From IMG/VR virus record IMGVR_UViG_3300028393_000050: a DNA stretch of 64,000 bases. One strand, 5' to 3'. The position numbers were made by a program, and so were the translations under genes. Under the pieces are notes generated by a model. That model was given only the letters and a program-made list of their open reading frames with translations, had not been told where the DNA came from and made no database searches. The DNA is from an uncultured virus (IMG/VR IMGVR_UViG_3300028393_000050) (Duplodnaviria > Heunggongvirae > Uroviricota > Caudoviricetes). Position 1 is the first letter of the stretch, and every line of letters begins with the position of its first letter. Positions 1-64,000 of the stretch are shown here, in pieces.

Positions 1-92
1 GCCAACTCAACAAAAACTATTGACAACAAGTTGTCTACTAGTTTTACTATTACACAAGGTGAAGCGTATAGTGTAATAGTTGTTGAGTTGGC
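1..92. repeat. Branched inverted repeat (three-way junction)
   Basis: 1-12 pairs with 81-92; inner hairpins 13-45 and 46-80. Confidence 0.7.
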
Positions 93-127
93 GCGACACG
101 CCCGGGTGACATCGTTACACAAATGTT

Positions 128-159
128 ATAAAGAGAGGGCTGGTTTCCCAGCCCCCTCT
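128..159 (-). terminator. Intrinsic terminator of leftward operon
   Basis: GC stem GAGGGGGCTGG-GAAA-CCAGCCCTCTC then TTTAT on minus, just after the stop at 169. Confidence 0.65.
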
Positions 160-168
160 GTGTTGCTA

Positions 169-489
169 CTAAGACGGCATAAACGGTGAGTCTATTTCAT
201 CTAGCAGTGTTTCTAGTTCCTTAGCCCACTGCTCAGCCTTGACGACCATCAGTAGATACTTGGCTAGTTCCTCGTTGTTGCTAACTAACTTGGTTAGTTC
301 TATAACAGGTGTGGCTCTGCGTGGTTTCCTAGATGTCCAAGTTCTAGCAGGTGCGCCTAGTGGAGTCCCACGCCTTGCCCTCATTCGTAACTTTTGCTGT
401 TCATTCCAGCAAACTCGGCAACGGTATTGAGCAGTTAGTGCGTTAGACACTGTAAGATCGTGCCCTTGATTACAGGTTGTGTTTGTCAT
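169..489 (-). CDS. Small Zn-finger protein (CxxGH...CxxC)
   Basis: CNQGH and RCRVC motif resembling the Zn knuckle of actinophage HNH proteins; RBS AAGGAAATGAAATG. Confidence 0.7.
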   Translation of the reverse strand: MTNTTCNQGHDLTVSNALTAQYRCRVCWNEQQKLRMRARRGTPLGAPARTWTSRKPRRATPVIELTKLVSNNEELAKYLLMVVKAEQWAKELETLLDEIDSPFMPS

Positions 490-551
490 TTCATTTCCTT
501 ATCTGTTTGAATGTGTGAGTCAGTTTAGCCACTTGACTCAGGTGGTGTTGC
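490..551 (-). repeat. Intergenic cassette copy 1 (pseudoknot + RBS)
   Basis: GCAACA-CCAC-CTGAGTCA-A-GTGG-CTAAAC-TGACTCA...ACAGATAAGGAAATGAA before ATG. Confidence 0.85.
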
Positions 552-785
552 TTATAGTTCGAAAGTGCGAGGGAAAGTTATTACTGTCTCGCCCTTGTGG
601 CTGTGGTCTATGTCTAGGTCATAGCCCTTATCAATAGCCCAAGTGAGCAGTTGGATAATTTGCTTATCGCCCTCCCAAGCGTAGCCGTTGCATACATCGC
701 AAGTGCCTGATGCAGTGCCACAACCACGCTGGTTGATTAGGTTCGGCTTGTCGCTGAACAGGTGGATACTAGTTATTCTTGCCAT
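552..785 (-). CDS. Hypothetical protein with CxxC
   Basis: ORF fills the space between repeat cassettes; cassette RBS upstream. Confidence 0.7.
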   Translation of the reverse strand: MARITSIHLFSDKPNLINQRGCGTASGTCDVCNGYAWEGDKQIIQLLTWAIDKGYDLDIDHSHKGETVITFPRTFEL

Positions 786-846
786 TTCATTTCCTTATCT
801 GTTAGTTGTGGTTGAGCAGTTTATCCACTTGCTCAGGTGTTGTTGC
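786..846 (-). repeat. Intergenic cassette copy 2
   Basis: CAC-CTGAGCA-A-GTG-GATAAAC-TGCTCA...ACAGATAAGGAAATGAA. Confidence 0.85.
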
Positions 847-849
847 TAG

Positions 850-987
850 TTAGTGCTGTTCACAGCCACAGCAGTTATCGCAAGCGATAGGGTTGCTGTT
901 TGCGCAAACACAGAATACATCTAGTTCTGTTTTGCAGTTAGGACAGAGCGCTATCTGTCCTGTTGTAGTTCTGATAAACTCGTCCAT
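850..987 (-). CDS. 45-aa Cys-rich protein (8 Cys)
   Basis: Manual translation MDEFIRTTTGQIALCPNCKTELDVFCVCANSNPIACDNCCGCEQH; AGGA RBS. Confidence 0.65.
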   Translation of the reverse strand: MDEFIRTTTGQIALCPNCKTELDVFCVCANSNPIACDNCCGCEQH

Positions 988-989
988 TT

Positions 990-1076
990 TTATTTTCCTA
1001 ACTTAGATACTAGATAACCAATTGCAAAGGCAATAATCATTTCCAATAAATCTTGCCCGTTTATTATGTGTGTCAT
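990..1076 (-). CDS. 28-aa membrane micropeptide
   Basis: MTHIINGQDLLEMIIAFAIGYLVSKLGK directly after the cassette 3 RBS. Confidence 0.6.
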   Translation of the reverse strand: MTHIINGQDLLEMIIAFAIGYLVSKLGK

Positions 1077-1133
1077 TTCATTTCCTAACTGTTAGTGTGT
1101 GAGCAGTTTTGACACTTGCTCAGGTGTTGTTGC
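1077..1133 (-). repeat. Intergenic cassette copy 3
   Basis: ACAC-CTGAGCA-A-GTGT-CAAAAC-TGCTCA...ACAGTTAGGAAATGAA. Confidence 0.85.
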
Positions 1134-1136
1134 TGA

Positions 1137-1436
1137 CTAACCCTTGTGAATTGTCGGGAACTGTTCGAGCAGTTCGCCAATTGCTTCGAGTTCTGGCATA
1201 ACATACTGTGGAGCCGAACCGTTCACCTCGTCAACCTGCCAGAGTTCATCGAGAGACTGCCAAGTTGAAGCCTGAGCAATCTTGAAAGTGTCAATTCCCT
1301 TGACTGTGATAGTCAAGATAGACTCCTGACCGTTGACATCGTTGCCGACGGTGTAGCGTGATACCTTACCAATAACCGAACTATCTAACGCCTCGTTAGC
1401 AAGATAGATAGTGTCGCCAATAGATAACTTGAACAT
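1137..1436 (-). CDS. Hypothetical protein, first gene of leftward operon
   Basis: 99-aa ORF, GAGGG RBS. Confidence 0.7.
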   Translation of the reverse strand: MFKLSIGDTIYLANEALDSSVIGKVSRYTVGNDVNGQESILTITVKGIDTFKIAQASTWQSLDELWQVDEVNGSAPQYVMPELEAIGELLEQFPTIHKG

Positions 1437-1539
1437 AATTACTGCCCTCTGTTAGTGAACTACTTGCTTAGACACTTTATCTAAGTCCCGTTTCCCTAAC
1501 AAGATAAGACTATGCCCGAAATACAGACAAATGCGTATA

Positions 1540-1804
1540 GTTATCAAATCTTAATAAAGATTATTTCTGTTATCAAGCCGTAATCTAGATGGTTCTCGTT
1601 ATCAAACCGTTATAGAGGGGGGGTAGGGTTAGGCGTTATCAAATTGTTATAACCCAGCAGGGCACAGTTACTATTTTGGTTCAAGAAAGTTAGGCAGTAG
1701 CCTAACTTCGTGCCTAAAGGGCGGGGGTAGCGGGGGTGGCCGAACAGTGGTGCAGCTGTTTGGGTGTTTGGGTGTTTGTAGGCAGGTCGTTATCAAATCG
1801 TTAT
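1540..1804. promoter_or_regulatory. Cluster of GTTAT-CAAAnn-GTTAT boxes (OmpR/MtrA-type direct repeats)
   Basis: Copies at 1540, 1569, 1598, 1635, 1789; related copy at 114. Confidence 0.6.
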
Positions 1805-2008
1805 AATTGCTTTCAAGCTGTGGCCTGCGCAGCTAGTTAAATATTTGATTGTTCTTGTTTCAATAGGAATACTTATTTGATTGGTATAGCAGTGGTAGCT
1901 GCGCCGCCGAATGTTAAGCTCCTGCAAATATGCTATAAGTTAAAAACACGCACGTACGTGCTGATATGCAAAATGCTATTAGGGGGTTAAATGTTGTTGT
2001 TTATGATT

Positions 2009-2014
2009 TATACT
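2009..2014 (+). promoter_or_regulatory. -10 box of leaderless promoter
   Basis: TATACT 6 nt before ATG 2021, no SD. Confidence 0.55.
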
Positions 2015-2020
2015 GGACTA

Positions 2021-2326
2021 ATGAGACCTAAGAAAACGCAATTTAAAAAGAGTGGTGCTGATACTTCACGCAACGCACCCGGTAAGAGCACCTATAGCTT
2101 TGGAAATGGTGTGACAGCTCACTTAGGTGACGCTGACTTAAAGCATATGGCTCGTACCGATATGCCGGGCCATGAGTGGCATCCAGCTACCCCTACTGCA
2201 GTTAGAGACTGGGATAAGAGTAGCCCTCACCACACTTACATGGATTATATAAATGGCTGTAAGAAATGTGAAAGCTTGGAAAGCAGGCGGATGCACCCTA
2301 ATGGTAGTAAGATAACTGACGAGTAA
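2021..2326 (+). CDS. Small basic protein with MxPK tag
   Basis: Start refined to MRPKKTQFK. Confidence 0.7.
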   Translation: MRPKKTQFKKSGADTSRNAPGKSTYSFGNGVTAHLGDADLKHMARTDMPGHEWHPATPTAVRDWDKSSPHHTYMDYINGCKKCESLESRRMHPNGSKITDE

Positions 2327-2694
2327 TGAAGCCTCGTAAAGGGCAGTTTAAGTTCAATGGCCCGCTACAGATTACTCACTCAAAACTTACAGAACCTTCT
2401 GAGTTTGGTGATACAAAGATAACTGCTTCTAAATTTGGTAAAGAAGTTGGGCATATGGGGCTACATCGAGAAGATAGCCAACTTACTTTTGCTGACGGCG
2501 CGACCTCACTGAGTGGCGTAACTGGCAGTAAGAAGTTTCGTGAAGTAGCAATGGTTAGAGTAAATAAAGGCCAAAGACGTAAAGGTGTTGCAACAGCTAT
2601 GTGGAAGTACGCTAAAGACAACGACCTAAAGCCAGAGCATAGCGCCGCACAAACAGATGCAGGCAAAGCCTGGGCTAAGAAAGTAGGCGACTAA
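2326..2694 (+). CDS. GNAT-family acetyltransferase with MxPR tag
   Basis: VxVNKGQRRKGVATAMW acetyl-CoA motif A; AGKAW tail. Confidence 0.75.
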   Translation: MKPRKGQFKFNGPLQITHSKLTEPSEFGDTKITASKFGKEVGHMGLHREDSQLTFADGATSLSGVTGSKKFREVAMVRVNKGQRRKGVATAMWKYAKDNDLKPEHSAAQTDAGKAWAKKVGD

Positions 2695-2921
2695 TGAAGC
2701 CACGCGGGTTATATGAAGAGTTTGCAAAAGGTCGTTCTCCAGAGCTGCACCAAGTGCTAGGTGTAATGACCAAAAACAATGCCGTTTTAGGGCTGAACGT
2801 TATGGATGCAAGAAAAATAAATGACCGTATGTTTACGAGCCCAAGAGGGGCCACTCAACGGTATAGTGTATCTAGTAACGCAACTGATGCTGTACAACTA
2901 CCTTATGGAAATGTTCAATGA
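2694..2921 (+). CDS. Hypothetical protein with MxPR tag
   Basis: TAATG coupling. Confidence 0.6.
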   Translation: MKPRGLYEEFAKGRSPELHQVLGVMTKNNAVLGLNVMDARKINDRMFTSPRGATQRYSVSSNATDAVQLPYGNVQ

Positions 2922-3106
2922 ACCCAAAAGATAAACAGTTTAAACTTCAATTAAATGCTGAGCCAGCTGGCGAATCAATGTCTCTAGAGCACGCATACAA
3001 TGACGCTATGTCCCAAGACCCACGTTACAACACCCCGGAAGATTTAGAAGAGATGGGTAACGCGATGTTTAAAGCAGAACAGGAAAAGAAAAAGAATGCG
3101 TCCTAA
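2918..3106 (+). CDS. Hypothetical protein with MxPK tag
   Basis: ATGA overlap; MNPKDKQFK. Confidence 0.65.
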   Translation: MNPKDKQFKLQLNAEPAGESMSLEHAYNDAMSQDPRYNTPEDLEEMGNAMFKAEQEKKKNAS

Positions 3107-3428
3107 GAATCCTCAAATGACTAGAAATGAAACAGTTGACGCTAGAGACGAAGCAAGTCGCGCTAGTAGAAGTATTGTTAAAAACAATAACCCTGGTCAC
3201 CCGGTTGTAAAAGCTGCAATACAGCGCAACATTGTAGAAGGAAAAGTGCGAAATGCTGTAGATACCGGATTAACTGTTAACGAGGCAGATAGACGCTATA
3301 AAGCAGCAAAGAATAACGCTCAAAGACACGATGCCACAATTCAAGTTAAAGGCGGGGCTATTAGAAGAGCCCGTAACGGTGAGTCTATGGATTTAATTAT
3401 TGGCGTTAACCCAGATAGGAATAAATAA
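3096..3428 (+). CDS. Basic hypothetical protein with MxPK tag
   Basis: MRPKNPQM; overlaps upstream stop. Confidence 0.65.
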   Translation: MRPKNPQMTRNETVDARDEASRASRSIVKNNNPGHPVVKAAIQRNIVEGKVRNAVDTGLTVNEADRRYKAAKNNAQRHDATIQVKGGAIRRARNGESMDLIIGVNPDRNK

Positions 3429-3706
3429 TGCACCCTAAAAAACCACAACTAAGCGAAGGCGACAAGCTAGAGCGCGCAAACAACACTTTGGGCAAGCACA
3501 GAGGGCCTAAGCAACCTAACGACAAAAGGGCTAAAGAGCTTTTTGACAGAAACATGGGTGAACACGCAGTTCGCACTATGAAGGTTAAAGACGTTATCAA
3601 GGAGTACAAAGAAGACCCTGAAGCGTATACCGCAATTAGTGCTGAGTCTATTGGCCGTATGCGTCGTGGCGAGCCTTCTAAATACCACACTGACAAGGAT
3701 ATTTAA
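3428..3706 (+). CDS. Hypothetical protein with MxPK tag
   Basis: TAATG coupling; MHPKKPQL. Confidence 0.65.
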   Translation: MHPKKPQLSEGDKLERANNTLGKHRGPKQPNDKRAKELFDRNMGEHAVRTMKVKDVIKEYKEDPEAYTAISAESIGRMRRGEPSKYHTDKDI

Positions 3707-3712
3707 ACAAAA

Positions 3713-4051
3713 ATGGCTGCAAAGAAGAAAGTTACTGGTAAAAAGACTAAGACCCTAGCGGGTAAGACTTCCGATGGTAAAAAGGTTTACGGCCCATTCA
3801 AGGGTTCAAAGTCTAATGGTGGACGTCCTATGATGTCTGTCGTTAATAAAGATGGCTCACGTACATCTATTTCAGCTGCTAAATACAAGTATGAGAAAAC
3901 ACATGGCAAGTTGCCTAAAGGTGTGGATGTTGACCACAAAAACAATAACCACTCAGATGACAACGCCGGAAACCTACGCGCGCTAAAACACGGTAAGAAC
4001 ACCGCTAAAGAGAACAAGCGCCGTGCGGGTAAGAAAGAAAACGACAAATAA
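3713..4051 (+). CDS. HNH-motif protein, very basic
   Basis: DVDHKNNNHSDDNAGNLRALKHGKN. Confidence 0.75.
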   Translation: MAAKKKVTGKKTKTLAGKTSDGKKVYGPFKGSKSNGGRPMMSVVNKDGSRTSISAAKYKYEKTHGKLPKGVDVDHKNNNHSDDNAGNLRALKHGKNTAKENKRRAGKKENDK

Positions 4052-4152
4052 TTCGGTTTAGGTAACAAATCTTAAACAACTAACGCCATACTTATTATTA
4101 TGGCGTTCCGATCAAACGTCTTTAAATCAATCTCTAGAGAAAGTATAAATCA

Positions 4153-6399
4153 ATGGCAAACAACGTAGGTGACCCACAGGATAGCGGTACGCTATACCCT
4201 GTTACCGCCCAGAAAGTAAGCGGAGCAGTTAATAACAGCACTTCCGTTACTCTATCAGCCTCAAACTCAGGTATCGTAGTAGGACAGGTTGTCACTGGCC
4301 CTGGTGTCCCAAACGCTGATGGCATCAACCCTGCAACTACTGTTTCAGCAATTAGCGGTACTTCGCTAACTCTTACTCGCCCAGCTAACCTTGTAGAAAA
4401 TACAACCCTTAACTTTGCAGGCGCTACAGGTGCAAACATTGCAACTGACTTTGTGTGGGGTAACTTTCCTATCCAAGCTAATGATGACCGTGCAACTGTT
4501 GCTGCCGCTAATCTTCCGGTTACGGGCATTCTAACACCGACTCTAACAGCCGCTACTACCACAGACGGTACTAACATTACTTTTACCACATCAGCTGCCC
4601 ACGGCCTTGTTATTGGTTCAGTAGTTAACACCGGTCTTGCTGCTGTTGGTGGCACTATTGCTGCCCCAACTGCGGGCACAACTCACGGTAAGAACGTAGC
4701 TTCTGTGTCTAACACTACAGTTACTGCTGATACTACTCAGCTAACTGCTACCCTTACCACAGGTGCTGCTCATTACGTAGCCCCAGGTGCAACTGTAGTT
4801 ATTGCCGGTGTTTTTCCAGCCGCCTATAACGGAACATTCGTTGCTCAATCAGGTACCACTGGAACAACACTTAAAATTGCGGGTGTAGGAGCTAATGGTT
4901 CATCAGTTGCTGCTGCAGGTAACACTACTACAGTCTCACTAGCAGCTGTTGCAAACACTGCCGGTACGGTTAACTTTTCTGCAACTAGCACTGCTAACCT
5001 TCAGGTTGGAGCGGTACTAACTAAGTCATCCGGAACAGGTGCGTTTAACGGAACAACTACTGTTGTTAGCGTTAACACCACAAACAACACCTTTGTTGTA
5101 GACGTAATACCTACTACTGACTTCAGCGCAGCCGTTGTCACAACAGCTGGTACTGTTACTACTTACCCATACGACCTATCAAACGCCGTGGTAAGTAGCG
5201 TTCCTTCTACAACTACCTTTAAGGTTTCTAACCCTAATGGTTGGAGTGGTAGCGCAGCTCTTACTGCTACTGCTGGTGGTTCTCTAAAGCTAATTGGAGA
5301 TGCGAGTTGGGGATTGACTAAGAAAGTGCAAAGTGACCGACTAACTGCGTCCCTTGACGGCCACAACATTGTTGAAGGTGCTTACTATGGTTTCCCTTCA
5401 TTTAACTCGGGTCTTTACAAGGTAACCGCTGCAACTGCAGATGGTACACGTGTATGGTACACCGCTCCTAACAACCTAAAGGTTAACGATGTTGTAAGCA
5501 TTACGGGCCTTACTGATGGTGCAACAGCCGGTACTTCTACGCTTAACTTAGCAAACCAAACTGTTATAGCCGCAACTGCCGATAATTTCCTCGTTACTAA
5601 CGCTGCTACCGCAAAGACACTAACTGGTCAAAACGGTTCTGCAGCTATTCGTTACTTCGATGACGGTAGCTATCAGGTAACTGCAGCTTCTGGTAATGGA
5701 ACAACAGTAACTTACACTTCACAGAACAGCTTGATTCCAGGCGCAACTGTAAGCGTAACTGGGTTGAACACAAGCGCATTTAACTTGTCTGCCGCCACTG
5801 TTGCTACTGCTAACGCAGTATCATTCACAGTGACTAGCTCAGCAGGTAACGGTGTATCAATTACTGGTCAGACTGGTAAGGTTGCAAACGACACAGCTGC
5901 TTCTATTGTTGACGGTGCGTTTGTTGCTGGTACAGCTGCCCTAAACGGCCTTAACTACCAGACATCTACTCCTTATGTACAGGTGCCTAACGTTGTAGGT
6001 CTAACTACTGCTAATGCTCTTGATGGACTACTTGATAGAGGTCTTGTTGCTACTTCTAGCGGAACTACCTCCAGCTCAGCAAAGAGCATTACCGCTGTTA
6101 CACGTACTGCAGGTAGCACACTAGCAGTTTGCACATTGACTACTCACGGTCTTCTAGAAGGCCACGTAGTTACTGCAAGCTCATCTAGCCTTGCAGGTAT
6201 TACAAACACTGTTCAGTACCGTGTACTTTACAAGGTAGATGCAAACAACTTTGTGATTAACACAAGTGCAAGCACGGTTCTGAGTTCAGGTACAGTAACA
6301 CTTACCCCAGTAATAGGAACAGTTTACTCACAGAGCATTGCAGCCGGAGCAGCAACTACCGCTTCTGGTACAGCAGTTACTGTTAATAACTGGAACTAA
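4153..6399 (+). CDS. Thr/Ala-rich virion surface protein with beta-repeat modules and C-terminal PASTA-like domain
   Basis: Repeats of H/N-x-L-x-x-G-x-x-V-x-I-x-G; VPNVVGLT..A...L...GL and GTVYSQS PASTA halves. Confidence 0.65.
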   Translation: MANNVGDPQDSGTLYPVTAQKVSGAVNNSTSVTLSASNSGIVVGQVVTGPGVPNADGINPATTVSAISGTSLTLTRPANLVENTTLNFAGATGANIATDFVWGNFPIQANDDRATVAAANLPVTGILTPTLTAATTTDGTNITFTTSAAHGLVIGSVVNTGLAAVGGTIAAPTAGTTHGKNVASVSNTTVTADTTQLTATLTTGAAHYVAPGATVVIAGVFPAAYNGTFVAQSGTTGTTLKIAGVGANGSSVAAAGNTTTVSLAAVANTAGTVNFSATSTANLQVGAVLTKSSGTGAFNGTTTVVSVNTTNNTFVVDVIPTTDFSAAVVTTAGTVTTYPYDLSNAVVSSVPSTTTFKVSNPNGWSGSAALTATAGGSLKLIGDASWGLTKKVQSDRLTASLDGHNIVEGAYYGFPSFNSGLYKVTAATADGTRVWYTAPNNLKVNDVVSITGLTDGATAGTSTLNLANQTVIAATADNFLVTNAATAKTLTGQNGSAAIRYFDDGSYQVTAASGNGTTVTYTSQNSLIPGATVSVTGLNTSAFNLSAATVATANAVSFTVTSSAGNGVSITGQTGKVANDTAASIVDGAFVAGTAALNGLNYQTSTPYVQVPNVVGLTTANALDGLLDRGLVATSSGTTSSSAKSITAVTRTAGSTLAVCTLTTHGLLEGHVVTASSSSLAGITNTVQYRVLYKVDANNFVINTSASTVLSSGTVTLTPVIGTVYSQSIAAGAATTASGTAVTVNNWN

Positions 6400-6404
6400 T
6401 ATCT

Positions 6405-6446
6405 AAATAGAAAAGCCCCGGTCGTTTGACTGGGGTTTTCCTATTT
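6405..6446 (+). terminator. Intrinsic terminator
   Basis: AAAAGCCCCGGTC-GTTT-GACTGGGGTTTT. Confidence 0.75.
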
Positions 6447-6484
6447 AAACTGATAAAATTACTCAAAAGGATTAGGATTTAATT

Positions 6485-7231
6485 ATGGCTGAAAATATTG
6501 TTGGTAAAAACGCTAGAACCCAAGCGGAATCTATACCTAAAGACACTAAGTTTGTCTCAGATACTCTTAAAGGTATGCTATTTAATAATCTTGTAAATGG
6601 CGGAAGTCGTGGAAGAGGCGGCTCTGGCGGCAACTCTGGTGGCGGACGACCTAAGAGTATGCAGGAATATCACAACGAAGATGTTAGAGCTCAGCACGAT
6701 TTTGAGCGGCTAACAAAAACTCAAAAGCTTGCTCACGAGCACGCTCTAGAAGGCTTAACTGCCACTGGCGATGCGGCTCAACGTTTTCCAGGAAGAGCGC
6801 CTAAAGCATTTAAGTACAATGGCCTAGAAACAAGTTGGGAAGATTCTGATGGCGTAAAAGCTTCTATGGCAACAAGTCAGCAGCAAAAGCCTAAGAAACC
6901 TCGTAGAGGAAAAGCCGGAACCAGAAAAGCTAAGCAGTTTAACGTGTATCAAGAAGGCTCTGATGCTAGATGGGGAGTTGCTACTTCTGGCACCCCTGAT
7001 TTTGGCACCAGTAAACCTGCTAAGAGGACTAAATCTACTGTTAAAAATGTAAAATCTACCGATGCCATGACTTACAAAGGCAAGGCCCCTACACAGGGAG
7101 CAGTTAACCGTCAAAATAAAGCAGCTGCTAGTTACATTACTAAGTCTAAGACAAAGCTTACTCCGGAACAAAAGTCTCAAAACGCGGCCGCTAGAACCTA
7201 TATTACTAAGCCTCGTGGAACAAAATCTTAA
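6485..7231 (+). CDS. Basic hypothetical protein
   Basis: AGGA RBS; Gly tract; C-terminal QN..AA..YITK duplication. Confidence 0.7.
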   Translation: MAENIVGKNARTQAESIPKDTKFVSDTLKGMLFNNLVNGGSRGRGGSGGNSGGGRPKSMQEYHNEDVRAQHDFERLTKTQKLAHEHALEGLTATGDAAQRFPGRAPKAFKYNGLETSWEDSDGVKASMATSQQQKPKKPRRGKAGTRKAKQFNVYQEGSDARWGVATSGTPDFGTSKPAKRTKSTVKNVKSTDAMTYKGKAPTQGAVNRQNKAAASYITKSKTKLTPEQKSQNAAARTYITKPRGTKS

Positions 7232-7421
7232 AGTAGATATACGCCCCCACGGGCCTCTAAAGGCTCGTACAGGGGTTAGCACGTCTACTGACCCATATGA
7301 ACGCGATGAACGCCCTGTAGGACGCTCCAGAGAGTTCTTTGATGCCATTATGCGAGTCTCTGCCCCTGTAATCTCCGGAATACCTACTCACATGAAAGAA
7401 CAAGGTAGATGGGGAAAGTAA
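7215..7421 (+). CDS. Hypothetical protein
   Basis: Fills gap, overlaps neighbours. Confidence 0.5.
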   Translation: MEQNLKVDIRPHGPLKARTGVSTSTDPYERDERPVGRSREFFDAIMRVSAPVISGIPTHMKEQGRWGK

Positions 7422-7588
7422 AACGTGCTAAGAAGCATGTTAAAGAATTTAAAAAAGAGGCTTTATTTAAGCCTGCACAAGTAAAAGATACGCGTTTCGG
7501 TATTCGCAGAATATATTTGAATCAATCAGAAAAGCCAGAAGCTTTTTCATACGCTAACCCCGGCCGTAACTGGTGGGGCACAAGATAA
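7409..7588 (+). CDS. 59-aa basic hypothetical protein
   Basis: Manual translation MGKVKRAKKHVKEFKK...NWWGTR. Confidence 0.55.
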   Translation: MGKVKRAKKHVKEFKKEALFKPAQVKDTRFGIRRIYLNQSEKPEAFSYANPGRNWWGTR

Positions 7589-7597
7589 TAGGAACTG

Positions 7598-7867
7598 ATG
7601 TCTACCGATCAATTAATTGCACTTATTGCTACTCTTTGTACTATTCTTAGTTTTGGCGGTTTTATTGTCGCCAGGCTAGTTAAGGGATACACAGCTGAAA
7701 TAGTAAGCACCCTTATAAAAGACTATTTATCAGAGCTTAAGCCAAATCACGGTTCATCTCTTAAAGACGACATTGTTTGTATAAAAACTGATTTAACTTC
7801 TCTTAAAGTAAATGTTGCAGCTTTAGAAGGCAAGTTTGACCAACATATTAAAGAGAATCTTAATTAA
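7598..7867 (+). CDS. Single-TM protein with coiled coil (holin-like)
   Basis: N-terminal hydrophobic helix, ELKPNHGSSLKD motif, coiled-coil tail. Confidence 0.6.
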   Translation: MSTDQLIALIATLCTILSFGGFIVARLVKGYTAEIVSTLIKDYLSELKPNHGSSLKDDIVCIKTDLTSLKVNVAALEGKFDQHIKENLN

Positions 7868-7904
7868 ATCTGCTATTATTAGACAATAAACTACAAGGAG
7901 AAAC

Positions 7905-8087
7905 ATGAAGTGTTCAAACTGTTCTGAAGACGCGGCATACACAGAGAGCTCACCTAGCTTTAGTACTGCACATTATTGCGTAAAACATCTTCCACAAAAT
8001 CTTCGTTTAGGTGCTCAAGAAGGCTTATACCCTCTAGAAGAACCTAAGTCAGATAAAAAGAAGTCTGTAAAAGAAGAAACTGAATAA
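7905..8087 (+). CDS. Small Zn-binding protein
   Basis: CxxC...CxxH; AAGGAG RBS. Confidence 0.7.
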   Translation: MKCSNCSEDAAYTESSPSFSTAHYCVKHLPQNLRLGAQEGLYPLEEPKSDKKKSVKEETE

Positions 8088-8302
8088 TGCGCATTACCCG
8101 GGTACAGGCGTATCAAGCCCATCCGGTACCTAGTCACGTATATTATCCTCCCGAAGACCCGCTAGAGCCGGACATTACTGCTCAACCTGAATCTGTTGTT
8201 GAAGATGGGGATGAGGAGATTGAAGAGCGTTTATTTAGATGTAAGCATTGCAAAGAACTTGTGCTTGAATTTGATATAGAAGACCATGAGTGTGATGAAT
8301 AA
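8087..8302 (+). CDS. Small acidic Zn-finger protein
   Basis: CKHC...HEC; TAATG coupling. Confidence 0.65.
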   Translation: MRITRVQAYQAHPVPSHVYYPPEDPLEPDITAQPESVVEDGDEEIEERLFRCKHCKELVLEFDIEDHECDE

Positions 8303-8760
8303 TGCCTAAAAGTAATAATCCTTGGTCTAATAAAAGAAGAAATTCAGACCCTACCTCTAAGCAGTGGTTAGATATACTCACTAACGAAGAAAACCCTAAC
8401 GCACCCGCTGAAAACGGTGACTTTGAGGTAAATGATTCTTCATTAGAAATGCCTAATATGATGTCTACTACATCTACCAACCCAAAAAGACCAAGAACTG
8501 TAAAAGCAGGGTTTGACTATAAAAACTTTAAAATGATTGTAGTATTTCCAGATGGCACTTGGTGGCAGTATAATGGTGTTCCGGTACAAATGTGGGAAAA
8601 CTTTAAAGCTGCAGAATCTAAAGGAAGTTATATGCATACTTCTGGTTTAAACACTTGGCCGGATATGCATGAGTGTAATTTTGATGAGCTGTCTAAAGGG
8701 CAAAGAACTCAAATAAATGACATGAAAGACTATCTGAAATACATATACGAAGGAAAATAA
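8302..8760 (+). CDS. KTSC-domain protein
   Basis: GFD....MIVVFPDGTWWQYNGVP..MWENFKAAESKGSY. Confidence 0.75.
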   Translation: MPKSNNPWSNKRRNSDPTSKQWLDILTNEENPNAPAENGDFEVNDSSLEMPNMMSTTSTNPKRPRTVKAGFDYKNFKMIVVFPDGTWWQYNGVPVQMWENFKAAESKGSYMHTSGLNTWPDMHECNFDELSKGQRTQINDMKDYLKYIYEGK

Positions 8761-9015
8761 ATGCAATCAATTGGTTCACTATACGTTGACACTATTAAAC
8801 TAAAACACCCTATTTTTCCCATGTTTGAGTGGGGATGGAGTCAAGAAACCGAATACCCGTTTAGAGCAAGTAAAACTTGCTTAGTAATTTGGGTTCCCTT
8901 TGCTCCTCGAGGCTACGCCTTTGGTATTTGGGGTAATCCTGTGGACGAAGACGAAGCTTTGGGCAAAGTGTTGCGTAAAGTTGACATTTCTAGTGAGGAA
9001 ATTAAGAAATGGTAA
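8761..9015 (+). CDS. Hypothetical protein
   Basis: Abuts neighbours in operon. Confidence 0.65.
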   Translation: MQSIGSLYVDTIKLKHPIFPMFEWGWSQETEYPFRASKTCLVIWVPFAPRGYAFGIWGNPVDEDEALGKVLRKVDISSEEIKKW

Positions 9016-9254
9016 ACTTTAAGAAAAAATACTGGAATAAACCGTTTCCAGAAAAAATTGCTAAACGAGTAGCTCGCATACCTACATCTGATTTAACTGT
9101 GTGGGCAGAACAGACTTTATATGAGTTAGGTCGTCTCCTCAGCATATATGAGCGAAACCGTACACCCGAAGCTATTAAAGAATTAGTTACTAGCACTGAA
9201 GCGCTTCATGCTGTAATAGAAGAATTAAATAAAAGAACAAACCCTGGTTTATAA
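9009..9254 (+). CDS. Helical hypothetical protein upstream of terminase
   Basis: GAGGA RBS, overlap with upstream ORF. Confidence 0.65.
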   Translation: MVNFKKKYWNKPFPEKIAKRVARIPTSDLTVWAEQTLYELGRLLSIYERNRTPEAIKELVTSTEALHAVIEELNKRTNPGL

Positions 9255-9283
9255 AGTTTAATATTTATTTATGGTATCATTAA

Positions 9284-9352
9284 TAAGCCAACCTTCCTTC
9301 TCTCCCGTGTGGCGCTTAGTAACCCTGAGTCGTATCGGCTCAGGGTTACTTT
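9284..9352 (+). ncRNA. Candidate sRNA/leader: CU-rich-loop hairpin plus 15-bp hairpin
   Basis: TATCAT -10 at 9275; loop CCTTCCTTCTCTCCC; stem AGTAACCCTGAGTCG/CGGCTCAGGGTTACT. Confidence 0.45.
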
Positions 9353-9368
9353 ACTATTAAGGCATAAT

Positions 9369-10946
9369 ATGAATGAATATGATGATTTTGAAGAAATAGA
9401 CGAAAACTTTGAGGAACAAGTTGAGCCTTATGAAGAGCCGTATGATGACGGTTTAGATGAGTTATCTCGTGAGTTTGTTGACCAATTAATCGATAAGATT
9501 ATGATTTTTATGACCGCACTCGTTGGTCACCCACTTCGCCCTTACCAAGAGCCCTTAGCTCGTCGCATCATTGAATCGGTAGTAATTAACGAGGGTGAAG
9601 AAATTACTGCCCTTGCATCGCGTCAGTCGGGTAAATCTGAAACCGTTGCTGACACAGTAGCTGCACTTATGGTTATTCTTCCCCGCCTTGCCAAAATGTA
9701 CCCTGACCTACTAGGCCGTTTTAAAGACGGACTATGGGTAGGGTTATTTGCTCCTGTTGAAGGCCAGGCTGAAACCCTGTTCTCTCGTGTTATTTCCCGC
9801 CTTACCAGTGAACACGCACTAGCTGTGCTTGAAGACCCAGAGATTGATGATGAAGCCAAAAAAGTTGCTGGTGTTACCAAGCAAGTAAAACTTCTTAAAT
9901 CTAATTCCTCAGTTATGATGATGACCGCAAACCCTAGAGCCAAGATTGAGTCTAAGACATTCCACCTTATCGTTATTGATGAGTGTCAGGAAGCAGATGA
10001 CTTCATTGTGGCCAAGTCAATTGGTCCTATGCTTGCGTCTACCAACGGTACTATGGTAAAAACTGGTACTCCTACTACGCATAAAAATAACTTTTACCGC
10101 GCCATTCAACTCAACAAACGTCGCTCTACGGGTAGGGGTGGTAAGCAAAACCATTTCCAATGGGACTGGCGTGACGTAGCTAAAGCTAGCGATGATTACG
10201 GAAAATTTGTGCGTAAAGAGATGCTGCGTATTGGAGAAGACTCTGACGAATTTCAGATGTCTTATAACTGTAAATGGCTTCTAGAGCGCGGTATGTTTGT
10301 AACTTCCGGTGTTATGGATGAACTTGGAGACACTTCTCAAAAAACCGTGGAAGCTTGGCACCGTACGCCTGTCGTAGTAGGCATAGACCCTGCCCGTAAA
10401 ATGGACTCTACTGTGGTAACTGTAGTTTGGGTGGACTGGGATAGGCCGGATGAGTTTGGTTATTTTGACCATAGAGTGCTTAACTGGCTTGAGTTGCAAG
10501 GTGATGATTGGGAAGACCAGTATTTTCAGATTGTTAACTTTTTAGAAAATTACGACATTTTGTATGTGGGCGTAGACGCTAATGGTGTGGGAGACGCTGT
10601 AGCTCAGCGCCTTCGTTTGCTATTGCCTAGGGCAGAAGTTATTTCTGTGGGAAGTAGCCAGCAAGAGCAGTCTAAGCGCTGGAAGCACCTTAAGACACTT
10701 ATTGAACGTCGTTTAATTGGTTGGCCTGCTCATGCTAAAACTCGCGGATTGCGTAGATGGAAGCGATTCTACCAGCAGATGACCGACCTTGAAGTTAAGT
10801 TCCAAGGCCCCAACTTTCTTGCCCATGCCCCTGAAGAAGCACACGCCCATGATGACTTTGCCGATAGTTTAGCCATTGCTTGCGCTTTAACGATGGAACT
10901 TACAATGCCTAGCGTAGAAGTAAGCTCTTCACCATTTTTTAGATAA
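9369..10946 (+). CDS. terL: Terminase large subunit
   Basis: RPYQ, SRQSGKS Walker A, LIVIDE Walker B, GIDPA and HDD.ADSLA nuclease motifs; start refined to MNEY. Confidence 0.93.
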   Translation: MNEYDDFEEIDENFEEQVEPYEEPYDDGLDELSREFVDQLIDKIMIFMTALVGHPLRPYQEPLARRIIESVVINEGEEITALASRQSGKSETVADTVAALMVILPRLAKMYPDLLGRFKDGLWVGLFAPVEGQAETLFSRVISRLTSEHALAVLEDPEIDDEAKKVAGVTKQVKLLKSNSSVMMMTANPRAKIESKTFHLIVIDECQEADDFIVAKSIGPMLASTNGTMVKTGTPTTHKNNFYRAIQLNKRRSTGRGGKQNHFQWDWRDVAKASDDYGKFVRKEMLRIGEDSDEFQMSYNCKWLLERGMFVTSGVMDELGDTSQKTVEAWHRTPVVVGIDPARKMDSTVVTVVWVDWDRPDEFGYFDHRVLNWLELQGDDWEDQYFQIVNFLENYDILYVGVDANGVGDAVAQRLRLLLPRAEVISVGSSQQEQSKRWKHLKTLIERRLIGWPAHAKTRGLRRWKRFYQQMTDLEVKFQGPNFLAHAPEEAHAHDDFADSLAIACALTMELTMPSVEVSSSPFFR

Positions 10947-11024
10947 ATTACGTTTATCCTGTAAAAAATAGGTTTTCGTATAAAACTTGTATAGAGGCCT
11001 CAACCTTTTAATTAGGAGATATTA

Positions 11025-11423
11025 ATGTCACTTGCACCAGACCCACAGTTCCCAGAACGTGCCCCACTAACTTACGACAGTAAGATAGCTGCAGCAATCC
11101 CTGGCCAGCGCGGACCACTTCGTTTTGAAGAAGGCGTCGCGACAGACACAGACGTACCAAACGAGTTTATGCTCGGAGCACAGCAGGGTTACTCTCCTGC
11201 TCCTGGTCGTCCAAACCGTAATGCCCCTGTGCACACCAAGACTGCTGAAGAAACTATGAGCGAACGTGCTCACGTCGGTTCAGCTGCATGGGTGGAATCA
11301 CAAGATTACCTAGGTGAATTCTCAGGCGCAGCCTTTGAAGACCACGGCTCAAACGTATACGAGACTGTTGTCCGTAACGGTGGCCGTCAGCAGCACCCGA
11401 ACCCTGCTCAGGTTCAAGACTAG
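11025..11423 (+). CDS. Hypothetical virion-module protein
   Basis: AGGAG RBS; between terminase and portal. Confidence 0.75.
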   Translation: MSLAPDPQFPERAPLTYDSKIAAAIPGQRGPLRFEEGVATDTDVPNEFMLGAQQGYSPAPGRPNRNAPVHTKTAEETMSERAHVGSAAWVESQDYLGEFSGAAFEDHGSNVYETVVRNGGRQQHPNPAQVQD

Positions 11424-11499
11424 GTAAAAAATTCTCGAACCCCCGTACCTCACTGATGATGGCGTACGGGTGGTTTGAGTACTTTTAAGGCGGTGAATT

Positions 11500-11817
11500 A
11501 TGGCTCTCGTTAAGGGTCAAGAAGTAAAAGAGACGCCCCAACAATACCCTGCTAATCCGCGTCTTTGGAACTTAATTACTACTCAAGCAAAAACTCGTTT
11601 TGCTAAGTACCCATCACCGGCTGCCGCTCACTGGGTACACTCTAAGTATGAACAACTTGGCGGACAGTTTGTGGATTCTAAAAAACAAATTGACCCTCGT
11701 ATGCGCGATCGTGCACAAGAAGCTATGGATAAAAAAGAAGAGCAAGCAAAAAATTCGATTCAAAAAGACGTAAATAAGAAAGTAACTAAAAAGGTTAATA
11801 AGCCGATTGCTAAATAG
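11500..11817 (+). CDS. Hypothetical basic protein
   Basis: YPSPAAAHWV..YEQLGG motif, RBS. Confidence 0.7.
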   Translation: MALVKGQEVKETPQQYPANPRLWNLITTQAKTRFAKYPSPAAAHWVHSKYEQLGGQFVDSKKQIDPRMRDRAQEAMDKKEEQAKNSIQKDVNKKVTKKVNKPIAK

Positions 11818-11892
11818 TAATACCGTAAAAAAATAAGCCAACTATGCGTTACACTATAACTATCATTAAACTTACTGAAGGCGCTTTATAGC

Positions 11893-13623
11893 ATGTCGAT
11901 TGACTTTTCCCCACCGTCATATAGAGCCGCATCATCTGACCTTACAATCAGCATCTCCCCTTTGGGTCTTGTAGAACTTGCTGATGAAGAATTTGAGGTC
12001 CACGGCCCTCGTCTAAATCGTTACAGCCTTAACTGGGCTATGTACCTAGGCCACCACACATCTTTCCGCCGCCAAGCCGGTGAACCATCTATTGTTCTTA
12101 ATTACTACCGTGCTTTTACTGATTTTATTATCAATTTTACATTTAGCAAAGGCCTACAATTTCGTAGCGTTAAAGCCACCGAAGCTATTGTACCTGCGCT
12201 TTTAGAACGTGTTTGGGAAGTAGATAATAATAAAGCTACTGTACTTTGGGAAATTGGCCAACAGGGTGGCGTATCAGGAGACTGCTTTATTAAAGTAGCT
12301 TACGAAGAAGGTTATGAAGATTCCGTTGGCGGTGTCCACCCAGGCCGTGTTCGTATTCTCCCACTTAACTCCTCTTTTGCTTTTCCTGAGTTTCACCCTC
12401 ACGACCGTGAACGTTTAATCAGGTTTAAACTTAAATACCGTTTCTGGGGTACATCCCTAGAAGGTACCCGTCAGGTGTACACCTACACTGAAATTCTTAC
12501 TGAAGACAGCATTGAAGAGTACATCAATGATGAGATGATTGATTCTCGACCAAATCCTTTGGGTATTATTCCTATTATCCATATTGCTAACGTTCGTGTA
12601 TCAGGTTCTCCTTGGGGACTTTCTGACTGTAACGAAATGATTAGCATTAACCGAGTTTACAATGAGACTGCCACAGACATTGCAGACATCATTAACTACC
12701 ACTCAGCCCCTGTTACTGTAATTATTGGTGCTAAAGCCTCTCAGTTAGAAAAAGGTGCTAACAAAGTTTGGGGTGGGCTACCAAAAGACGCTCGTGTAGA
12801 AAATCTTGAAGGTGGAGGCCAAGGCCTAAAGGGCGCTATGGACTTCATGGCTCAACTGAAAAAAGCTATGCATGAAATGGTTGGTGTACCTGAGTCTGCT
12901 CTCGGACAAGCTATGCCAGTGTCCAACACTTCAGGTGTTGCGCTTTCCATCATGTTCCAGCCTTTGATGAACCGCTACCACCAAAAGATTGTGCAATATG
13001 CGCACGGTGTTGAGCGCGTTAATGAGTTAATTCTTCGCACACTTGCGCTAAAAGAACCAGAGACATTTACACTTAACCTTGATGTAGAGACTACTCCAAA
13101 GCTTAACCAACTGGTTCAGTTAGACCCTAACGACCCAGAGACTTACAGAACTTATGCTCACTTCCCTCCACCGCTACCTTTGGACAAATTGATTGTATTG
13201 AACGAAGTCCAGTCATTGCTATCTCTTGGTTTGCAGTCTAAAGAAGGCGCTTTGCGCGACCTTGGCGAAGAATTCCCTGAGTCTAAACTTCAGGAAATTC
13301 GTAAAGAACTTATTGATGATGCTATTGCCGATGGTGCTCTACGCCTTGTACAAACTGAAATTGAGCAAGAAATTGCATCTATGACAGGACAACTAGGTAT
13401 GGCTGACGGCACTACAGCGGGAGGTGGGGCTACTCCAGGAGCCGCTGCCCCAGGTCCTATGGGCGGTGCTCCAGGTGCTGGTGAACCTATGGCTCCTACC
13501 CTTGACCCACAAACCCTAGATAACCTTGCATTAGGAGAGTCTGAACTTAGAACCAGACTTGTTACAGAAGCTTATGGAACAAAATTACCTAGTAGACAAA
13601 TTCCACAAGATTATACAAAATAA
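11893..13623 (+). CDS. Portal protein (SPP1 gp6-like)
   Basis: NPLGIIPIIHIAN..GSPWGLSD, SGVAL motifs; position. Confidence 0.9.
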   Translation: MSIDFSPPSYRAASSDLTISISPLGLVELADEEFEVHGPRLNRYSLNWAMYLGHHTSFRRQAGEPSIVLNYYRAFTDFIINFTFSKGLQFRSVKATEAIVPALLERVWEVDNNKATVLWEIGQQGGVSGDCFIKVAYEEGYEDSVGGVHPGRVRILPLNSSFAFPEFHPHDRERLIRFKLKYRFWGTSLEGTRQVYTYTEILTEDSIEEYINDEMIDSRPNPLGIIPIIHIANVRVSGSPWGLSDCNEMISINRVYNETATDIADIINYHSAPVTVIIGAKASQLEKGANKVWGGLPKDARVENLEGGGQGLKGAMDFMAQLKKAMHEMVGVPESALGQAMPVSNTSGVALSIMFQPLMNRYHQKIVQYAHGVERVNELILRTLALKEPETFTLNLDVETTPKLNQLVQLDPNDPETYRTYAHFPPPLPLDKLIVLNEVQSLLSLGLQSKEGALRDLGEEFPESKLQEIRKELIDDAIADGALRLVQTEIEQEIASMTGQLGMADGTTAGGGATPGAAAPGPMGGAPGAGEPMAPTLDPQTLDNLALGESELRTRLVTEAYGTKLPSRQIPQDYTK

Positions 13624-13751
13624 TTTAGATTTAGCAACAAAAACGCAGTAGAACGCGTAAAACTTAATATTGACAACATATACGTGCGGCTACATGTGCT
13701 ACGTGTCTAAAGACACATTCGGAAAACGCCCTAGAGAAATTAAGGATATAC

Positions 13752-14555
13752 ATGAGTACAACAGAATCACAACTAAATGCTGAAGCCTTTCAGGCAGAAG
13801 CAGGAGTAGTTCCAACAGTAGCAACGCCTGACGCTGATGCGTCAATTGCTACGTCAGTATCTTCTACCGATGTACCTGCAACAAACAGCCGAGTCTACAC
13901 AGACGAGGATTTGTCTAAGGTTCGTACGCAGGAAAAAGATAAGCTTTACCCACAGATTGATGCACTAAAGACTGAACTTGCAGAGATTAAACGTCAACGC
14001 GAAGAAGAATTGGCAGCAAAACGTGCGGAGGAAGAGGCTCGTGCCGCTGAAGAGCGTGTAAAGGCCGAAGCTGACATGGACGTTCGTGACCTTCTTAAAC
14101 AGAAGGAAGGCGAATGGCGAGAGCAATTGGAGCGTGAGCGTCAAGAACGCGAACGCGCATTTGTTGAGTTGGACCGTGAAAGGCAGTACTCAGAACTTAC
14201 CAGCTATAGGCAGCAATTGCTTGAAGCTGAGCGGGAGAACATTATTCCCGAACTATTGGACCTTGTAACGGGTAACACCCCGGAAGAGGTCAGTGCGAGT
14301 ATCGAAGGCTTGAAAGAGCGTTCTTCTCGTATCCTTGATTCGGCACAGGCAGCGATGCAGAATGCCCGCAAGGAAATGACGGGTAGTCGGGTAACCGCGC
14401 CACCCACCGGACCATTGGATATCAATTCGGAACAACGTACACTCACGGCCCAAGAAATTGCAGCCATGCCGATGAACGAATACGCACAATATCGTCAACG
14501 TCTTTTGAGCGACAAGGCTCGTGGACGCGGACAGGGTTTGTTCGGGAACCCATAA
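13752..14555 (+). CDS. Capsid scaffolding protein
   Basis: Long E/R/K coiled coil, C-terminal M..NEYAQYR helix, just before MCP. Confidence 0.85.
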   Translation: MSTTESQLNAEAFQAEAGVVPTVATPDADASIATSVSSTDVPATNSRVYTDEDLSKVRTQEKDKLYPQIDALKTELAEIKRQREEELAAKRAEEEARAAEERVKAEADMDVRDLLKQKEGEWREQLERERQERERAFVELDRERQYSELTSYRQQLLEAERENIIPELLDLVTGNTPEEVSASIEGLKERSSRILDSAQAAMQNARKEMTGSRVTAPPTGPLDINSEQRTLTAQEIAAMPMNEYAQYRQRLLSDKARGRGQGLFGNP

Positions 14556-14591
14556 AACTAACAACGTCAATTTAATTTAGGAGCCCTACAA

Positions 14592-15680
14592 ATGGCATCA
14601 GGTATTACAGGTACCGGCAATCTAGCTGCCGCGCCAACCTCGTACTCAGGTACAAACACCCAGCTAACTCAGGCGATTCAGCAAATCTGGTCAAAGGAAA
14701 TCCTTTTCCAGGCTATGCCGATTCTTCGCTTTGAGCAGTTCGCAGTTAAGAAGACAGAACTTGGTGTTGCACCAGGTCTTCAGATTAACTTCCTGCGTTA
14801 CAACAACCTAGGCTTCGCTTCGGCGCTTGTCGAAGGTGTTCGTATGCAGACCAATGCACTAACAGCACAGCAGTTCTCAATCACAGTTTCAGAGCACGGC
14901 TACGCACTTGCAGTTTCAGAGCTATTGCTAAACGCATCTTTCGATGATGTTATGGCTTCAGCTTCTCGTCTGCTTGGACGTAACATGGCTCTATACCTAG
15001 ACAAGCTAAGCCGCGACACCCTATACGGAGCGACTTCTCAAATCTGGGGTGAAGACCGTACAAACATGCAGCTTATTTCCGGCGGAACTGGTAACTTCAA
15101 CCAGTACGGTTATGGTACAAACGGTAATGGAAACGCTTCTATGACTGGTACCTTCCACTTGACTCCACGTACCGTTAAGGATGCAGTCGAGCAGCTATCA
15201 ACCAAGAACATTCCAAGACTAGGTGAAACTTATGTTGCATTCGTTCACCCTCACCAGTCACGTCGTCTACGCGACACTGCTGAGTTTATCGAAGTAACTA
15301 AGTACGCTGCTCCTGGTAACTTCATGCTAGGTGAAATTGGACGTCTATACGACACCGTATTCATCGAAACAACCCAGGTTCGTAAGGTAACTAACGGTGC
15401 CGGTACAAGTTGGTCTGCTGATACAGCTGTTTCCAACCCTACTCCAGCTGCTGGTGGTGGTTACATTAGCCCTGCTGAATACACCGGTAACGGTAACTCA
15501 GACCGCTATGACGCTATCTTCATCGGAGACAACGCATTCGGTCACGCTATCTCACTTCCAGTTGAGCTTCGTGATGGTGGTATTCTAGACTTCGGTCGTG
15601 AGCACGCACTAGCATGGTACTCGATCTTCGGTCTTGGTCTAATTACTGACCAGGCTGTAATCGTAGCCTCAACAAACTAA
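14592..15680 (+). CDS. Major capsid protein (N4-gp56-like)
   Basis: LRFEQFA, YVAFVHP.Q, GEIGRL, DFGR..AWY; strong codon bias. Confidence 0.92.
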   Translation: MASGITGTGNLAAAPTSYSGTNTQLTQAIQQIWSKEILFQAMPILRFEQFAVKKTELGVAPGLQINFLRYNNLGFASALVEGVRMQTNALTAQQFSITVSEHGYALAVSELLLNASFDDVMASASRLLGRNMALYLDKLSRDTLYGATSQIWGEDRTNMQLISGGTGNFNQYGYGTNGNGNASMTGTFHLTPRTVKDAVEQLSTKNIPRLGETYVAFVHPHQSRRLRDTAEFIEVTKYAAPGNFMLGEIGRLYDTVFIETTQVRKVTNGAGTSWSADTAVSNPTPAAGGGYISPAEYTGNGNSDRYDAIFIGDNAFGHAISLPVELRDGGILDFGREHALAWYSIFGLGLITDQAVIVASTN

Positions 15681-15687
15681 TTGTGCT

Positions 15688-15714
15688 AGGGGGGTCAGCA
15701 ATGGCCCCCCTTTT
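15688..15714 (+). terminator. Terminator after MCP
   Basis: GGGGGGTCA-GCAA-TGGCCCCCC-TTTT. Confidence 0.75.
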
Positions 15715-15757
15715 ACAACCCCCCGCAATACCGAGACACTAATTAGGAGAATACCCC

Positions 15758-16126
15758 GTGGCAACACAAAAAAAACCGGCTGACTTTACTGGTCGCCAAA
15801 GAGATGCCCTCGTCGCACAGCAGTTAGATGACCAAGCAAGTCGCACAAGCGAACTTGCAATGGCTACTGCCGAAGCTGCTATTAAAGTAGAGACGGAAGT
15901 AATTAACGCTACAGAGCCGAATCGTGCTCAGCCAATCGTAGTTGATGAAGTGGTTAAGAGCAAAGAACAGAACTCCACAGTAACTATCCGCGTGTCGGAT
16001 ACTATTGAGTCTATGACGTTTGGTGCTGGAAACTACTACAGCTTTAAGGCTGGACAAAAGTACGAAGTTACTCCAGAAATTGCTGCTCACCTTGAACTAA
16101 AAGGTTACGTTTCACAGCGATTCTAA
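15758..16126 (+). CDS. Head-associated hypothetical protein
   Basis: AGGAG RBS, GTG start. Confidence 0.7.
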   Translation: MATQKKPADFTGRQRDALVAQQLDDQASRTSELAMATAEAAIKVETEVINATEPNRAQPIVVDEVVKSKEQNSTVTIRVSDTIESMTFGAGNYYSFKAGQKYEVTPEIAAHLELKGYVSQRF

Positions 16127-16137
16127 GATTTACTTTA

Positions 16138-16173
16138 GACGGGGCAGCGGGCTTAGTGCCCGCTGTTTCGTTT
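16138..16173 (+). terminator. Hairpin terminator
   Basis: GCAGCGGGC-TTAGT-GCCCGCTGT-TTCGTTT. Confidence 0.6.
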
Positions 16174-16239
16174 ATCCAGACTTTTTGTAAGTTATAAGTC
16201 ATCATAGAAGTGAATAATTTTTGTTAGGTTGGGCTCATT

Positions 16240-17298
16240 ATGGCTGTATTAGCAGACCTTTTATCAAGGGTTCGTGTTGAACTAAACGACCAATCTCGAC
16301 AGTTTACTAAAACTTTTACTGCTGATGGCGTTACTAAAGACTTTGTCACTGGCTATAAGCCACTTGATACAACCACATTGATGGTTAAAGATAACAGCAC
16401 AGTACTTACTAATCCAACTACTTACACTGTTGAGCCTATTTTTGGAGCTATCCACACAGTAACTGCCCCTGTAGCAGGGCACGTTTTAACTGTTACCGGA
16501 AATGTTTATAGGTACTTTACTGATGACCAGTTAACATACTATGTTACTACTGCGCTTTTACAACACACAAATAACCGCACAGACAGCTTTAACAGGGCCA
16601 TAACCGTTGATACCCTACCTGAGATAGAAGCATACCCTGTAATCCTCCTAGCGACCGTAGAAGCCCTCTGGGCCCTGGCTACGGATGCAGCCTTTGATAT
16701 TAATATTCAGGCTCCTGATGGCGTTACAATCCCTCGTAGCCAAAGGTTTAGTCAACTTAGCGCAATTATTGAATCCCGCAAAGAACAGTACCGTACTCTA
16801 TGTTCTGCTCTTAATATTGGTGTTTGGCGAATTGAAATAGGAAGCCTACGTAGAGTGAGCCGTACTACTAATAAACTTGTTCCTCTTTATGTGCCTCAAG
16901 AAATTGACGATTCTACTAGCCCAGAACGCGTCTATATGCAAAACGATTTAAACGGCCGTACGGTAATTGCTAGCAATGTGCCTATCTACGACATAGTTAT
17001 GATGCAGGGAGACAACTACTCAGTTATCTTAGACTTCCCTGACAGCCTTGACTTTACAACGCTAACGTTTAAAGCTCAGATTAGGACTTATCCAGGTTCG
17101 CCTACGCTTTGGGCTGCATTCACAGTAGCCGTATATGACTCAGGGTTAAAGAAACTACAGTTAAGTTTGCCGGGTACAACCACCGCTAATCTTCCTGTTC
17201 GTTCTTTCTGGGATATCCAAGCTACTTCTTCAGTAGATTCAAGCGTTACTACTTATCTTCGCGGACAGGTATTTACCTCTAGGCAGGTAACTCAGTAA
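16240..17298 (+). CDS. Head-to-tail adaptor with appended beta domains
   Basis: LL.RVR.EL.D start, YFTDDQL motif, C-terminal QGD...AQIR...WDIQ domain. Confidence 0.65.
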   Translation: MAVLADLLSRVRVELNDQSRQFTKTFTADGVTKDFVTGYKPLDTTTLMVKDNSTVLTNPTTYTVEPIFGAIHTVTAPVAGHVLTVTGNVYRYFTDDQLTYYVTTALLQHTNNRTDSFNRAITVDTLPEIEAYPVILLATVEALWALATDAAFDINIQAPDGVTIPRSQRFSQLSAIIESRKEQYRTLCSALNIGVWRIEIGSLRRVSRTTNKLVPLYVPQEIDDSTSPERVYMQNDLNGRTVIASNVPIYDIVMMQGDNYSVILDFPDSLDFTTLTFKAQIRTYPGSPTLWAAFTVAVYDSGLKKLQLSLPGTTTANLPVRSFWDIQATSSVDSSVTTYLRGQVFTSRQVTQ

Positions 17299-19160
17299 TG
17301 ACCGATACTATTATTGTTACTCCACCGGCCGTTACTCAAGTTACAGTATCGGCTTTAGCTACTGCTAACGTTCTTGTAACTAGTCCAATAATTAATACAG
17401 GAACTTCTGCCGCACCTATTATCGGTATTAATCAAACTTTATTGTCTTTATCTAAGGCTCAAGTAGGACTTACTAATGTAGATAATACTTCTGACCTTAA
17501 TAAACCTATTTCTACGGCAACTCAAACTGCACTAGATTTAAAGCTGGATTTGACTACAGCTTCATCAACCTATGCTACTCCAGCATTTGTTGGAACTGCA
17601 ATATCTAATCTTGTAAATTCTGCTCCTGCTACTTTAGATACTCTTAATGAACTGGCAACTGCTCTTAACAATGACCCAGCTTTTGCTACGACAATTGCTA
17701 CGTCTATTGGTGGCAAGGTGTCTTTGACTGGCTCTTATTCTAACCCATCTTGGATTACAGGACTTGCTTGGTCTAAAATATCTACAACCCCAACAACGCT
17801 TAGCGGGTATGGAATTACTGATGCAGAGCCTACGATTACTGCTGGAACTACCGCTCAATATTTACGTGGAGATAAAAGTCTTGCAACGTTCCCTACAGCA
17901 GTTTCTTTTTTTACAAATGATTCGGCTTATATAACCTCTAGTTCTTTACCTGTTGCTTCTAGCACTAACCCAATAGTAGACGGCACAGCCACAATTGGTT
18001 CATTGGCTACATATGCAAGAGCAGACCACGTTCACCCTACCGATACCTCAAGAGCTGCCTCATCTCACACACACGGAAATATCACAAATACTGGTTTATT
18101 GACCACTGCTGTAACCCTTGGCTCTGCTCCAAAATTTGTTATTACGGATACTTCTACAAACGCTATTGGAACCTATACGCCTACTGGTACAGCATCTGCT
18201 ACTACTTACCTTTCAGGAACTGGTGTTTGGTCAACCCCCGCCGGCGGTGGAGGTGGTGGTTCTGGGTTTACTGGCGCAGGAACACTAATTACAGGAATTG
18301 AAGCAACAAATTTAACCAGTGCTTCTACCGTTACCGCATCTAACATATCTATTCTTGGCGGCAATGCAACATCTTCTTCAAATACCTCTGGAGTTAATGC
18401 AACAGGCGGAAATTTAACTATTACTTCTGGAACTGCTTCTTTAACTGGAAGTTCTGACGGAAGCGCTACTGCTGGAAATTTAACACTTGACACAGGAGCA
18501 GCAAATACCTCCTTTGGTACTCCTGTTTATGGCACTATAACCATTGGTTCTAGTGCTTTACTTACTACACTCTCCGCAGGAAATGGAGGAACAGTAAATC
18601 TTGGCATGTCGGGTACCGCAACAGTAAACATTGGTAATTCCGATAGTTATCCTGGTGCTGGAACAGTTAACATTATGGCTAGAACAGGTGGCGATGCAAA
18701 GACCCTTAAACTTGCTACTGACGGTGGCGCTACTTCAATTAAAGTTGGTACAAGCGCAAGTTCTGCTAACGTTCAAATTGGGGTTAATTCAACTGCTGGA
18801 TTAGTTTATAACTTTGGAAAGTTGTTTACTTGGCAGCCAACCCCTGTTACAACAACTACCGCTAGATTACTTACAGCCGCAGACCTTTTAACTTTTATAG
18901 TTATTAACTCAACTGCTATTACAGGTAACTTGCAGTTACCAACTCCCGCCAATATGGATACTAACTTTCAAAGTGCTTTTACAGATGTTGCGTTTGAATG
19001 GTCTGTGATTAACACTGCGGCTTCTGGGTCTGTAACAGTTACCGCTAACGGTAATCATACAGTAATCGGTAATATGGTTGTTCTTTTTAACACTTCGGCA
19101 AGATTTAGAACTAGAAGGTCTGCTGCTACCCCTGCATATGTGACTTACAGAATAAGTTAA
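17298..19160 (+). CDS. Fibre protein (head/neck fibre)
   Basis: VGL.NVDNTSD.NKPISTA, APATLDTLNELA.AL.ND, PTTLSGYGITDA fibre motifs. Confidence 0.75.
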   Translation: MTDTIIVTPPAVTQVTVSALATANVLVTSPIINTGTSAAPIIGINQTLLSLSKAQVGLTNVDNTSDLNKPISTATQTALDLKLDLTTASSTYATPAFVGTAISNLVNSAPATLDTLNELATALNNDPAFATTIATSIGGKVSLTGSYSNPSWITGLAWSKISTTPTTLSGYGITDAEPTITAGTTAQYLRGDKSLATFPTAVSFFTNDSAYITSSSLPVASSTNPIVDGTATIGSLATYARADHVHPTDTSRAASSHTHGNITNTGLLTTAVTLGSAPKFVITDTSTNAIGTYTPTGTASATTYLSGTGVWSTPAGGGGGGSGFTGAGTLITGIEATNLTSASTVTASNISILGGNATSSSNTSGVNATGGNLTITSGTASLTGSSDGSATAGNLTLDTGAANTSFGTPVYGTITIGSSALLTTLSAGNGGTVNLGMSGTATVNIGNSDSYPGAGTVNIMARTGGDAKTLKLATDGGATSIKVGTSASSANVQIGVNSTAGLVYNFGKLFTWQPTPVTTTTARLLTAADLLTFIVINSTAITGNLQLPTPANMDTNFQSAFTDVAFEWSVINTAASGSVTVTANGNHTVIGNMVVLFNTSARFRTRRSAATPAYVTYRIS

Positions 19161-19233
19161 GCCTCTAAATAACCAAATAATGCCGTAAAATTAAACAAGG
19201 TTCATGCTTTAACCAATAATTTAGGAATGTAAA

Positions 19234-22200
19234 ATGACCGTAAATAACCCTCAATTGGACGCTACCAATAAACTTCGTATGACTGCGCCACAAGCGCTGA
19301 TTGATACTGACTTTGAGTATGGTACTCAGGTCTCTAAGTGGGAGAACTTGGCGTTAACCAATAACCGTCCATTTGTATATCCAAAAAGCACCCCTATTAC
19401 TTATACAGACATTAAGATTACTAACCGTACCGTTACTGTGACTTTGGCTTCTACTACAGGCCTTGCTGTAGGTACTCCTATCGTAGTTACTGATACTTTT
19501 CAATCTATTGCGAATGGTACATTTGTAATTGAAACTCTTAGCGTTAACACAAACTTTACTTACACAGCTAGAGCTACTACCTCACTTACTGCCGGTACTT
19601 CTATTAACGATGCCAATAAAACAGTTATTTCACAGGGAAATTACTATACTGCAAGTCAAATTAACCCTACAAATATCACTGCAGCAACTAGCGGAACAGC
19701 CAACAACACTATGGTTTCAGATGCCGGTGCCGGTGCTTCGAAAATTAGCGTGTATTTAAACGTCGCTCACGGCCTTTCAATCGGTAACGAGATTCAAGTA
19801 GCCTCAACTACTGGATACACAAATGCTATTGGCGCTTTTTATGTTGCTCAAATTATTAGCCCTACCGCGTTTGCTTATTACAGCCGAGCTACTGTAGCCG
19901 CTGCTAGCGCCCCATCCGACATTAAAATCTTTGCCCGTGCACAAGGATCGGTTCTTCACCGCCCATTTGATGGTGGAGTTATCTTCTCTTCTAATGGTGG
20001 GTCAAACTACGAACAACAGATTCGTCAGACTCGTCGTTATTTCCGATACCAGTCAGGTAAAGGTATTCAAATTTCCTCCGGAACTATCCTTAAGCCTAAC
20101 TTCCAAGTAGATAAGATGTCAGTAGTTGCTTCTACTGGAGTCATCACAATAGTTCTTAAAGACGTTCACAACTTACAAACTGTACCGCCTGATGCCCAAA
20201 TAACTATTTATGGCGCTAATGAATCAGGATTTAATGGTTCATTCTATGTGTCTAACGTAATTAATTACAACACATTTACAGTAACTACCTCTACTACAGC
20301 GTTTGCTGCTGATACAACAGCTTCTGGAAACTACTATGTTTCTACTTCTGGATGGTGGGGAGCGGTAAACCGCCTTGGTATTTTTGACCAGCAAAATGGT
20401 TTGTTCTTTGAATACGATGGTCAAATACTGTATGCAGTTCGCCGTAGTTCTACCTACCAAGTCGCTGGCCGTGGAAAAGTAGCTAAAGATTCCACCGCTG
20501 TCACTAACGGAACACTATTTGCTACTACCGCGTATACCAAACAGTTAACTGGCGGAGATTTTGTTGTAATTAAAGGCCAATCTTACCGAGTTGAAAGCGT
20601 TACAGACGACAGCAACTTTACTATTTCTCCGGCTTATCGCGGTGCCGATGCCGATAACGTAATTATTTCTAAAACTATTGATACTAAAGTTCCTCAGTCA
20701 CAATGGAATTTGGACAGAATGGACGGTAGCGGAAGCAACGGAACTAACGGAAGCGCCTTAACTTACCCATCTGGTTACGTTTTAGACCTTACTAAGATGC
20801 AGATGTTCTATATTGACTACTCATGGTATGGTGCGGGATTTGTTCGTTGGGGGCTTCGCGGCACTGATGGCGATGTGACTTATGTCCACAAAATGGCCAA
20901 TAACAACGTAAACGCTGAAGCATACATGCGCTCCGGTAACTTGCCAGGACGTTATGAGAGTTCAACTATTCCTCCGGTTGCTGCGGTTACTAAAAACATT
21001 GCTGCCGCTGATACCTCAATCACAGTTGCAGATACTAGTACTTTCCCTTCAACTGGCGTGTTGATGATTAAAAACAAAGATACTGTAGAGCACGTTTATT
21101 ACTCTTCAAAAACCGCTACAACTTTTAACGTACAACGTGCATTAGGTGGTGCTAAGGTAACTTCATTTACTACTACTGCAAATAGCAATCTCTTAAACCT
21201 AGGTTCTGCAACTTTTGCCACTGGTTCAGTATCCACTATCCAAATTGGTCAAAGAGTGATTGCCGATAGCCCCAACGTTTTCTCAGATACGTGTTTTGTA
21301 ACCGGTATAAGCGGTAGCACAATTACCCTGAGCAATTCTGCGCTATCAGCCACTTTAGGCATAATTTACTTTGTTCCTATGAGTTCAAGTAGCGGTCAAA
21401 CATTTACGCCTGCAACTAATCCTGTAACTGTAGAACTTGGTTACCCAACATTGGCCCCTACAATTAGCCACTGGGGTACTTCGGTAATTATGGATGGCCG
21501 TTTTGATGATGACAAGTCTTTGCTATTTACTTACGGACAAAAAACCCTTACCGGTCTTACTCCGGTAGGTACCCTTACTCCTGCAGCAGGAACTATTACT
21601 ACTACCTTAAACAGCTCTACTGCCACATTATCTACTACAGCTAATTTAACTGTGGGAATGTATATTGTATCGGCTAACCTCCCTGCAAACACCATAATTA
21701 CAAGTATTGGTGCATCTAGCGTTGTTACATTAAGTGCCGCTGCTACTCTTACAGCGGCTGGAACTTCAACGTCATTTACCGTGGCTAACAGCGCCGCTCT
21801 TATGGCTATTCGTGTCGCGCCTTCTGTTGATAACGGTAAGGGCTCCTACCTTGGTTCTCGTGAACTTATTAACCGTATGCAATTGGTTCTTCGTACTCTT
21901 GACGTTTCGCTTATTGGTTCAGGTAACATCCTTGTTCAGGCCGTGTTGAATAATAGCATTTCAACTGATATTGCTTGGACTAATGCTGTTGGAGATGCTG
22001 CAACCCAGCCTACATCAAGCCTTGCACAAATTGTAGACTATGCGGGTAAGAACGTAGGTTTAGCTACGGCTCAACCGGGTGAAGTAACCGGTGGTTTCTT
22101 TGTTTCTACTACAGGCAGCATTGAGCTTGATAAAGTCCGTGACCTTGGTAACTCTATCTTAGGTGGAGGAGTTACTATTGCTAATCAAGACTTTTCAAGT

Positions 22201-22311
22201 AAAAGCATTTATCCTGATGGTCCTGACGTTCTTACTATTTTTGTCACTAACGTTGGTAATACAGGTCTAGCTCTCTCAAGCCGTTTGTCTTGGACAGAAG
22301 CTCAGGCTTAA
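19234..22311 (+). CDS. Large virion appendage protein
   Basis: RQTRRYFRYQSGKG and IDYSWYGAG.VRWG core plus beta-repeat modules. Confidence 0.65.
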   Translation: MTVNNPQLDATNKLRMTAPQALIDTDFEYGTQVSKWENLALTNNRPFVYPKSTPITYTDIKITNRTVTVTLASTTGLAVGTPIVVTDTFQSIANGTFVIETLSVNTNFTYTARATTSLTAGTSINDANKTVISQGNYYTASQINPTNITAATSGTANNTMVSDAGAGASKISVYLNVAHGLSIGNEIQVASTTGYTNAIGAFYVAQIISPTAFAYYSRATVAAASAPSDIKIFARAQGSVLHRPFDGGVIFSSNGGSNYEQQIRQTRRYFRYQSGKGIQISSGTILKPNFQVDKMSVVASTGVITIVLKDVHNLQTVPPDAQITIYGANESGFNGSFYVSNVINYNTFTVTTSTTAFAADTTASGNYYVSTSGWWGAVNRLGIFDQQNGLFFEYDGQILYAVRRSSTYQVAGRGKVAKDSTAVTNGTLFATTAYTKQLTGGDFVVIKGQSYRVESVTDDSNFTISPAYRGADADNVIISKTIDTKVPQSQWNLDRMDGSGSNGTNGSALTYPSGYVLDLTKMQMFYIDYSWYGAGFVRWGLRGTDGDVTYVHKMANNNVNAEAYMRSGNLPGRYESSTIPPVAAVTKNIAAADTSITVADTSTFPSTGVLMIKNKDTVEHVYYSSKTATTFNVQRALGGAKVTSFTTTANSNLLNLGSATFATGSVSTIQIGQRVIADSPNVFSDTCFVTGISGSTITLSNSALSATLGIIYFVPMSSSSGQTFTPATNPVTVELGYPTLAPTISHWGTSVIMDGRFDDDKSLLFTYGQKTLTGLTPVGTLTPAAGTITTTLNSSTATLSTTANLTVGMYIVSANLPANTIITSIGASSVVTLSAAATLTAAGTSTSFTVANSAALMAIRVAPSVDNGKGSYLGSRELINRMQLVLRTLDVSLIGSGNILVQAVLNNSISTDIAWTNAVGDAATQPTSSLAQIVDYAGKNVGLATAQPGEVTGGFFVSTTGSIELDKVRDLGNSILGGGVTIANQDFSSKSIYPDGPDVLTIFVTNVGNTGLALSSRLSWTEAQA

Positions 22312-22314
22312 CCT

Positions 22315-22851
22315 ATGCGCTCGTATACTCCGGGCGGTAGATTTGATTCTGACTTTGAATCAGACGCCATCAGCGATGCCGTAACTGCCGATCTCACTAA
22401 CCCAGTGGGTACTTTGGCTCAATGGTGGAAGTTTGATTTTGTCAACTCAACAAAAGACACTTTATATGACGTTGAGCCAATTGGTTCTGGCCGTGTTTGG
22501 ATTGGCCCTAAAACTATACCTGTAGTTAGAGCTAGTCTTACACAGGGTACTTCTAAGCTAAACGAACGTGGTTACTACAACACCGACAAATTGCATTTAA
22601 CACTAAACGTAGACGATGTAAGGGCAGTAGCTCCGGAAGTATTTAACGCTGACGGAACTGTTAACGCCACTGACATTACTTTGGTAGATATGTACCGTAT
22701 TATCTATAAAAATGAAGTTTGGCGACCATTCGGTACTCAGCCAGCAGGGTTAGTTGCTAACCGTTATACTTTAATAGTCATGGAACTTAGCCAGCTTGCT
22801 CCTGATGAGCTTGTTAATGACGCTCAATTTTTAGCCTACGCCCAACCATAG
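22315..22851 (+). CDS. Head closure/stopper protein (putative)
   Basis: Position, size, R..YKNEVW motif. Confidence 0.5.
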   Translation: MRSYTPGGRFDSDFESDAISDAVTADLTNPVGTLAQWWKFDFVNSTKDTLYDVEPIGSGRVWIGPKTIPVVRASLTQGTSKLNERGYYNTDKLHLTLNVDDVRAVAPEVFNADGTVNATDITLVDMYRIIYKNEVWRPFGTQPAGLVANRYTLIVMELSQLAPDELVNDAQFLAYAQP

Positions 22852-22860
22852 GAGATATAA

Positions 22861-23292
22861 ATGGCAAATAAACCAGCCGCTAAACCAAAAACTGCAGCTA
22901 AACCACCTGTTAAAGCTAAGGCAGTTAAGCCAACCGTTAAAGCTAAAGCAACTAAACCAGCCGCTAAAACTAAAGCCGCCGTTAAACCGGCTGCTAAGCC
23001 TAAAGCCGAAAAGCCGGTTAGTGAAGATACGCATAAGTTTATGCACGTAATTGACTACGCTGACGACAAGGGTGAATATGCCGGTTCTGCTAGAGTTGAT
23101 GACACGCGCCCAGCTGCTATTGTAAATCAAATGAATCAGATGAAGGGTGATGGGCTTAACCCTAGCCTTAGAATTGCTTACTCTGAGCTGCCTAAAGACA
23201 AAGCGGCTCCAGCAAAACTGAATCCTTTGAAAGGTTCTGTCTCTACTACACAAAAAGAAGTTAAAGACCGCAAGAAAAAAGGCATGATTTAA
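22861..23292 (+). CDS. Histone H1-like Lys/Ala/Pro-repeat protein
   Basis: KPAAK/KP.VKAKA repeats; AGGAG RBS. Confidence 0.7.
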   Translation: MANKPAAKPKTAAKPPVKAKAVKPTVKAKATKPAAKTKAAVKPAAKPKAEKPVSEDTHKFMHVIDYADDKGEYAGSARVDDTRPAAIVNQMNQMKGDGLNPSLRIAYSELPKDKAAPAKLNPLKGSVSTTQKEVKDRKKKGMI

Positions 23293-23294
23293 AA

Positions 23295-23429
23295 ATGCCT
23301 TTTAAGTCTAAGCAGCAAGAAAAGTTTATGTTTGCAACTATGCCAAAAAGAGCTAAGCAATGGGCTAAAGAAACCCCTAATCAAAAAGCTTTGCCTAAAA
23401 AAGTAAACGTAAAGAAGAAGAAAAAATAA
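23295..23429 (+). CDS. 44-aa basic protein
   Basis: MPFKSKQQEKFMFA..P..AKQWAKETP...LPKKV. Confidence 0.7.
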   Translation: MPFKSKQQEKFMFATMPKRAKQWAKETPNQKALPKKVNVKKKKK

Positions 23430-23761
23430 TGGCTAGCGAAGCATGGCAGAAAAAGTCTGGTAAGAACGCTAAGGGCGGCCTTAACGAAAAGGGCCGTAAG
23501 TCCTACGAGAGGGCTAATCCTGGCTCTAACCTAAAGGCACCTGTAAAGTCCGGTGACAACCCCCGTAGGGCCTCTTTCTTGGCTCGTATGGGCGGTAATC
23601 CAGGCCCTGAGCGTAAGCCTAATGGTGAGCCTACAAGACTTCTCCTATCGTTGCAGGCTTGGGGAGCTTCATCTAAAGCAGACGCTAAGAAGAAGGCAGC
23701 GGCTATGTCTAAGCGTTTAGAGGGCAAGAAGAATGTTTCCAAAAAAGCAAAATCTAAATAA
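23429..23761 (+). CDS. DUF6321-like basic protein
   Basis: AWQ...GKN..GGLN.KGR.SY...RRASF.ARM...SL.AW. Confidence 0.7.
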   Translation: MASEAWQKKSGKNAKGGLNEKGRKSYERANPGSNLKAPVKSGDNPRRASFLARMGGNPGPERKPNGEPTRLLLSLQAWGASSKADAKKKAAAMSKRLEGKKNVSKKAKSK

Positions 23762-23912
23762 AGCTGAGGCGGCTATGCGTAAAGCGGCGTCTGCTGAATT
23801 GCACGAAAATATGGGTAAATTTAAAACGGGTGGGCATAAGAACCCCGCTACTAAAAGAACTAGAACAAGATCGGCAGCTAATAAAAAAGCTGTTGGCGAC
23901 TTTGAGGAGTAA
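23733..23912 (+). CDS. 59-aa basic protein with MxPK tag
   Basis: Manual translation MFPKKQNLNKAEAAMRK...GDFEE. Confidence 0.5.
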   Translation: MFPKKQNLNKAEAAMRKAASAELHENMGKFKTGGHKNPATKRTRTRSAANKKAVGDFEE

Positions 23913-23920
23913 AGACAATA

Positions 23921-23977
23921 ATGCCAGAATGTAAGTGCGATAATTGTAAGTGTCGAAAGGACCAGCAAAATGGCTAA
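23921..23977 (+). CDS. 18-aa Cys micropeptide
   Basis: MPECKCDNCKCRKDQQNG; fills gap. Confidence 0.4.
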   Translation: MPECKCDNCKCRKDQQNG

Positions 23978-24140
23978 GTCGTCTCAATGCAATAAGTGTG
24001 CTGGCTGTAAAAAAGGAACTATGTGTACCACAGCTTGGACTGAAGCAAAAAATAATAGAAATTCTGGCAGTAATACAAAAAATATGACTCCAGCCCAAAA
24101 GAAAGCCTTTGGTAAGGCTACTGTTAGGAAAGGCAGATAA
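23970..24140 (+). CDS. 56-aa basic Cys protein
   Basis: MAKSSQCNKCAGCKKGTMC...; AAGGA RBS. Confidence 0.6.
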   Translation: MAKSSQCNKCAGCKKGTMCTTAWTEAKNNRNSGSNTKNMTPAQKKAFGKATVRKGR

Positions 24141-24142
24141 AC

Positions 24143-24412
24143 ATGGCAATGCACGCTAAAAAGAATGCAACAAACAAGGGTAAGAACCCTTGGTCAGGTT
24201 CAAAGGCTGATGAAAAAGCTGATAAGAAAGAAATGCAGGGAATGAACCCTAAGCAGAAAGCCGCCTTTAAGAAGGGCGATAAGAAGATGGATGCTAAGAA
24301 CCCATCTAAGTCTGCTGACATGAAGATGGACAAAGCTCTAGCCGCTAAGGTTAAGAAGTGTACTAATGGTAAGTGTGGAAAGTGCCCTACCTGTAAAGGA
24401 AAGAAGAAGTAA
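24143..24412 (+). CDS. Lys-rich protein with C-terminal Cys cluster
   Basis: K-rich, CxxxxCxxCxxC. Confidence 0.7.
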   Translation: MAMHAKKNATNKGKNPWSGSKADEKADKKEMQGMNPKQKAAFKKGDKKMDAKNPSKSADMKMDKALAAKVKKCTNGKCGKCPTCKGKKK

Positions 24413-24414
24413 TA

Positions 24415-24750
24415 ATGGCCGCTAATCCAAAACCAACACGTAAAAAAGTTATTACCAATACGGTTAGAACCCCAAGCGGTGCTAAAACTCCTGTTCAAAG
24501 TAATAAAGACGTTGCTAAAAATAAATGGGTTCCTACTAAAGGTGTTTCATACTCTAGAACAGACAAGCCATCTTACGATAATAAAGGCAAGTTGGTTAAT
24601 GAGGCTTTAAACATTAACAAGGACTTAAAGGGCACTAAAAAAGCTGTAAGACAAGGTAACGTTGCCGGTAGAACTACCGTTGGTAAAGCTACAAACCCTG
24701 TTAATAAGCCTATGAAAGATGGCCCTTCTTTTAAGAAAAAGAAACCATAA
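24415..24750 (+). CDS. Basic hypothetical protein
   Basis: Operon continuity. Confidence 0.65.
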   Translation: MAANPKPTRKKVITNTVRTPSGAKTPVQSNKDVAKNKWVPTKGVSYSRTDKPSYDNKGKLVNEALNINKDLKGTKKAVRQGNVAGRTTVGKATNPVNKPMKDGPSFKKKKP

Positions 24751-24764
24751 TAATTAAAAAGTTT

Positions 24765-24791
24765 AGCCCCCTAACTGGGGGCTTTTCTTTT
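24765..24791 (+). terminator. Intrinsic terminator
   Basis: AGCCCCC-TAACT-GGGGGCT-TTTCTTTT. Confidence 0.8.
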
Positions 24792-24863
24792 ATCCTAATA
24801 GTAGCCCTATGCGGGGGCTGAATCAAATTTGCGTTGTATCTTGCTTACTCTTACGGAGACCCA

Positions 24864-25019
24864 ATGGTAGTTTTAGACCGGGATAAGAAGAAAATTTCTG
24901 AACCCTCTAAACCTGATTTTTATCATGGTGCGATAGGCACACGCAAAAAAAAGCGTAATGATGATTTATGGCCATTCTTAATGGGGTTCGTATTGGGTAG
25001 GTCAAGGCCACGCAAATAA
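24864..25019 (+). CDS. Small hypothetical protein
   Basis: GGAG RBS before ATG 24864. Confidence 0.55.
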   Translation: MVVLDRDKKKISEPSKPDFYHGAIGTRKKKRNDDLWPFLMGFVLGRSRPRK

Positions 25020-25342
25020 TGACTGATTTTAAAACCCCTATTAAAGCCTCTCTAGGCCAATTAAGTAAGTCTTTAACAGACGGCTTAAGAAAAGACGCTA
25101 TTAAAGCTGGTTGGCCTAAAGAATATGCTAACTCCTTACAAGTAATTATTTTAAATGGCGATATTACTATAAAATACTCAAAAGAACTTGAAACAGCCAT
25201 TGAAGATTTAGAGTATGGCACTAAAACTATTCCTCCAGTTCCTGTTTTGCGTAAGTTTATTGACAAGTATACTACCGACATTATTAATGACATTATGGAG
25301 TCTTCAGTGTTAGCCCTTATTAAAGCGGATGCAATTCCATGA
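25019..25342 (+). CDS. Neck/tail completion protein (putative)
   Basis: LEYGT...PP.PVLR motif (HK97 gp10-like). Confidence 0.6.
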   Translation: MTDFKTPIKASLGQLSKSLTDGLRKDAIKAGWPKEYANSLQVIILNGDITIKYSKELETAIEDLEYGTKTIPPVPVLRKFIDKYTTDIINDIMESSVLALIKADAIP

Positions 25343-25956
25343 GTTTTATTTTAAGCGAGGACCAAGCTTTAAAGACCCTACTTACTGGAATCACAGTAGT
25401 AGATGAAAAAAATGCTTCTAGAGCAGTTGGCGTATGGTTTTCAACTCCAGATATTGAATCTAGAGCCCAAAGCTATCCTTACATGACTATTGAACTTCTT
25501 GACGTAACCCAAGCTACGTACAGGCAAATGGTCGGATTATTTACGGATAACGACCTCCAAGGCACTGTTGCCCCAATAAGTAATAAGACTTATACGTATG
25601 AAGTTCCCGTAGCTATGGACTTGGTATATCAAATTACTAGTTACGCTAGGCACCCGCGCCATGATAGGGCTATTATGTCTTACCTATTAAATAAGGTATT
25701 TTTAGGCAAAAGAGGGTATTTGGCTGTGCCAAACGATTTAGGCACCGAAACAGGATACCGCCACCTACTGCTAGACGAGTTTGTTAAAAGAGACACTATT
25801 GAAGATGGCAGGAGACTATATCGTAACGTGTTTACGGTAACTGTTACTAGCGAGTCTTCTGTAAACTCATCTGCGGCTGACCTGTCTAAGGTGGCTACAA
25901 GTGTTACAATTAATACGATTACAACCCACATCCCATCCGATAAACAACCTATTTAA
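25339..25956 (+). CDS. Tail terminator protein
   Basis: YPYMTI, PV..DL.YQI; precedes sheath. Confidence 0.65.
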   Translation: MSFILSEDQALKTLLTGITVVDEKNASRAVGVWFSTPDIESRAQSYPYMTIELLDVTQATYRQMVGLFTDNDLQGTVAPISNKTYTYEVPVAMDLVYQITSYARHPRHDRAIMSYLLNKVFLGKRGYLAVPNDLGTETGYRHLLLDEFVKRDTIEDGRRLYRNVFTVTVTSESSVNSSAADLSKVATSVTINTITTHIPSDKQPI

Positions 25957-25997
25957 TATACGGCTAAATTCATTAAAACCTATTAAGGAGAAATATC

Positions 25998-27530
25998 ATG
26001 GCGTATTTACGTCCCGGAGTATTTGTTGAAGAAATTGCAACACAGGCTCCCGTTGTAGGAACCGTATCTACTACAGTAGCGGCTTTCTTAGGCCTATCTG
26101 ACAGAGGACCGGTTGTTCCTACCCTAATTAACTCATGGAGCCAGTTTACTGCACAGTATGGTTCATGGGGAACCCGTAACAGCCTTGCTGAAGCGGCTTA
26201 CATGTTTTTTGCAAATGGCGGTAGCCAAGCTTATTTCCAGCGAGTAACTGCTACTGTCGGTAGCCCAGCGACTGCTACTCGTTCATTTAACGACACCACT
26301 TCAGTAACTCCAGTTGCTACTCTTAGGGTAGATGCTAAGAACTATGGTACATGGGGAAACAGCATTTATATTGAAATTACTGCTAGCACTATTTCAACCA
26401 CATACTTTAACTTAAACGTATATTACAACGGTACAACACAGGCTAACGTAGTAGAGCGCTATAACGACGTTACAATGCTTACCACAGATAGCAACTACGT
26501 AGTAAGCACAATTAATAATTCATCTAACTACATTTTTGTAACTGACTTAGTTCCTGCTGACACATTTGAGGCTACTGACAACCCTGCTGTTATTGCGCCA
26601 GCTTCTGCAGCCCTTACTGCAGGTGCTGATGGTACTAAGCCAACTGATACTATTATTGCCGCGGAAGTTACTAAGTTTGATACAGTATCTAACGCTTTGG
26701 TGTTTAACGCCCCTGGTATTACCGCGGCCGCCGATGTCGATGTTATCCTAAACTATGCGTACAACCGTGGTGACGTGTTTGTGGTTATTGACGCTACACA
26801 GGCATCCACTACGTCTGCTGCTCAAATAACTTTGTCTAACGCATACACGGGCGGAACTGCCAGTACGCCTGCTCTTGCATACGGTGCCGTTTACTTCCCC
26901 AACTTAACAATTCCTAGCCCAACTTCTACTGTCCCTGGAGCTACTAAACTCACTTATCCAGGAGCAGCAGTTGTGGCTAAGTACACGACTACTGATACAG
27001 CCAGAGGCGTATTTAAAACTCCAGCTGGTTTAGACGCTCGTTTAGCAAATGTTATATCAGTAGATAAACTTACTAACACTGAGCTAGATAACTTGAACAA
27101 CGCTACGAAGGCAGTTAATGCTATTCGTTATGTGCCAGGTTCTGGAATCGTAGTAATGGGTGGACGTACTCTAAAGCAGGGTTACACAGACCGTTATATC
27201 TCCACTCGTAGAACATTAATCTATTTACGTAAGCAACTTTCTGATTTGACTCAGTATGCGATCTTTGAGCCAAACAATGAAAGACTATGGGACAGCCTAA
27301 GAAACACAGTTGAGGCTACTCTAGTTAGCTTCTGGCAATCAGGCGGTTTGCGTGGTGCAACTCCGGGAGATGCTTTCTTTGTAAAGTGTGACGCAACCAA
27401 TAACACCAGCATTACTATTGCCAATGGTCAAGTAATCATCGAAGTAGGAGTTGCGCTACAGCGTCCTGCTGAATTCGTAGTAATCCGTATTAGCCAGTAC
27501 GACAGTGGCGCTGTCGTAACTATTTCCTAA
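25998..27530 (+). CDS. Contractile tail sheath protein
   Basis: PGVFVEE, GVFK.PAG, RYI..RR, FEPN...LW, PAEFV. Confidence 0.95.
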   Translation: MAYLRPGVFVEEIATQAPVVGTVSTTVAAFLGLSDRGPVVPTLINSWSQFTAQYGSWGTRNSLAEAAYMFFANGGSQAYFQRVTATVGSPATATRSFNDTTSVTPVATLRVDAKNYGTWGNSIYIEITASTISTTYFNLNVYYNGTTQANVVERYNDVTMLTTDSNYVVSTINNSSNYIFVTDLVPADTFEATDNPAVIAPASAALTAGADGTKPTDTIIAAEVTKFDTVSNALVFNAPGITAAADVDVILNYAYNRGDVFVVIDATQASTTSAAQITLSNAYTGGTASTPALAYGAVYFPNLTIPSPTSTVPGATKLTYPGAAVVAKYTTTDTARGVFKTPAGLDARLANVISVDKLTNTELDNLNNATKAVNAIRYVPGSGIVVMGGRTLKQGYTDRYISTRRTLIYLRKQLSDLTQYAIFEPNNERLWDSLRNTVEATLVSFWQSGGLRGATPGDAFFVKCDATNNTSITIANGQVIIEVGVALQRPAEFVVIRISQYDSGAVVTIS

Positions 27531-27545
27531 TAGGAGGAATAATAA

Positions 27546-28172
27546 ATGCCAGCAGTACAAGCAAGCAGCGCTCTATCCCGTTACTCAAAGTTACAGACAG
27601 ACCCATTACGCAATTTTAGGTTCTTGGTTAATTTTAGAGTTACTGGAGACACAAACGGCCCTAACAGCTTTCTTAGCTTTATGGGCGGGTTTACTTCCAT
27701 ATCGGGCCTAAGCATTTCTACTCAGGGTATTCAATACCGAGAAGGTGGAATGAACACTACTCTTCACCAAGTTCCAGGTATGACTTCATTTAACCCAGTA
27801 ACTCTAATGAGAGGTACTATTTTAGGAAATGATGAAGGTATTAAGTGGATGCGTCAGCTTTTTGCTGCTGCATCTGGCGAAGGTGTTCCTGGGGCCGATG
27901 GTACTGGATACCGCTGCCACCTAGACATTTATGTGCTAGACCACCCACTTACTGGTGCACCATTGCTTTCAACAAATGACATTATCAGCAAAAACGCTTA
28001 CAAAATGAAGTTCACTGTACACAACGCTTGGATTAGCCAGCTAAGTTACTCTGACTTAAACGCGTCAGAAAATGGTATTTTGATGGAAACTATTCAACTA
28101 ATTCACGAAGGTTTATCGGTAACTCTAGCTGATTACGGAGCTAGTGTACCGACCACAGAAACATATTCATAA
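27546..28172 (+). CDS. Tail tube protein (T4 gp19-like)
   Basis: DPLRNFRF, GF..ISGL, YREGG, VTL.RG, NAW, L.HEG. Confidence 0.92.
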   Translation: MPAVQASSALSRYSKLQTDPLRNFRFLVNFRVTGDTNGPNSFLSFMGGFTSISGLSISTQGIQYREGGMNTTLHQVPGMTSFNPVTLMRGTILGNDEGIKWMRQLFAAASGEGVPGADGTGYRCHLDIYVLDHPLTGAPLLSTNDIISKNAYKMKFTVHNAWISQLSYSDLNASENGILMETIQLIHEGLSVTLADYGASVPTTETYS

Positions 28173-28194
28173 AATAAATAATTAGGAGCACAAC

Positions 28195-28995
28195 ATGTCT
28201 GAAGTAATATACACCGACCCGACTACTATTTCTAATATGGCTAAATCTGTTGAAGATGAGCCAAAAAAATCTATAACAACAGTTCCACCTTCTAACGCAG
28301 AAGTTATTTTACCGGGTGGCTTTTTAAAAGATGATGGTTCTTTAATAAAGTATGCTGAAGTGCGCGAGCTTACCGGTCTTGATGAAGAAGCTATTTCTAA
28401 AGCAGGGTCTGTAGGGCGCGCACTTAGCGCTATGCTGCAACGTGGTTTAGTGTCAATTGGACAAGAGCCGGTCAATAAAAATGACCTTGATAAGCTTTTG
28501 AGCGGTGATAGGGATGCCATTCTTTTAGGTATTCGTAGAGTCACTTTTGGCGATGTAGTTGAATACTCCTTCCCCTGCCCTGAATGCCGAGAACTATTAG
28601 ACGTAGCTGTAAATCTACGTACTGATATTCCAGTGTCTGAACTAGAAGACCCTATTAACGACAGAGTATTTACTTATGTATCTGCGTCAAAAGGCGTTAT
28701 TGAACTAGAGCTGCCAACTGGTTCTACGCAAAAAAAGCTTATTGAAAACTCAGATAAAACAATGGCGGAACTAAATAGCATTTTGCTTGCTAGTTGCATT
28801 AAATCTATTAATGGTATTCCATCTAGTGGTTTAACTAGTGCCTTAACATTGGGCATGAATGACCGTGAAAAGATGATTTCTGAGATTCTTAAGCGCAACC
28901 CAGGTCCACGCCTCTCGGAGGTGAGTACGACCTGTGAGGCATGTGGCGAAAATATTTCTTTGCCTATGTCGTTATCAGAATTATTTCGTTTATAA
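28195..28995 (+). CDS. Tail assembly chaperone / baseplate hub assembly protein
   Basis: VRELTG.DEE, L.GDRD..L, two CxxC; between tube and tape measure. Confidence 0.75.
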   Translation: MSEVIYTDPTTISNMAKSVEDEPKKSITTVPPSNAEVILPGGFLKDDGSLIKYAEVRELTGLDEEAISKAGSVGRALSAMLQRGLVSIGQEPVNKNDLDKLLSGDRDAILLGIRRVTFGDVVEYSFPCPECRELLDVAVNLRTDIPVSELEDPINDRVFTYVSASKGVIELELPTGSTQKKLIENSDKTMAELNSILLASCIKSINGIPSSGLTSALTLGMNDREKMISEILKRNPGPRLSEVSTTCEACGENISLPMSLSELFRL

Positions 28996-29134
28996 CGAAA
29001 AAGATTATGAAGCATTACTTGACCAATTTGAAGCATTATCTCGATCATTTCCTGGCTGGACGCTGTCTGATATCAGAAGTCTGTCCGTAAGAGAACGCAT
29101 AAACTGGATTTCCAGGGCGCGTAGAAGCAATTAA
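28985..29134 (+). CDS. Chaperone C-terminal extension reached by +1 frameshift (putative)
   Basis: GWTLSDIRSLSVRER..W in +1 frame with no usable start; TTT_CGT shift site. Confidence 0.6.
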   Translation, partial: FVYNEKDYEALLDQFEALSRSFPGWTLSDIRSLSVRERINWISRARRSN

Positions 29135-29145
29135 AGTAGGTTATT

Positions 29146-31116
29146 ATGGCAAGTACAGGTGGCGGTTCATTAAAGAGTCGTTTATACGCTGAGCTTAACC
29201 TTGAGCTTGATAAGTTCAATCAAAAGCTTGAGCGTGGAGAAAAGCTATCTAAAAGTGCTGGCGATAACATTAAACGCCTATTATCGGGCAATAAGTCTGG
29301 CGGTAGCGATAGCAAGGGCGCTGCTAGTAGCATGGACTTTAAGCCACCTGCTGCTAAAGACTCTGCTTATCAACAAACTCCTGGTAATCCTGGATACGAT
29401 AAAAACCAACAAAAAACCGATTTAGGTTATGTAAAAGTTCCTGGCCAAGACGGCGCAAGCAGTATGCGTTATGGCGAAATTGGCAAAAACATTGCCTATG
29501 CCACAGGTGCAAGAATGCTTAGCGCATTTAAAACTGACGATTATCTATATAACGATATTTCTCAAAATAGATTTGGGTTTTATAATGGCGCTACAAATCG
29601 AGATGCTGGGTCTGCTTTTGCTGAAAAAATGATGGGCACTAATGCCGGTATTAGCCCTATGGATGCCATCAATTCTATGAACTATGGAAACTCTATTGGC
29701 TTAATGTCAGGTATGCAACAGAAAAAAGGCGTTTATAATTCTGTAACTGGTATAGCAGATATTACTGGTGCCGGTTACGAAGCTGGTATGGGAGCAACTG
29801 CTGCAATTAACCAGGGCTCTAGTGTTAATAAACTTCGTATGATTGGTATTAACGTACGTAACTCTCAAGGTTATCCTAGAGCAGTTGAGGACATTGCCAG
29901 AGATTTGTATAAAATGCTGGACCGTAGCAAAACTGGAAAAAACAAATTAACAACAAAAGACTTAGACCTATCCATGCTTCCAGGTAACTCATTGGACATG
30001 CTATTAAACCAATACTTTAATGGTGACCCTGTACTTCGTCAGGGCATTGTTAACTATTTGTATGAATTTGTTAGCGGTAATAGCCCTGTAACTGGTGCAG
30101 AAACCTCAGTTGGAAGTAGAAACGCAGAATCTTATAGAGGTAAAAATCAAAGTACTGGAGGTGGAGTACCTGGATTTATGCTAGGTAACGATATTGCCTC
30201 GGGGCTCGGTAATTTTAAAAACTTTTTGCACACAATACCTGGCATAGGATTGCTCATGGATATAACTACAGGGGCAGTTACTGCCGGTGGAGCTGTAGCA
30301 GGTATGGGTAAAAATGATGGACCTGGAGTACCTAACTTTGGGCCCCAAGGAAGCTCTTCAGGCGGCCGTGGCGGAGACGGCGGATGGCCTGTACCATCTG
30401 GTTGGGCCGCCCCATTAAACAACGGTATGAACGTTACAAGCCGCTTTGGTGAAGTACGTCATTTAACTATAAAAGGTAAAAAAGTTACTACTCAGCCTCA
30501 CCGTGGTATGGACTTTTCAGCATCTGAAGGCACTGATATTCACGCTTTACATGATGGTACTGTCGTATCAAATGGTTATGGTGCCGAACTTGGTAACTAC
30601 GCTATTATCCAACATGAAGACGGGTATCAGTCTGTCTACGCTCACATGAAAAGCCCAACACATCTAGAGGGTTCAATAAGTGCTGGAGACCTTGTTGGCC
30701 AAGTAGGTATGACTGGTATGGCTACTGGTCCGCACCTTCACTTAGCTATCCAAGACAAAAATGGTAAAGTTTATGACCCACAGCAATACTTTGCTGGAAG
30801 TCTTCCAGGAGAAGATGGGACTACGACTGCTGCCCCAACCGCAACATCTAGTTCTTCTTCCACTAGCGCAAGCTCAAGCACAGATAAATCTCACTCTCTA
30901 TTTAGTACAGCTGGTTCAGGTTCTTTATTTAATAAAAGTATTACTGGCGGTGGTGACGGCCCAGGAGTCCCTAACAGCGGCGCTTCTGGTAGAGGAGGAG
31001 TTATTGTAAACATTAACCTTCCAGCAGGTTCATCGATTAATGAACAAATGTTAGCTAGAGAAGTTAAAAGAATCCTTGACGAAGACGTACGAGTAAAAGG
31101 AGTAGTGAGTAGATAA
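29146..31116 (+). CDS. Tape measure protein with M23 peptidase domain
   Basis: Position; HRGMD, YAHM, TGPHLH motifs. Confidence 0.8.
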   Translation: MASTGGGSLKSRLYAELNLELDKFNQKLERGEKLSKSAGDNIKRLLSGNKSGGSDSKGAASSMDFKPPAAKDSAYQQTPGNPGYDKNQQKTDLGYVKVPGQDGASSMRYGEIGKNIAYATGARMLSAFKTDDYLYNDISQNRFGFYNGATNRDAGSAFAEKMMGTNAGISPMDAINSMNYGNSIGLMSGMQQKKGVYNSVTGIADITGAGYEAGMGATAAINQGSSVNKLRMIGINVRNSQGYPRAVEDIARDLYKMLDRSKTGKNKLTTKDLDLSMLPGNSLDMLLNQYFNGDPVLRQGIVNYLYEFVSGNSPVTGAETSVGSRNAESYRGKNQSTGGGVPGFMLGNDIASGLGNFKNFLHTIPGIGLLMDITTGAVTAGGAVAGMGKNDGPGVPNFGPQGSSSGGRGGDGGWPVPSGWAAPLNNGMNVTSRFGEVRHLTIKGKKVTTQPHRGMDFSASEGTDIHALHDGTVVSNGYGAELGNYAIIQHEDGYQSVYAHMKSPTHLEGSISAGDLVGQVGMTGMATGPHLHLAIQDKNGKVYDPQQYFAGSLPGEDGTTTAAPTATSSSSSTSASSSTDKSHSLFSTAGSGSLFNKSITGGGDGPGVPNSGASGRGGVIVNINLPAGSSINEQMLAREVKRILDEDVRVKGVVSR

Positions 31117-32564
31117 TGACTAGCGGAACTAATGACGGAAGTGCCGGAGAAAACTCTACTGGAACAACTGAAGAAAACCCTATTGCTTATAGATTTTTTA
31201 ATATAAATTCAGACTATAAAGGCCCTATCCCTATTTTTTATGAAAAATTTTATGGACCTGATTTTTATAGCACGGTAGATTTGCAAGGAAATAGAACTTA
31301 TTATGATTCTAAAACCGGTAAAATAATATCTAACCCAAACGCTGTTTTAAGTGTTCAATCTGATGTTACTACAGTTACAGCTTTAGTTAAAAATCAAACT
31401 AAATATCTTCCGGTAGTTGTAAATAGCCCTTACGGACCTTTATTACAATTAACTGATTTTACTAGCGCTAAAGACACTAATAAATATATATACATTGGAA
31501 GTAAGTTAACTGTTACTGATACTAATGGTGATTATGTTGGTTATACGGGTTACTATCAGCCAACTGAAGCTGCTAAAACTACTATTAACTATCAAAATAC
31601 TGGTAGTACTAAAGACGGTAAGTTTCTTGCGGGTGGCTCGCCTATTCCTGCCGGTGACCCTAACGAATACAAATGGAACTTACCTCCGCATAAATGGAGT
31701 TTACCTTACTTTGCGGGCAAAGACCCATCTTCTGTTCCACAAAAGTTTATAGGTAACCAGTCATCTGACCGGTATAGAAGAGGTCGCATTTGGTGGAAGT
31801 TTTCAGACCCAAACGTTGATTTAGTTCAAGATAGTGATAAAGGTTTAACTACTGTTTCTGCCGGCACTGCGGACCGAAAATACGGATTTCAATTTTTATG
31901 GAACCCGGAAACGTTTGGCACACAAGTTGCAGTACAAATGGACGCAACCCCTACTGCTGGAGACCGCTTTTTAGGTGCTGTAGGGGCGTTTCCTGCTACT
32001 GAAACTATTACTTTTAATGTTAGATTAGACAGAACTAATGATTTTGCTTGTGCAAACTCTTACTTTAAGCGCCCTAGTAATATGCTTGGTGTTAACCCGT
32101 TAGATAATAACGTTGATGTAAATAATTATATTACAAAAGCCGATGTTGTTAAATTTGTTGATTTTTACAAAGTAAATGGTGGATGGACCGGTGCCGATGT
32201 GGGTGGTACTGAAGGGTTTAGCGCCACTATTGAAGCAAAGTTAATTGATTTATTCCAAAGAGGCACTATAGCCGACATTGAGTTTTTGTACCGTGCTATA
32301 AATGGCCCTGGCCCTGGCGACGGTAGCCTTTGGGTAAATAATAGAGGAATAAAAACATCAGATATTGGGTTTTTACAGCCAACACTACTTAATATTGATA
32401 TTGGGCCGCTGTCTTACCAAGGATACGTTACATCAATGAGTGTAAATCATATTGGTTTTACTAGAGACATGATTCCTATGAGAAGTGACGTTACTATTTC
32501 ACTAAACCTTCTTGCTACTGCCGGTTTGGCATCAAATTATGCTACAAATAACGCTGAAAAATAA
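31116..32564 (+). CDS. Baseplate/tube initiator protein
   Basis: FQFLWNPE, GYV.SM.V.H..F...M.P.R..V.I motif. Confidence 0.6.
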   Translation: MTSGTNDGSAGENSTGTTEENPIAYRFFNINSDYKGPIPIFYEKFYGPDFYSTVDLQGNRTYYDSKTGKIISNPNAVLSVQSDVTTVTALVKNQTKYLPVVVNSPYGPLLQLTDFTSAKDTNKYIYIGSKLTVTDTNGDYVGYTGYYQPTEAAKTTINYQNTGSTKDGKFLAGGSPIPAGDPNEYKWNLPPHKWSLPYFAGKDPSSVPQKFIGNQSSDRYRRGRIWWKFSDPNVDLVQDSDKGLTTVSAGTADRKYGFQFLWNPETFGTQVAVQMDATPTAGDRFLGAVGAFPATETITFNVRLDRTNDFACANSYFKRPSNMLGVNPLDNNVDVNNYITKADVVKFVDFYKVNGGWTGADVGGTEGFSATIEAKLIDLFQRGTIADIEFLYRAINGPGPGDGSLWVNNRGIKTSDIGFLQPTLLNIDIGPLSYQGYVTSMSVNHIGFTRDMIPMRSDVTISLNLLATAGLASNYATNNAEK

Positions 32565-32573
32565 GGATTTAAG

Positions 32574-32855
32574 ATGACTATTTTTATTGGCTCTAGATAT
32601 GAGGAATCTCTTGTAGATTTTTTTTCAACTAAGTATTACACCGATCCTGCTCCGGTAGTATTTTATAAATTTGCGGATATTGGTAAGATTAAATATGTAG
32701 AATACACTTGGAAAGACGGAGATAGAATTGACAATATTGCATTTAAATTTTTAGCGTACCCGGAAAAATGGTGGATTCTTGGGGAATACAACCCTCACAT
32801 AAAAGACCTTACTGATATTCCTTCCGGGACAAAATTGGTGATACCTCGTGCTTAA
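32574..32855 (+). CDS. LysM/tail-X-like baseplate protein
   Basis: GDRIDNIA....WW.L.EYNP......IP.GT.L.IP. Confidence 0.8.
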   Translation: MTIFIGSRYEESLVDFFSTKYYTDPAPVVFYKFADIGKIKYVEYTWKDGDRIDNIAFKFLAYPEKWWILGEYNPHIKDLTDIPSGTKLVIPRA

Positions 32856-34164
32856 ATTCATATCTGTAAAATTTACGGGGTCTGTGGAACAGCCTAGACA
32901 AGTGCACAGCGTGCATTTTAAACAAGGGCTGTTTAAGCACGATTACGCAACATTTTATTTTAGAGACTGGGATTTTAACCCTAGGCAAGTGCGACCTGGA
33001 AGTTTGATGCAATTTGAAATATTGGGTAAAGAGTATCATGGATACGTACATGACATAACTTTTGAAGAGCGTAGCAATAAAAAAGTTACAAAAGTAGGTT
33101 TTATTGGAGCTTCTTTTGTAATGCGCCAAGCTAGTCGCAAAATTTACGTTAATATGACTGCTGACCAAATTGTTGCTCAAATTGCAAAAAAATATAGTTT
33201 TGCGTACAAAACTGTTCCATTTCCTCGTGTCTATGACCAAGTGGCTCAAGCAGGAATGACAGATTGGGAGCTAATGGTAAAATTAGCAAAACAGTGTGGG
33301 TACTCTTTAAGGGCTGAAAATACTGTATTATATTTTCAACCTTTAATGTATGATTTTGAAGAGCTTCATGAAGAGGCTTTAGCGTTTCAAAAAATTGATG
33401 CTGGTTTTAAACCGGCTAACATGCTTTACAATTTTAAAGCTTTAGTTTCTGAAACTTCAGACCATGAGTATGGTAGCAAGTATTCTGCATCTGTTTCTGG
33501 AGTTGACCCAATTAGTGGAAAACTAGTCAGTTATACGCCTCAAAATAAAGAGGCAACTACTAGACGCCGGTCTAATCAAGAACTTTTTGATGCTCATGAA
33601 ATTAATATTGTGGCACCTGGGTATGGAGTTGCCGTACATGAATCTGCTGGAGTAACGGCTAAGGGTTATCATCCTTACATTGCTACAGCAGAGGTTATTG
33701 GTACCGCAAAATTAAGGCCAGGATTACCTGTATATTTTAGTAATATTGGTCGTGACAACACTGGTTACTGGCATATTCTCAGTGTAGAACACGTTATATT
33801 AGAAGAGTCTTTAGGTAAGCATGTTTATACTTCTCATTTGCATGTAGGAACAGACTCTTTAGGAGAGTTGACAAATGCAAAGTTTCGTAAACGTCCTTTG
33901 GCACATCCTATTAGAAAAATCATTCCTAACGTTAAAAACACTGTTATTAAACCTACTAGCAAAGTTAAAAGTATCGGGTTTAACTCAAAACCTGTTACTG
34001 GAGTAGCATTAGTTGATAAAATTAATCTAGGTAATCAAGTCGAGTCTTTTTCAATAAAAGCTACGTGGACTTCTTCTCATGGAGATTTAAGTTCACCGCC
34101 GCCGGAAGAATATATGCCAATAGCTGTTTTAGAGAAGGTGCGTAATAATGCATTACTCAAATAA
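32848..34164 (+). CDS. Baseplate hub protein (gpD/gp27-like)
   Basis: IV..IA.KY, Q...TDWE....LA...GY, G...LRPG. Confidence 0.8.
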   Translation: MLKFISVKFTGSVEQPRQVHSVHFKQGLFKHDYATFYFRDWDFNPRQVRPGSLMQFEILGKEYHGYVHDITFEERSNKKVTKVGFIGASFVMRQASRKIYVNMTADQIVAQIAKKYSFAYKTVPFPRVYDQVAQAGMTDWELMVKLAKQCGYSLRAENTVLYFQPLMYDFEELHEEALAFQKIDAGFKPANMLYNFKALVSETSDHEYGSKYSASVSGVDPISGKLVSYTPQNKEATTRRRSNQELFDAHEINIVAPGYGVAVHESAGVTAKGYHPYIATAEVIGTAKLRPGLPVYFSNIGRDNTGYWHILSVEHVILEESLGKHVYTSHLHVGTDSLGELTNAKFRKRPLAHPIRKIIPNVKNTVIKPTSKVKSIGFNSKPVTGVALVDKINLGNQVESFSIKATWTSSHGDLSSPPPEEYMPIAVLEKVRNNALLK

Positions 34165-34840
34165 TTTATACGGTATTTATCGTGGGATTATTAAAGACAC
34201 TAACGACCCGTTAGATTTAGGAAGAGTTAGGCTTCAGGTCCCTCAAATTTCTGGAGAAGAAGTTACTGGTTGGGCTTGGCCTATTGTTGGCATACCTGGA
34301 AATATAAAAGTTCCTTATGGCTCTTTTTATGACACTACTACTCAAACTTTAACAGGGGCTAATACGCCCAAAGCAATTACTCTTAATACAACAGATGAAA
34401 GTAACGGAGTTACTATTGGGGCACCAACTTCTAAAATTATATTTAAATATGCTGGAACATATAATGTTCAATTTTCTGCGCAAGTAGCGAATAATGGAAC
34501 TGCTATTGCAAATTTTTGGTTACGTAAAAATGGTGCAAATGTTCCTTGGACTAACGGTGAAATAACGACCTCAAATCAAAACCATCACGCCCTTCCTGCT
34601 TGGAATTATGTATTAACTTTGGCTGCTAACGACTATCTTGAACTTGTTTGGATGAGCAATGATGCGGCTAATACCCTAGAGGCACAGGCGGCAACTACTT
34701 CTCCCGCATCTCCGGGGGTACCTTCAATGATAGTTACCGCCACGCTTGTTGGTAATTTCTTACCTTCCTCCGAAGACCCTTGCTGGGTTATGTTTGAAGG
34801 CGGAGACCCCAATTTTCCACTATGGTTAGGAACATTCTAA
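34148..34840 (+). CDS. Baseplate spike (gp5/gpV OB-fold) with internal domain insertion
   Basis: GIYRG....DP...GRVRLQVP and WVMFEGGD..FP.WLG. Confidence 0.8.
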   Translation: MHYSNNLYGIYRGIIKDTNDPLDLGRVRLQVPQISGEEVTGWAWPIVGIPGNIKVPYGSFYDTTTQTLTGANTPKAITLNTTDESNGVTIGAPTSKIIFKYAGTYNVQFSAQVANNGTAIANFWLRKNGANVPWTNGEITTSNQNHHALPAWNYVLTLAANDYLELVWMSNDAANTLEAQAATTSPASPGVPSMIVTATLVGNFLPSSEDPCWVMFEGGDPNFPLWLGTF

Positions 34841-35280
34841 TGGCTAATTTAAACATAAATTTACCTTTTTCTTTTAATAATAACTATAATTTAGTTGCTA
34901 CAAGCGCTACGCCTACCGGGCCGGTAACTAGCACTACTGACTTAAAAGTTATATATCAAAATAGGATATTTGCTGTTCTTTTTACTAAGTTTGGTGAACG
35001 AGTTATGAGGCCTAATTTTGGCAGCGATTTGCACAAAATTGTGTTTGAAACTCAAGAAGTGGCCTTAGAAATAGCCGAAAGAACTATTAGTACAGCCTTT
35101 TCTAAATGGCTTCCTGACTTACAATTAGAGAAGATTGAACCGCTATTTGACGGAACTACGGGCTATTTTACGTTTATTATAAATTATCGGCTGCCGTCGG
35201 GAGAAGTGGACGGTGTTAAGATAAATACAGCGTTATTTAACCGATTTGGAGAGATTTTAAGGACTTTTACAAATGGCTAG
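34840..35280 (+). CDS. Baseplate wedge protein (gp25/gpW-like)
   Basis: T..GERVMRPNFGS.L...VFE; start refined. Confidence 0.85.
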   Translation: MANLNINLPFSFNNNYNLVATSATPTGPVTSTTDLKVIYQNRIFAVLFTKFGERVMRPNFGSDLHKIVFETQEVALEIAERTISTAFSKWLPDLQLEKIEPLFDGTTGYFTFIINYRLPSGEVDGVKINTALFNRFGEILRTFTNG

Positions 35281-37489
35281 TACTATTAAATATGTTCCGC
35301 AAATAGATTATACTTCACGAGACTACGCGTCTATTTTAAATGATTTGCTTACTTTAGCAAAGACCCTTAACCCTGACTGGACAAGCACTGACCCAGCTGA
35401 TTTAGGTGTTACTCTTTTGGAGTTATTTGCCTATTTAGGCGATCAATTTAATTTTTATATTGACCGAGCAGCTAATGAAGGGTTTTTAGCTACAGCTAGC
35501 CAACGTGATAGTGTATTACAGATTGCTGGCCTTTTAGGATATGTTCCTACTTCTGTTTTACCTTCCAGTACTATTTTAACTTTTTATAATAAAAGTGCGG
35601 CAGATATTACAGTGCCGGCTCTTACTCAAGCCGCTTCTACAGCTGTAGTAAACGGTAATTCTACCCAAATTATTTTTGAAACTAACTCTGATGTGCTTGT
35701 TCCGGCAGCCGTATCTGGAGTTAGCGGATCTGCGGCTGTAGCTGCTACCCAAGGTTACACTGTATCTGACGAACCTTTAGGCTCATCTAATGGTGCTGCT
35801 TCTCAAATTATAAAGCTAGTTAATCAACCGGTATATGTTTACGGTATTAAAGTATATGTAAACGACATATTGTGGAGTTATAGTTCTTCTTTAATTACTA
35901 ATTCTAAATATGATTCTGTGTTTACTACTATTAATGACGCTGATGGATATACATACATTGTATTTGGGGATGGCGTAAGCGGAAAAATTCCTACCGCCGC
36001 CGCTACTATTAAAGCAACTTATAGAGTATCAAAGGGCTCTGCCGGAAACATTTCGGCAGACGCTGTACAAAACTTTTTAACTTACGCTAACTCGTCAATT
36101 ACAGTTAGAAATATAAACTCTCCAGCTACTGGTGGAACTGACGCAGAAACTACTGATTCTATAAAACTTAACGCCCCTAAAGTCATTAAAACTTTAAATA
36201 GGGCAGTATCATTAAAAGATTACGGATACCTAGCTGTTCAAGTTCCAGGAGTTGCTAGAGCAAACGCAGAATCTACTATTTTTACAAATGTTAACTTGTA
36301 TATATCCCCGTTCTCGGGGGCAACTGGTGTATGGTCAACCGCAAATGGCACTATTACAGGAGTCTCTATCACAGCCACTACTGGTGCTGCCGGCACAGGT
36401 GGTATCACATATGCTGCTGATTTAGGCACTACACAAACAATTGCATCTGCTGTTGTTACGCTTACTACAACAGTTCAATTAAATTACTCAAGCACCCACT
36501 CGATAGCTGTTGGTGATTTAATTACTATATCCGGTGCAACTAATATTCCTAATGGTACTTTTTCAGTAACCGCTATTTCTAACACAGTTGGTGCTTATTG
36601 GATTAAATTTGTTTCTACGGGCCTTACTAACGGTACTTTTACTACGGGACTTGGAACTGTTAAATTTGTGTCTTACAACGTAGGTGACTATGTGACTGTT
36701 ACCGGTATGGTTCCAAATAGCTATAATGTTACTGACGTCCTTGTTACTGCTGCTACTGCTACAGGTTTTACAATATCCTCTAGCGCTACTGGAACGTTTG
36801 TTTCGGGCGGAACTGCTGTTGCAAAAACGGCATTGCTATCTACTTTTAACACTTTGTCCACTAATACGTTGTTGTACTTTACGGCAAAAACTGCGCCCAA
36901 CACAACACTAAACGTATTACCGCCTACTCACGTTCCAATTGATGTAGAAATAACTGTAAACGTTTTGCCGCAATATAGTCAATTATCTGTTATTACGCAA
37001 GTAAAATCTGCGGTGTCAGCCATAGTTTCTACAAGCAACTCTTTCTTTGCAGACCAACTTCCCGCACAATATTTTTTAAATGCCGCCTCATCGGTTGCTG
37101 GTACCCAATATTCAGTAGTCAATATGCTTAGAAAAACATCTAGCCAACAAACTTTTTATGTTACAACTTGGGCTAGAACTTCTAACGTAGTCACTTTAAC
37201 ATTGGCGGCTAGAGCTAGCGGCTCTCACAACATAACTGTTGGTTCTTTTTTAAGAATAAACAACGTAAACTCAAGCTTTGACACTTCAAATGCTAATACG
37301 GTAGTGGTTACTGCCGTTGCAACTAACACCGTTTCTTTTGCTAACACGGGCGCTGACCTTACCGGGCAAACCCCAACATCTACCTCAAATTACGTGCAAG
37401 TAATGGCTGTAGATTCAATAGCTTTGGCAGCCAATGAGCTTCCTACCATAGGAACTATAACCGTAAACGCCTCTGGCGGAATTTCGTAA
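35273..37489 (+). CDS. Baseplate J-like wedge protein
   Basis: IDYTSRDY, D.GV.LLELFAY, FGDG..G..P, RAV...DY. Confidence 0.88.
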   Translation: MASTIKYVPQIDYTSRDYASILNDLLTLAKTLNPDWTSTDPADLGVTLLELFAYLGDQFNFYIDRAANEGFLATASQRDSVLQIAGLLGYVPTSVLPSSTILTFYNKSAADITVPALTQAASTAVVNGNSTQIIFETNSDVLVPAAVSGVSGSAAVAATQGYTVSDEPLGSSNGAASQIIKLVNQPVYVYGIKVYVNDILWSYSSSLITNSKYDSVFTTINDADGYTYIVFGDGVSGKIPTAAATIKATYRVSKGSAGNISADAVQNFLTYANSSITVRNINSPATGGTDAETTDSIKLNAPKVIKTLNRAVSLKDYGYLAVQVPGVARANAESTIFTNVNLYISPFSGATGVWSTANGTITGVSITATTGAAGTGGITYAADLGTTQTIASAVVTLTTTVQLNYSSTHSIAVGDLITISGATNIPNGTFSVTAISNTVGAYWIKFVSTGLTNGTFTTGLGTVKFVSYNVGDYVTVTGMVPNSYNVTDVLVTAATATGFTISSSATGTFVSGGTAVAKTALLSTFNTLSTNTLLYFTAKTAPNTTLNVLPPTHVPIDVEITVNVLPQYSQLSVITQVKSAVSAIVSTSNSFFADQLPAQYFLNAASSVAGTQYSVVNMLRKTSSQQTFYVTTWARTSNVVTLTLAARASGSHNITVGSFLRINNVNSSFDTSNANTVVVTAVATNTVSFANTGADLTGQTPTSTSNYVQVMAVDSIALAANELPTIGTITVNASGGIS

Positions 37490-37501
37490 GGAGAAATTTA
37501 A

Positions 37502-38209
37502 ATGGCTTATTACCCAGATAACACCGCTGTTTTTAGTACAAAAACAGATAACGTAACAACAATTGTTGCTGCCGACCCTAACTCAATTCAATCAGAAGTA
37601 GTGGCGGTTCAAACAGAACTAGGAACTAACCCTAGGGTATCGACACTAGGTACCGGCGGTCTTCCTACTTACATTCCTGCACCCACATCAAGTTCATTTA
37701 CTACCGTAAAAGCTAGAATTGCAAACATTGAAGCTGGCCTGACTAACGCCCTTAAAACAGGATATACTCAACTTTCAACTGGAAGTTACTCTGCTGGAGG
37801 TACGACTAATATTTCTGTTAGCGACTACACGTATCAAAAACTTGTCTTAGTAATCCAACCTACTGCTGTTACAAGTGCGCCAGCAATAAACCTAAAAATT
37901 AATGGAAGTACTATTACTTCTATATACACATACAGCAGAATTGTTCACGGTACTTCTTCTGCTCCTACATTGACTGGTAATTATCAAACTAGCTCTGGGT
38001 TTTTATTAGGAACAATGACCGCTGACTACCAATCATACGTGATTGAATTACCTAACTATGCAAGTACTACTGCTTGGAAAACTATTACTTCTTTAGCATT
38101 TTCGCTATATTTAACAGGATTTGCGGAAGACTCAAATAGAATTAGCAGTTTAAATATAGTTACTACCGGTACAGCTACATATACAGCTACTTTATACGGC
38201 GTTAGATAG
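37502..38209 (+). CDS. Tail fibre/baseplate accessory protein
   Basis: N.IQ.EV.A.QTELG.NP N-terminus, LYG C-terminus. Confidence 0.6.
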   Translation: MAYYPDNTAVFSTKTDNVTTIVAADPNSIQSEVVAVQTELGTNPRVSTLGTGGLPTYIPAPTSSSFTTVKARIANIEAGLTNALKTGYTQLSTGSYSAGGTTNISVSDYTYQKLVLVIQPTAVTSAPAINLKINGSTITSIYTYSRIVHGTSSAPTLTGNYQTSSGFLLGTMTADYQSYVIELPNYASTTAWKTITSLAFSLYLTGFAEDSNRISSLNIVTTGTATYTATLYGVR

Positions 38210-38217
38210 TTAAATAA

Positions 38218-40512
38218 ATGACTAAATATGCTGGCGCGGTATACGGTACTACAGGTCTCACTTATGGTGAGGTACTTGACAGTACTACGTCGCTAACTGT
38301 AAGCCCGTTCACAGCAACTTCTACTAATTACAAAACTATTTCTATAAATTTTGGTACCCCTTCAGGTTCTTTTAGCAGAATTATAATTGTAAGAAATTCA
38401 TTGGGTTTTCCTGTGACCCCAGACGATGGCGACAGGATTATTGATGCTGCTAATACATCTTCTATTGCCTTACCGTATGTAGATACTGGCGGTTACATAG
38501 ATTTAACTACAAGCACTTTTATAAACTCAGTTGGCGGTGTTCCATTAACACTAGTTGAAGGTAAAGCTTACTATTATTCTATATTTTTGCTTGTAAGCTC
38601 TACTTGGCAAAGAGTTGGAAATACAATTGGCCTATCAGTTAAAAATTACAGTACCACTGATGTAATGTATGACTATTTACCTCTTCCATATAAACTTCCA
38701 AATTTAGAAGTAACAGATTCTAGTTCAGATACCAACAGTGCTTTATATAACTTTTTAAAAACTTTTGGTTTTACTTTTGATATTTGGAAAACTCAAGCTG
38801 AAAATATTAGAAACAGGTACGACGTTGATAATATTCATGGAAGATTGATTCCTAATATGTTGAATCAATTTGGTTTACCATTTGAAGATGAGTTAGGTAT
38901 TCAACAAGGGCGACGACTACTTAAAAATGTATCTAATATCCATACTAAAAAGGGCTCTATCGATGGACTTAAAACATTTATTACTGCGTTTACTGGATAT
39001 AACGTAACTATTGGAAGTTTAAGAAATTTATTATTAACTTTAAATGACGGTTCTTTTGAATATAGTTTAGGTGGTTGGGTAGGTTCTGATGCAAGTAGTA
39101 GCATTAGCCAAATATCCGGAGGAGCTGAATCACCCGCAGTTACCCCTTATTCAGAATCAGGTTATCCCGCTAATTACTCCAATAGCACACTTGGTATTTT
39201 AAAAGCTACTAGATTAAGTACCACTGGTGCTATAACATTTGCTTGCGGAACATCGTATAAAAACGTATTTGTTAATCCTCAAACCCCGTTATTGTCCAAC
39301 GGCACTAATGTCACTTTAACTACAAACGTAAACCACGGGTTATCTGTTGGGCAAATTATTACAATAAGTGGTGTTGCTCCTTCAGGCTATAATGCTACAA
39401 ATGCAGCTGTAACTGCTATAAATGGGCCAAATCAATTTACTTATGCTAACGCTACTACAGGAGCAATTCTTACTGGCGGAACAGTTAATATAGCCACCTT
39501 TGCCCCTAGACTTGCTGGAGTTCCTGTAACTCCTGGCTCTACATATACGCTGTCTCTGTATACTCGAGCTAAAACTACCGCTAGGACAGTGAACCAATCT
39601 ATTTCTTGGTATGACTACAGGGGAAACTTTATTAGCACTTCTACGGCTTCTGGAAGCGCTAACAGCACGTCTGCATGGACAAGGCCAACTGTTCACACAG
39701 CTACAGCCCCATTAAACGCTGAGTATGCTGTGCCTACAGTTTCAATTCTTGCAGCCGTTGCTTCTGAAGTTCACTATGTAGACGCTGTTCAACTTGAACA
39801 ATCGGCGTCAGCGGCTACTTATGCAGACCCTCGCCGCGTAGATATATTTCTTCAAGCTAATCGAATTAATTTAATTTTAAACCCATCTTTTGAAACTAAT
39901 GCTACTAACTGGGTTGCTGGAACAAACACAACAATTGCTAGAAACGCATCTAATGGATATTCGGGCACTTCATCGCTTGCTTTAACTGCATCTGCTGCTG
40001 GGGATAGTTGGGCTAGCATAACTTCAGGAGTTAGTGCTACAGTTGGCTCTAATTACACAGCGTCTATGTATGTAAAGTCTGCAGCTACTTCTAGGGATGC
40101 TCAAATAAGACTTGACTGGTATAACGGAGCTAGTTTATTGTCTACGACATCAGGAACTAGCGTTTCTACTAGTACTAGCGCTTGGACTCGTGTATCAGTG
40201 ACCGGAACTGCTCCTCTCAATACCACAGCAGTAGTAGCTACTGTTAGAATAATATCTGCGGCAACTAGTGAAGTGCATTATTTTGATGCTGCATTACTTG
40301 AGCAATCTGATACTCTTAACCCTTATTTTGATGGCTCTACCGGTCAATTATTGACAACCGATCTTCTTTGGGAAGATAATTTACCTTCAGGCGGTCGCGG
40401 GCTGTATTTTAAAAACAGATTATCTACTTTAAACCGTTTAAACCTATACTTACCTGAGTATTTGCCTATTGGCACTTCTTACGCAGTCATAGCTGGTAAA
40501 ACTACATCTTGA
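38218..40512 (+). CDS. Baseplate/tail protein (P2 gpI-like) with carbohydrate-binding-type modules
   Basis: KKGS..GL; NL..NPSFE and Y.DA..LEQ repeated domains. Confidence 0.7.
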   Translation: MTKYAGAVYGTTGLTYGEVLDSTTSLTVSPFTATSTNYKTISINFGTPSGSFSRIIIVRNSLGFPVTPDDGDRIIDAANTSSIALPYVDTGGYIDLTTSTFINSVGGVPLTLVEGKAYYYSIFLLVSSTWQRVGNTIGLSVKNYSTTDVMYDYLPLPYKLPNLEVTDSSSDTNSALYNFLKTFGFTFDIWKTQAENIRNRYDVDNIHGRLIPNMLNQFGLPFEDELGIQQGRRLLKNVSNIHTKKGSIDGLKTFITAFTGYNVTIGSLRNLLLTLNDGSFEYSLGGWVGSDASSSISQISGGAESPAVTPYSESGYPANYSNSTLGILKATRLSTTGAITFACGTSYKNVFVNPQTPLLSNGTNVTLTTNVNHGLSVGQIITISGVAPSGYNATNAAVTAINGPNQFTYANATTGAILTGGTVNIATFAPRLAGVPVTPGSTYTLSLYTRAKTTARTVNQSISWYDYRGNFISTSTASGSANSTSAWTRPTVHTATAPLNAEYAVPTVSILAAVASEVHYVDAVQLEQSASAATYADPRRVDIFLQANRINLILNPSFETNATNWVAGTNTTIARNASNGYSGTSSLALTASAAGDSWASITSGVSATVGSNYTASMYVKSAATSRDAQIRLDWYNGASLLSTTSGTSVSTSTSAWTRVSVTGTAPLNTTAVVATVRIISAATSEVHYFDAALLEQSDTLNPYFDGSTGQLLTTDLLWEDNLPSGGRGLYFKNRLSTLNRLNLYLPEYLPIGTSYAVIAGKTTS

Positions 40513-40536
40513 CGACTTACACTTTTTGTGTATACT
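40509..40536 (+). promoter_or_regulatory. SigA-like promoter for replication operon
   Basis: TTGACG-N16-TATACT upstream of AGGAGG RBS. Confidence 0.55.
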
Positions 40537-40562
40537 AATACTTCCGTTCATAGGAGGTAAAT

Positions 40563-41177
40563 ATGAGACGAGTAACCATCGCGGTTATAGGTAACGCAAA
40601 AACAACCAGAGCTAACGTAGAGGCTCTAATCAGTGACGTAGTAGATTCAGTTGACGAAGCAACCATTGCGCTAGTGTACGACAAAAACCCTGCTGATGGG
40701 GTTACTTGGGCAGAACAATGGGCTACAGATAAAGAACTCCCATTAACTAAGTATCCAAATAATAACTATGATGCTCTATTTTCTGAGCATAATTTAGATG
40801 AAATTAAATTCTTTATGCTTTGGGGTGACGAAGACCCTGAATGTCAGCTAGCGGCTTCTAAGGCACAAGAATCTCGTATTTTGGCCTATGACCTTACAGA
40901 TGGTCTAATACTAATACCGTTGAACTCGGAACCTATTGTACGCCCAGTAAAATCTGTAATGCCTATAGTAGAAACTAAAGTTACTGAAGATTTATTCCCG
41001 GTTGAAGAAAAATTATCTGCTATTGAAGAAGTTTTATCTGAAGAAGAGGAACCAGATGATGATGATTATGATAGCGAGTACGACCTAGAAAAAAATCTAG
41101 TTGTGCTAGTGTCTGAGATGGGTAAGATTTTTGCTCAGTCATTTGCTAAAGAATTTAAACGCATCATCAAGGAATAG
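40563..41177 (+). CDS. Hypothetical protein, possible SLOG/Rossmann-like fold
   Basis: IAVIGN start, acidic tail, AGGAGG RBS. Confidence 0.6.
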   Translation: MRRVTIAVIGNAKTTRANVEALISDVVDSVDEATIALVYDKNPADGVTWAEQWATDKELPLTKYPNNNYDALFSEHNLDEIKFFMLWGDEDPECQLAASKAQESRILAYDLTDGLILIPLNSEPIVRPVKSVMPIVETKVTEDLFPVEEKLSAIEEVLSEEEEPDDDDYDSEYDLEKNLVVLVSEMGKIFAQSFAKEFKRIIKE

Positions 41178-41178
41178 C

Positions 41179-42051
41179 ATGTCTATCAATATTAGTCGGC
41201 AGTCACAGGACTGCCTAGCTTTCCTATACCTAAACCCAACTCTTATAATAAATCACCGTACCCTGATGGAACACAAGGGCTTAAGCAGACGCAAAAGCCT
41301 ACTTGTTTTACAGGAGTTACGAGACGCAAATTGCATCAAAATGACTAGAATAGTTGGTGCAGGTACCAAAACTAAAGTGGTAATGTCTGACGTGACCAAA
41401 TCGGTCATATCAGGTTATCGCCATATAGCAGTACAGCTAGTAAGCCATATTTCTAATAGCAATACAGCTAGTACTACTAATATAGCTACAAATAAATTCC
41501 TCGACGAGGTCGAGGGGAAGGAAAAAGAAGTGGGTTATGAGTACTTTAAAAAGATGTCGTCTCCAGATGACGATACTCTGGTTGACCGCGCAAAACATCT
41601 GGCGCAGAAGAAAGCCGAGTACGTGGAGGTTCGCGAGGCTAAGGCGCAAAAACGCAAAGACCAGCATCGCTCCAAGATTTCTCCATCAGACTGGACTTGC
41701 AAAGACGTTGCCTACGAGTTTGGGGACCGTATGGCTGACATCTGGTCCATCAAGCCCTTCAGTGTCACTCAGTCCCGGTTTGTACAGGCACTCTCGGTAT
41801 TCCGGAAACAGCATGATACGAACGGTGAAGTGGAGCTCAAACTCATCGAGTTATTCTTCAGCACCCTCAAGTCTGAGAAATATACCGACGGAAACCATTT
41901 ATGGCGAGCCTTCCTCTACAAAGCCCCCAGCTTGCTAATGCAGGCTCGTGAGAGTATCATCACGGTAGAGCAGATGGAAACGAACATTATTCGTGACCAA
42001 GAACTGACTAACCGTAAGCTTGCTTTGCTAGACGAGGATGAAAATGTATAA
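41179..42051 (+). CDS. Putative replication initiator (N-terminal HTH)
   Basis: wHTH-like N-terminus; directly upstream of DnaC-like ATPase. Confidence 0.55.
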   Translation: MSINISRQSQDCLAFLYLNPTLIINHRTLMEHKGLSRRKSLLVLQELRDANCIKMTRIVGAGTKTKVVMSDVTKSVISGYRHIAVQLVSHISNSNTASTTNIATNKFLDEVEGKEKEVGYEYFKKMSSPDDDTLVDRAKHLAQKKAEYVEVREAKAQKRKDQHRSKISPSDWTCKDVAYEFGDRMADIWSIKPFSVTQSRFVQALSVFRKQHDTNGEVELKLIELFFSTLKSEKYTDGNHLWRAFLYKAPSLLMQARESIITVEQMETNIIRDQELTNRKLALLDEDENV

Positions 42052-42730
42052 ACCAAACGATTTGCCGGCCCGTAGACGGACTTGGGTGAAGATTGCGAGT
42101 ATACCCCCAGCTAAGCTTGGTTGGACCCTTGAGGACTGTTCTGACGTCTCTGCGGATGTAATGACGGCCGTCTCTAGGTGGTTTTCCGCAGTAACTTCAG
42201 ACAGGGTAATCCGAGCCGAGGGTAAGCAAACTTGTGGCCTTGGTTTAATGCTTTACGGACTTCCAGGCCGCGGTAAGACCACAATGGCTAATACTTTGAT
42301 TCAAGAAGTCCTACGTAAAGCAGCACCAGAAATTTTAGGTATGGAACCGGGTAAAACCGTTTCTCGCCCTTGCTACTTCATCACTTACAATGCCTTGCTT
42401 GACCTAAAAGGCTCAATTATGGAAAGCCATGAGAACGAGGATGAGTTGCTTTACAACGGCATTCTTGGTGAGGCGTATGACGACGCTTACAACGTACGTG
42501 TTTTAGTTTTAGATGACGTAGGTAAAGAACACGCTAGTGCATCAGGGTGGCAAAAGAATATGCTTCATCATGTTCTTCGCACCCGTTTTAATAATGGTTT
42601 GCCTACTATTGTTACTACCAATATCAAGATAGACGACTGGGAGGCTCACTATGGGTCTGCTACACAGTCGTTTGTTCACGAAGCGTTTATTTACGTAAAC
42701 ATGGATTCATCATCGGATTTGAGAAAGTAA
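42044..42730 (+). CDS. DnaC/IstB-like helicase loader
   Basis: G.PGRGKT, LVLDDVGKE, R.NNGLPTIVTTN. Confidence 0.88.
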   Translation: MYKPNDLPARRRTWVKIASIPPAKLGWTLEDCSDVSADVMTAVSRWFSAVTSDRVIRAEGKQTCGLGLMLYGLPGRGKTTMANTLIQEVLRKAAPEILGMEPGKTVSRPCYFITYNALLDLKGSIMESHENEDELLYNGILGEAYDDAYNVRVLVLDDVGKEHASASGWQKNMLHHVLRTRFNNGLPTIVTTNIKIDDWEAHYGSATQSFVHEAFIYVNMDSSSDLRK

Positions 42731-43029
42731 TGACTGACAAAAGGTTATTACAAATTTTTTTAACTAATCAGTCTGATAATCCAGGACCAGGAATATTTGA
42801 AGTAAGTAGCGATGCAAATAAAAAACTACTTTGCACTTGTCCCGGGTTTGCGTCAAAAACTAGTTGCAAACATACGGCTTTAATTGAAAGCAGAATTCAA
42901 AAAAATAATGGAATTTATCAATTTGATTTTGCTACTAAAGTAACTAAGCAAGAATTGTCTGACGCAATGAAAACAGAGCAAACTTTTAGAGAGCTTGTTT
43001 TAAAGTACGGCAAAGTTGAGGTTTATTAA
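42730..43029 (+). CDS. SWIM Zn-finger protein
   Basis: CTCPGF....CKH. Confidence 0.75.
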   Translation: MTDKRLLQIFLTNQSDNPGPGIFEVSSDANKKLLCTCPGFASKTSCKHTALIESRIQKNNGIYQFDFATKVTKQELSDAMKTEQTFRELVLKYGKVEVY

Positions 43030-43436
43030 TGCAAGGCAACGATATTAGCAATTCGTTACCACAACGTGTTATAGTAACTGCTGATGTAATAGTCGATGTT
43101 TACGTGGAGGACCGAAAGGTTCTTGGGTTCGTACCGGTTAAAAAACGGCGTAAAGAATATAACAGGATGGTGCTTAGCCACTTGTATATGACTACGCTTA
43201 AACGTGGTATTACAATGGAGCTTATTAGTTTTACTCATTCTGAAGAAGAAATGGTAGAGTTAATGCTTCACTTAGACAAGGTCGGAACAAATCCGTTTCG
43301 TTATGGCTCGTCTTACAAATCGGTAGATAAGTTAGTTGCAGAACTTCCTTATAGACCAGAGGTTATCGGTGTAATTGATATACCATCGCGACTACTTCGG
43401 TATGGTCGATGGGGAATGGACTTTCCTTCATTATGA
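43029..43436 (+). CDS. Hypothetical protein
   Basis: Coupled in replication operon. Confidence 0.65.
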   Translation: MQGNDISNSLPQRVIVTADVIVDVYVEDRKVLGFVPVKKRRKEYNRMVLSHLYMTTLKRGITMELISFTHSEEEMVELMLHLDKVGTNPFRYGSSYKSVDKLVAELPYRPEVIGVIDIPSRLLRYGRWGMDFPSL

Positions 43437-44659
43437 GTACAGAAACAAAACTAATTGGTGCGGCTATTCGTGTCCGCGATTTATCTCCGCTATTTGAGCG
43501 GGGGGTATCAGATTCTTGGTTTTCTAACGAAGACGATAAACGTGTCTGGACTTACCTGCGTACTCATTTTGCTAAGTATGGCGAAAGCCCTAGCGAAGAA
43601 GTAGTTGTAGCAAATTTTCCTACATATCGCATAGCAGAACTAACTGACTCAATCGACTTTTTACTAGATGACCTTGTAGACAAACGTCGTAAACTTTCTA
43701 TCAGCAATACGCTACGTCAAGCCGTAGAGGCAATCCAAAATGAAAAAGACCACGAAGCCGCATTATTGGTTATGCAGGGTGGTCTTGTAAAGCTTGAAGT
43801 AGAGGGCTTAAACAAAACCTCAGATATTAACCTTATTCAAACCACAGAGTCACGTTGGGAAGATTACTTATTCCGTAAGAACAACCCAGGCCTATTGGGA
43901 GTTGCTACTGGGTTCCCTACAATTGACACCGTAACTAACGGATTGCAAAATGGCCAATTGATTGTAATTGTTGCTACACCTAAGACCGGTAAGTCAACAC
44001 TAGCTTTGCAGATTGCCAATAACGTACATAAGCAAAACTTATCTCCAATGTTTCAATCGTTTGAGATGACTAACCGTGAACAGCAAAACCGATATGACTC
44101 AATGCGTGCGCTTGTTTCTCATAACCGCCTTATATCAGGTACGTTAAGCAAAGAAGAGGAAAAGCGATTCCAGGATGCACTAGCCACAATGGCGGATGAC
44201 CCTACAAACTTTTGGCTTGTAGATGCCGCTCACGGAATCACCGTGTCGTCTATCCAAAGCAAAATTCAAACCCTTAACCCAGACGTTGTATTTATTGACG
44301 GCGTGTACTTGATGATGGATGAGCAGACCGGTGAATCAAATACCCCACAAGCTTTGACTGGTATTACACGTTCTTTAAAACGGTTAGCCCAGCGCACAAA
44401 CAAGCCAATCGTTATTACCACACAGGCGCTTAACTGGAAAACCAAAAAGGGTAAGGTATCTACTGACTCAATTGGTTACTCATCTTCATTTCTACAGGAC
44501 GCAGATGTTGTGTTTGGTCTTGAGCGTGAGGACGAGAACGTAGATGATACTAGAACTCTAAAGGTTATGGCAGCTCGTAACAGCGCTAACGTAGAGGCAT
44601 CACTAATGTGGGACTGGTCTAGCGGCCTATTCCGTGAGATGACAAGCGACGACGTATGA
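43433..44659 (+). CDS. dnaB: DnaB-like replicative helicase
   Basis: TGF.TID....GLQ.GQL, PKTGKS, SFEM, FIDG.YL, QDAD. Confidence 0.92.
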   Translation: MSTETKLIGAAIRVRDLSPLFERGVSDSWFSNEDDKRVWTYLRTHFAKYGESPSEEVVVANFPTYRIAELTDSIDFLLDDLVDKRRKLSISNTLRQAVEAIQNEKDHEAALLVMQGGLVKLEVEGLNKTSDINLIQTTESRWEDYLFRKNNPGLLGVATGFPTIDTVTNGLQNGQLIVIVATPKTGKSTLALQIANNVHKQNLSPMFQSFEMTNREQQNRYDSMRALVSHNRLISGTLSKEEEKRFQDALATMADDPTNFWLVDAAHGITVSSIQSKIQTLNPDVVFIDGVYLMMDEQTGESNTPQALTGITRSLKRLAQRTNKPIVITTQALNWKTKKGKVSTDSIGYSSSFLQDADVVFGLEREDENVDDTRTLKVMAARNSANVEASLMWDWSSGLFREMTSDDV

Positions 44660-45603
44660 GACTAGAAGAGATGGAGACGGTACTACGCCGTTTAAATATC
44701 GAACCAGTAAACGCGCGTGGTTCTGAGGTACTCGCACTATGCCCAGGCCACAAAGAAATTACAGGTAAAGAAGATCGTAGCCCCTCTTGGTGGATTAACT
44801 CTGAGACCGGTGCTCACATATGTTTCTCCTGCGGATTTAAAGGTAATCTATGGTCATTGATTGCTACTGCACAAAGCTTGCGAGATGCTAATGGTTTCTT
44901 AGATTACGCAGACGCTAAAGACTGGTTATATCTATCATTCGATAACATCCAACTAGGTACGCATGAAGAAGAAGAACAAGAGTCGGTGTTTAAAGAAGTT
45001 ACGACTATTACAGAGTCTAGGCTTGCCTTGTTCACATACCCACCCCAGCACGCATTAACTGCCCGCGGGTTTACTTTGCAAGCGGCAGAAAAACACCAGT
45101 TACTTTGGGATACAGCACACTCAAATTGGATTTCCGTAATCCGTGACCCGCATTCAAATAAATTGTTGGGTTGGCAGGAGAAAGGCTTTAGTCGCCGTTA
45201 TTTCCGAAACTACCCACAGGGTGTAGAAAAATCCACAACGCTGTTCGGCCTTAATAAGTACACAGGTGGACGCATGATTATCGTAGAGTCTCCGTTAGAC
45301 GTGGTAAGATTAGAGTCAATTGGAATAACCGGTGCGGTATCCACCTACGGCTCTATGATTTCTAATACTCAGCTTGACTTGATAAAAGAGGCAGACGAAA
45401 TTATGTTTGCCTTAGATAACGACGAGTCAGGTATTAACTCATCTAAGAAGATGTTAGAACATAACTTTGAGGCTTGGTACTTTAACTACGGCCATACTGA
45501 GATGAAAGATGTAGGTGCCATGAGCCGCCTTGAGATATTGACCGGGTTAGACAACGCCAAGCATTCTGTAAACGGTTTAGGAGCCTTGACATGGGATTTG
45601 TAG
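44656..45603 (+). CDS. dnaG: DNA primase (Zn finger + TOPRIM)
   Basis: CP.H...CFSC; VES.LD; DNDESG; KD. Confidence 0.88.
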   Translation: MRLEEMETVLRRLNIEPVNARGSEVLALCPGHKEITGKEDRSPSWWINSETGAHICFSCGFKGNLWSLIATAQSLRDANGFLDYADAKDWLYLSFDNIQLGTHEEEEQESVFKEVTTITESRLALFTYPPQHALTARGFTLQAAEKHQLLWDTAHSNWISVIRDPHSNKLLGWQEKGFSRRYFRNYPQGVEKSTTLFGLNKYTGGRMIIVESPLDVVRLESIGITGAVSTYGSMISNTQLDLIKEADEIMFALDNDESGINSSKKMLEHNFEAWYFNYGHTEMKDVGAMSRLEILTGLDNAKHSVNGLGALTWDL

Positions 45604-47174
45604 GAACACTGCTTCCATATCAGCCAGAGGCTGTAGACAAAATGATTGAGCGCGGCAAGATGCTTGTTGCTTATGACTTAGGGCTTGGTAAAACCGTATT
45701 GACGATTGCGGCTATTGAAGAATTAATGGATGAAGGCAATATAACTGAGCCAGGTTTGATAATTTGCCTATCTAGCCTTAAGTACCAGTGGCAGTCTTCT
45801 ATTACTAAGTTTACTAACGGCTCAAACTCAATTGTTATTGACGGTAACCCAGAGCAGCGCAAAAAGCAATACGACCGAGCCATGCGATGGAAGACCTCTA
45901 AAATTGACTACGTAATCATGAACTACGAACAGGTGGTAAATGATTGGGAGTTTGTAAGCAAGCTGCCTAGAGGATTTATTGTTTTAGATGAAGCCACTGC
46001 TATCAAGTCATTTAAGTCAAAGCGTGCTAAGGCTGTTAAGAAACTGGCTACTTGCAAATATAGGTTTGCTCTTACTGGGACTCCAGTAGAAAACGGCAAG
46101 CCAGAGGAGCTCTTCAGCATCATGCAATTTGTTGACGACAGCGTGCTGGGGCGATTCGATAAGTTTGATATGACATTTATTGTTCGTAATGCTTGGGGTG
46201 GCGTAGACCGCTATCGCAATCTATCTACCTTGCATGAGCGCATGAAGACAGCGTCTGTTCGTAAAGCTCAGAAAGACCCTGATGTTGCGCCATTTCTACC
46301 TGACACAATACATAAAGACCCAATATTTGTAATGATGGACCGAAAGACAGCTAAGTTATATAAACGTATTTCAGATGACTTGCTAATGGATTTAGATAAC
46401 GCTCAAACGCTTTTTGGAAGCTCTTTTAACGTATTAGCTCATTATGGCTTTGAAAAGTCATGGGGAGGCCCAGCAGACGAACTACGCGGACAGGTTATGT
46501 CTAAATTAGGTTGTCTTAAAATGCTAACTTGCTCTCCAGAACTTCTTAAAGTAAGCGCAAAAAAGTTTAGGAATGGTAACGGTGAAGGCTCTGCTTATGC
46601 TGCTCAGTTAGACGAAGAGGAACTGTTAGAAGGGCTTTCTAGCTCAAAACTTGAGGCATTTGTAAGTTATGCTAAAGACTTTTTAGAACAAGATGAACAT
46701 AATAAACTAGTAGTGTTCTGTACCTACGTAGACATGGTAGATATTATTGCTGACCGTCTTGGACGTGACATTAGTGTTACGTACACAGGGCAGCTTGACG
46801 CTAAGACAAAGGAAAAACATAAAAATGCTCTCAATAACGACCCTTCTATTCGTGTGTTCGTTAGTTCTGACGCCGGTGGTTATGGCGTGGACCTTCCGGC
46901 GGCGAACATGCTCATTAACTATGATTTACCTTGGTCTTCTGGTTTGGCTACTCAGCGTAACGGCCGCATTCGTAGGGCTTCTTCTGAGTGGAAAACCATT
47001 GTGATTCAAGATGTGCTGGTTACTAACTCAATTGAAGTACGTCAACACTCCGCACTTCAACAAAAAAACGCAATTGCCTCAGCCGTAATTGATGGTGAGG
47101 GTATTAACGATAACGGTGGAGTGGACTTGACAATTGGCACACTTCGTGGTTTCCTATTAGATATGTCGGTGTAA
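45591..47174 (+). CDS. SNF2-family helicase
   Basis: GLGKT, LDEA, LTGTP.EN, G.DL, QR.GR..R. Confidence 0.9.
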   Translation: MGFVGTLLPYQPEAVDKMIERGKMLVAYDLGLGKTVLTIAAIEELMDEGNITEPGLIICLSSLKYQWQSSITKFTNGSNSIVIDGNPEQRKKQYDRAMRWKTSKIDYVIMNYEQVVNDWEFVSKLPRGFIVLDEATAIKSFKSKRAKAVKKLATCKYRFALTGTPVENGKPEELFSIMQFVDDSVLGRFDKFDMTFIVRNAWGGVDRYRNLSTLHERMKTASVRKAQKDPDVAPFLPDTIHKDPIFVMMDRKTAKLYKRISDDLLMDLDNAQTLFGSSFNVLAHYGFEKSWGGPADELRGQVMSKLGCLKMLTCSPELLKVSAKKFRNGNGEGSAYAAQLDEEELLEGLSSSKLEAFVSYAKDFLEQDEHNKLVVFCTYVDMVDIIADRLGRDISVTYTGQLDAKTKEKHKNALNNDPSIRVFVSSDAGGYGVDLPAANMLINYDLPWSSGLATQRNGRIRRASSEWKTIVIQDVLVTNSIEVRQHSALQQKNAIASAVIDGEGINDNGGVDLTIGTLRGFLLDMSV

Positions 47175-47175
47175 C

Positions 47176-47349
47176 ATGCCTAACTATCAATATAAATGCC
47201 TTGATTGTGAAGCTACTTGCACGACTACACAAGATATAAACAAAGAAACAAAGATACCTAAGTGTCTTGCTTGCAATAAACCAATGGTCAGGGTTTTCGG
47301 AAACCTTGCAGTTCAGTTTAGAGGCGGCGGCTGGGGAAGAGGAAACTAA
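47176..47349 (+). CDS. FmdB-family Zn-ribbon protein
   Basis: MP.YQYKC..C...P.C..C...M.RVF.....F.G.GW (manual translation). Confidence 0.8.
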   Translation: MPNYQYKCLDCEATCTTTQDINKETKIPKCLACNKPMVRVFGNLAVQFRGGGWGRGN

Positions 47350-47603
47350 TGGCACTTGGACAAATGATGACCTTTGATGAATGGTTACAGTATGGACTTA
47401 CACAAGGATGGTGCGGCCCATCAATCTGTGAAACGCATGATGGTATGCCCATGACTATTGAAGAAGAAAACGCGTATGAGGCAGGGGAAGACCCTTGCAT
47501 CCATATACTTAGGCTTTACGATAGCCAGTTAGATAAAGCTGAAGTAGAAAAAAATCATTCACCAAGCACTTGGAGAGCAACTAACTCTGGGTATGAACTA
47601 TAA
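47349..47603 (+). CDS. Hypothetical protein
   Basis: GWCGP..C.THDG.P motif. Confidence 0.7.
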   Translation: MALGQMMTFDEWLQYGLTQGWCGPSICETHDGMPMTIEEENAYEAGEDPCIHILRLYDSQLDKAEVEKNHSPSTWRATNSGYEL

Positions 47604-47612
47604 GGAGATAAA

Positions 47613-47741
47613 ATGGCAAAAGGAAAGCCAGCACCAGCACCAGTTAAGAAAGCCGGAGACGGCCGCAATAACGGTAAAGCACCAAAAAAGCGCCCAAAGA
47701 TTTTTGACGCAATTAAGCGCAAACTAGTTCGCAAGAAGTAA
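47613..47741 (+). CDS. 42-aa basic protein
   Basis: AAGGAG RBS; MAKGKPAPAPVKK...KRKLVRKK. Confidence 0.65.
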   Translation: MAKGKPAPAPVKKAGDGRNNGKAPKKRPKIFDAIKRKLVRKK

Positions 47742-47743
47742 AG

Positions 47744-48298
47744 ATGTTATTACTCCCTAATAAAAAATACGACGTTATCTTAATGGACCCGCCATGGTCT
47801 TATTATGGCGCACAAGACAAGATGGGGGCTGCTGCAAAGTTTTATCCAACTATGTCGGATGAAGACTTAATAGCTATGGATATCCAAAGTATCCTAAACA
47901 AACCTGGCGTAATTTTTATGTGGGTAACATCGCCTCGCCTGGACTTTGCTATTGATCTTCTACGAGCATGGGGGTTTACATATAGAGGAGTTGCATTTAC
48001 ATGGGTGAAGACTCGCAAGGACGGCCTAACTCCAATCGGCGCGCAAGGCGTCCGCCCGAGCATCGTAAAACCGACAACGGAGTTTGTTATTGTTGCTTCA
48101 ACCGTTACCAAGGGCCGACCCCTACCCCTTGCGGACGAGGGTGTTCCCCATGTGGTTCTTGCTGCAAAGATGGAGCACTCGAGGAAGCCAGACGAAATCC
48201 ACCGAAGGATTGAGCGTCTGTACCCCAGCCAAGCAAAGCTAGAAATGTTTGCTCGTCGTCCTATGGATGGCTGGGATGTTTGGGGCAATGAGATATAA
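47744..48298 (+). CDS. MT-A70-family N6-adenine methyltransferase
   Basis: YDVI..DPPW, HSRKP, LEMFAR...GW..WGNE. Confidence 0.9.
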   Translation: MLLLPNKKYDVILMDPPWSYYGAQDKMGAAAKFYPTMSDEDLIAMDIQSILNKPGVIFMWVTSPRLDFAIDLLRAWGFTYRGVAFTWVKTRKDGLTPIGAQGVRPSIVKPTTEFVIVASTVTKGRPLPLADEGVPHVVLAAKMEHSRKPDEIHRRIERLYPSQAKLEMFARRPMDGWDVWGNEI

Positions 48299-48316
48299 AG
48301 TCTAAAAAGTAGTTAA

Positions 48317-48351
48317 TAAAAAACCCCCTGCTAAACAACAGGGGGTTTTTA
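48317..48351. terminator. Bidirectional terminator
   Basis: TAAAAAACCCCCTG...CAGGGGGTTTTTA between convergent genes. Confidence 0.85.
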
Positions 48352-48359
48352 CTTAAGAT

Positions 48360-48728
48360 TTAAGCCAATGGCTCTTCTTCTTCAGGGGCATCTACATGGT
48401 CTGTTAGTTCTGTTAGGTCACCAAAGTCAGCAAGTTCTGGAGTTTCAGCAGCTGATTCTTCTAGTGCTTGTTTAACTTCAGGGTCATTTGCTGATTGTTT
48501 TGCAACAGCAGCACGGAAACCTTTTTCAATGTCTTCGTTTGAAATACTTGCATCCCAAGCTAGTTGAACACCAAAGTAAATGATGATGGATGAGAATACA
48601 GTAGCAACACCATTTAAAGCACCAAGTAGTGGACCAATGCCTGATGCAGCACCAGTAGCCATACCTGGAATTGCAGCAAACATAACCACACCAATAGTGC
48701 GTTTAATTAAATTACCAAGTGCTTTCAT
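48360..48728 (-). CDS. 2-TM membrane protein (holin-like)
   Basis: Hydrophobic helices, acidic tail, coupled to M23 gene. Confidence 0.65.
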   Translation of the reverse strand: MKALGNLIKRTIGVVMFAAIPGMATGAASGIGPLLGALNGVATVFSSIIIYFGVQLAWDASISNEDIEKGFRAAVAKQSANDPEVKQALEESAAETPELADFGDLTELTDHVDAPEEEEPLA

Positions 48729-49252
48729 TATTTAACCTCTTGCTTACAAGTTGGGCAAACCTTTGGGTCTGCATGGACCGGGGCAGCCACTGGCTTAGCA
48801 ACTGGCTTAACAGCTTTTTGCTTTGCAATCTGGCCTTTAATGTATTCGTGAGCATTGTAAACTTTGCCACCAAACACACCTTCGGCAGAGCCGCTTAGTG
48901 TGAAGTGCAAGTGACAGCCAAAACTGGCTGAACCTGTGTTACCTGCTTTACCAACTACGTCGCCTGACTTCACGACTGTTCCAACCTTAAGTGGTGATGG
49001 TTCATTCATGTGGCAGTAACCAAAATAGTGGCCATTATCTGTTTGTAGTACAACAACGTTACCAAGAACGGTGCTTTTTGCTAAAGGTCTATTAAGTACG
49101 ATTGTTCCATCATTTACAGCAAGCAAAGGCTCGCCAACAGGGAAACCGTTATAATCGGTTCCACGATGACCTGGAGCTTTGTGCCACTGGTCTACTGCGC
49201 CAAATAGTGATCCGAGTTTGACCTTCTTTACCGGGAAAATCCAGTTACCCAT
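48728..49252 (-). CDS. M23 peptidase (endolysin candidate)
   Basis: HRGTD, YCHM, GNTG..S.G.HLH. Confidence 0.85.
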   Translation of the reverse strand: MGNWIFPVKKVKLGSLFGAVDQWHKAPGHRGTDYNGFPVGEPLLAVNDGTIVLNRPLAKSTVLGNVVVLQTDNGHYFGYCHMNEPSPLKVGTVVKSGDVVGKAGNTGSASFGCHLHFTLSGSAEGVFGGKVYNAHEYIKGQIAKQKAVKPVAKPVAAPVHADPKVCPTCKQEVK

Positions 49253-49298
49253 AGTGGGGTTCCTTTCGAAGGGTTGGAGGGGACAGTTCTATTGTCTC

Positions 49299-49463
49299 TT
49301 ATTCGTCCCTATTTCGCAGGGGGAACGTGGCTATCCATATAACCAATGAACCTATGATGCACCAGCCAACTACCGCCTTAGCAGAGCCTTCTAGTACAAC
49401 CCAGGCTACAAACATACCTAAAAGAGTCCATATTTGGCCTATAAGGTCATTTAAAAACTTCAT
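49299..49463 (-). CDS. 54-aa 2-TM protein
   Basis: MKFLNDLIGQIWTLLGMFVAWVVLEGSAKAVVGWCIIGSLVIWIATFPLRNRDE; ATGA overlap. Confidence 0.7.
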   Translation of the reverse strand: MKFLNDLIGQIWTLLGMFVAWVVLEGSAKAVVGWCIIGSLVIWIATFPLRNRDE

Positions 49464-49729
49464 TTTTCTTTCCTTCGGCTAGAACTTGATGAACTTGATG
49501 CTGCACTTGCTGCACTACTGGCAGCCATAGCCGCAGCCTGTGTTGCAACCTGTGTAACAATAATGGCAGAAATAACTACTTTTTGTGCTTTTGCTCGCAC
49601 AGCAGGGGGTAGGTCTGCACCAATATTGCCTAAAGCATTAAATGCGTCTGCTAATCCTTGAAATGCTGCCCCCAACAATGGAATGTTCGCAACTGGATTA
49701 TCGTTGTGAAACTCCTTTGGGGGTATTAT
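49460..49729 (-). CDS. -1 frame extension of PA14 protein (hydrophobic segment + basic tail)
   Basis: Open -1 frame across stop, slippery site and hairpin. Confidence 0.65.
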   Translation of the reverse strand: MIPPKEFHNDNPVANIPLLGAAFQGLADAFNALGNIGADLPPAVRAKAQKVVISAIIVTQVATQAAAMAASSAASAASSSSSSSRRKEK

Positions 49730-51192
49730 TTTAAATTTATTGCAAACAACTGTCTAGGTAAGTATGCACCGTCAGCAAAATACTTTGGGTTATTCTTTTT
49801 TGGTTTACGCTTATCAGCAGCAGTAGGCTTTGGAATGTTTGCTAGGTCTACTTTTGCTTGAACAACTTTGGCTTCTAGGTCGTCTACCTGTTGTACCGCA
49901 GACTCAATAGCAGCAAATGTGCTACTGTACTCGGCTTTTAGGTCACGCAAGTTAGCGTCAGCAACTACTTTGTCATCGCTTCTGTTTTGCCAGTTAGATT
50001 CAGCATTATTCATGACGGACTCTAGAGGAACTAAAATAGTGTGTTTATTTGTTAACGAACTTCCAGCGTATCCATAGGCTGCTTGTTTGCCGTCATAATC
50101 ATCACAAGCATTGCTATAAACCACATTTGCCTGTTCTTCAGCGGCTACTGCCTGAACATAAAGAGCGGTCTTAGCGTTTAGTACAGCAAGCAATGCTGGG
50201 TCTTTAACCAAGTTGGCTACTGCTCCCTGTGTAAAGAATGACGCTGGGGCTACTGCGTAAGAACTACCGCCTAGAGGTTTGTAGTTCAAACTAGAACAAG
50301 CACCGCCACCCCACTCATAGAACCAAGCGTCAATAGCGTAGGACTTTCCACCAGTAAAGGAGAACATGCCTGTAGAGTTTGCTCCACAACCTTTTAGCGA
50401 CCAGTCGTTGATTACTTGAGTTCCGTTGATAGACATGAAGAAACCATCATCAGCAGGAGCCTGAAAGTAAACCTTAGTTGTTGTTGGGTAGGTAATGTAA
50501 CCTTTGTAGTGAAGCATGATGTAATCAGAGCCACAACCTAGAATGTCACCGCCACCCCAGTTAGCATCAATGTTAGCTACAGTCGTTGTCTTACATTTGG
50601 TGTAAACAGTATCTGATTTTTGCGGAGGGTTACCTTTGCTATTAATTCCTGTGTAAACGTCAACAACCAAACCAGCGGCATTTTTACCGCTACCTCCATC
50701 GTTGATTAACTTAGTATCATAGTCAATTTGTGCCTGGTTCATAACAGCTTGAGCATTGTCGCTGTTTTGCTGGGTTAATACGTAAGAATCATAAGTAGAA
50801 TCTACTACATCAGCAGCGGCATTTACTGCGGCTACTGCCTGAGCAACTACTGCTTCAGCAGCTTTAACGTCAGCAAAAGCCACATCATAAGTTGCTTTCT
50901 TACCATTATAGTCAGAGATAGCAATGTCTAAAGCGTCCTGTGCTTCAGTAGCGGCAGTCTGGGCAGAGTTAATAAGGTCAGCTTGAGAGTTAGATGAGTT
51001 ACTCCAACTGTCTAAGTTATCTTGAGCAGTGCTTAACTGATTCTGAAGGTCTTGTACCTTTGCCTGTGCCTCAGCAACTTTTTGGTTATAGTCAGTTGTG
51101 CTATCAGCCATAGCAGGGCTAGACAACCCAAACATAAGAAATAGTGAAGTTGCGGCTACAAATAAAGTAGAGAACTTACGCATTTTTTTCAT
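49726..51192 (-). CDS. Secreted coiled-coil protein with PA14 domain
   Basis: Signal peptide ending AMA-D; ID.NWG, ADDG, VINDW, FYEWGGGA; start refined. Confidence 0.8.
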   Translation of the reverse strand: MKKMRKFSTLFVAATSLFLMFGLSSPAMADSTTDYNQKVAEAQAKVQDLQNQLSTAQDNLDSWSNSSNSQADLINSAQTAATEAQDALDIAISDYNGKKATYDVAFADVKAAEAVVAQAVAAVNAAADVVDSTYDSYVLTQQNSDNAQAVMNQAQIDYDTKLINDGGSGKNAAGLVVDVYTGINSKGNPPQKSDTVYTKCKTTTVANIDANWGGGDILGCGSDYIMLHYKGYITYPTTTKVYFQAPADDGFFMSINGTQVINDWSLKGCGANSTGMFSFTGGKSYAIDAWFYEWGGGACSSLNYKPLGGSSYAVAPASFFTQGAVANLVKDPALLAVLNAKTALYVQAVAAEEQANVVYSNACDDYDGKQAAYGYAGSSLTNKHTILVPLESVMNNAESNWQNRSDDKVVADANLRDLKAEYSSTFAAIESAVQQVDDLEAKVVQAKVDLANIPKPTAADKRKPKKNNPKYFADGAYLPRQLFAINLK

Positions 51193-51472
51193 TGGTTTTT
51201 TCCTTTTCATTTTCAACATTTTTTAAAGATACGGTTTGCTGGAAGGCGGCATTAATTTCATTTAGGCTAAGTTTTCCATCTTCTAGGAAAGCTAAAGCAA
51301 GCAGTTCAACTACTTTAGCTACGGCCATTACACCGCCCATTACAGCGCTAAACCAGATAGGGATTTGGATACCGCTCATAGAGCCTGCGACTGTACCCGC
51401 ACCGATTACGCCCAGTGCTGAGGCTACAAATGTTGCAAGTACGCGCAACATGACATTGCCAAAAAGTTTCAT
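51176..51472 (-). CDS. 2-TM membrane protein, paralogue of 48360-48728
   Basis: MK..GN...R and D..(L/I)S...I...F shared. Confidence 0.7.
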   Translation of the reverse strand: MKLFGNVMLRVLATFVASALGVIGAGTVAGSMSGIQIPIWFSAVMGGVMAVAKVVELLALAFLEDGKLSLNEINAAFQQTVSLKNVENEKEKTNEKNA

Positions 51473-51573
51473 AATAATTTTCTAAACTAAGTATTTATAA
51501 GGGAGTTTAGGTATAGAAACGCGTGTTTTAAGCAGGTAACTGCGCGATTAATTTGACAAATAGGGTCAATTCC

Positions 51574-51610
51574 ATTATCTACTAGCCAGGTGTGTTTTTT
51601 TGGCTAAACG
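51574..51610 (-). promoter_or_regulatory. Late-type promoter of envelope cassette
   Basis: CGTTTA-N25-GATAAT. Confidence 0.55.
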
Positions 51611-51718
51611 TTGTTTGGCTCCGTATTTCTATGCTATGGTCTTACCTATAACTGAATATAGTGTCACTTCGACAATAAACGACCCCAGTACTAAAGCAAT
51701 GAAAGGTAAGGTCGCCAA

Positions 51719-52246
51719 ATGAAAAAGTACGTAATTATAGCCAGCATACTTGTAACACTTGCTGGTTGTTCCGCCTCTACAGCAACAGCTGTAGCTCAAA
51801 TTACACAAGAAACAAAGCAACACCAAGTTAAACCATTAACCTTAATTGAGACAGCTAAAGCACACCGCAATACTGCTCAAATGAGGCATGTAGTTAAGTA
51901 TCTGAAAACCCGCGTAGGACGCACATCTTATGTATTTTCAGGTGCCAGTCCCCGTGGATGGGACTGTTCAGGTCTAGTACGCTGGGCCTATGAACGATTC
52001 GGTATAGTATTACCGCACTCGGCAAATGCCCAAGGGCATATTGGAACCCGCGTCTCAAAACCAAAACTTGGAGACATTGTTGTGTTTGCCTATAACGGCA
52101 GCACAAATTTCTATCACGCCGCCATTTACATCGGAAATGGAAAAATCATTAACGCACATCGTGGAGCTCATGCCACGATAATTCAACCGCTTACAGATTA
52201 CAAAAGCGGGCAAATCCGATTTGTCCGTATAGTAAAAACACTGTAA
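51719..52246 (+). CDS. NlpC/P60 peptidoglycan endopeptidase, lipoprotein
   Basis: LAGC lipobox; Y.FSG..P.GWDCSGL, HAAIY.G.G. Confidence 0.9.
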   Translation: MKKYVIIASILVTLAGCSASTATAVAQITQETKQHQVKPLTLIETAKAHRNTAQMRHVVKYLKTRVGRTSYVFSGASPRGWDCSGLVRWAYERFGIVLPHSANAQGHIGTRVSKPKLGDIVVFAYNGSTNFYHAAIYIGNGKIINAHRGAHATIIQPLTDYKSGQIRFVRIVKTL

Positions 52247-52253
52247 ACTAATT

Positions 52254-52290
52254 GTGGGCCGGATGTGCCTCTCACCTTCCGGCCCACTTT
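52254..52290 (+). terminator. GC hairpin after NlpC/P60
   Basis: GTGGGCCGGA/TCCGGCCCAC-TTT. Confidence 0.5.
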
Positions 52291-52363
52291 GCCCCTATAG
52301 CTCATCTGGTAGAGCGACGCACTTGTAATGCGTAGGTGACGGGTTCAAGTCCTGTTGGGGGCC
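52291..52363 (+). tRNA. tRNA-Thr(UGU)
   Basis: Cloverleaf; ACGCA-CTTGTAA-TGCGT anticodon arm; GTTCAAGT T-loop; no encoded CCA. Confidence 0.92.
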
Positions 52364-52384
52364 CTAAACTGATAAAATACCTAT

Positions 52385-52627
52385 ATGACTAGAAATAATG
52401 CAGATTTTCACGGCGGAGAAACTTTTGGTATAGCGCCTATGGGTAGAGGAAAGTCTTTACACCTGGTCACTGGAGATACTTCTACTAAATGTACTAAATT
52501 AGGTGATGTGCACGAACCCACCAAATATTTCCATCCTGGCGGTAAATTGACTCGTGACAAGGCGGCTGCTGCAGTAGGGCCAGGTTTAGATAACCAACTA
52601 TGTCCTAGATGTTTTCCTAAAAAATAG
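52385..52627 (+). CDS. Small leaderless protein with CxxC
   Basis: TAAAAT 6 nt before ATG. Confidence 0.6.
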   Translation: MTRNNADFHGGETFGIAPMGRGKSLHLVTGDTSTKCTKLGDVHEPTKYFHPGGKLTRDKAAAAVGPGLDNQLCPRCFPKK

Positions 52628-52748
52628 CCTATATACATGTATAGATTATGTTAAAATCTATACAGGTACGCCAATTGGGTACCGTAAATAAATACTGTGC
52701 TATGGGCAGTAAATGTACCAAGGCACAGTTGTCGTCTAAGGAGACAAC

Positions 52749-53300
52749 ATGAAAATACGTGATCAATTCCCAGACCCGTGGGATAAACACAACAATCCAT
52801 ATGACCCATATGGTAAAGCAATTCCAAATCCGCATGACCCTGCGGATATTTATAAGAAATGGCAGAAACCGCCTGCCCCAAAGGTTATTACCATCAATGA
52901 CCTATTTCCAAGCCTAGACCGCTGGTCTATTGGCTGGTCCCCGCTGCTAGAGCAGCTTAAAGAGTTGTCAAATGCTAAGGCAAGTTATCCGCCTTATGAC
53001 ATTATTGACCACAAAGACGATACCACAGTCATCAATGTAGCTGTTGCTGGTTTCGATAAGAAAGAACTATCAATCACAGTAGAAGAACAGGCGTTGAAAA
53101 TTGAAGGTAAAAAGAAAGACAAAGAACAAGAAGGCGAACTCGTTCACAACGGTATCGCTGGACGCGATTTTAAGCTCACTTTTGCCCTTGCTGAATTTTA
53201 CGAAGTAGAGTCAGCCAAGGTAGAAAACGGGCTTTTATCAGTCAAGCTGTTTAAGAATATCCCTGATGAAAAGAAGCCAAAAGTCATTGATATCAAGTAA
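52749..53300 (+). CDS. Small heat shock protein (Hsp20)
   Basis: YPPYDI, AVAGF, GIA.R.F...F.L, A..ENGLL. Confidence 0.92.
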   Translation: MKIRDQFPDPWDKHNNPYDPYGKAIPNPHDPADIYKKWQKPPAPKVITINDLFPSLDRWSIGWSPLLEQLKELSNAKASYPPYDIIDHKDDTTVINVAVAGFDKKELSITVEEQALKIEGKKKDKEQEGELVHNGIAGRDFKLTFALAEFYEVESAKVENGLLSVKLFKNIPDEKKPKVIDIK

Positions 53301-53313
53301 ACTATGATGGCTA

Positions 53314-53384
53314 TGGTTCTAAGTGTTACGGTAGCACGGCGGTCTCCAACACCGCAGGCGTAGGTTCGACTCCTACAGAACCAG
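53314..53384 (+). tRNA. tRNA-Trp(CCA)
   Basis: TGGTTCT/AGAACCA acceptor, GCGGT-CTCCAAC-ACCGC, GTTCGACT, G discriminator. Confidence 0.88.
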
Positions 53385-53406
53385 CTTTTTATGGTAAACT
53401 ATAGGT

Positions 53407-53571
53407 ATGCCTAACGCACCTAAAACCCCAACTCGTACTATTCGCGTACCCGACGCCCTTTGGTTAGCTGTTCAAAAAGAAGCTGCCAAGCAGGGTATAA
53501 CTGTTACTAGCATCCTTCTAGAAGCTATGGAAAAATTTATTGCTGAAGGACTTGACAAAGTCGCTGAATAA
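53407..53571 (+). CDS. Ribbon-helix-helix DNA-binding protein, leaderless
   Basis: MPNAPKTPTRTIRVPDALW.AV...A...G.TVT; TAAACT 6 nt upstream. Confidence 0.8.
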   Translation: MPNAPKTPTRTIRVPDALWLAVQKEAAKQGITVTSILLEAMEKFIAEGLDKVAE

Positions 53572-53581
53572 GGTTTAGATT
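53552..53581 (+). promoter_or_regulatory. SigA-like promoter
   Basis: TTGACA-N18-TAGATT. Confidence 0.5.
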
Positions 53582-53633
53582 TGTACAGCTAAGACATAGC
53601 ATCCCCCACGGGGGTTAGACTAAGAGGTACAGA

Positions 53634-54068
53634 ATGCCAATCATCAATGACATGCCTGAAAATAATCTAGACAATTTACGTCAAGAAGTTCAGCAATATG
53701 TAGCATTAAAAGAAGATGTTACTCACATCGAGGGACGCGTAGCAACTTTGCGCAAACGAATAATGGCCGCAGTAGAAGAACTGGGTGAGCCAAATGAAAA
53801 AGGAAGTTTAGTTCTTCCTATTAACGACATAAAGTCAAACACGGGTAGCGTAATAAAACAACGCCGTGTTTCTAAAGTATTTGATGAAGATAAAGCCGAT
53901 AACTTGTTAAAGGAAAAAGGTTTGTTTGATTCAGTAACTAAAACAGTTACCGTACTTGACCAAGACGCTGTCATGGCTGCATACTATGATGGTAAGCTAA
54001 CCGACGAAGACATCGAATCTATGTTTCCTGAAAAGGTTTCATGGGCACTAATATTGGAGAAGAACTAA
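53634..54068 (+). CDS. Hypothetical coiled-coil protein
   Basis: GAGG RBS. Confidence 0.7.
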   Translation: MPIINDMPENNLDNLRQEVQQYVALKEDVTHIEGRVATLRKRIMAAVEELGEPNEKGSLVLPINDIKSNTGSVIKQRRVSKVFDEDKADNLLKEKGLFDSVTKTVTVLDQDAVMAAYYDGKLTDEDIESMFPEKVSWALILEKN

Positions 54069-54286
54069 TGGGACGCATGGCAGATTTAGACGCAGAGATG
54101 CACGAACTACCTGACAACGCTAAAGACTTTATGCAGGGTTTTGATAGAGGTCGTGCTGAAGGAATTGTTATTGGTCAAGAAGAAGGTGCGGCTATGGAAC
54201 GCGTCCGACTTATTGAGTTATTTGAGAAAAGCGACTCAGCTGCTGCTGGGTGGGTTATTGCCGTTATCAATGGAGAAGCCAATTAG
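54068..54286 (+). CDS. Hypothetical protein
   Basis: TAATG coupling, GGAG RBS. Confidence 0.6.
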   Translation: MGRMADLDAEMHELPDNAKDFMQGFDRGRAEGIVIGQEEGAAMERVRLIELFEKSDSAAAGWVIAVINGEAN

Positions 54287-54725
54287 CCAAATAAATTCTG
54301 GTCTATACTCTAGCGCAACTGATGACTGGGGTACGCCTCAAGCATTGTTTGACGAGTTAAACGATGAATTTAGTTTTACCCTAGATGCCTGTGCTAGCGC
54401 ACATAACTTTAAAGTAAATGTTTATTTTAATGAAAAAATTAATGCGCTAGTGCAGGACTGGGCGGGCATCGTATGGATGAACCCGCCTTACGGTCGTGCT
54501 ATTGGTAAATGGATGAAAAAAGCATTTGAAGAATCTCAAAAAGGTGCTACTGTAGTTTGTTTAGTACCCGCTAGAACCGATACCGCTTGGTGGCATGATT
54601 ATGCTATTAAAGGTGAGATAAGGTTTTTAAGAGGCAGACTAAAGTTTGAACAACCAGGGTTTGTAAAAAATAGTTCAGCACCTTTTCCAAGTGCTATAGT
54701 AATTTTTAAAGGAATTAACTCATGA
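54270..54725 (+). CDS. Phage DNA N6-adenine methyltransferase (Dam-like)
   Basis: W.TP, F.LDAC, WMNPPY, LVPARTDT.WW, GRLKF. Confidence 0.9.
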   Translation: MEKPISQINSGLYSSATDDWGTPQALFDELNDEFSFTLDACASAHNFKVNVYFNEKINALVQDWAGIVWMNPPYGRAIGKWMKKAFEESQKGATVVCLVPARTDTAWWHDYAIKGEIRFLRGRLKFEQPGFVKNSSAPFPSAIVIFKGINS

Positions 54726-54895
54726 ATCAGCACATAACTAAAAAAGAAATTATTGCGATTGTGGGAATAATTTTGGCTATGCTTGGTTCTTTACTATACG
54801 GTTACTTTTTAATCAAAGAAGATAAGCCTAAATCGTGTTGGGATTTATATACAACTGAGAATGAAGCTATTTTGCACTGTGAGGTTCACGACTAA
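54722..54895 (+). CDS. 57-aa single-TM protein
   Basis: Manual translation, overlaps both neighbours. Confidence 0.6.
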   Translation: MNQHITKKEIIAIVGIILAMLGSLLYGYFLIKEDKPKSCWDLYTTENEAILHCEVHD

Positions 54896-55386
54896 TGGGT
54901 GAAAAAGATTTTATTGAAGATATGTTTGGGGAGCTTGATGCGTTTTACCCCGGCAGTAAACGTAAGCGTAAAGAACCAATTGAAAAACCAGTACTTGACA
55001 CAAGCTGGGAAAATGATTACACTGAAAGAACTTTGCCAAATGGTAGCGTGGTCAAGATGTATTTGATCGGTTCATTAGCAAAAGCTTTGTCCCGTCCTAC
55101 AAAAACTATAAGATGGTGGACAGAGAGAGGTACACTACCTATGTCTCCTTACCGACTTCCTTCAACATTTGGAAAAGACGGTCAGGAATATGTCGGTCGT
55201 AGACTGTATAGTAAAGCAATGATAGATTCAATTGTAGAACTTTTTCAAAAAGCTGGACTTTATGAAGAAAATCCTATAGACTGGTCTTTACACCGGAGTT
55301 TTAGCGATAAGATAGCCGAGGCGTGGGAAACAATACGCGCAGAAGAAAACAAACAAACAATAACTAAGGAAAAAAATGCCACTTAA
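54895..55386 (+). CDS. MerR-like HTH protein
   Basis: Y.IG.LAKAL.R..KTIR.W...G.LP...RRLY. Confidence 0.75.
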   Translation: MGEKDFIEDMFGELDAFYPGSKRKRKEPIEKPVLDTSWENDYTERTLPNGSVVKMYLIGSLAKALSRPTKTIRWWTERGTLPMSPYRLPSTFGKDGQEYVGRRLYSKAMIDSIVELFQKAGLYEENPIDWSLHRSFSDKIAEAWETIRAEENKQTITKEKNAT

Positions 55387-56032
55387 TAATGCCCCAGATG
55401 CCGCTAGCTACGTTGCAGACGACATCGATTCACGCCCATCACAGGCCACAGCAACATCTACATCAGTTCAGTCTGGTTGGGATGCTGCCGAAAGCCTTGC
55501 AGTCTCAAGCGAATTTCCAACGGAAGTTAAGTTTGAGGAAAACCAGCACCAGGTCTTCAAGTTTCTTGACGAGAACGGCCCGTTTGCTATCTACAAGCAG
55601 CACTTCCTAAAGCAGAAGACAAGCGGTAAGCGCTCGTACGTCTGTATCGGTGCTAATTGCCCACTTTGCGTCAAGCTCCAGGATCGCCCGGAGAACAAGC
55701 GCGCCTTCACAGTTGTGTCACTAAACTCACCAATTGGAATGCAGCGTCAGATGCTTATTTCAGGTGCACGCCTATATCAGGCTTTGCACGCAGCTCACTA
55801 TTCACCACAGGGCCCTCTTACAAAGGGATACTGGGCGATTGTGCGTATCGGTAAGGGTCCATCGACTTCTTACACCGTATCTCCAATCAAGGAACGTGAC
55901 CTAGAGGAAGACTGGAAGTTAGATGCATCTGCTGCATCTGCCGTAGTCAGTGCCTCAGAGGTTTACGCTCGCGGGCTAATCAAAGAGCACTCCTTTGAAG
56001 AGCTCGATGAAATCGCGGATTCTTTAATCTAG
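55376..56032 (+). CDS. Single-stranded DNA-binding protein (gp32-like)
   Basis: KFLD, QHF, C....CPLC, R.GKG..T.Y; precedes polymerase. Confidence 0.7.
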   Translation: MPLNNAPDAASYVADDIDSRPSQATATSTSVQSGWDAAESLAVSSEFPTEVKFEENQHQVFKFLDENGPFAIYKQHFLKQKTSGKRSYVCIGANCPLCVKLQDRPENKRAFTVVSLNSPIGMQRQMLISGARLYQALHAAHYSPQGPLTKGYWAIVRIGKGPSTSYTVSPIKERDLEEDWKLDASAASAVVSASEVYARGLIKEHSFEELDEIADSLI

Positions 56033-56042
56033 ATTCAGTAGC

Positions 56043-56083
56043 AATAGGCGGGGACTTGACATCCCCGCCTATTACGCTATTGT
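56043..56083 (+). promoter_or_regulatory. Perfect 12-bp inverted repeat with TTGACA in loop, upstream of polA
   Basis: AATAGGCGGGGA-CTTGACA-TCCCCGCCTATT. Confidence 0.55.
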
Positions 56084-56092
56084 GGAGATATT

Positions 56093-58075
56093 ATGAATAT
56101 TATTACTACTGCTGAACAACTTGCCGAGATGGTAGATTTTTACTTAACTCAAGATGCCTTTGCCTACGATGTTGAAACTGTTGGTCCACGCCGAGGCATG
56201 ACTCCTGTAAATGAAGTCTTATGGATTACATTTGCAACTAACGGCCGATGTGACGTTATCCCTATGGGACATCCACACGGTGATTTTATTGAAGAAGTTT
56301 TTCCGCTTACTGGTCAGGGCGAAGTGCGTAAGGAAAAAGGGCTTACCCTTAGACTTAGCGATTATAGCCGTGACTCAAAGAAAGCAACCAAAGTATTTGG
56401 GGCTGCTCCAGAGCAGCTGTATCCAGCTGAAGTTTTTAAAATGCTAGAGCCGTTGATGTTTAACGAAAACATACTTACCATCGGACATAATTTAGTGTTT
56501 GACCTCACATCAGTTGCAAAATACTACGGTGGACGTGTTCCTGCTGGACCTTACTTTGACACCATGATTGCGTCTTTTATTTCAGACAACCGTAATAAGA
56601 ATAAGTGCGGTCTTGCTGACTGCCTTAAGCGTGAGTTTGGGTATGAAATGGAAAAAGGTGTTGGTAAAGAAGTTGAGGTTTATGACTTTAATACCGTTGC
56701 TAAATACGCTTATCTAGACTCTAAGTACACTTTCTTATTGTGGAAATCTCTTGTACCTAAATTAGCCGCCGGTGACCTTAACCGCGTGTTTGCGCTAGAG
56801 ATGGATGTCTTGCGCGTTCTATGTGATATGAAACTAACTGGTGCACTTATTGACACCGTGTCTTTAGAGCAGTTAAAGATTGATTTAGAATCTAAGGTAG
56901 ATGAAGCACGCGCTAGTATTTATAAAGCTGCCGGTCGTGAGTTTAACATCAACTCTAATCAAGAAAAGCAAGTTTTGCTTTACGGTGCTAAAGAAGACGG
57001 CGGTCGCGGGTTAAAGGCTAAGATACTTACTACTAAAGGTAGTCAAAAAGATAAAGAAGGCGGAGACTTGTCTCAGTCAGATTACTCAGTTTCTGCTGAG
57101 GCTTTAGAGCCTTATCGCGATAAAGACCCTCTAGTTACAGCCATGCTGGAATATGCTGACTATAATAAGCTTCTTTCTACTTATGTTATTCCGTATTTAG
57201 GTGGAGAGATTGAGCGCACAACTTCCGGCAAGACTCGTATAGAGACTAAAGAAACTTTACTAATCAATGGTAGACTTCACGGTGACTTTGTCCAACACGG
57301 AGCTGAGACAGGTCGTTTTTCAAGCCGTAATCCTAATCTACAGAACGTACCCGCACCACATACTGCGCATGGTAAAGCTATTCGTAACTTGTTTACGGCA
57401 CCGCCAGGATATAAATTAGTTGTTGCCGACTACTCACAGATTGAGCCAAGAGTAATTGCTTCATTCTCAGAAGACCCAATTATGATGGATAACTACTTAG
57501 AAGGCAAAGATATCTATACAACCATTGGTGATACCATGGGCGTAGACCGTAAAGCAGGTAAAGTGCTGGTGCTTGCTATGGCATATGGTGTAGGTCCAGA
57601 TAAGATTGCCGCATCTATTGGGTGTACTAAAACTGAGGCTAAAGACTTGCTAGATCGATTTGCTAAAGAATTCCCTGCGATTTCTGCGTATCGTTCTAAA
57701 GTTATTTTAGCTACTCGTGCAGGTAAACCAGTTCCTTATGTAAAAACATTAACTGGACGTCGTCGTTATTTACCTGAGATTATGTCTAGAGATAATGGGT
57801 TCCGCGCTGGGGCTGAACGTCAGGCATTTAATACCAAGATTCAAGGAAGTGCCGCAGACATAATTAAGATTGCCATGGTTCGCGCTTGGACAATGATACC
57901 AAAAGAAGCTAAGATAATACTTACTGTTCACGATGAATTGGTACTAACTACTCCAGCAGAGTTGGCAGAAGAAACCGCAGAGAAACTGCGTGAGGCTATG
58001 GAGGATATACAAGTGTTAAAAGTTCCGTTAATTGCAGACATTAAAATCGTAGATAAATGGGGAGAGGCAAAATAA
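56093..58075 (+). CDS. polA: DNA polymerase family A (3'-5' exo + pol)
   Basis: DVET, HN..FD, TGRFSS.NPNLQN, ADYSQIE.R, QGSAAD, VHDE. Confidence 0.95.
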   Translation: MNIITTAEQLAEMVDFYLTQDAFAYDVETVGPRRGMTPVNEVLWITFATNGRCDVIPMGHPHGDFIEEVFPLTGQGEVRKEKGLTLRLSDYSRDSKKATKVFGAAPEQLYPAEVFKMLEPLMFNENILTIGHNLVFDLTSVAKYYGGRVPAGPYFDTMIASFISDNRNKNKCGLADCLKREFGYEMEKGVGKEVEVYDFNTVAKYAYLDSKYTFLLWKSLVPKLAAGDLNRVFALEMDVLRVLCDMKLTGALIDTVSLEQLKIDLESKVDEARASIYKAAGREFNINSNQEKQVLLYGAKEDGGRGLKAKILTTKGSQKDKEGGDLSQSDYSVSAEALEPYRDKDPLVTAMLEYADYNKLLSTYVIPYLGGEIERTTSGKTRIETKETLLINGRLHGDFVQHGAETGRFSSRNPNLQNVPAPHTAHGKAIRNLFTAPPGYKLVVADYSQIEPRVIASFSEDPIMMDNYLEGKDIYTTIGDTMGVDRKAGKVLVLAMAYGVGPDKIAASIGCTKTEAKDLLDRFAKEFPAISAYRSKVILATRAGKPVPYVKTLTGRRRYLPEIMSRDNGFRAGAERQAFNTKIQGSAADIIKIAMVRAWTMIPKEAKIILTVHDELVLTTPAELAEETAEKLREAMEDIQVLKVPLIADIKIVDKWGEAK

Positions 58076-58530
58076 TGACAGATTGGCCTATTGGACACGA
58101 AGATGATGACTTTGAAAAGATAAGTAAAATACCAGTTAGTACTTTATTTCGTTGGTTTTTATACGACATCAGTAGTGATGACGCTCATTTATATTCACAT
58201 ATCTTTGATTTAACTCCAGTTAGTGAAGAAGGGGATATTAAAGAGCACGCTGATTCAGATGCTAGAGTTGAAAATATAGCGCAAATAACCCCTTTGCTAA
58301 CTTTTTACGCTACTGCGACCGCTGAATTTGCTTTTAATTTGCATAAACTTAAAATGACTAAATTAGACGGAATTACAGATGATATGATAGATGCCTCAGA
58401 AGAGCCATTTAAAGACTTTTATTATCATATGATTTTTGCGGGATTGCTGGGTTCTTTCTCAGCCTTGAAAGAACTAGATATAATTAAATTAAATAGCACT
58501 CATACCAGCATTGAAGAAGGAGAATTATGA
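58075..58530 (+). CDS. Hypothetical protein
   Basis: TAATG coupling. Confidence 0.65.
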   Translation: MTDWPIGHEDDDFEKISKIPVSTLFRWFLYDISSDDAHLYSHIFDLTPVSEEGDIKEHADSDARVENIAQITPLLTFYATATAEFAFNLHKLKMTKLDGITDDMIDASEEPFKDFYYHMIFAGLLGSFSALKELDIIKLNSTHTSIEEGEL

Positions 58531-58946
58531 GTAATTGGTGGGCAGATAAACTAGGTACACCTAGACAGCCACAGCAACTAAGATTACCCGAACAACAGGT
58601 TCCTGTAACTAATCCAGGCGTAGCCCCGCAGTACCCGGGTTACACGCCTAATCAAGGTTATCCACCTGTTACTCAACAGCCTCCTTATAACCCTGAGCTA
58701 GCTGGTCGTACGCTTCCGGCTAGTGCGGTAAATGCCAGTCGCTGTCCTAACTGCTCTAGCGGTAATTACGGAAAGATGACTGTAGAAACAGCGGCTCGTT
58801 GCTATGACTGCGGCTATCCAATTCAGCAATCTGGTTCAGGTATGCCGGGAGTTAGAATTCCAAGTAGCGGTAATACTGAGGCCACTAAGCAAGTAAGCAC
58901 CGCAAATAATTTCAACCCTAATACTATTATCGACAGGATTGGTTAA
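58527..58946 (+). CDS. Pro/Gln-rich Zn-ribbon protein
   Basis: CPNC.S.NY...RCYDCGYP. Confidence 0.7.
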   Translation: MSNWWADKLGTPRQPQQLRLPEQQVPVTNPGVAPQYPGYTPNQGYPPVTQQPPYNPELAGRTLPASAVNASRCPNCSSGNYGKMTVETAARCYDCGYPIQQSGSGMPGVRIPSSGNTEATKQVSTANNFNPNTIIDRIG

Positions 58947-59959
58947 TGTCACTTCAAAAAGTTCTAGCGCAAATCAATAAAAAGTACGGCGAAAACACCG
59001 TTGTACTAGCGTCAGAAGTAGCTGCACCAACTCGTTTTACATCAGGTTCACTTTCGCTAGATATGATTTTGGGTGGTGGGTGGCCAACTAATCAGTGGCA
59101 CGAAATTATTGGTGAAGCCAGTAATGGTAAAACCGCATTGGCACTTAAGACAATTGCATCTAATCAAAAGCGTGACCCTAACTTCACAACTATTTGGATT
59201 GCTGCCGAACAGTGGGTCCCAGAGTATGCAGAGATGTGTGGTGTAGATGCTACACGCGTTCACGTATTTACCAGCAACGTCATGGAAACCGCTTTGACAG
59301 CCGTTCTAGAGTTCATTGAGACTAAAGAAGTAGACTGCGTGGTTATTGACTCACTTCCAGCACTCGTGCCTTCAGCAGAAGACGAGAAAGAAATGGATGA
59401 GTTTACTGTAGGTCGTGGAGCTATGCTTATGGGCAAGTTCTTCCGCAAGATGGAAAAGGCAGGTAAGCGTGACCTACTAGGTGGCGAACGCCCATTCATC
59501 GGCCTAATCATTAACCAGTTTCGTATGAAGATTGGTGTTATGTATGGTGACCCTCGTACTACTCCAGGTGGTGAGGCTAAAAATTATTTCTTCTTTACTC
59601 GTATTGACGTTAAGCGCGATGAGTGGATTGAGATTGGCACAGGTCAGGAAAAGCGTAAGGTAGGTCAAACTATCAAGTTCCAAACCAGAAAGAACAAGTC
59701 AGCTCCTCCGGGACAAACCGCATTTGTAGACTTTTACTTTGACGACGGCTCAGGTATTGATAAAGGCGAATATGACTTCGCTAAAGAAATTGTATCCCTA
59801 GCAATTATCAATAAGATTGTTACGCGTGCCGGCGCTTATTACCGTTACTCGGAACGTCAGTGGCAGGGTGCAGATGCCTTGCTTAATTCAATTCGAGAAG
59901 AAGTTGATTTGCAAGACCAATTAACTAAAGATGTGATGGGTACTCTAAAGCTTGGCTAA
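58946..59959 (+). CDS. recA: RecA-like recombinase
   Basis: SGSLSLD..LGGG.P, GKT, VIDS, INQ.R.KIGVMYG.P.TTPGG. Confidence 0.93.
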   Translation: MSLQKVLAQINKKYGENTVVLASEVAAPTRFTSGSLSLDMILGGGWPTNQWHEIIGEASNGKTALALKTIASNQKRDPNFTTIWIAAEQWVPEYAEMCGVDATRVHVFTSNVMETALTAVLEFIETKEVDCVVIDSLPALVPSAEDEKEMDEFTVGRGAMLMGKFFRKMEKAGKRDLLGGERPFIGLIINQFRMKIGVMYGDPRTTPGGEAKNYFFFTRIDVKRDEWIEIGTGQEKRKVGQTIKFQTRKNKSAPPGQTAFVDFYFDDGSGIDKGEYDFAKEIVSLAIINKIVTRAGAYYRYSERQWQGADALLNSIREEVDLQDQLTKDVMGTLKLG

Positions 59960-60296
59960 ATCAGAAGGTCAGAAACAATCCCTTAAGCATGAGAAACGTC
60001 TTGCTAAAGCCGTCGGAGGACAACGTAATGTTGCCTCCGGCGCTTTTTGGTTTCGTAAAGGTGACGTACGGTCACAAGACTTGCTTATTGAGCATAAATG
60101 GACCGGTAAGAAGTCTTTTACCCTTAAGTCAGATATCCTAGAGAAGATAACTACAGAGGCCCTCCTAGACAGTCGTACGCCCGTTTTGGGCATAAGCTTA
60201 AATGAGGTTAATTACGTGGTTATGGACGAAAATGACTTTTTGACAATGAGAGAATTTCTGTTACAATGTATAGAGGAGCACACGGAAGAGAAATAG
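59952..60296 (+). CDS. PD-(D/E)xK nuclease, Holliday resolvase-like
   Basis: E..LA, SGA...KGD, LIEHK. Confidence 0.7.
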   Translation: MAKSEGQKQSLKHEKRLAKAVGGQRNVASGAFWFRKGDVRSQDLLIEHKWTGKKSFTLKSDILEKITTEALLDSRTPVLGISLNEVNYVVMDENDFLTMREFLLQCIEEHTEEK

Positions 60297-60315
60297 CTCA
60301 TTATTAGGAGATTAC

Positions 60316-60690
60316 TTGTCTAACCCGTTTGTCAATTTATTTACAGAACCTGAACCTTGGGAATATCAAGCTAAATGCGGTACGCGTGTTTACAAAGAAG
60401 AAACTAAAGAATACGTAAATGTTTACGACCCCGATCTTTGGTTTCCGCCTAGAGATAAGGCTTTATACAAACCAATAGCTGATAAGGCTAAATCAATTTG
60501 TTTTGGGCGCGATGGCCGACCAGAATGCCCAGTTAGACTTCAATGTTTAATGGCAGCAGATAAACGTGATGAAGTGCACGGCATCATGGGAGGTATGAGT
60601 CACCGTGAAAGAAACGCTTTAAAACGTAAAGCTGAAAAACAAGGAACTACTTTAGAAGAACTTGCTAAAAAATCTAGTAGACATTCCTAA
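60316..60690 (+). CDS. whiB: WhiB-family transcription factor
   Basis: A.C, D.WFP, AK.IC, CPV..QC, GIMGG.S..ER. Confidence 0.88.
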   Translation: MSNPFVNLFTEPEPWEYQAKCGTRVYKEETKEYVNVYDPDLWFPPRDKALYKPIADKAKSICFGRDGRPECPVRLQCLMAADKRDEVHGIMGGMSHRERNALKRKAEKQGTTLEELAKKSSRHS

Positions 60691-60726
60691 GAAAGTGTGT
60701 TATGTTTCTCATGGAGGAAATAAAAC

Positions 60727-61602
60727 ATGCCAGAGAAAAAACTAAAAAAAATACCAGCAGGTGCATTAAAAAGCTTTGTAGATGCCGGTAAATCAACCAC
60801 AAGAGTGATTAGCAAAGTAGAACGCTTTGTACTATCGCAACCTATAGATAATTCCAGATCGTTTAACGGTCTGCACCCATCTGCCATGGTTAGCCCTTAT
60901 TGGTGCCATCGTGCGTCTTACTTTCATTTAAAAGGTAATCATCCTACACCAGAAGCTCGCCAGTTTAAGCGCGAACTTATATTTGCGCAAGGTCACGGTA
61001 TTCACGCTACTTGGCAAAATTGGTTTGGAGATATGGGCAAACTACATGGTGTTTGGGAATGTAAAAACTGCGGTGATAAACTTTGGGCAACCAGTCCAGA
61101 GGGTTGTAACGAATGCAGTACACAAGGCAAAATGCGTTACAAAGAAGTGCCAGTAGAGCACGCACCATTAATGATTACCGGCCACTCAGATGGTTGGTTA
61201 AAAGGATTTGGCGATGACCTAATGCTAGAAATTAAGTCAGTAGGTGCCGGTACATTTATGTGGTACGACAGGTCTAACTGGTTTGCATCTAATCAGGATT
61301 TTGCTGAGGCATGGAAAAACTTTAAATCACCTTTCGAAGCTCACGTAGCTCAAGTCCAGTTGTACATGAAAGTTTTAGAACTATCTGGACGTACGGATGT
61401 ACCCCAAGAAGCCGTGCTTATTTATGAAGCAAAGCCTACACAGGATGTTAAAGAGTTTGTTGTTCGTAAAGATGATTGGGCAATTCAACCAATTATTGAT
61501 GGGGCACAACTTGTGGTAGACTCACTAGGTAAGAACATCGCCCCAGACTGTAATGTCGGCGGAGCGCTAAAATGCAAACAATGCGGAGGGTTCAATGAGT
61601 AA
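60727..61602 (+). CDS. Cas4-like exonuclease
   Basis: HPS...C.R, G...H, GH.DG, EIKS, Q.QLY, C-terminal Cys cluster. Confidence 0.8.
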   Translation: MPEKKLKKIPAGALKSFVDAGKSTTRVISKVERFVLSQPIDNSRSFNGLHPSAMVSPYWCHRASYFHLKGNHPTPEARQFKRELIFAQGHGIHATWQNWFGDMGKLHGVWECKNCGDKLWATSPEGCNECSTQGKMRYKEVPVEHAPLMITGHSDGWLKGFGDDLMLEIKSVGAGTFMWYDRSNWFASNQDFAEAWKNFKSPFEAHVAQVQLYMKVLELSGRTDVPQEAVLIYEAKPTQDVKEFVVRKDDWAIQPIIDGAQLVVDSLGKNIAPDCNVGGALKCKQCGGFNE

Positions 61603-62098
61603 AACAACATTAATTACAAACGACACTAGCAAGTACATCCTAGATATGTTGGATGAACAAGGTTTGATGGTAGACCGCGAAACATCTATGCCTAGACCAC
61701 AGTTGCCTGCAGACATCACAGAATTAGATGATGAAGACCTGATGCGTCTATATACGCATCTATCGGCCTATAGTGAATTTCTAAGTACGCAGTTAGCCTG
61801 TGCAATCATTGATGAAAAAGATGCAGAGCGCAACAGAGACTATGCTGAGTCAGAGGCAATGCTGCGTCACCAAACAAACAACGCAAAAACCACAGTAACT
61901 ATTATCAAGGCCTTGGTTGACGGCGACCCTACACTTGGAGAAGTGCGCCAAGAGGCCCTGGTAAAGTATTCGTATCGCAAAATGCTAGAGACCATGGTAA
62001 ATAACTACGAACGTAGCACCGCGGTCTGTAGCCGTGAGCTGACCCGTAGAACATCAAGCGATAACTTTAAGACCAGAAGTCGTAAGTTCACCGCATAA
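61595..62098 (+). CDS. Helical protein, possible recombination mediator
   Basis: Coiled coil ending SRELTRR; recombination cluster. Confidence 0.55.
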   Translation: MSKTTLITNDTSKYILDMLDEQGLMVDRETSMPRPQLPADITELDDEDLMRLYTHLSAYSEFLSTQLACAIIDEKDAERNRDYAESEAMLRHQTNNAKTTVTIIKALVDGDPTLGEVRQEALVKYSYRKMLETMVNNYERSTAVCSRELTRRTSSDNFKTRSRKFTA

Positions 62099-62688
62099 TG
62101 GCAAAAGATAAATTGCTTGGCAAACCCTTTCCTTGGGATTCTGACATAAAAAATATAGCCATTGGGATTGACCAGTCTTATTCTGGATTTGGAATAACCG
62201 TTATAAACGTAGATAACGTTAGCAACTATTGGTCTATTACATTTAAAGCACAAGAAATGCACATTGACCGATTAGTTTGGGTTAAAGACAAATTAACTTA
62301 TTTACTGACTGAAATGACAAAAGACAGAGATACAGTTACCGTGGCTATGGAAGGCTACGCATTCGGTACGACAATGGCGCATATGCTGGGTGAACTTGGT
62401 GCAATAGTAAAACTAACCTGTTATGAAGTACTGGACAAGTTTGATGGCAAATACCCATACATTATTCCGCCAACAACCCTAAAAAAGTATGTAACCGGTA
62501 AAGGTACTGGAGTACAGAAAAACCAGATACTTCTAGCCGTATACAAAAAGTGGGGCGTAGAATTTACCGATGACAACATGGCGGATTCATATGCCTTAGC
62601 TATGCTAGCCGCAGGTAAGGGAGACCTTGCTTATGAACTAGAGATACTTCAAAAGATTAAAGGCCCAACGTTTAGAGAAAAACCTTAA
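62098..62688 (+). CDS. ruvC: RuvC-like resolvase
   Basis: IGIDQS..GFG, MEGY, P..LKK..TG.G, D.ADS..LA. Confidence 0.85.
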   Translation: MAKDKLLGKPFPWDSDIKNIAIGIDQSYSGFGITVINVDNVSNYWSITFKAQEMHIDRLVWVKDKLTYLLTEMTKDRDTVTVAMEGYAFGTTMAHMLGELGAIVKLTCYEVLDKFDGKYPYIIPPTTLKKYVTGKGTGVQKNQILLAVYKKWGVEFTDDNMADSYALAMLAAGKGDLAYELEILQKIKGPTFREKP

Positions 62689-62957
62689 TGTTTATGGGCT
62701 TTGAAAATGCAAAAAAACGAACTGGATTTGCAGCTCGTATATTTGCCTATATTTTAGCTATGTACTCGTTAACAATAAAAAGACAAAATAAACAAATACA
62801 TAATTTAAAAGGTCAACTTAAACCAATAGTTGACGAAAGAGAAAATATTGCTAAACTTTTAGAAGAAGGTATTTCACACCCTGCCACAGATTGTGATAAC
62901 CTTTGTGAATCACATTTACAAATTAGGTTTATTAGGCACTTAAACACAGAGGATTAA
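62688..62957 (+). CDS. Hypothetical protein
   Basis: TAATG coupling. Confidence 0.55.
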   Translation: MFMGFENAKKRTGFAARIFAYILAMYSLTIKRQNKQIHNLKGQLKPIVDERENIAKLLEEGISHPATDCDNLCESHLQIRFIRHLNTED

Positions 62958-62958
62958 A

Positions 62959-63096
62959 ATGTTAGAAATAGTTGCATTAGTAGTGTTATTTGTATCCATT
63001 ACTGTAGTTGTTACTTTAGTATTGGCTGGAATAATGACACTAATTGGCGTTGTAAAAGGTATAGACTTAGAGCACCTTCACGACGATGAGGAATAA
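62959..63096 (+). CDS. 45-aa membrane protein
   Basis: GAGG RBS; long hydrophobic helix, acidic tail. Confidence 0.6.
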   Translation: MLEIVALVVLFVSITVVVTLVLAGIMTLIGVVKGIDLEHLHDDEE

Positions 63097-63236
63097 AAAT
63101 TTACAAGGAACAGATTTAACTGGTTGGTGTATAACCGGCCACCACGATAACTGCCCAAAGACAGTTAAGCTATCAATGGGTACATTAACAGAAAAAATAT
63201 GTGGCTGTGATTGTCACGAAAAACAAGGAGAAGAAA

Positions 63237-63674
63237 ATGGCGTTTAAACCAGGAGACCCAGGAGATTTCAATGGCCTGTCAGAAGCAGCACGAGAATTTA
63301 TCCGTAAATCCGGTCCTACTACAGAAGAGCTAAAAGCACAGGTACTTCAAGAAAACTTTGAAAATATGCTGGCTACAAAGTTCCTAGAGGCTGAAGAGCT
63401 GTTGGTTAAGAAGCATAAAGATTACGGACCAAAGAACATCAGCGAGAGCCCTGGCGGCCCCTTAAACGGCCTTAGAGTACGTATGCATGATAAGTTGGCT
63501 AGAATTAACCACCTATACGACAGCGGTGCTACGCCTGAAAACGAAAGCCTACGGGACAGCTTCATTGACATGGCAAATTACTCAATTATTGCCCTTATGG
63601 TACTAGATGGTAACTGGGATAACCGTGAAATTGGTGTAATGCCAGACATTAGAGAAAATTTGGATTGGACCTAG
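63237..63674 (+). CDS. Nucleotide modification-associated domain 1 (DUF1599-like) protein
   Basis: K..DYG, R..DK..R, ES..D...D.ANY. Confidence 0.8.
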   Translation: MAFKPGDPGDFNGLSEAAREFIRKSGPTTEELKAQVLQENFENMLATKFLEAEELLVKKHKDYGPKNISESPGGPLNGLRVRMHDKLARINHLYDSGATPENESLRDSFIDMANYSIIALMVLDGNWDNREIGVMPDIRENLDWT

Positions 63675-63736
63675 ATTAGGCCTATTTTACCTTTATAGTA
63701 GTAATACGGGAGTAATAACTACAACCAGAGGTAATA

Positions 63737-64000
63737 ATGTCCGAATCACCAGATGATAATGTGTTGCGCGTAAGCGCATCCAGCAATCCGCAGTCCGTCG
63801 CATCCGCTATTGCTCATGCTATTTACGAAAAAGGTACTTGTAAAATTCGCGCCGTAGGCGCAGGTCCAGTAAACCAAGCCGTAAAAGCAATTGCAATTGC
63901 CAGTGGATACACCGCCCCACGTGGAATAAGCCTAGTATGTGTACCAGGTTTCCAATCCATTGAGATCAACGGTGAAAACATCAGCGCAATTGTATTTAAA
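63737..64000 (+). CDS. spoVS: SpoVS-family protein (runs off window)
   Basis: LRVS..SNP.SVA.AIA, AVGAG.VNQAVKAIAIA.G, PGF..IEI.G...SAI.F. Confidence 0.88.
   Translation, partial: MSESPDDNVLRVSASSNPQSVASAIAHAIYEKGTCKIRAVGAGPVNQAVKAIAIASGYTAPRGISLVCVPGFQSIEINGENISAIVFK

Follow-up and report, generated by a model that had tools for sequence, protein, structure and literature searches.

The intergenic repeats described here belong to a widespread phage RNA motif which, judged from comparative sequence data, is a small H-type pseudoknot uncatalogued in Rfam, and its spacing tracks the upstream stop codon, not the downstream start. We tentatively favour, at somewhat less than an even chance, the reading that the knot marks the 3′ boundary of the upstream cistron, where it would stop exonucleases or serve as a terminator stem, in either case just beyond the terminating ribosome.

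Three predicted pseudoknots in an operon of small genes

The window (the whole stretch of 64,000 nucleotides of uncultured viral DNA that was analysed) carries a minus-strand operon with the following features, in which P1 and P2 are stems, L1 to L3 are loops and the bit scores are those of the covariance model.

169–1436, minus: leftward operon of five small genes punctuated by pseudoknots
1137–1436, minus: gene g1, 99 aa
1128–1136, minus: spacer TCAGCAACA between the g1 TAG (1137–1139) and copy A, containing GCAACA
1100–1127, minus: core of pseudoknot copy A, ACAC-C-TGAGCA-A-GTGT-CAAAAC-TGCTCA, 51.9 bits (P1a ACAC, 1127–1124; L1 C; P2a TGAGCA; L2 A; P1b GTGT; L3 CAAAAC; P2b TGCTCA, 1105–1100)
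1074–1099, minus: AC-rich, G-poor spacer and RBS/start AGGAAATGAAATG (1074–1086) of g2, unpaired in the predicted fold
990–1076, minus: gene g2, 28 aa
850–987, minus: gene g3, 45 aa
841–849, minus: spacer CTAGCAACA between the g3 TAA (850–852) and copy B
813–840, minus: core of pseudoknot copy B, ACAC-C-TGAGCA-A-GTGG-ATAAAC-TGCTCA, 53.3 bits
783–812, minus: AC-rich spacer and RBS/start AGGAAATGAAATG (783–795) of g4
552–785, minus: gene g4, 77 aa
546–551, minus: spacer GCAACA between the g4 TAA (552–554) and copy C
516–545, minus: core of pseudoknot copy C, CCAC-C-TGAGTCA-A-GTGG-CTAAAC-TGACTCA, with a 7-bp P2, 45.8 bits
487–515, minus: AC-rich spacer and RBS/start AGGAAATGAAATG (487–499) of g5
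169–489, minus: gene g5, 106 aa
125–166, minus: operon terminator, consisting of GCAACAC (166–160), a 12-bp GC-rich hairpin (159–132) and then UUUAUAA

The earlier note had described three minus-strand intergenic copies of one layout, and all three were recovered, reading stop-GCAACA-P1a-C-P2a-A-P1b-nnAAAC-P2b-AC-rich spacer-AGGAAATGAAATG. They lay 287–296 nt apart with genes in between, and in each of them the knot started 6–9 nt behind the stop codon and ended 26–30 nt before the next ATG. The GCAACA flank was common to the three knots and the operon terminator, the hairpin of which is preceded by stop-GCAACAC. The AGGAAATGAAATG module had exactly three exact matches in the 64 kb, and the RBS was predicted to be unpaired, not sequestered. 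The pattern CACCTGAG(N)CAAGTG was matched three times in the window versus none in 100 shuffles, and the covariance model scan of the window returned A, B and C only, the next best hit reaching 9.9 bits (E = 1). A generic scan of the window for H-type knots of the same geometry gave 24 candidates versus 4–14 in shuffles, none of them convincing beyond A–C. The single-sequence folding energies of the knots were unremarkable (z from −0.1 to −1.5) with the program used, which does not model pseudoknots.

The compensatory indel proposed for P2 was confirmed, copy C having one extra base in each arm relative to copies A and B. Covariation had also been claimed for P1; it held between copies A and C (ACAC/GTGT versus CCAC/GTGG) and failed in copy B, the outermost P1 pair of which is an A.G mismatch. 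Three paralogous copies are thin structural evidence by themselves; the decisive support came from approximately 125 further instances elsewhere.

The micro-proteins encoded by g1 to g5 had no match in Pfam or NCBIfam. No promoter-like or terminator-like minus-strand site was seen inside the three window cassettes. The window knots were followed by AC-rich spacers, with no U-tract, tRNA or ribozyme 3′ of them, and the window therefore offers no visible end-forming step. Metatranscriptome contigs from a single run covered only positions 100–487 and 923–989 and carry no strand or transcript-end information. The freshwater origin, a GC content of about 42% and a WhiB gene at 60316–60687 were also recorded; an actinobacterial host of the phage is plausible.

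Covariation of both stems across the family

The family consensus is an H-type pseudoknot of 28–33 nt with a P1 of 3–4 bp, a one-base loop C, a P2 of 6–7 bp (usually UGAGCA/UGCUCA), a one-base junction and then an A-rich loop ending in AAAC, which in the modelled fold would pack along P1. Pairing was evaluated in matches not selected for it. Among 119 matches to CCTGAGCA-N6-16-AAACTGCTCA in prokaryote genomes, P1 formed 3 bp in register in 57, with 6, 0 and 1 in shifted registers; over 1000 permutations of the partners the count averaged 14.3 and never exceeded 24. In viral contigs, an exact P2b complement was located at most 22 nt away in 29 of the 124 matches to CACCTGAG(N)CAAGTG, and it was preceded by AAC in 27 of these 29. 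Base changes were compared among 112 distinct knots, a set selected for pairing. In P1, GC, CG, AU and UA pairs were all used at two positions. The P2 changes comprised AU to GC (7), GC to AU (2) and CG to UA (2), together with U.G and G.U wobbles, and included TAAGCA/TGCTTA in Clostridium phage phiCT19406B and TGGGTA/TGCCCA in one further locus (L130). Both stems covaried over more than 100 instances, and the non-Watson–Crick exceptions were G.U pairs of the sense strand. With covariation in both stems, G.U pairs confined to the sense strand and an orientation that follows that of the genes, the motif is best described as a predicted RNA-level pseudoknot and not a duplex DNA site, as the earlier note had argued.

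Only five unpaired bases (C and AAAC) were conserved, without a further conserved domain on either side. The conservation of the P2 sequence, the L1 C and AAAC goes beyond what a plain barrier would need, as if the knot were specifically recognised or had to adopt one exact tertiary fold. The string TAAAC-TG(A)CTCAC resembles the T7 promoter core. A promoter for a single-subunit RNA polymerase was rejected: no T7-like polymerase was found among the window ORFs, there was no sequence conservation 3′ of CTCA, tRNA 5′ ends lay just 1–6 nt behind the motif, and its upstream arm co-changes with the downstream arm.

Distribution and carriers

Carriers of the knot comprised contigs of uncultured viruses, genomes whose titles name many different bacterial phyla, and cultured phages (Roseophage SIO1, Arthrobacter phage Amigo, Lactobacillus phig1e and crAss-like phages). 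Near-identical versions occurred in phages of Actinobacteria, Firmicutes, Bacteroidota (crAss-like), Alphaproteobacteria, cyanobacteria and candidate phyla. Most records held single or dispersed copies, and some genomes had several in early or accessory regions, e.g., six in genome G010. By record titles, Gammaproteobacteria accounted for 0/56 knot loci versus 11/62 chance-hit loci, and the complete genomes of E. coli gave no match to a 33-nt knot query. The plasmid search returned only Clostridium phage-plasmids and apparent coding chance matches. A nucleotide search of the phage database with window positions 1–3000 gave no match, nor did the nearest virus record (G001) match positions 1–2400.

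The Rfam check suggested in the earlier note yielded no characterised family. At the gathering threshold of Rfam 15 the whole window contained two tRNAs only, and at E ≤ 10 nothing was detected at the knots in positions 100–2000. In 20 knot-bearing loci at the gathering threshold only neighbouring RNAs were found, the knots being unmatched, and six loci searched at E ≤ 5 gave nothing at the knot positions. The families without a match at the knots include STAXI (RF01728), preQ1-I (RF00522), pistol (RF02679), the hammerheads and the RAGATH motifs. Full-text literature searches with 10–12-nt motif strings returned unrelated papers only, and keyword searches returned no description. In the portions available, the main texts of PMC10690425 and of the preprint 10.64898/2026.09.22.753630 do not mention the motif, and the supplements of the former (approximately 10,000 candidate RNAs) could contain it; a term search of PMC7038950 gave no passage.

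Position of the knot relative to genes

In 58 of 122 instances the knot began 0–15 nt behind the end of an ORF on its own strand with 50 codons or more, versus 29 of 470 random positions, and a second count of upstream stops gave 55/111 on the sense strand versus 10/111 on the opposite strand. The spacer between stop and knot peaked at 5–9 nt and was shorter than 5 nt in only two of the 58 cases. The distance from the knot to the next start was broad (10th–90th percentile, 13–146 nt), and the knot thus keeps its distance to the upstream stop and not to the downstream start. Frames ending inside the knot, namely a 20-codon micro-ORF family (unnamed by NCBIfam) that seems to end at the UGA of P2a and a possible upstream ORF in Saccharibacteria ending in L3, are a poor fit to a knot kept beyond the reach of the ribosome.

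Pseudoknots that stimulate frameshifting or readthrough have this same spacer of 5–9 nt. Its sharp lower limit, the G-poor and unstructured flanks of the knots and the unpaired RBS would suit an element that acts on translation, positioned at the mRNA entry channel while the stop codon occupies the A site, by modulating termination, release or re-initiation, or by insulating neighbouring cistrons. This is nevertheless unlikely, since the recoding signature was absent from the 58 upstream ORFs examined and the knots directly 5′ of tRNAs, ribozymes and U-tracts have no downstream cistron to couple. Recoding itself was rejected: the extension after the stop had a median of 13.5 codons and reached at least 40 codons in 7/58 (frame 0), 5/58 (−1) and 7/58 (+1) cases. 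The in-frame extensions past the stops in the window were 15, 16 and 8 codons.

The earlier note had proposed that the knot gives the next cistron a stable 5′ end and blocks RNase J. In the window the knots do lie 26–30 nt 5′ of a strong RBS and start, and in Firmicutes siphoviruses (phig1e, StB12) they precede the scaffold and major capsid genes, which would equally suit a role for the downstream gene. A module of this kind, with processing at or upstream of the knot, an RNase J block or a stable 5′ end coupled to the RBS, is also in line with the plausible actinobacterial host and with the lack of true knots in Gammaproteobacteria-titled records and E. coli complete genomes. RNase J (TIGR00649) was somewhat commoner in motif-bearing genomes, with 29/50 versus 22/50 controls at E ≤ 1e-20 (17/50 over cut-off). 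We consider the proposal improbable as a general role, as spacing is constant to the upstream stop and not the downstream start. Dependence on RNase J was not supported either: allowing for MAG incompleteness, no RNase J was found in 21 of the 50 motif-bearing genomes, among them all the Bacteroidota-titled ones; the records without it include those titled Segatella, Chitinophaga, Flavobacteriales, Sphingobacteriaceae and Melioribacter.

The genes flanking the knots were heterogeneous. Upstream ORFs (n = 43) were enriched for mobile-element families (DUF932, 9; DUF3768, 2; ArdA, 1; also DUF2958), and other neighbours were RNR, minor head proteins and many unknowns; in Roseophage SIO1 the knot follows the ribonucleotide reductase gene. 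The enrichment, the multiple copies per genome in early and accessory regions and the conservation of unpaired and P2 bases beyond pairing need could point to a protein-binding operator through which a phage regulator or nuclease, or a conserved host factor, would co-regulate or process the marked transcripts. We regard this as quite improbable: no protein family was found that recurs with the motif from carrier to carrier, none of the five micro-proteins of the window had a match, and the carriers are such different phage types with such different hosts that a phage-encoded partner would need an equal spread. A riboswitch of the preQ1-I-like type was rejected, given that the flanking genes belong to no single pathway, the RBS is free and copies stand before tRNAs and ribozymes.

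End-forming RNAs behind the knot

Behind some knots, at a distance of 0–6 nt, came a U-tract or a further structured RNA, namely a tRNA, a hammerhead or some other RNA motif. A tRNA began 1–6 nt 3′ of the knot in 5 of 128 instances; in Arthrobacter phage Amigo the order is SSB stop, 8 nt, knot, 2 nt, tRNA-Gly, and in locus L256 a tRNA likewise begins within this distance of the knot. A type III hammerhead abuts the knot in L185, and a second knot–hammerhead pair was seen by eye. In L214 and L257 the DUF2800 RNA begins at the base next to the knot. A T-run within 12 nt was present in 19/121 instances versus 1 and 5 in controls. For the window copies an intrinsic terminator was rejected, the U-tract being replaced by the AC-rich spacer. 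A tRNA, hammerhead or U-tract behind the knot severs it from the downstream RNA, which counts against the 5′-end role as a general one.

The same neighbours, which are typical of small ribozymes, and the spread independent of host lineage raise the question of whether the knot is itself a processing site, cleaving itself as a minimal ribozyme or being cut by RNase P as a mimic of a tRNA acceptor. Its topology, with a 3′ tail leaving P2b, resembles the pseudoknotted tRNA-like ends of plant viruses, and pistol ribozymes have a similar 5′ half, in which the P1 loop and the 3′ strand form a knot and the linker is A-rich. We find this very unlikely: just five unpaired bases are conserved without an additional domain, no Rfam ribozyme matched, CCA followed the knot in only 9/126 instances, and a hammerhead or tRNA right behind a self-cleaving knot would be redundant.

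Cassette exchange in two related contigs

Two related phage contigs, L279 and L280, differed from the window by replacements and deletions bounded by knots or RBS modules, in agreement with the suggestion that the cassettes serve as homology for gene shuffling. In L279 the knots are conserved and other genes stand between them in the positions of g1 and g3–g4, and in L280 both g3 and knot B are missing. The claim that knot and RBS form a fused unit was contradicted by the same pair, which also weighs against a 5′ module: L279 has the same knot as the window with a different spacer and RBS, and L280 has the same spacer and RBS with a different knot of the same topology and other stems (ACAG-U-UGGCAG-AC-CUGU-AAAA-CUGCCA). 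Furthermore, in L280 knot C is joined directly to the U-rich UUUAUAACA tail of the terminator, without the hairpin and without gene 5, and so occupies the position of the operon terminator hairpin.

The coincidence of break points with cassettes also bears on whether the motif is a DNA-level element, such as a recombination site or mobile-element end, in which the apparent structure would be a by-product or would operate in single-stranded DNA. In accord with these break points, contigs of related strains contained the joints 509>1095, 1127>546 and 850>1026, which are weak evidence because repeats can cause assembly artefacts, and in L262 the 3′ end of a cyanobacterial kinase gene carries a knot flanked on each side by one of two copies of about 38 nt. 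Such an element is highly improbable in view of the restriction of G.U pairs to the sense strand, the strict gene co-orientation and the placement behind stops; no transposase or integrase accompanies the motif.

Discussion

As a 3′ boundary of the upstream cistron, the knot would fold as near to the stop codon as possible while escaping unwinding by the terminating ribosome. If cleavage or termination takes place right behind it, through RNase P at a tRNA, a hammerhead or a U-tract, the knot would become the 3′-terminal fold and could block 3′-to-5′ exonucleases or act as a terminator stem. Between cistrons, as in the window, it would halt decay entering from downstream, so that each upstream message segment may survive independently. 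The structure, spread, position and neighbours of the knot are observations, to which this boundary reading adds that nucleases would be blocked and expression altered. In the phage lineage of the window, the knot, the GCAACA flank and the strong RBS module could also provide short homologies for the exchange of early-gene cassettes.

If the knot is a general boundary, proof against nucleases or ribosomes, it would explain how individual cistrons of long phage transcripts have separate fates. Synthetic operons could then be insulated or stabilised with a very small portable part, and RNA catalogues would gain a family they now lack, to the benefit of the annotation of phage intergenic DNA. Its presence in cultured phages makes it directly testable. 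The structured intergenic repeats known from phage accessory genes are lineage-specific and mostly hairpins; the element here is a 30-nt predicted pseudoknot that crosses phyla and is placed precisely behind stops.

Comparison with known systems

The REP/BIME elements of enterobacteria are multi-copy transcribed elements behind stop codons in operons, which shield upstream mRNA from 3′ exonucleases and allow differential expression within operons; they are simple imperfect palindromes of host chromosomes, moved by RAYT transposases. The phage knot is likewise multi-copy and located just behind stop codons in an operon, but it is a pseudoknot and no associated transposase was seen. Classical H-type knots include those of the phage T2/T4 gene 32 leader, luteovirus frameshifting and MuLV readthrough. 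With them the phage knot shares topology and proportions, in that one base bridges a stem 2 of 6–7 bp and the A-rich loop runs beside a stem 1 that is short and GC-rich, and it stands 5–9 nt from the A-site codon as recoding knots do. Unlike the recoding knots, it has no slippery site or conserved extension frame, and unlike the gene 32 operator (this knot is mentioned in the available part of PMC10690425) it is not bound to one gene.

STAXI (RF01728) is described, in the accessible part of Weinberg et al. 2010 (PMC2864571), as a small multi-copy pseudoknot of unknown function near mobile-element genes for DNA handling (ssb, topoisomerase, antirestriction, integrase), with copies in tandem (two or three), often with UUCG loops, and a table listing Enterobacteriales. 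The phage knot is similarly small and multi-copy, and its upstream genes include DUF932, ArdA (1/43) and, in phage Amigo, SSB. It was nevertheless unmatched by the RF01728 model even at E ≤ 5–10, and in contrast to STAXI as described there its copies are single and gene-separated, lack a hairpin tetraloop and were not found in E. coli genomes. In T4-type phages, the PeSL cassettes, composite promoter–terminator stem-loops by the titles of the papers, are short regulatory repeats that separate small early genes of variable content and supply homology for modular shuffling, according to the portions available (PMC2839356, PMC4122927). L279 and L280 likewise differ from the window exactly at the knot cassettes, whereas these cassettes lack promoter-like hexamers, combine a pseudoknot with an RBS and carry a knot conserved far beyond one phage group. 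Cluster M mycobacteriophages have conserved intergenic repeats and stem-loops between accessory genes, and inserted genes bring their own copy, as stated in the part of PMC7953290 consulted. Sequence and fold differ from those of the phage knot, and the cluster M elements, as presented there, are lineage-specific, whereas the phage knot crosses phyla.

It is possible, although on balance doubtful, that the knot represents a host-independent new RNA class, being either a universal phage 3′ cap or itself a minimal processing or catalytic RNA, and in either case doubling as an early-gene recombination joint. In the eukaryotic nuclear lncRNAs MALAT1 and MEN-beta, a U-rich/A-rich triple helix lies 5′ of a tRNA-like structure, and the RNase P cut leaves a protective 3′ end. 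RNase P cleavage would similarly leave a protective 3′ end wherever a compact, A-rich knot or triplex directly precedes a tRNA; the gene–knot–tRNA order of the phages, with gaps of 1–6 nt, matches this arrangement, the protection being our inference, although a tRNA follows only a minority of the phage knots. A universal 3′ cap would then be a minimal triple-helix pseudoknot usable with any end-forming device, be it an RNase P site, a hammerhead or a U-tract, and would constitute a prokaryotic counterpart of MALAT1/ENE-type 3′-end protection.

A repeated pseudoknot in a small leftward operon

The virus is a myovirus-like freshwater phage and probably an actinophage. The window (GC approximately 42%) comes from freshwater metagenomes and carries tail sheath, tube and baseplate genes, as well as DnaB, Pol A, RecA and WhiB; among named sequences, its terminase is closest to that of Streptomyces phage BRock (54.6% identity), and the WhiB gene suggests an actinobacterial host. 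The window also encodes two DNA methyltransferases, one MT-A70 and one Dam, together with Hsp20 and an HNH_3 endonuclease (47744-48295, 54141-54722, 52749-53297 and 3713-4048); the Hsp20 gene has a tRNA gene on either side (52291-52363 and 53314-53384). Five small genes, g1 to g5, form a leftward operon at 1-1436 (minus-strand reading), which contains three copies of a 28-33-nt H-type RNA pseudoknot (the knot; order P1a-L1-P2a-L2-P1b-L3-P2b).

1137-1436, minus strand, g1, 99 aa
1100-1127, minus strand, knot copy A
990-1076, minus strand, g2, 28 aa
850-987, minus strand, g3, 45 aa
813-840, minus strand, knot copy B
552-785, minus strand, g4, 77 aa
516-545, minus strand, knot copy C
169-489, minus strand, g5, 106 aa
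132-159, minus strand, operon terminator, a GC-rich hairpin with the U-rich tail UUUAUAA after it
60316-60687, plus strand, WhiB-family gene

The knots sit 3' of the g1, g3 and g4 stop codons, as the earlier note correctly observed. Each cassette reads GCAACA, P1a-C-P2a-A-P1b-nnAAAC-P2b, an AC-rich spacer and AGGAAATGAAATG, an RBS string that includes the next start codon and has exactly three occurrences in the 64 kb. The knot's 5' half is also present three times, versus 0 in 100 shuffles, and the covariance model described below (R1) matched only these three copies in the window. The P1 covariation claimed in the earlier note holds for copies A (ACAC/GUGU) and C (CCAC/GUGG), each with a perfect 4-bp stem, but not for copy B, where the outer pair is an A.G mismatch; the compensatory P2 indel was borne out, both arms of copy C being one base longer (UGAGUCA/UGACUCA). 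A nested-fold program, which cannot model pseudoknots and gave weak z-scores, predicted a P2 hairpin of -9 to -11 kcal/mol with the RBS left unpaired. On three paralogous copies alone, the case for structure would be weak.

Between the leftward operon and the genes that run rightward, the divergent region (1539-1806) contains iterons of about 19 nt (CGTTATCAAATYGTTATAA, plus strand), with a weaker fifth copy behind the operon terminator (113-131); the core TTGATAAC occurs five times on the minus strand (1540, 1569, 1598, 1635, 1789). The iterons may be an operator, an origin or tandem -35 sites. At 1991-3706 (plus strand) lie six small basic ORFs with mostly overlapping stop and start codons, five beginning M-x-P-(K/R)-x-x-Q (MRPKKTQFKK, MKPRKGQFKF, MNPKDKQFKL, MRPKNPQMTR, MHPKKPQLSE). 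The group appears to be a paralogous early family, with a single weak GNAT match among the six.

Distribution of the motif

Viral contigs were scanned with the pattern CACCTGAG(N)CAAGTG, yielding at least 121 loci and at least 124 matches. Among the 124 matches listed, 29 had an exact P2a complement within 22 nt downstream, directly preceded by AAC in 27. The R1 model, built from 29 sequences, was run on the complete records from which 26 of these loci came and detected further diverged copies, for example six in virus record G010 and four each in G006 and G017. A second scan, covering one genome per prokaryote species with CCTGAGCA-N6-16-AAACTGCTCA and P1 left free, gave at least 118 loci and at least 119 matches. 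Among the 119 listed, a 3-bp P1 was found in the expected register in 57, versus 6, 0 and 1 in shifted registers and a mean of 14.3 (maximum 24) over 1000 permutations of the P1 partners. The remaining matches, mostly within coding sequence, look like chance. By record title, true knots among the matches listed belonged to diverse groups, among them Saccharibacteria, other candidate phyla, Firmicutes, Bacteroidota, Actinomycetes, Chloroflexi, Deltaproteobacteria, Alphaproteobacteria, one cyanobacterium and Omnitrophota, as well as one MAG of Polynucleobacter and two of Methanobrevibacter. Titles of Gammaproteobacteria, read by eye, accounted for 0 of 56 knot loci versus 11 of 62 chance-hit loci among the matches listed, and a search of 5,426 complete E. 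coli genomes found no knot.

Deposited phage genomes were searched by BLAST with 33-nt knots, and the sequences were checked in five cultured carriers. Cultured carriers included Roseophage SIO1 and its relatives Lentibacter ICBM1-3 and Celeribacter P12053L, Clostridium phage phiCT19406B (P2 UAAGCA/UGCUUA), Arthrobacter phages of the Amigo group, Lactobacillus phage phig1e and Staphylococcus phage StB12; crAss-like phages cr7_1, cr124_1 and cr8_1 and Synechococcus phage S-H35 were further carriers. Among plasmids, only Clostridium phage-plasmids had convincing knots. A CRISPR array with a 37-nt repeat in a Cloacimonadota MAG (L263, ~260-600) has one spacer holding a complete knot, AGTCCTGAGCAAGACTATAAACTGCTCA; a knot-bearing invader was thus targeted by a host.

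Conservation of the fold

The element is a conserved H-type RNA pseudoknot, specific to the sense strand. A script collected 128 distinct instances, comprising 112 distinct knot sequences; since this set was selected for pairing, a percentage of paired positions would be meaningless. The covariance-model search proposed in the earlier note was run, and the diverged copies that it matched show compensatory changes in both stems. In P1, CAC/GUG is replaced by CUC/GAG, AAC/GUU, CAU/AUG or GAC/GUC; among the 112 knots, one P1 position is GC in 52, CG in 36, AU in 17 and UA in 3, and another AU in 57, UA in 42, CG in 6 and GC in 3. In P2, UGAGCA/UGCUCA varies to UAAGCA/UGCUUA, UGGGUA/UGCCCA and forms with U.G wobbles; the 112 knots include AU>GC (7), GC>AU (2) and CG>UA (2) changes plus wobbles. 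A DNA-level element is a most improbable reading of the motif. L1 is C in all 112, although the collecting script required it, and AAAC is invariant or nearly so. Across the 128 instances, L2 is A in 76, U in 40, C in 11 and G in 1, and L3 is 6 nt long in 99. With a one-base loop over a 6-7-bp stem and an A-rich loop beside a short GC-rich one, the knot has the same proportions as the most compact H-type knots known.

Position relative to genes

The motif is intergenic: an open frame of 100 codons or more covered it in only 10 of 117 cases on its own strand and 12 of 117 on the other. Its position is linked to the upstream gene. In 58 of 122 cases, versus 29 of 470 random positions, an ORF of 50 or more codons on the strand of the knot stopped 0-15 nt short of it, with a spacing that peaked at 5-9 nt and fell below 5 nt in only 2 of the 58; a second count of stop-adjacent knots gave 55/111 on the sense strand versus 10/111 on the opposite one. 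The upstream ORFs are mixed. Among 43 there were nine DUF932, two DUF3768, one ArdA, one DUF2958, one minor capsid protein and one ribonucleotide reductase fragment; the upstream gene is a ribonucleotide reductase in Roseophage SIO1 and, in phig1e and StB12, a small gene flanked by those for the minor head and scaffold proteins.

The earlier note had proposed that the knot gives the downstream cistron a stable 5' end by blocking RNase J, which we consider unlikely. The knot keeps a set distance from the upstream stop but not from the downstream start (13-146 nt away, 10th-90th percentile), and it is severed from downstream RNA where a tRNA, hammerhead or U-tract follows. RNase J (TIGR00649) was found in only 29 of 50 motif-bearing genomes versus 22 of 50 controls at the same E-value (17 of 50 controls over the cut-off), figures that are subject to MAG incompleteness. 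A role at the ribosome, in termination or coupling, appears similarly improbable. Recoding was rejected, because in no frame does the reading extend far past the stop.

A stand-alone unit of promoter-like sequence, strong SD, ~20-codon ORF and knot recurs in MAGs of very different phyla (L193, L195, L210, L213, L221, L232, L235, L253, L275). The UGA stop of the ORF is the UGA of P2a, its consensus is M-K-R-Y/F-x-V/I-P-R-x-A-H-C-x-E-G-C-x-x-x-S, and the peptide has no NCBIfam name; a hairpin terminator follows ORF and knot in L210 and L221. In a Leptolyngbyaceae MAG (L262, 260-375), two ~38-nt copies flank a knot at the 3' end of a histidine-kinase gene, whose reading frame now passes through it, and this knot looks like an insertion with duplication.

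Sequences behind the knot

Often the knot is directly followed by an element that forms an RNA 3' end. A T-run within 12 nt follows in 19 of 121 cases versus 1 and 5 in the controls, mostly 0-3 nt behind P2b, like intrinsic terminators. A tRNA begins 1-6 nt 3' of the knot in 5 of 128 instances, which are probably one DUF932-knot-tRNA module; phage Amigo is an independent case (SSB stop, 8 nt, knot, 2 nt, tRNA-Gly), and in locus L256, too, the knot has a tRNA 3' of it. Four knots occur within 1.4 kb of small genes in a Polynucleobacter MAG contig (L185), where a type III hammerhead (Rfam, 1719-1773, minus strand) overlaps the last three bases of one, and a second directly adjoining pair was seen by eye. 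That the knot is itself a processing site or ribozyme is very unlikely. In two Firmicutes-type loci, DUF2800 RNA (RF02960) starts at the base right after the knot (L214, 1526-1686, with a P1 mismatch in the knot; L257, 143-300), and this catalogued motif may therefore have an unrecognised 5' companion. In the six bases 3' of the knot, G is depleted (3-14 of 126 per position), with no other conservation among these 126 instances.

Exchange of cassettes in relatives

Two related viral contigs, L279 and L280, were found via g5 and g1. The order in L279 is gX (159 aa), knot, g2, gY (66 aa), knot C and g5, with g1 and g3-g4 replaced by unrelated genes between conserved knots and a different spacer and RBS at the first knot. 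L280 reads g1, variant knot, g2, g4, knot C and UUUAUAACA, without g3, knot B, g5 and the terminator hairpin; the variant has the same topology with other stems (ACAG-U-UGGCAG-AC-CUGU-AAAA-CUGCCA). In L280, knot C runs straight into the U-rich tail found 3' of the terminator hairpin in the window, where the hairpin is preceded by stop-UA-GCAACAC, the flank that the knots have as well. Knot and hairpin therefore occupy equivalent places and are interchangeable in this relative. The two arrangements also make the knot and the RBS module separable, not fused as the earlier note had it. Joints in related-strain contigs from freshwater metagenomes fall at cassettes (509>1095, 1127>546, 990>1209; also 850>1026 with 216 other letters), but they are only a weak hint, because contigs can misjoin at repeats.

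A perfect 13-nt inverted repeat (GCCAACTCAACAA, 1-13; TTGTTGAGTTGGC, 80-92) lies at the left edge of the window, just past the operon terminator, and a similar one follows knot C in L280 (~3230-3315). The early-region continuation of L279 has two long hairpin-like inverted repeats (4296-4432 and 5062-5186), with spurious miRNA/snoRNA matches.

A candidate 3' boundary structure

Of the readings considered we favour, tentatively, one in which the knot would be a structure that marks the 3' boundary of the upstream cistron. By ribosome geometry, a spacer of at least 5 nt is about the closest that a structure gets to an A-site stop codon without unwinding; at such a distance the knot would stay folded during upstream translation. 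If the RNA were cleaved or terminated behind it, the knot would become the terminal fold halting 3' exonucleases; with a U-tract behind, it would act as the terminator stem, and between cistrons it would halt decay arriving from downstream. This model does not account for the strong sequence conservation of P2, C at L1 and AAAC, for some short frames seemingly ending inside the knot, or for the finding of no true knots in gammaproteobacterial records. A protein operator, as another reading of the motif, is quite unlikely.

Comparison with known systems

No Rfam 15 family, a check also suggested earlier, was found at the knots in the window and 26 other loci, and neither Rfam nor the literature, searched by keywords and sequence strings, yielded a description of it, large supplementary catalogues of candidate phage RNAs lying outside this search. 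REP elements protect mRNA behind stop codons and are, in that respect, among the closest functional concepts. The closest catalogued concept is STAXI, described in PMC2864571 as multi-copy pseudoknots of unknown function near ssb and antirestriction genes; its model had no match to the knots, and its copies are arranged differently. For shuffling, the PeSL cassettes of T4-type phages (PMC2839356, PMC4122927) are also among the closest functional concepts. The phage intercistronic structured element is a kind already known, and what is new here is a pan-phylum pseudoknot family with a putative function.

Follow-up and report, generated by a model that had tools for sequence, protein, structure and literature searches.

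Several described systems resemble parts of the locus reported here. One is the lambda-type G/GT -1 frameshift (Xu et al. 2004), as described in the available text of PMC10885494. According to this account, a conserved -1 slip takes place on a heptamer close to the 3' terminus of the gene, so that one mRNA yields mostly a short product and, as a minor species, a version extended at its C-terminus, and the arrangement is kept across very divergent phages. The PA14 locus would share all of these features; however, G/GT encodes a cytoplasmic chaperone in the tail module, whereas the PA14 protein is predicted to be exported, lies in a holin-like/endolysin cassette and would receive a membrane anchor as its extension. 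In the same text, 2397 of the 2476 joined frameshift genes in SEA-PHAGES annotations were tail chaperones, which places the PA14 frameshift gene outside the usual set. Nearly all known cases of programmed -1 frameshifting in tailed phages are in genes for virion assembly, such as those for tail chaperones and capsid or tail proteins. For example, in the major head protein gene of Lactobacillus phage A2, studied by Garcia and colleagues in 2004, a C_CCA_AAA slip site at the gene end is reportedly followed by a downstream stem-loop. Phage A2 resembles the PA14 locus in having a Gram-positive host, and its heptamer is that of 20 of 35 relatives of our locus, but its product is a capsid component rather than an exported or membrane protein and there is no homology.

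In the E. coli dnaX gene (tau/gamma), the heptamer is followed by a hairpin about 5–6 nt downstream. A heptamer and hairpin at similar spacing and bacterial translation are common to dnaX and the PA14 gene. However, the shift shortens the dnaX product and is assisted by an upstream Shine-Dalgarno-like stimulator, whereas the PA14 shift would lengthen the product and the stop codon abuts the heptamer. dnaX is the standard -1 control in 10.1101/2025.10.02.679949, as far as the available text of that study goes. The closest match in working principle is the Ebola virus GP gene, which produces soluble sGP and transmembrane GP (available text of PMC5009743). In both cases, one viral gene would give a secreted, glycan-related surface protein and an anchored form, in a fixed ratio and by a frame change at a fixed site. 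The two are unrelated, and Ebola virus, an animal RNA virus, uses polymerase slippage, whereas the DNA phage would use ribosomal slippage. No report of a phage frameshift that supplies a membrane anchor, or of one in a gene for a PA14 protein, was found in our literature search, and no occurrence of PA14, lectin or frameshift was present in the available text of PMC6802176.

The window (the whole stretch of 64,000 nucleotides that was analysed, IMG/VR record IMGVR_UViG_3300028393_000050) comes from an uncultured freshwater myovirus. Its host is probably an actinobacterium, because the phage carries a WhiB gene; in the available text of PMC6802176, WhiB points to a monoderm actinobacterial host. 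The PA14 gene (ORF1) belongs to a minus-strand holin-like/M23 cassette (Table 1) and is on the opposite strand from the sheath and tube genes (25998–28172), ~20 kb away. The M23 peptidase of this cassette also matched PHROG metallo-endopeptidase and endolysin families, had no hydrophobic segment by hydropathy and is the probable endolysin. The 54-aa two-TM protein was 62% identical to the equivalent gene near an in-frame relative of the PA14 gene (L042, see below). A DNA search of deposited phages with the cassette gave no match.

Table 1. Features of the PA14 locus and neighbouring cassette genes (positions in the window)
Feature	Position	Strand	Basis or remark
98-aa two-TM protein, first gene of the minus-strand cassette	51176..51472	-	phrog_26427 match; hydropathy
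ORF1, zero frame, predicted exported PA14 coiled-coil protein	49726..51192	-	signal peptide and PF07691
Predicted signal-peptide coding part (MKKMRKFSTLFVAATSLFLMFGLSSPAMA, then D)	51106..51192	-	hydropathy and A-x-A motif
PA14 domain	50257..50589	-	Pfam PF07691, residues 211–321 of the 497-aa reading
Slippery heptamer T_TTA_AAA, zero frame, abuts stop	49729..49735	-	canonical X_XXY_YYZ
Zero-frame stop TAA	49726..49728	-	adjacent to heptamer
Stimulatory hairpin (predicted)	49669..49723	-	outer stem CCCCCAA/TTGGGGG; inner stems GGAGTTTC.CAAC / GTTG.GAA.CATTCC
-1 frame extension, 89 codons (IIPPKEF...RRKEK)	49460..49729	-	open frame and C-terminal module homology
Predicted transmembrane segment of extension (VVISAIIVTQVATQAAAMAA)	49520..49579	-	Kyte-Doolittle 19-residue mean 1.78
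54-aa two-TM holin-like gene, conserved	49299..49463	-	ATG overlaps extension stop (ATGA); hydropathy
M23 peptidase, 174 aa	48728..49252	-	Pfam PF01551, E 2.8e-18
122-aa membrane protein, last cassette gene	48360..48728	-	hydropathy

ORF1 codes for 488 aa from the ATG at 51192, or 497 aa if the ATG at 51219 is used; homologues start at the Met corresponding to 51192, just past the stop of the upstream gene. The only hydrophobic window of ORF1 in Kyte-Doolittle analysis was at residues 7–28. A basic n-region, a hydrophobic core and an A-x-A site were present in all ORF1 homologues, the A-x-A site was kept in the 23 that were aligned, and A29 was invariant. Judged from hydropathy and motif, the protein is probably exported via this signal peptide. 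The PF07691 match scored 26.5 bits against a gathering cut-off of 24 (E 6.3e-6). PA14 domains show calcium-dependent sugar binding through a conserved Asp-Asp motif, and D248 and D249 were invariant among the 23 ORF1 homologues. The best solved-structure match of the ORF1 alignment profile was the PA14 module of RsgI3 (PDB 6qe7, E 6.6e-7). RsgI3 is anchored in the membrane and presents its PA14 module on the cell exterior, where it binds polysaccharide. It differs in having an N-terminal anchor, in signalling to a sigma factor and in being made without a frameshift; only the PA14 fold is shared. Coiled-coil-like matches suggest a stalk architecture for ORF1. When deposited phages were searched with the ORF1 protein, the sole match was a PA14 domain in Pelagibacter phage HTVC008M.

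Two other assignments of this gene were considered and rejected. Spanins, which belong to diderm hosts, are recognized either by an outer-membrane lipoprotein signal, with its lipobox Cys, or by a periplasmic coiled coil held in the membrane at its N-terminus; ORF1 has no lipobox (its signal ends in SPAMA/D, with no Cys) and the host is probably monoderm as judged by WhiB. A G/GT tail assembly chaperone, whose gene is expected between those for the tail tube and the tape measure, is not indicated either, as neither ORF1 nor the extension matched any PHROG family and the gene is distant from the tail genes and on the other strand.

At its 3' end, ORF1 reads ...ATA AAT TTA AAA TAA. The preliminary description of this DNA recognized two overlapping slippery heptamers here, T_TTA_AAA and A_AAT_TTA; both are present, and T_TTA_AAA is the conserved site. 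We identified 41 close loci in related viral contigs, six of which end before the junction, and scored the remaining 35. Every one of these had a canonical zero-frame heptamer (T_TTA_AAA in 14, C_CCA_AAA in 20 and A_AAA_AAA in one), which was followed by the stop codon directly in 31 loci and after one codon in four (L035, L037, L038, L041). No intermediates between the three types were seen, and the two main types were mixed among sequence groups. A_AAT_TTA (49738–49732) is formally a heptamer, but among the aligned unique junctions it was restricted to the window, L002, L010 and L013 and was not retained as the slip site. The A-site codon here is AAA; the most shift-prone A-site codon in E. 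coli is AAG. In the window, 119 in-frame X_XXY_YYZ heptamers were detected in 20,790 codons of 87 ORFs, and only ORF1 and one other of these ORFs combined a heptamer with a -1 frame of at least 40 codons beyond the stop. It is the conservation in relatives that we regard as the decisive evidence against chance.

A hairpin five nucleotides past the heptamer had also been proposed, and RNA folding reproduced it: the stretch 49728–49655 folded with -22.4 kcal/mol (z = -2.78; 4 of 200 shuffles were equally stable), with 49723 as the first and 49669 as the last paired base. Thus, the heptamer, 5-nt spacer and stem of the canonical -1 layout are all present, as had been described. The same architecture was the minimum free energy structure in 30 of 32 unique junctions, and the remaining two formed the hairpin in a 60-nt window. 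An outer helix 5–6 nt past the heptamer was possible in all 31 unique junctions compared, in which it was built from seven different arm pairs, including CCCAAC/GTTGGG, CCCAGC/GCTGGG and CCGAA/TTCGG. The Gly codon of the 3' arm was GGG in 28 of 33 unique junctions. The hairpin is built from codons that are rare in this phage, with GGG accounting for 7.2% of the Gly codons and CCC for 5.5% of the Pro codons in its long ORFs. Across the frameshift loci, folding energies ranged from -11.4 to -28.3 kcal/mol, compared with -7.2 to -12.0 kcal/mol and best helices of 3–5 bp for the equivalent stretch in six in-frame relatives used as a control. The excess over dinucleotide shuffles was modest family-wide (mean z -1.55; z < -2 in 12 of 32). 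In the sequence-based alignment, formal covariation was not above controls: four pairs had changed on both sides, a number reached by 159 of 500 shuffles, and the covariation score was 0.144 vs 0.146 for a -1 slide. The percentage of paired positions stood out (83.9% vs 41.6–63.1% in controls). Compensatory changes come from five distant lineages (L034, L035, L037, L038, L041), which are not in register in the covariation alignment, and RNAalifold kept just four outer-stem pairs on the sequence alignment. An Rfam search of 49400–49900 gave no family. The hairpin was also considered as an intrinsic terminator and rejected, because the minus strand lacks a T run after it and no terminator was predicted there on this strand. 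A promoter-like match over the slip site (49756–49728) was not significant (3 sites vs 6.3 expected) and supplies no start codon.

The same two proteins would also result if RNA polymerase slipped on the A run and produced minority transcripts one base longer or shorter, as in the Ebola virus GP gene. An A run is indeed present and reaches seven A in L034, but it has just four A in the other 34 loci, and the runs known for polymerase slippage are longer. The strict adherence to X_XXY_YYZ, in which TTT or CCC precedes the A run, and the hairpin at 5–6 nt spacing would both be left unexplained, and we consider polymerase slippage highly improbable.

After the slip, the -1 frame is open for 89 codons, with a hydrophobic segment and RRKEK at its end, as the preliminary description had reported. 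The coding part is 49729..49463, followed by the TGA stop at 49462–49460, and the protein ends in ...SSSSSSSRRKEK. The extension consists of a conserved juxtamembrane helix motif (IPLLG..AFNALGNIGADLPP), one predicted transmembrane segment, a Ser/Ala-rich linker and the basic end. The transmembrane assignment comes from hydropathy and motif reading: a single hydrophobic window, residues 51–70, exceeded the Kyte-Doolittle threshold of 1.6. An AlphaFold model of the 89-aa tail had two helices, one over residues 42–78, at a pLDDT of 54.5, a low confidence and too low for a fold search. No family was found for the tail in Pfam, PHROGs or NCBIfam and no usable match in the ESM Atlas. Deposited phage proteins also gave no match to the tail, in a search whose low-complexity filter may hide weak ones. 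The purine-rich stretch that encodes the RRKEK end doubles as the ribosome-binding site of the 54-aa gene, and the conservation of this end in this lineage may therefore be partly at the RNA level. The overlap of the extension with the next start (ATGA), a further feature that had been described, was seen in all 30 loci in which an ATG start of the 54-aa gene was found.

A homologue of the extension was present in the -1 frame in all 35 contigs, among which ORF1 protein identity was 45–93%. In 13 of these, only two codons of the -1 frame are open ahead of the slip, so that the two frames overlap on the heptamer alone. No start codon was conserved in the -1 frame: the position of the first ATG, GTG or TTG varied between codons 1 and 47, and no Shine-Dalgarno sequence preceded it. 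These data bear on the possibility that the extension is a separate small membrane protein of 72 aa, translated from TTG 49678 or 49675, and that the heptamer and hairpin are incidental. A TTG or GTG did occur at -1 codons 16–18 in 23 of the 35 loci, as the Leu and Val codons of the IP(L/V)(L/V)G motif happen to be start-type codons, and short proteins of this kind are indeed predicted by gene callers (11 of the 155 proteins retrieved with the tail profile were no longer than 110 aa). However, the candidate starts lack a Shine-Dalgarno sequence, and in eight loci (L013, L014, L018, L020, L021, L028, L030, L034) the first start codon was at position 20–47, inside the most conserved part of the extension. 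Initiation at TTG 49678, which the preliminary description had raised as a concern, is also disfavoured by co-occurring strains (runs X3 and X5), which have CTG at this position. In addition, column entropies between the stop and the first TTG were 0.43, 0.27 and 0.87 for the three -1 codon positions (29 sequences), showing that the third-position periodicity of a coding -1 frame already exists in the gap upstream of the first possible start. An NP..IP motif in the same gap aligns with the in-frame relatives. Two independent genes would also leave unexplained a heptamer in 35 of 35 loci and a stem of rare codons. We therefore consider separate initiation very unlikely.

In other viral proteins, a signal peptide and a passenger domain precede the tail within a single reading frame. 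Such fusions, which had been suggested as a check on the reading, were found in L042 (908 codons), L050–L058 and P0001–P0005, and the extension aligned over its full length with the tails of L042 and P0001–P0005. The tail profile matched 598 cluster representatives at E <= 1e-3, and a tail of 70–90 aa was the extreme C-terminus of 141 of the 155 proteins retrieved from these matches, all 141 being long proteins. The module consists of a motif, ..IP.LG..N.G.D(L/M).P.VR.., followed by a hydrophobic segment and a basic end. PA14 was present in 16 of 41 scanned tail-bearing proteins. The in-frame members share with the frameshift loci the tail, the signal peptide, often a PA14 or SUEL-like lectin passenger and the two-TM neighbour gene. 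They differ in having neither the heptamer nor a strong structure at the equivalent place and would make the anchored form only, whereas in the source phage the module is reached only through the -1 frame.

Because in-frame relatives exist, a one-base change could in principle have given the -1 layout, i.e., the locus could be an ancestral in-frame anchored lectin gene split by a mutation or a sequencing error, the tail of which is no longer made. However, an identical layout occurs in all 35 loci, from many separate metagenomes and despite the sequence divergence given above, and the slip site and stem are conserved. The tail is under coding constraint and has remained 63–77% identical to that of the window across the other aligned frameshift lineages. 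A sequencing indel had been named early on as a concern, and independent assemblies showed none in net terms: X2 and X4 span the junction without a gap, and a variant strain in runs X3 and X5 has a compensated pair, one base out and one in, at 49685/49688. A dead or mis-assembled gene thus appears extremely improbable.

The locus combines a canonical heptamer, a downstream structure and an open, coding -1 frame that lacks a start of its own with conservation and in-frame fusion in relatives. We conclude that a conserved programmed -1 frameshift very probably provides released and membrane-anchored forms of an exported PA14 lectin-like protein, the reading first put forward in the preliminary description; the invariable -1 placement of the tail, the heptamer, the hairpin, the coding periodicity and the in-frame tails all argue for it. 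Most ribosomes would decode ...TTA AAA and terminate at TAA, giving a released product of ~459 aa once the signal peptide is removed. Some would stall when the hairpin reaches the mRNA entrance, just before the stop codon is read, and slip back one base on T_TTA_AAA, with re-pairing from UUA to UUU in the P site and from AAA to AAA in the A site. The efficiency of slipping would set the proportion of ribosomes that read 89 more codons and produce a long form of 577 aa before processing. Since the extension adds a predicted transmembrane segment and a basic end, a type I membrane topology would be expected for the long form, the lectin stalk facing outward and the tail being cytoplasmic.

The tail could also be used differently. 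Given a genuine frameshift, the tail might serve as a sorting signal that is cut by a sortase-like or other enzyme, so that the lectin would become attached to the wall rather than stay permanently anchored in the membrane. Like such signals, the tail has three parts, i.e., a conserved motif, GAD(L/M)PP, a hydrophobic segment and a basic end, and 136 of the 141 long proteins terminate in a basic cluster. However, it contains no LPXTG or LAXTG motif, and no sorting-signal model of NCBIfam (E <= 0.1) or Pfam (E <= 0.01) matched it. About eight charged residues lie between the motif and the hydrophobic segment, and a Ser/Ala/Gly linker of roughly 0 to 35 residues separates the latter from the basic end; to our knowledge, such a charged spacer and variable linker are unlike known sorting signals. 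A search of cellular genomes with the tail profile gave three weak matches among 54 candidate stretches, none convincing, and because the tail was not found there, no host enzyme family that uses it is in sight. We consider this use of the tail decidedly unlikely, and membrane anchoring by the -1 extension is the reading followed below.

The extension stop overlaps the start of the two-TM holin-like gene and the M23 peptidase adjoins, so the likely field of action of the protein is the cell envelope late in infection. As to its role there, lysis accessory, wall binding and surface masking are guesses, as is the receptor masking or decoy purpose offered in the preliminary description. A more specific possibility, which is unlikely as a whole but deserves mention, is that the frameshift acts as a throttle in lysis control. 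Only slipped ribosomes would reach the stop that overlaps the two-TM gene start, and the anchored lectin and the two-TM protein would be made in step. The anchored form might then be a wall- or glycan-sensing, antiholin-like regulator of the holin, and the released form a competitor or a mask on neighbouring cells. If true, this would represent a new way of timing lysis in phages of Gram-positive hosts, set by recoding efficiency.

Whatever its role, the frameshift would determine the fate of an exported lectin-like protein, i.e., release or tethering to the membrane of the infected cell, and the arrangement has been retained in a large group of uncultured freshwater actinophages sampled around the globe. 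For recoding research, it would provide a clean bacterial example that is strongly conserved, in which three heptamers are interchangeable and the stem consists of rare codons. It is also a warning for annotation, in that hundreds of short "hypothetical membrane protein" calls downstream of such genes would be C-terminal parts of a larger protein. Finally, the tail points to an uncharacterised family of phage-borne, membrane-anchored lectins adjoining lysis genes, for which lysis control, wall binding and exclusion of other phages are candidate roles.

We consider it very likely that the junction at the end of ORF1, the minus-strand gene for an exported PA14 protein, is a programmed -1 ribosomal frameshift. 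ORF1 ends in ...GCA ATA AAT TTA AAA TAA, and the -1 frame, blocked upstream by a stop eight codons 5' of the slip, then continues to a TGA at 49462-49460, encoding IIPPKEFHNDNPVANIPLLGAAFQGLADAFNALGNIGADLPPAVRAKAQKVVISAIIVTQVATQAAAMAASSAASAASSSSSSSRRKEK (the extension); this stop overlaps, as ATGA, the ATG of a 54-codon gene for a holin-like protein with two transmembrane segments (two-TM gene). The preliminary description had proposed a layout of T_TTA_AAA, a 5-nt gap, a hairpin, an open -1 frame of 89 codons and an overlap with the next start, all of which were seen in the sequence, and RNA folding of 49728-49655 reproduced its hairpin, paired from 49723 to 49669. It had also counted A_AAT_TTA as a second slippery site; this is formally a canonical heptamer, but it is present in few relatives and was rejected as a conserved slip site.

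Coordinates of features in the window
Feature	Position	Strand	Remarks
ORF1	51219..49726	-	497 codons; start ATG 51192 (488 codons) more likely
T_TTA_AAA heptamer	49735-49729	-	zero frame, adjoining stop
ORF1 stop TAA	49728-49726	-
Sigma-70-like promoter match	49756-49728	-	TAGACA, 17 nt, TAAAAT; overlaps slip site
Second ORF with in-frame heptamer and long -1 frame	54895-55386	+	A_AAA_AAT two codons before stop
WhiB-type transcription factor gene	60316-60690	+	PF02467, E 4.5e-11
NlpC/P60 peptidase gene	51719-52246	+	lipoprotein signal (LAGC); diverges from minus-strand cassette
656-aa tail-module protein gene	29146-31116	+	second M23 peptidase domain (residues 451-545)
DNA adenine methyltransferase genes, different families (MT-A70, Dam)	47744-48298, 54141-54725	+	flank cassette region
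HSP20 small heat-shock protein gene	52749-53300

Ribosomes that do not slip would stop at the TAA and yield an exported, released lectin-like protein, and slipped ribosomes would extend it by a juxtamembrane helix motif, a single transmembrane segment (predicted, KD 1.78), a Ser/Ala linker and a basic end in the cytoplasm. Slipping is probably stimulated by the stop that adjoins the heptamer and by the hairpin, which lies 5 nt 3' of the heptamer. The ORF1 N-terminus has a single hydrophobic segment followed by SPAMA/D, the PA14 domain (PF07691) scored above the gathering score, and its flanks are coiled-coil-like and weakly match coiled coils of SMC and PI3K p85. We infer export, topology, efficiency and a co-assembly of short and long forms through coiled coils. 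The mechanism corresponds to a textbook -1 cassette with a layout like those of the G/GT and phage A2 cases, and the outcome resembles the Ebola GP/sGP switch as outlined in PMC5009743. Membership in the tail-chaperone, sortase-signal and spanin families was rejected, a defining feature tested for each family being absent. No description of such a frameshift in a phage, or with a membrane anchor or PA14, was found in the literature, including that on known phage frameshifts.

Besides ORF1, only one ORF in the window (54895-55386) combined an in-frame heptamer with a long -1 frame, open for 77 codons beyond the stop. This arrangement is probably due to chance because its -1 frame is not that of the next annotated ORF. 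The promoter-like match overlapping the slip site is probably also fortuitous, since such matches were rarer in the region than in shuffles (3 vs 6.3).

A sequencing indel and independent initiation at TTG 49678 had been named as alternatives, and both were addressed by aligning contigs from four other runs (X2-X5) to 49300-49950. X2 and X4 span the junction gap-free. In X3 and X5, a variant strain shows one base out and one in at 49685/49688, a compensated pair; none of the four runs carries a net indel. In the X3/X5 strain, a T-to-C change on the minus strand converts the TTG to CTG, with loss of the putative start. A substitution block lies immediately upstream of the heptamer in these strains (49738-49761), and the heptamer and outer stem arms are identical to those of the window.

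Homologues were the other place where the frameshift was expected to leave a trace, as a conserved heptamer and hairpin or as an in-frame fusion. An ORF1-based scan of viral contigs identified 46 loci, 41 of them with 45-93% identity; six of the 41 end before the junction and 35 were analysed. All 35 had an extension homologue in the -1 frame and a zero-frame canonical heptamer (T_TTA_AAA, 14; C_CCA_AAA, 20; A_AAA_AAA, 1), which abuts the stop in 31 loci and lies one codon 5' of it in the four most distant lineages. Across sequence groups, TTT and CCC forms are intermingled and no intermediate occurs among these loci; slipperiness has therefore been maintained by changes of three bases at a time. 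Of the 35 loci, 13 have a -1 frame stop two codons 5' of the re-read codon, which leaves the heptamer as the sole overlap of the two frames. The first ATG, GTG or TTG of the -1 frame occurred anywhere from codon 1 to codon 47, in several lineages within the best-conserved region of the domain, and no ribosome-binding site was found before it in the 35 loci. Between the stop and the first TTG of the window, variation among 29 sequences was mostly at third positions of the -1 frame (column entropy 0.43, 0.27 and 0.87 by codon position).

Of 200 shuffles, 4 folded as stably as the window hairpin, which reached -22.4 kcal/mol (z = -2.78). In 30 of 32 unique junctions the same extended hairpin had the lowest energy of all folds; L037 and L041, the two exceptions, adopted it when a 60-nt stretch was folded. 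All of 31/31 unique junctions can form a closing helix (5-10 bp) that begins 5-6 nt downstream of the heptamer, with seven arm pairs, including CCCCCAA/TTGGGGG, CCCAAC/GTTGGG, CCCAGC/GCTGGG and CCGAA/TTCGG; inner stems vary by lineage. The 3' arm of the closing helix sits on conserved (Leu/Val)-Gly codons, and its 5' arm contains CCC; GGG is the Gly codon of the 3' arm in 28 of 33 unique junctions. In the long ORFs of this phage, GGG accounts for 7.2% of Gly and CCC for 5.5% of Pro codons. The equivalent stretch of six in-frame relatives reached only -7.2 to -12.0 kcal/mol, with helices of 3-5 bp. Against the hairpin, dinucleotide-shuffle z values were modest (mean -1.55; below -2 in 12 of 32 junctions), and on a sequence-based alignment formal covariation was not above controls; the share of paired cells alone exceeded them (83.9% vs 41.6-63.1%).

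In-frame fusions of the tail were indeed found. L042, which comes next in relatedness (39% identity in PA14), has a single frame of 908 codons, and the last 80 residues encoded there (..AAIPGLAGAVELLNFFGNAGADMSPAKREESKKIVVTAVVAAGVAVQAAAG...SRRIGK) align with the extension. Five longer proteins found using the extension (P0001-P0005) carry the tail in frame after a signal peptide and a PA14+fn3, SUEL-like or coiled-coil passenger, and nine more viral loci (L050-L058) have in-frame forms of 230-337 codons. A tail profile search gave 598 cluster representatives at E <= 1e-3, of which 234 also passed E <= 1e-10. Among 155 retrieved proteins, 141 were long and terminated in the module, 11 were <=110 aa, two had slightly longer ends and one (P0007) was rejected as an ankyrin false positive; PA14 was detected in 16 of 41 scanned tail proteins. 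The module matched no Pfam, PHROG or NCBIfam model, and was not found in deposited phage genomes, nor convincingly in cellular genomes. L043-L045 encode PA14+fn3 proteins that are more distant and have linkers of threonine-run and Pro/Glu-rich types; the hydrophobic tail at their end is in frame and differs from the extension (..AVIAAGAVIAVAPVAGASRRR). Separately, the last ~60 residues of the 87-aa P0009 also form the C-terminus of the in-frame P0011 (291 aa), but the N-terminus of P0009 is unrelated; P0009 could stem from an assembly error or be a further frameshifted copy of an anchored lectin from another lineage.

The window is that of a tailed phage, with terminase, SPP1-type portal, major head protein, sheath, tube and gp25/gp6-like baseplate genes, as well as DnaB, primase, DNA polymerase and RecA genes, all on the plus strand. 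PMC6802176 describes whiB as restricted to the actinobacterial phylum and used for host prediction; judging from its WhiB gene, the phage is an actinophage. Streptomyces phages of the BRock group, BRock among them, have major head proteins 68-70% identical to that of this phage, although the GC content of the window is only ~42%, and the stretch is present in freshwater and lake metagenomes. The 656-aa protein is probably a tail-associated lysin or a tape-measure-like protein.

ORF1 lies in the sole multi-gene minus-strand cassette of the window. The cassette begins with a gene for a 98-aa two-TM protein; then come ORF1 and its extension, the gene for the 54-aa two-TM protein, a gene for a 174-aa M23 peptidase that lacks hydrophobic segments and one for a 122-aa membrane protein. 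The NlpC/P60 peptidase is a second exported wall hydrolase besides the M23 enzyme. The small two-TM gene is the most conserved part of the cassette, with a homologue beside L042 (62% identity) and weaker ones in L043-L045, after the PA14+fn3 genes. Its start overlaps the extension stop in all 30 loci with an ATG start (20 ATGA, 10 TAATG); four more loci have no ATG and read GTGA, which suggests a GTG start. The codons of the conserved basic end (RRKEK: CGA AGG AAA GAA AAA, 49460-49480, minus) double as the purine-rich ribosome-binding site of this gene, likewise in L001-L041. It is possible that translation of this holin-like gene is coupled to ribosomes that have shifted frame. The two-TM gene is followed by a VanY/PG-binding enzyme (endolysin) in L045 and by M23 in the window. 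Receptor masking, wall targeting and holin regulation are all candidate roles of the lectin; the neighborhood of the two-TM gene and the adjoining wall enzymes places its anchored form in the lysis or envelope module.
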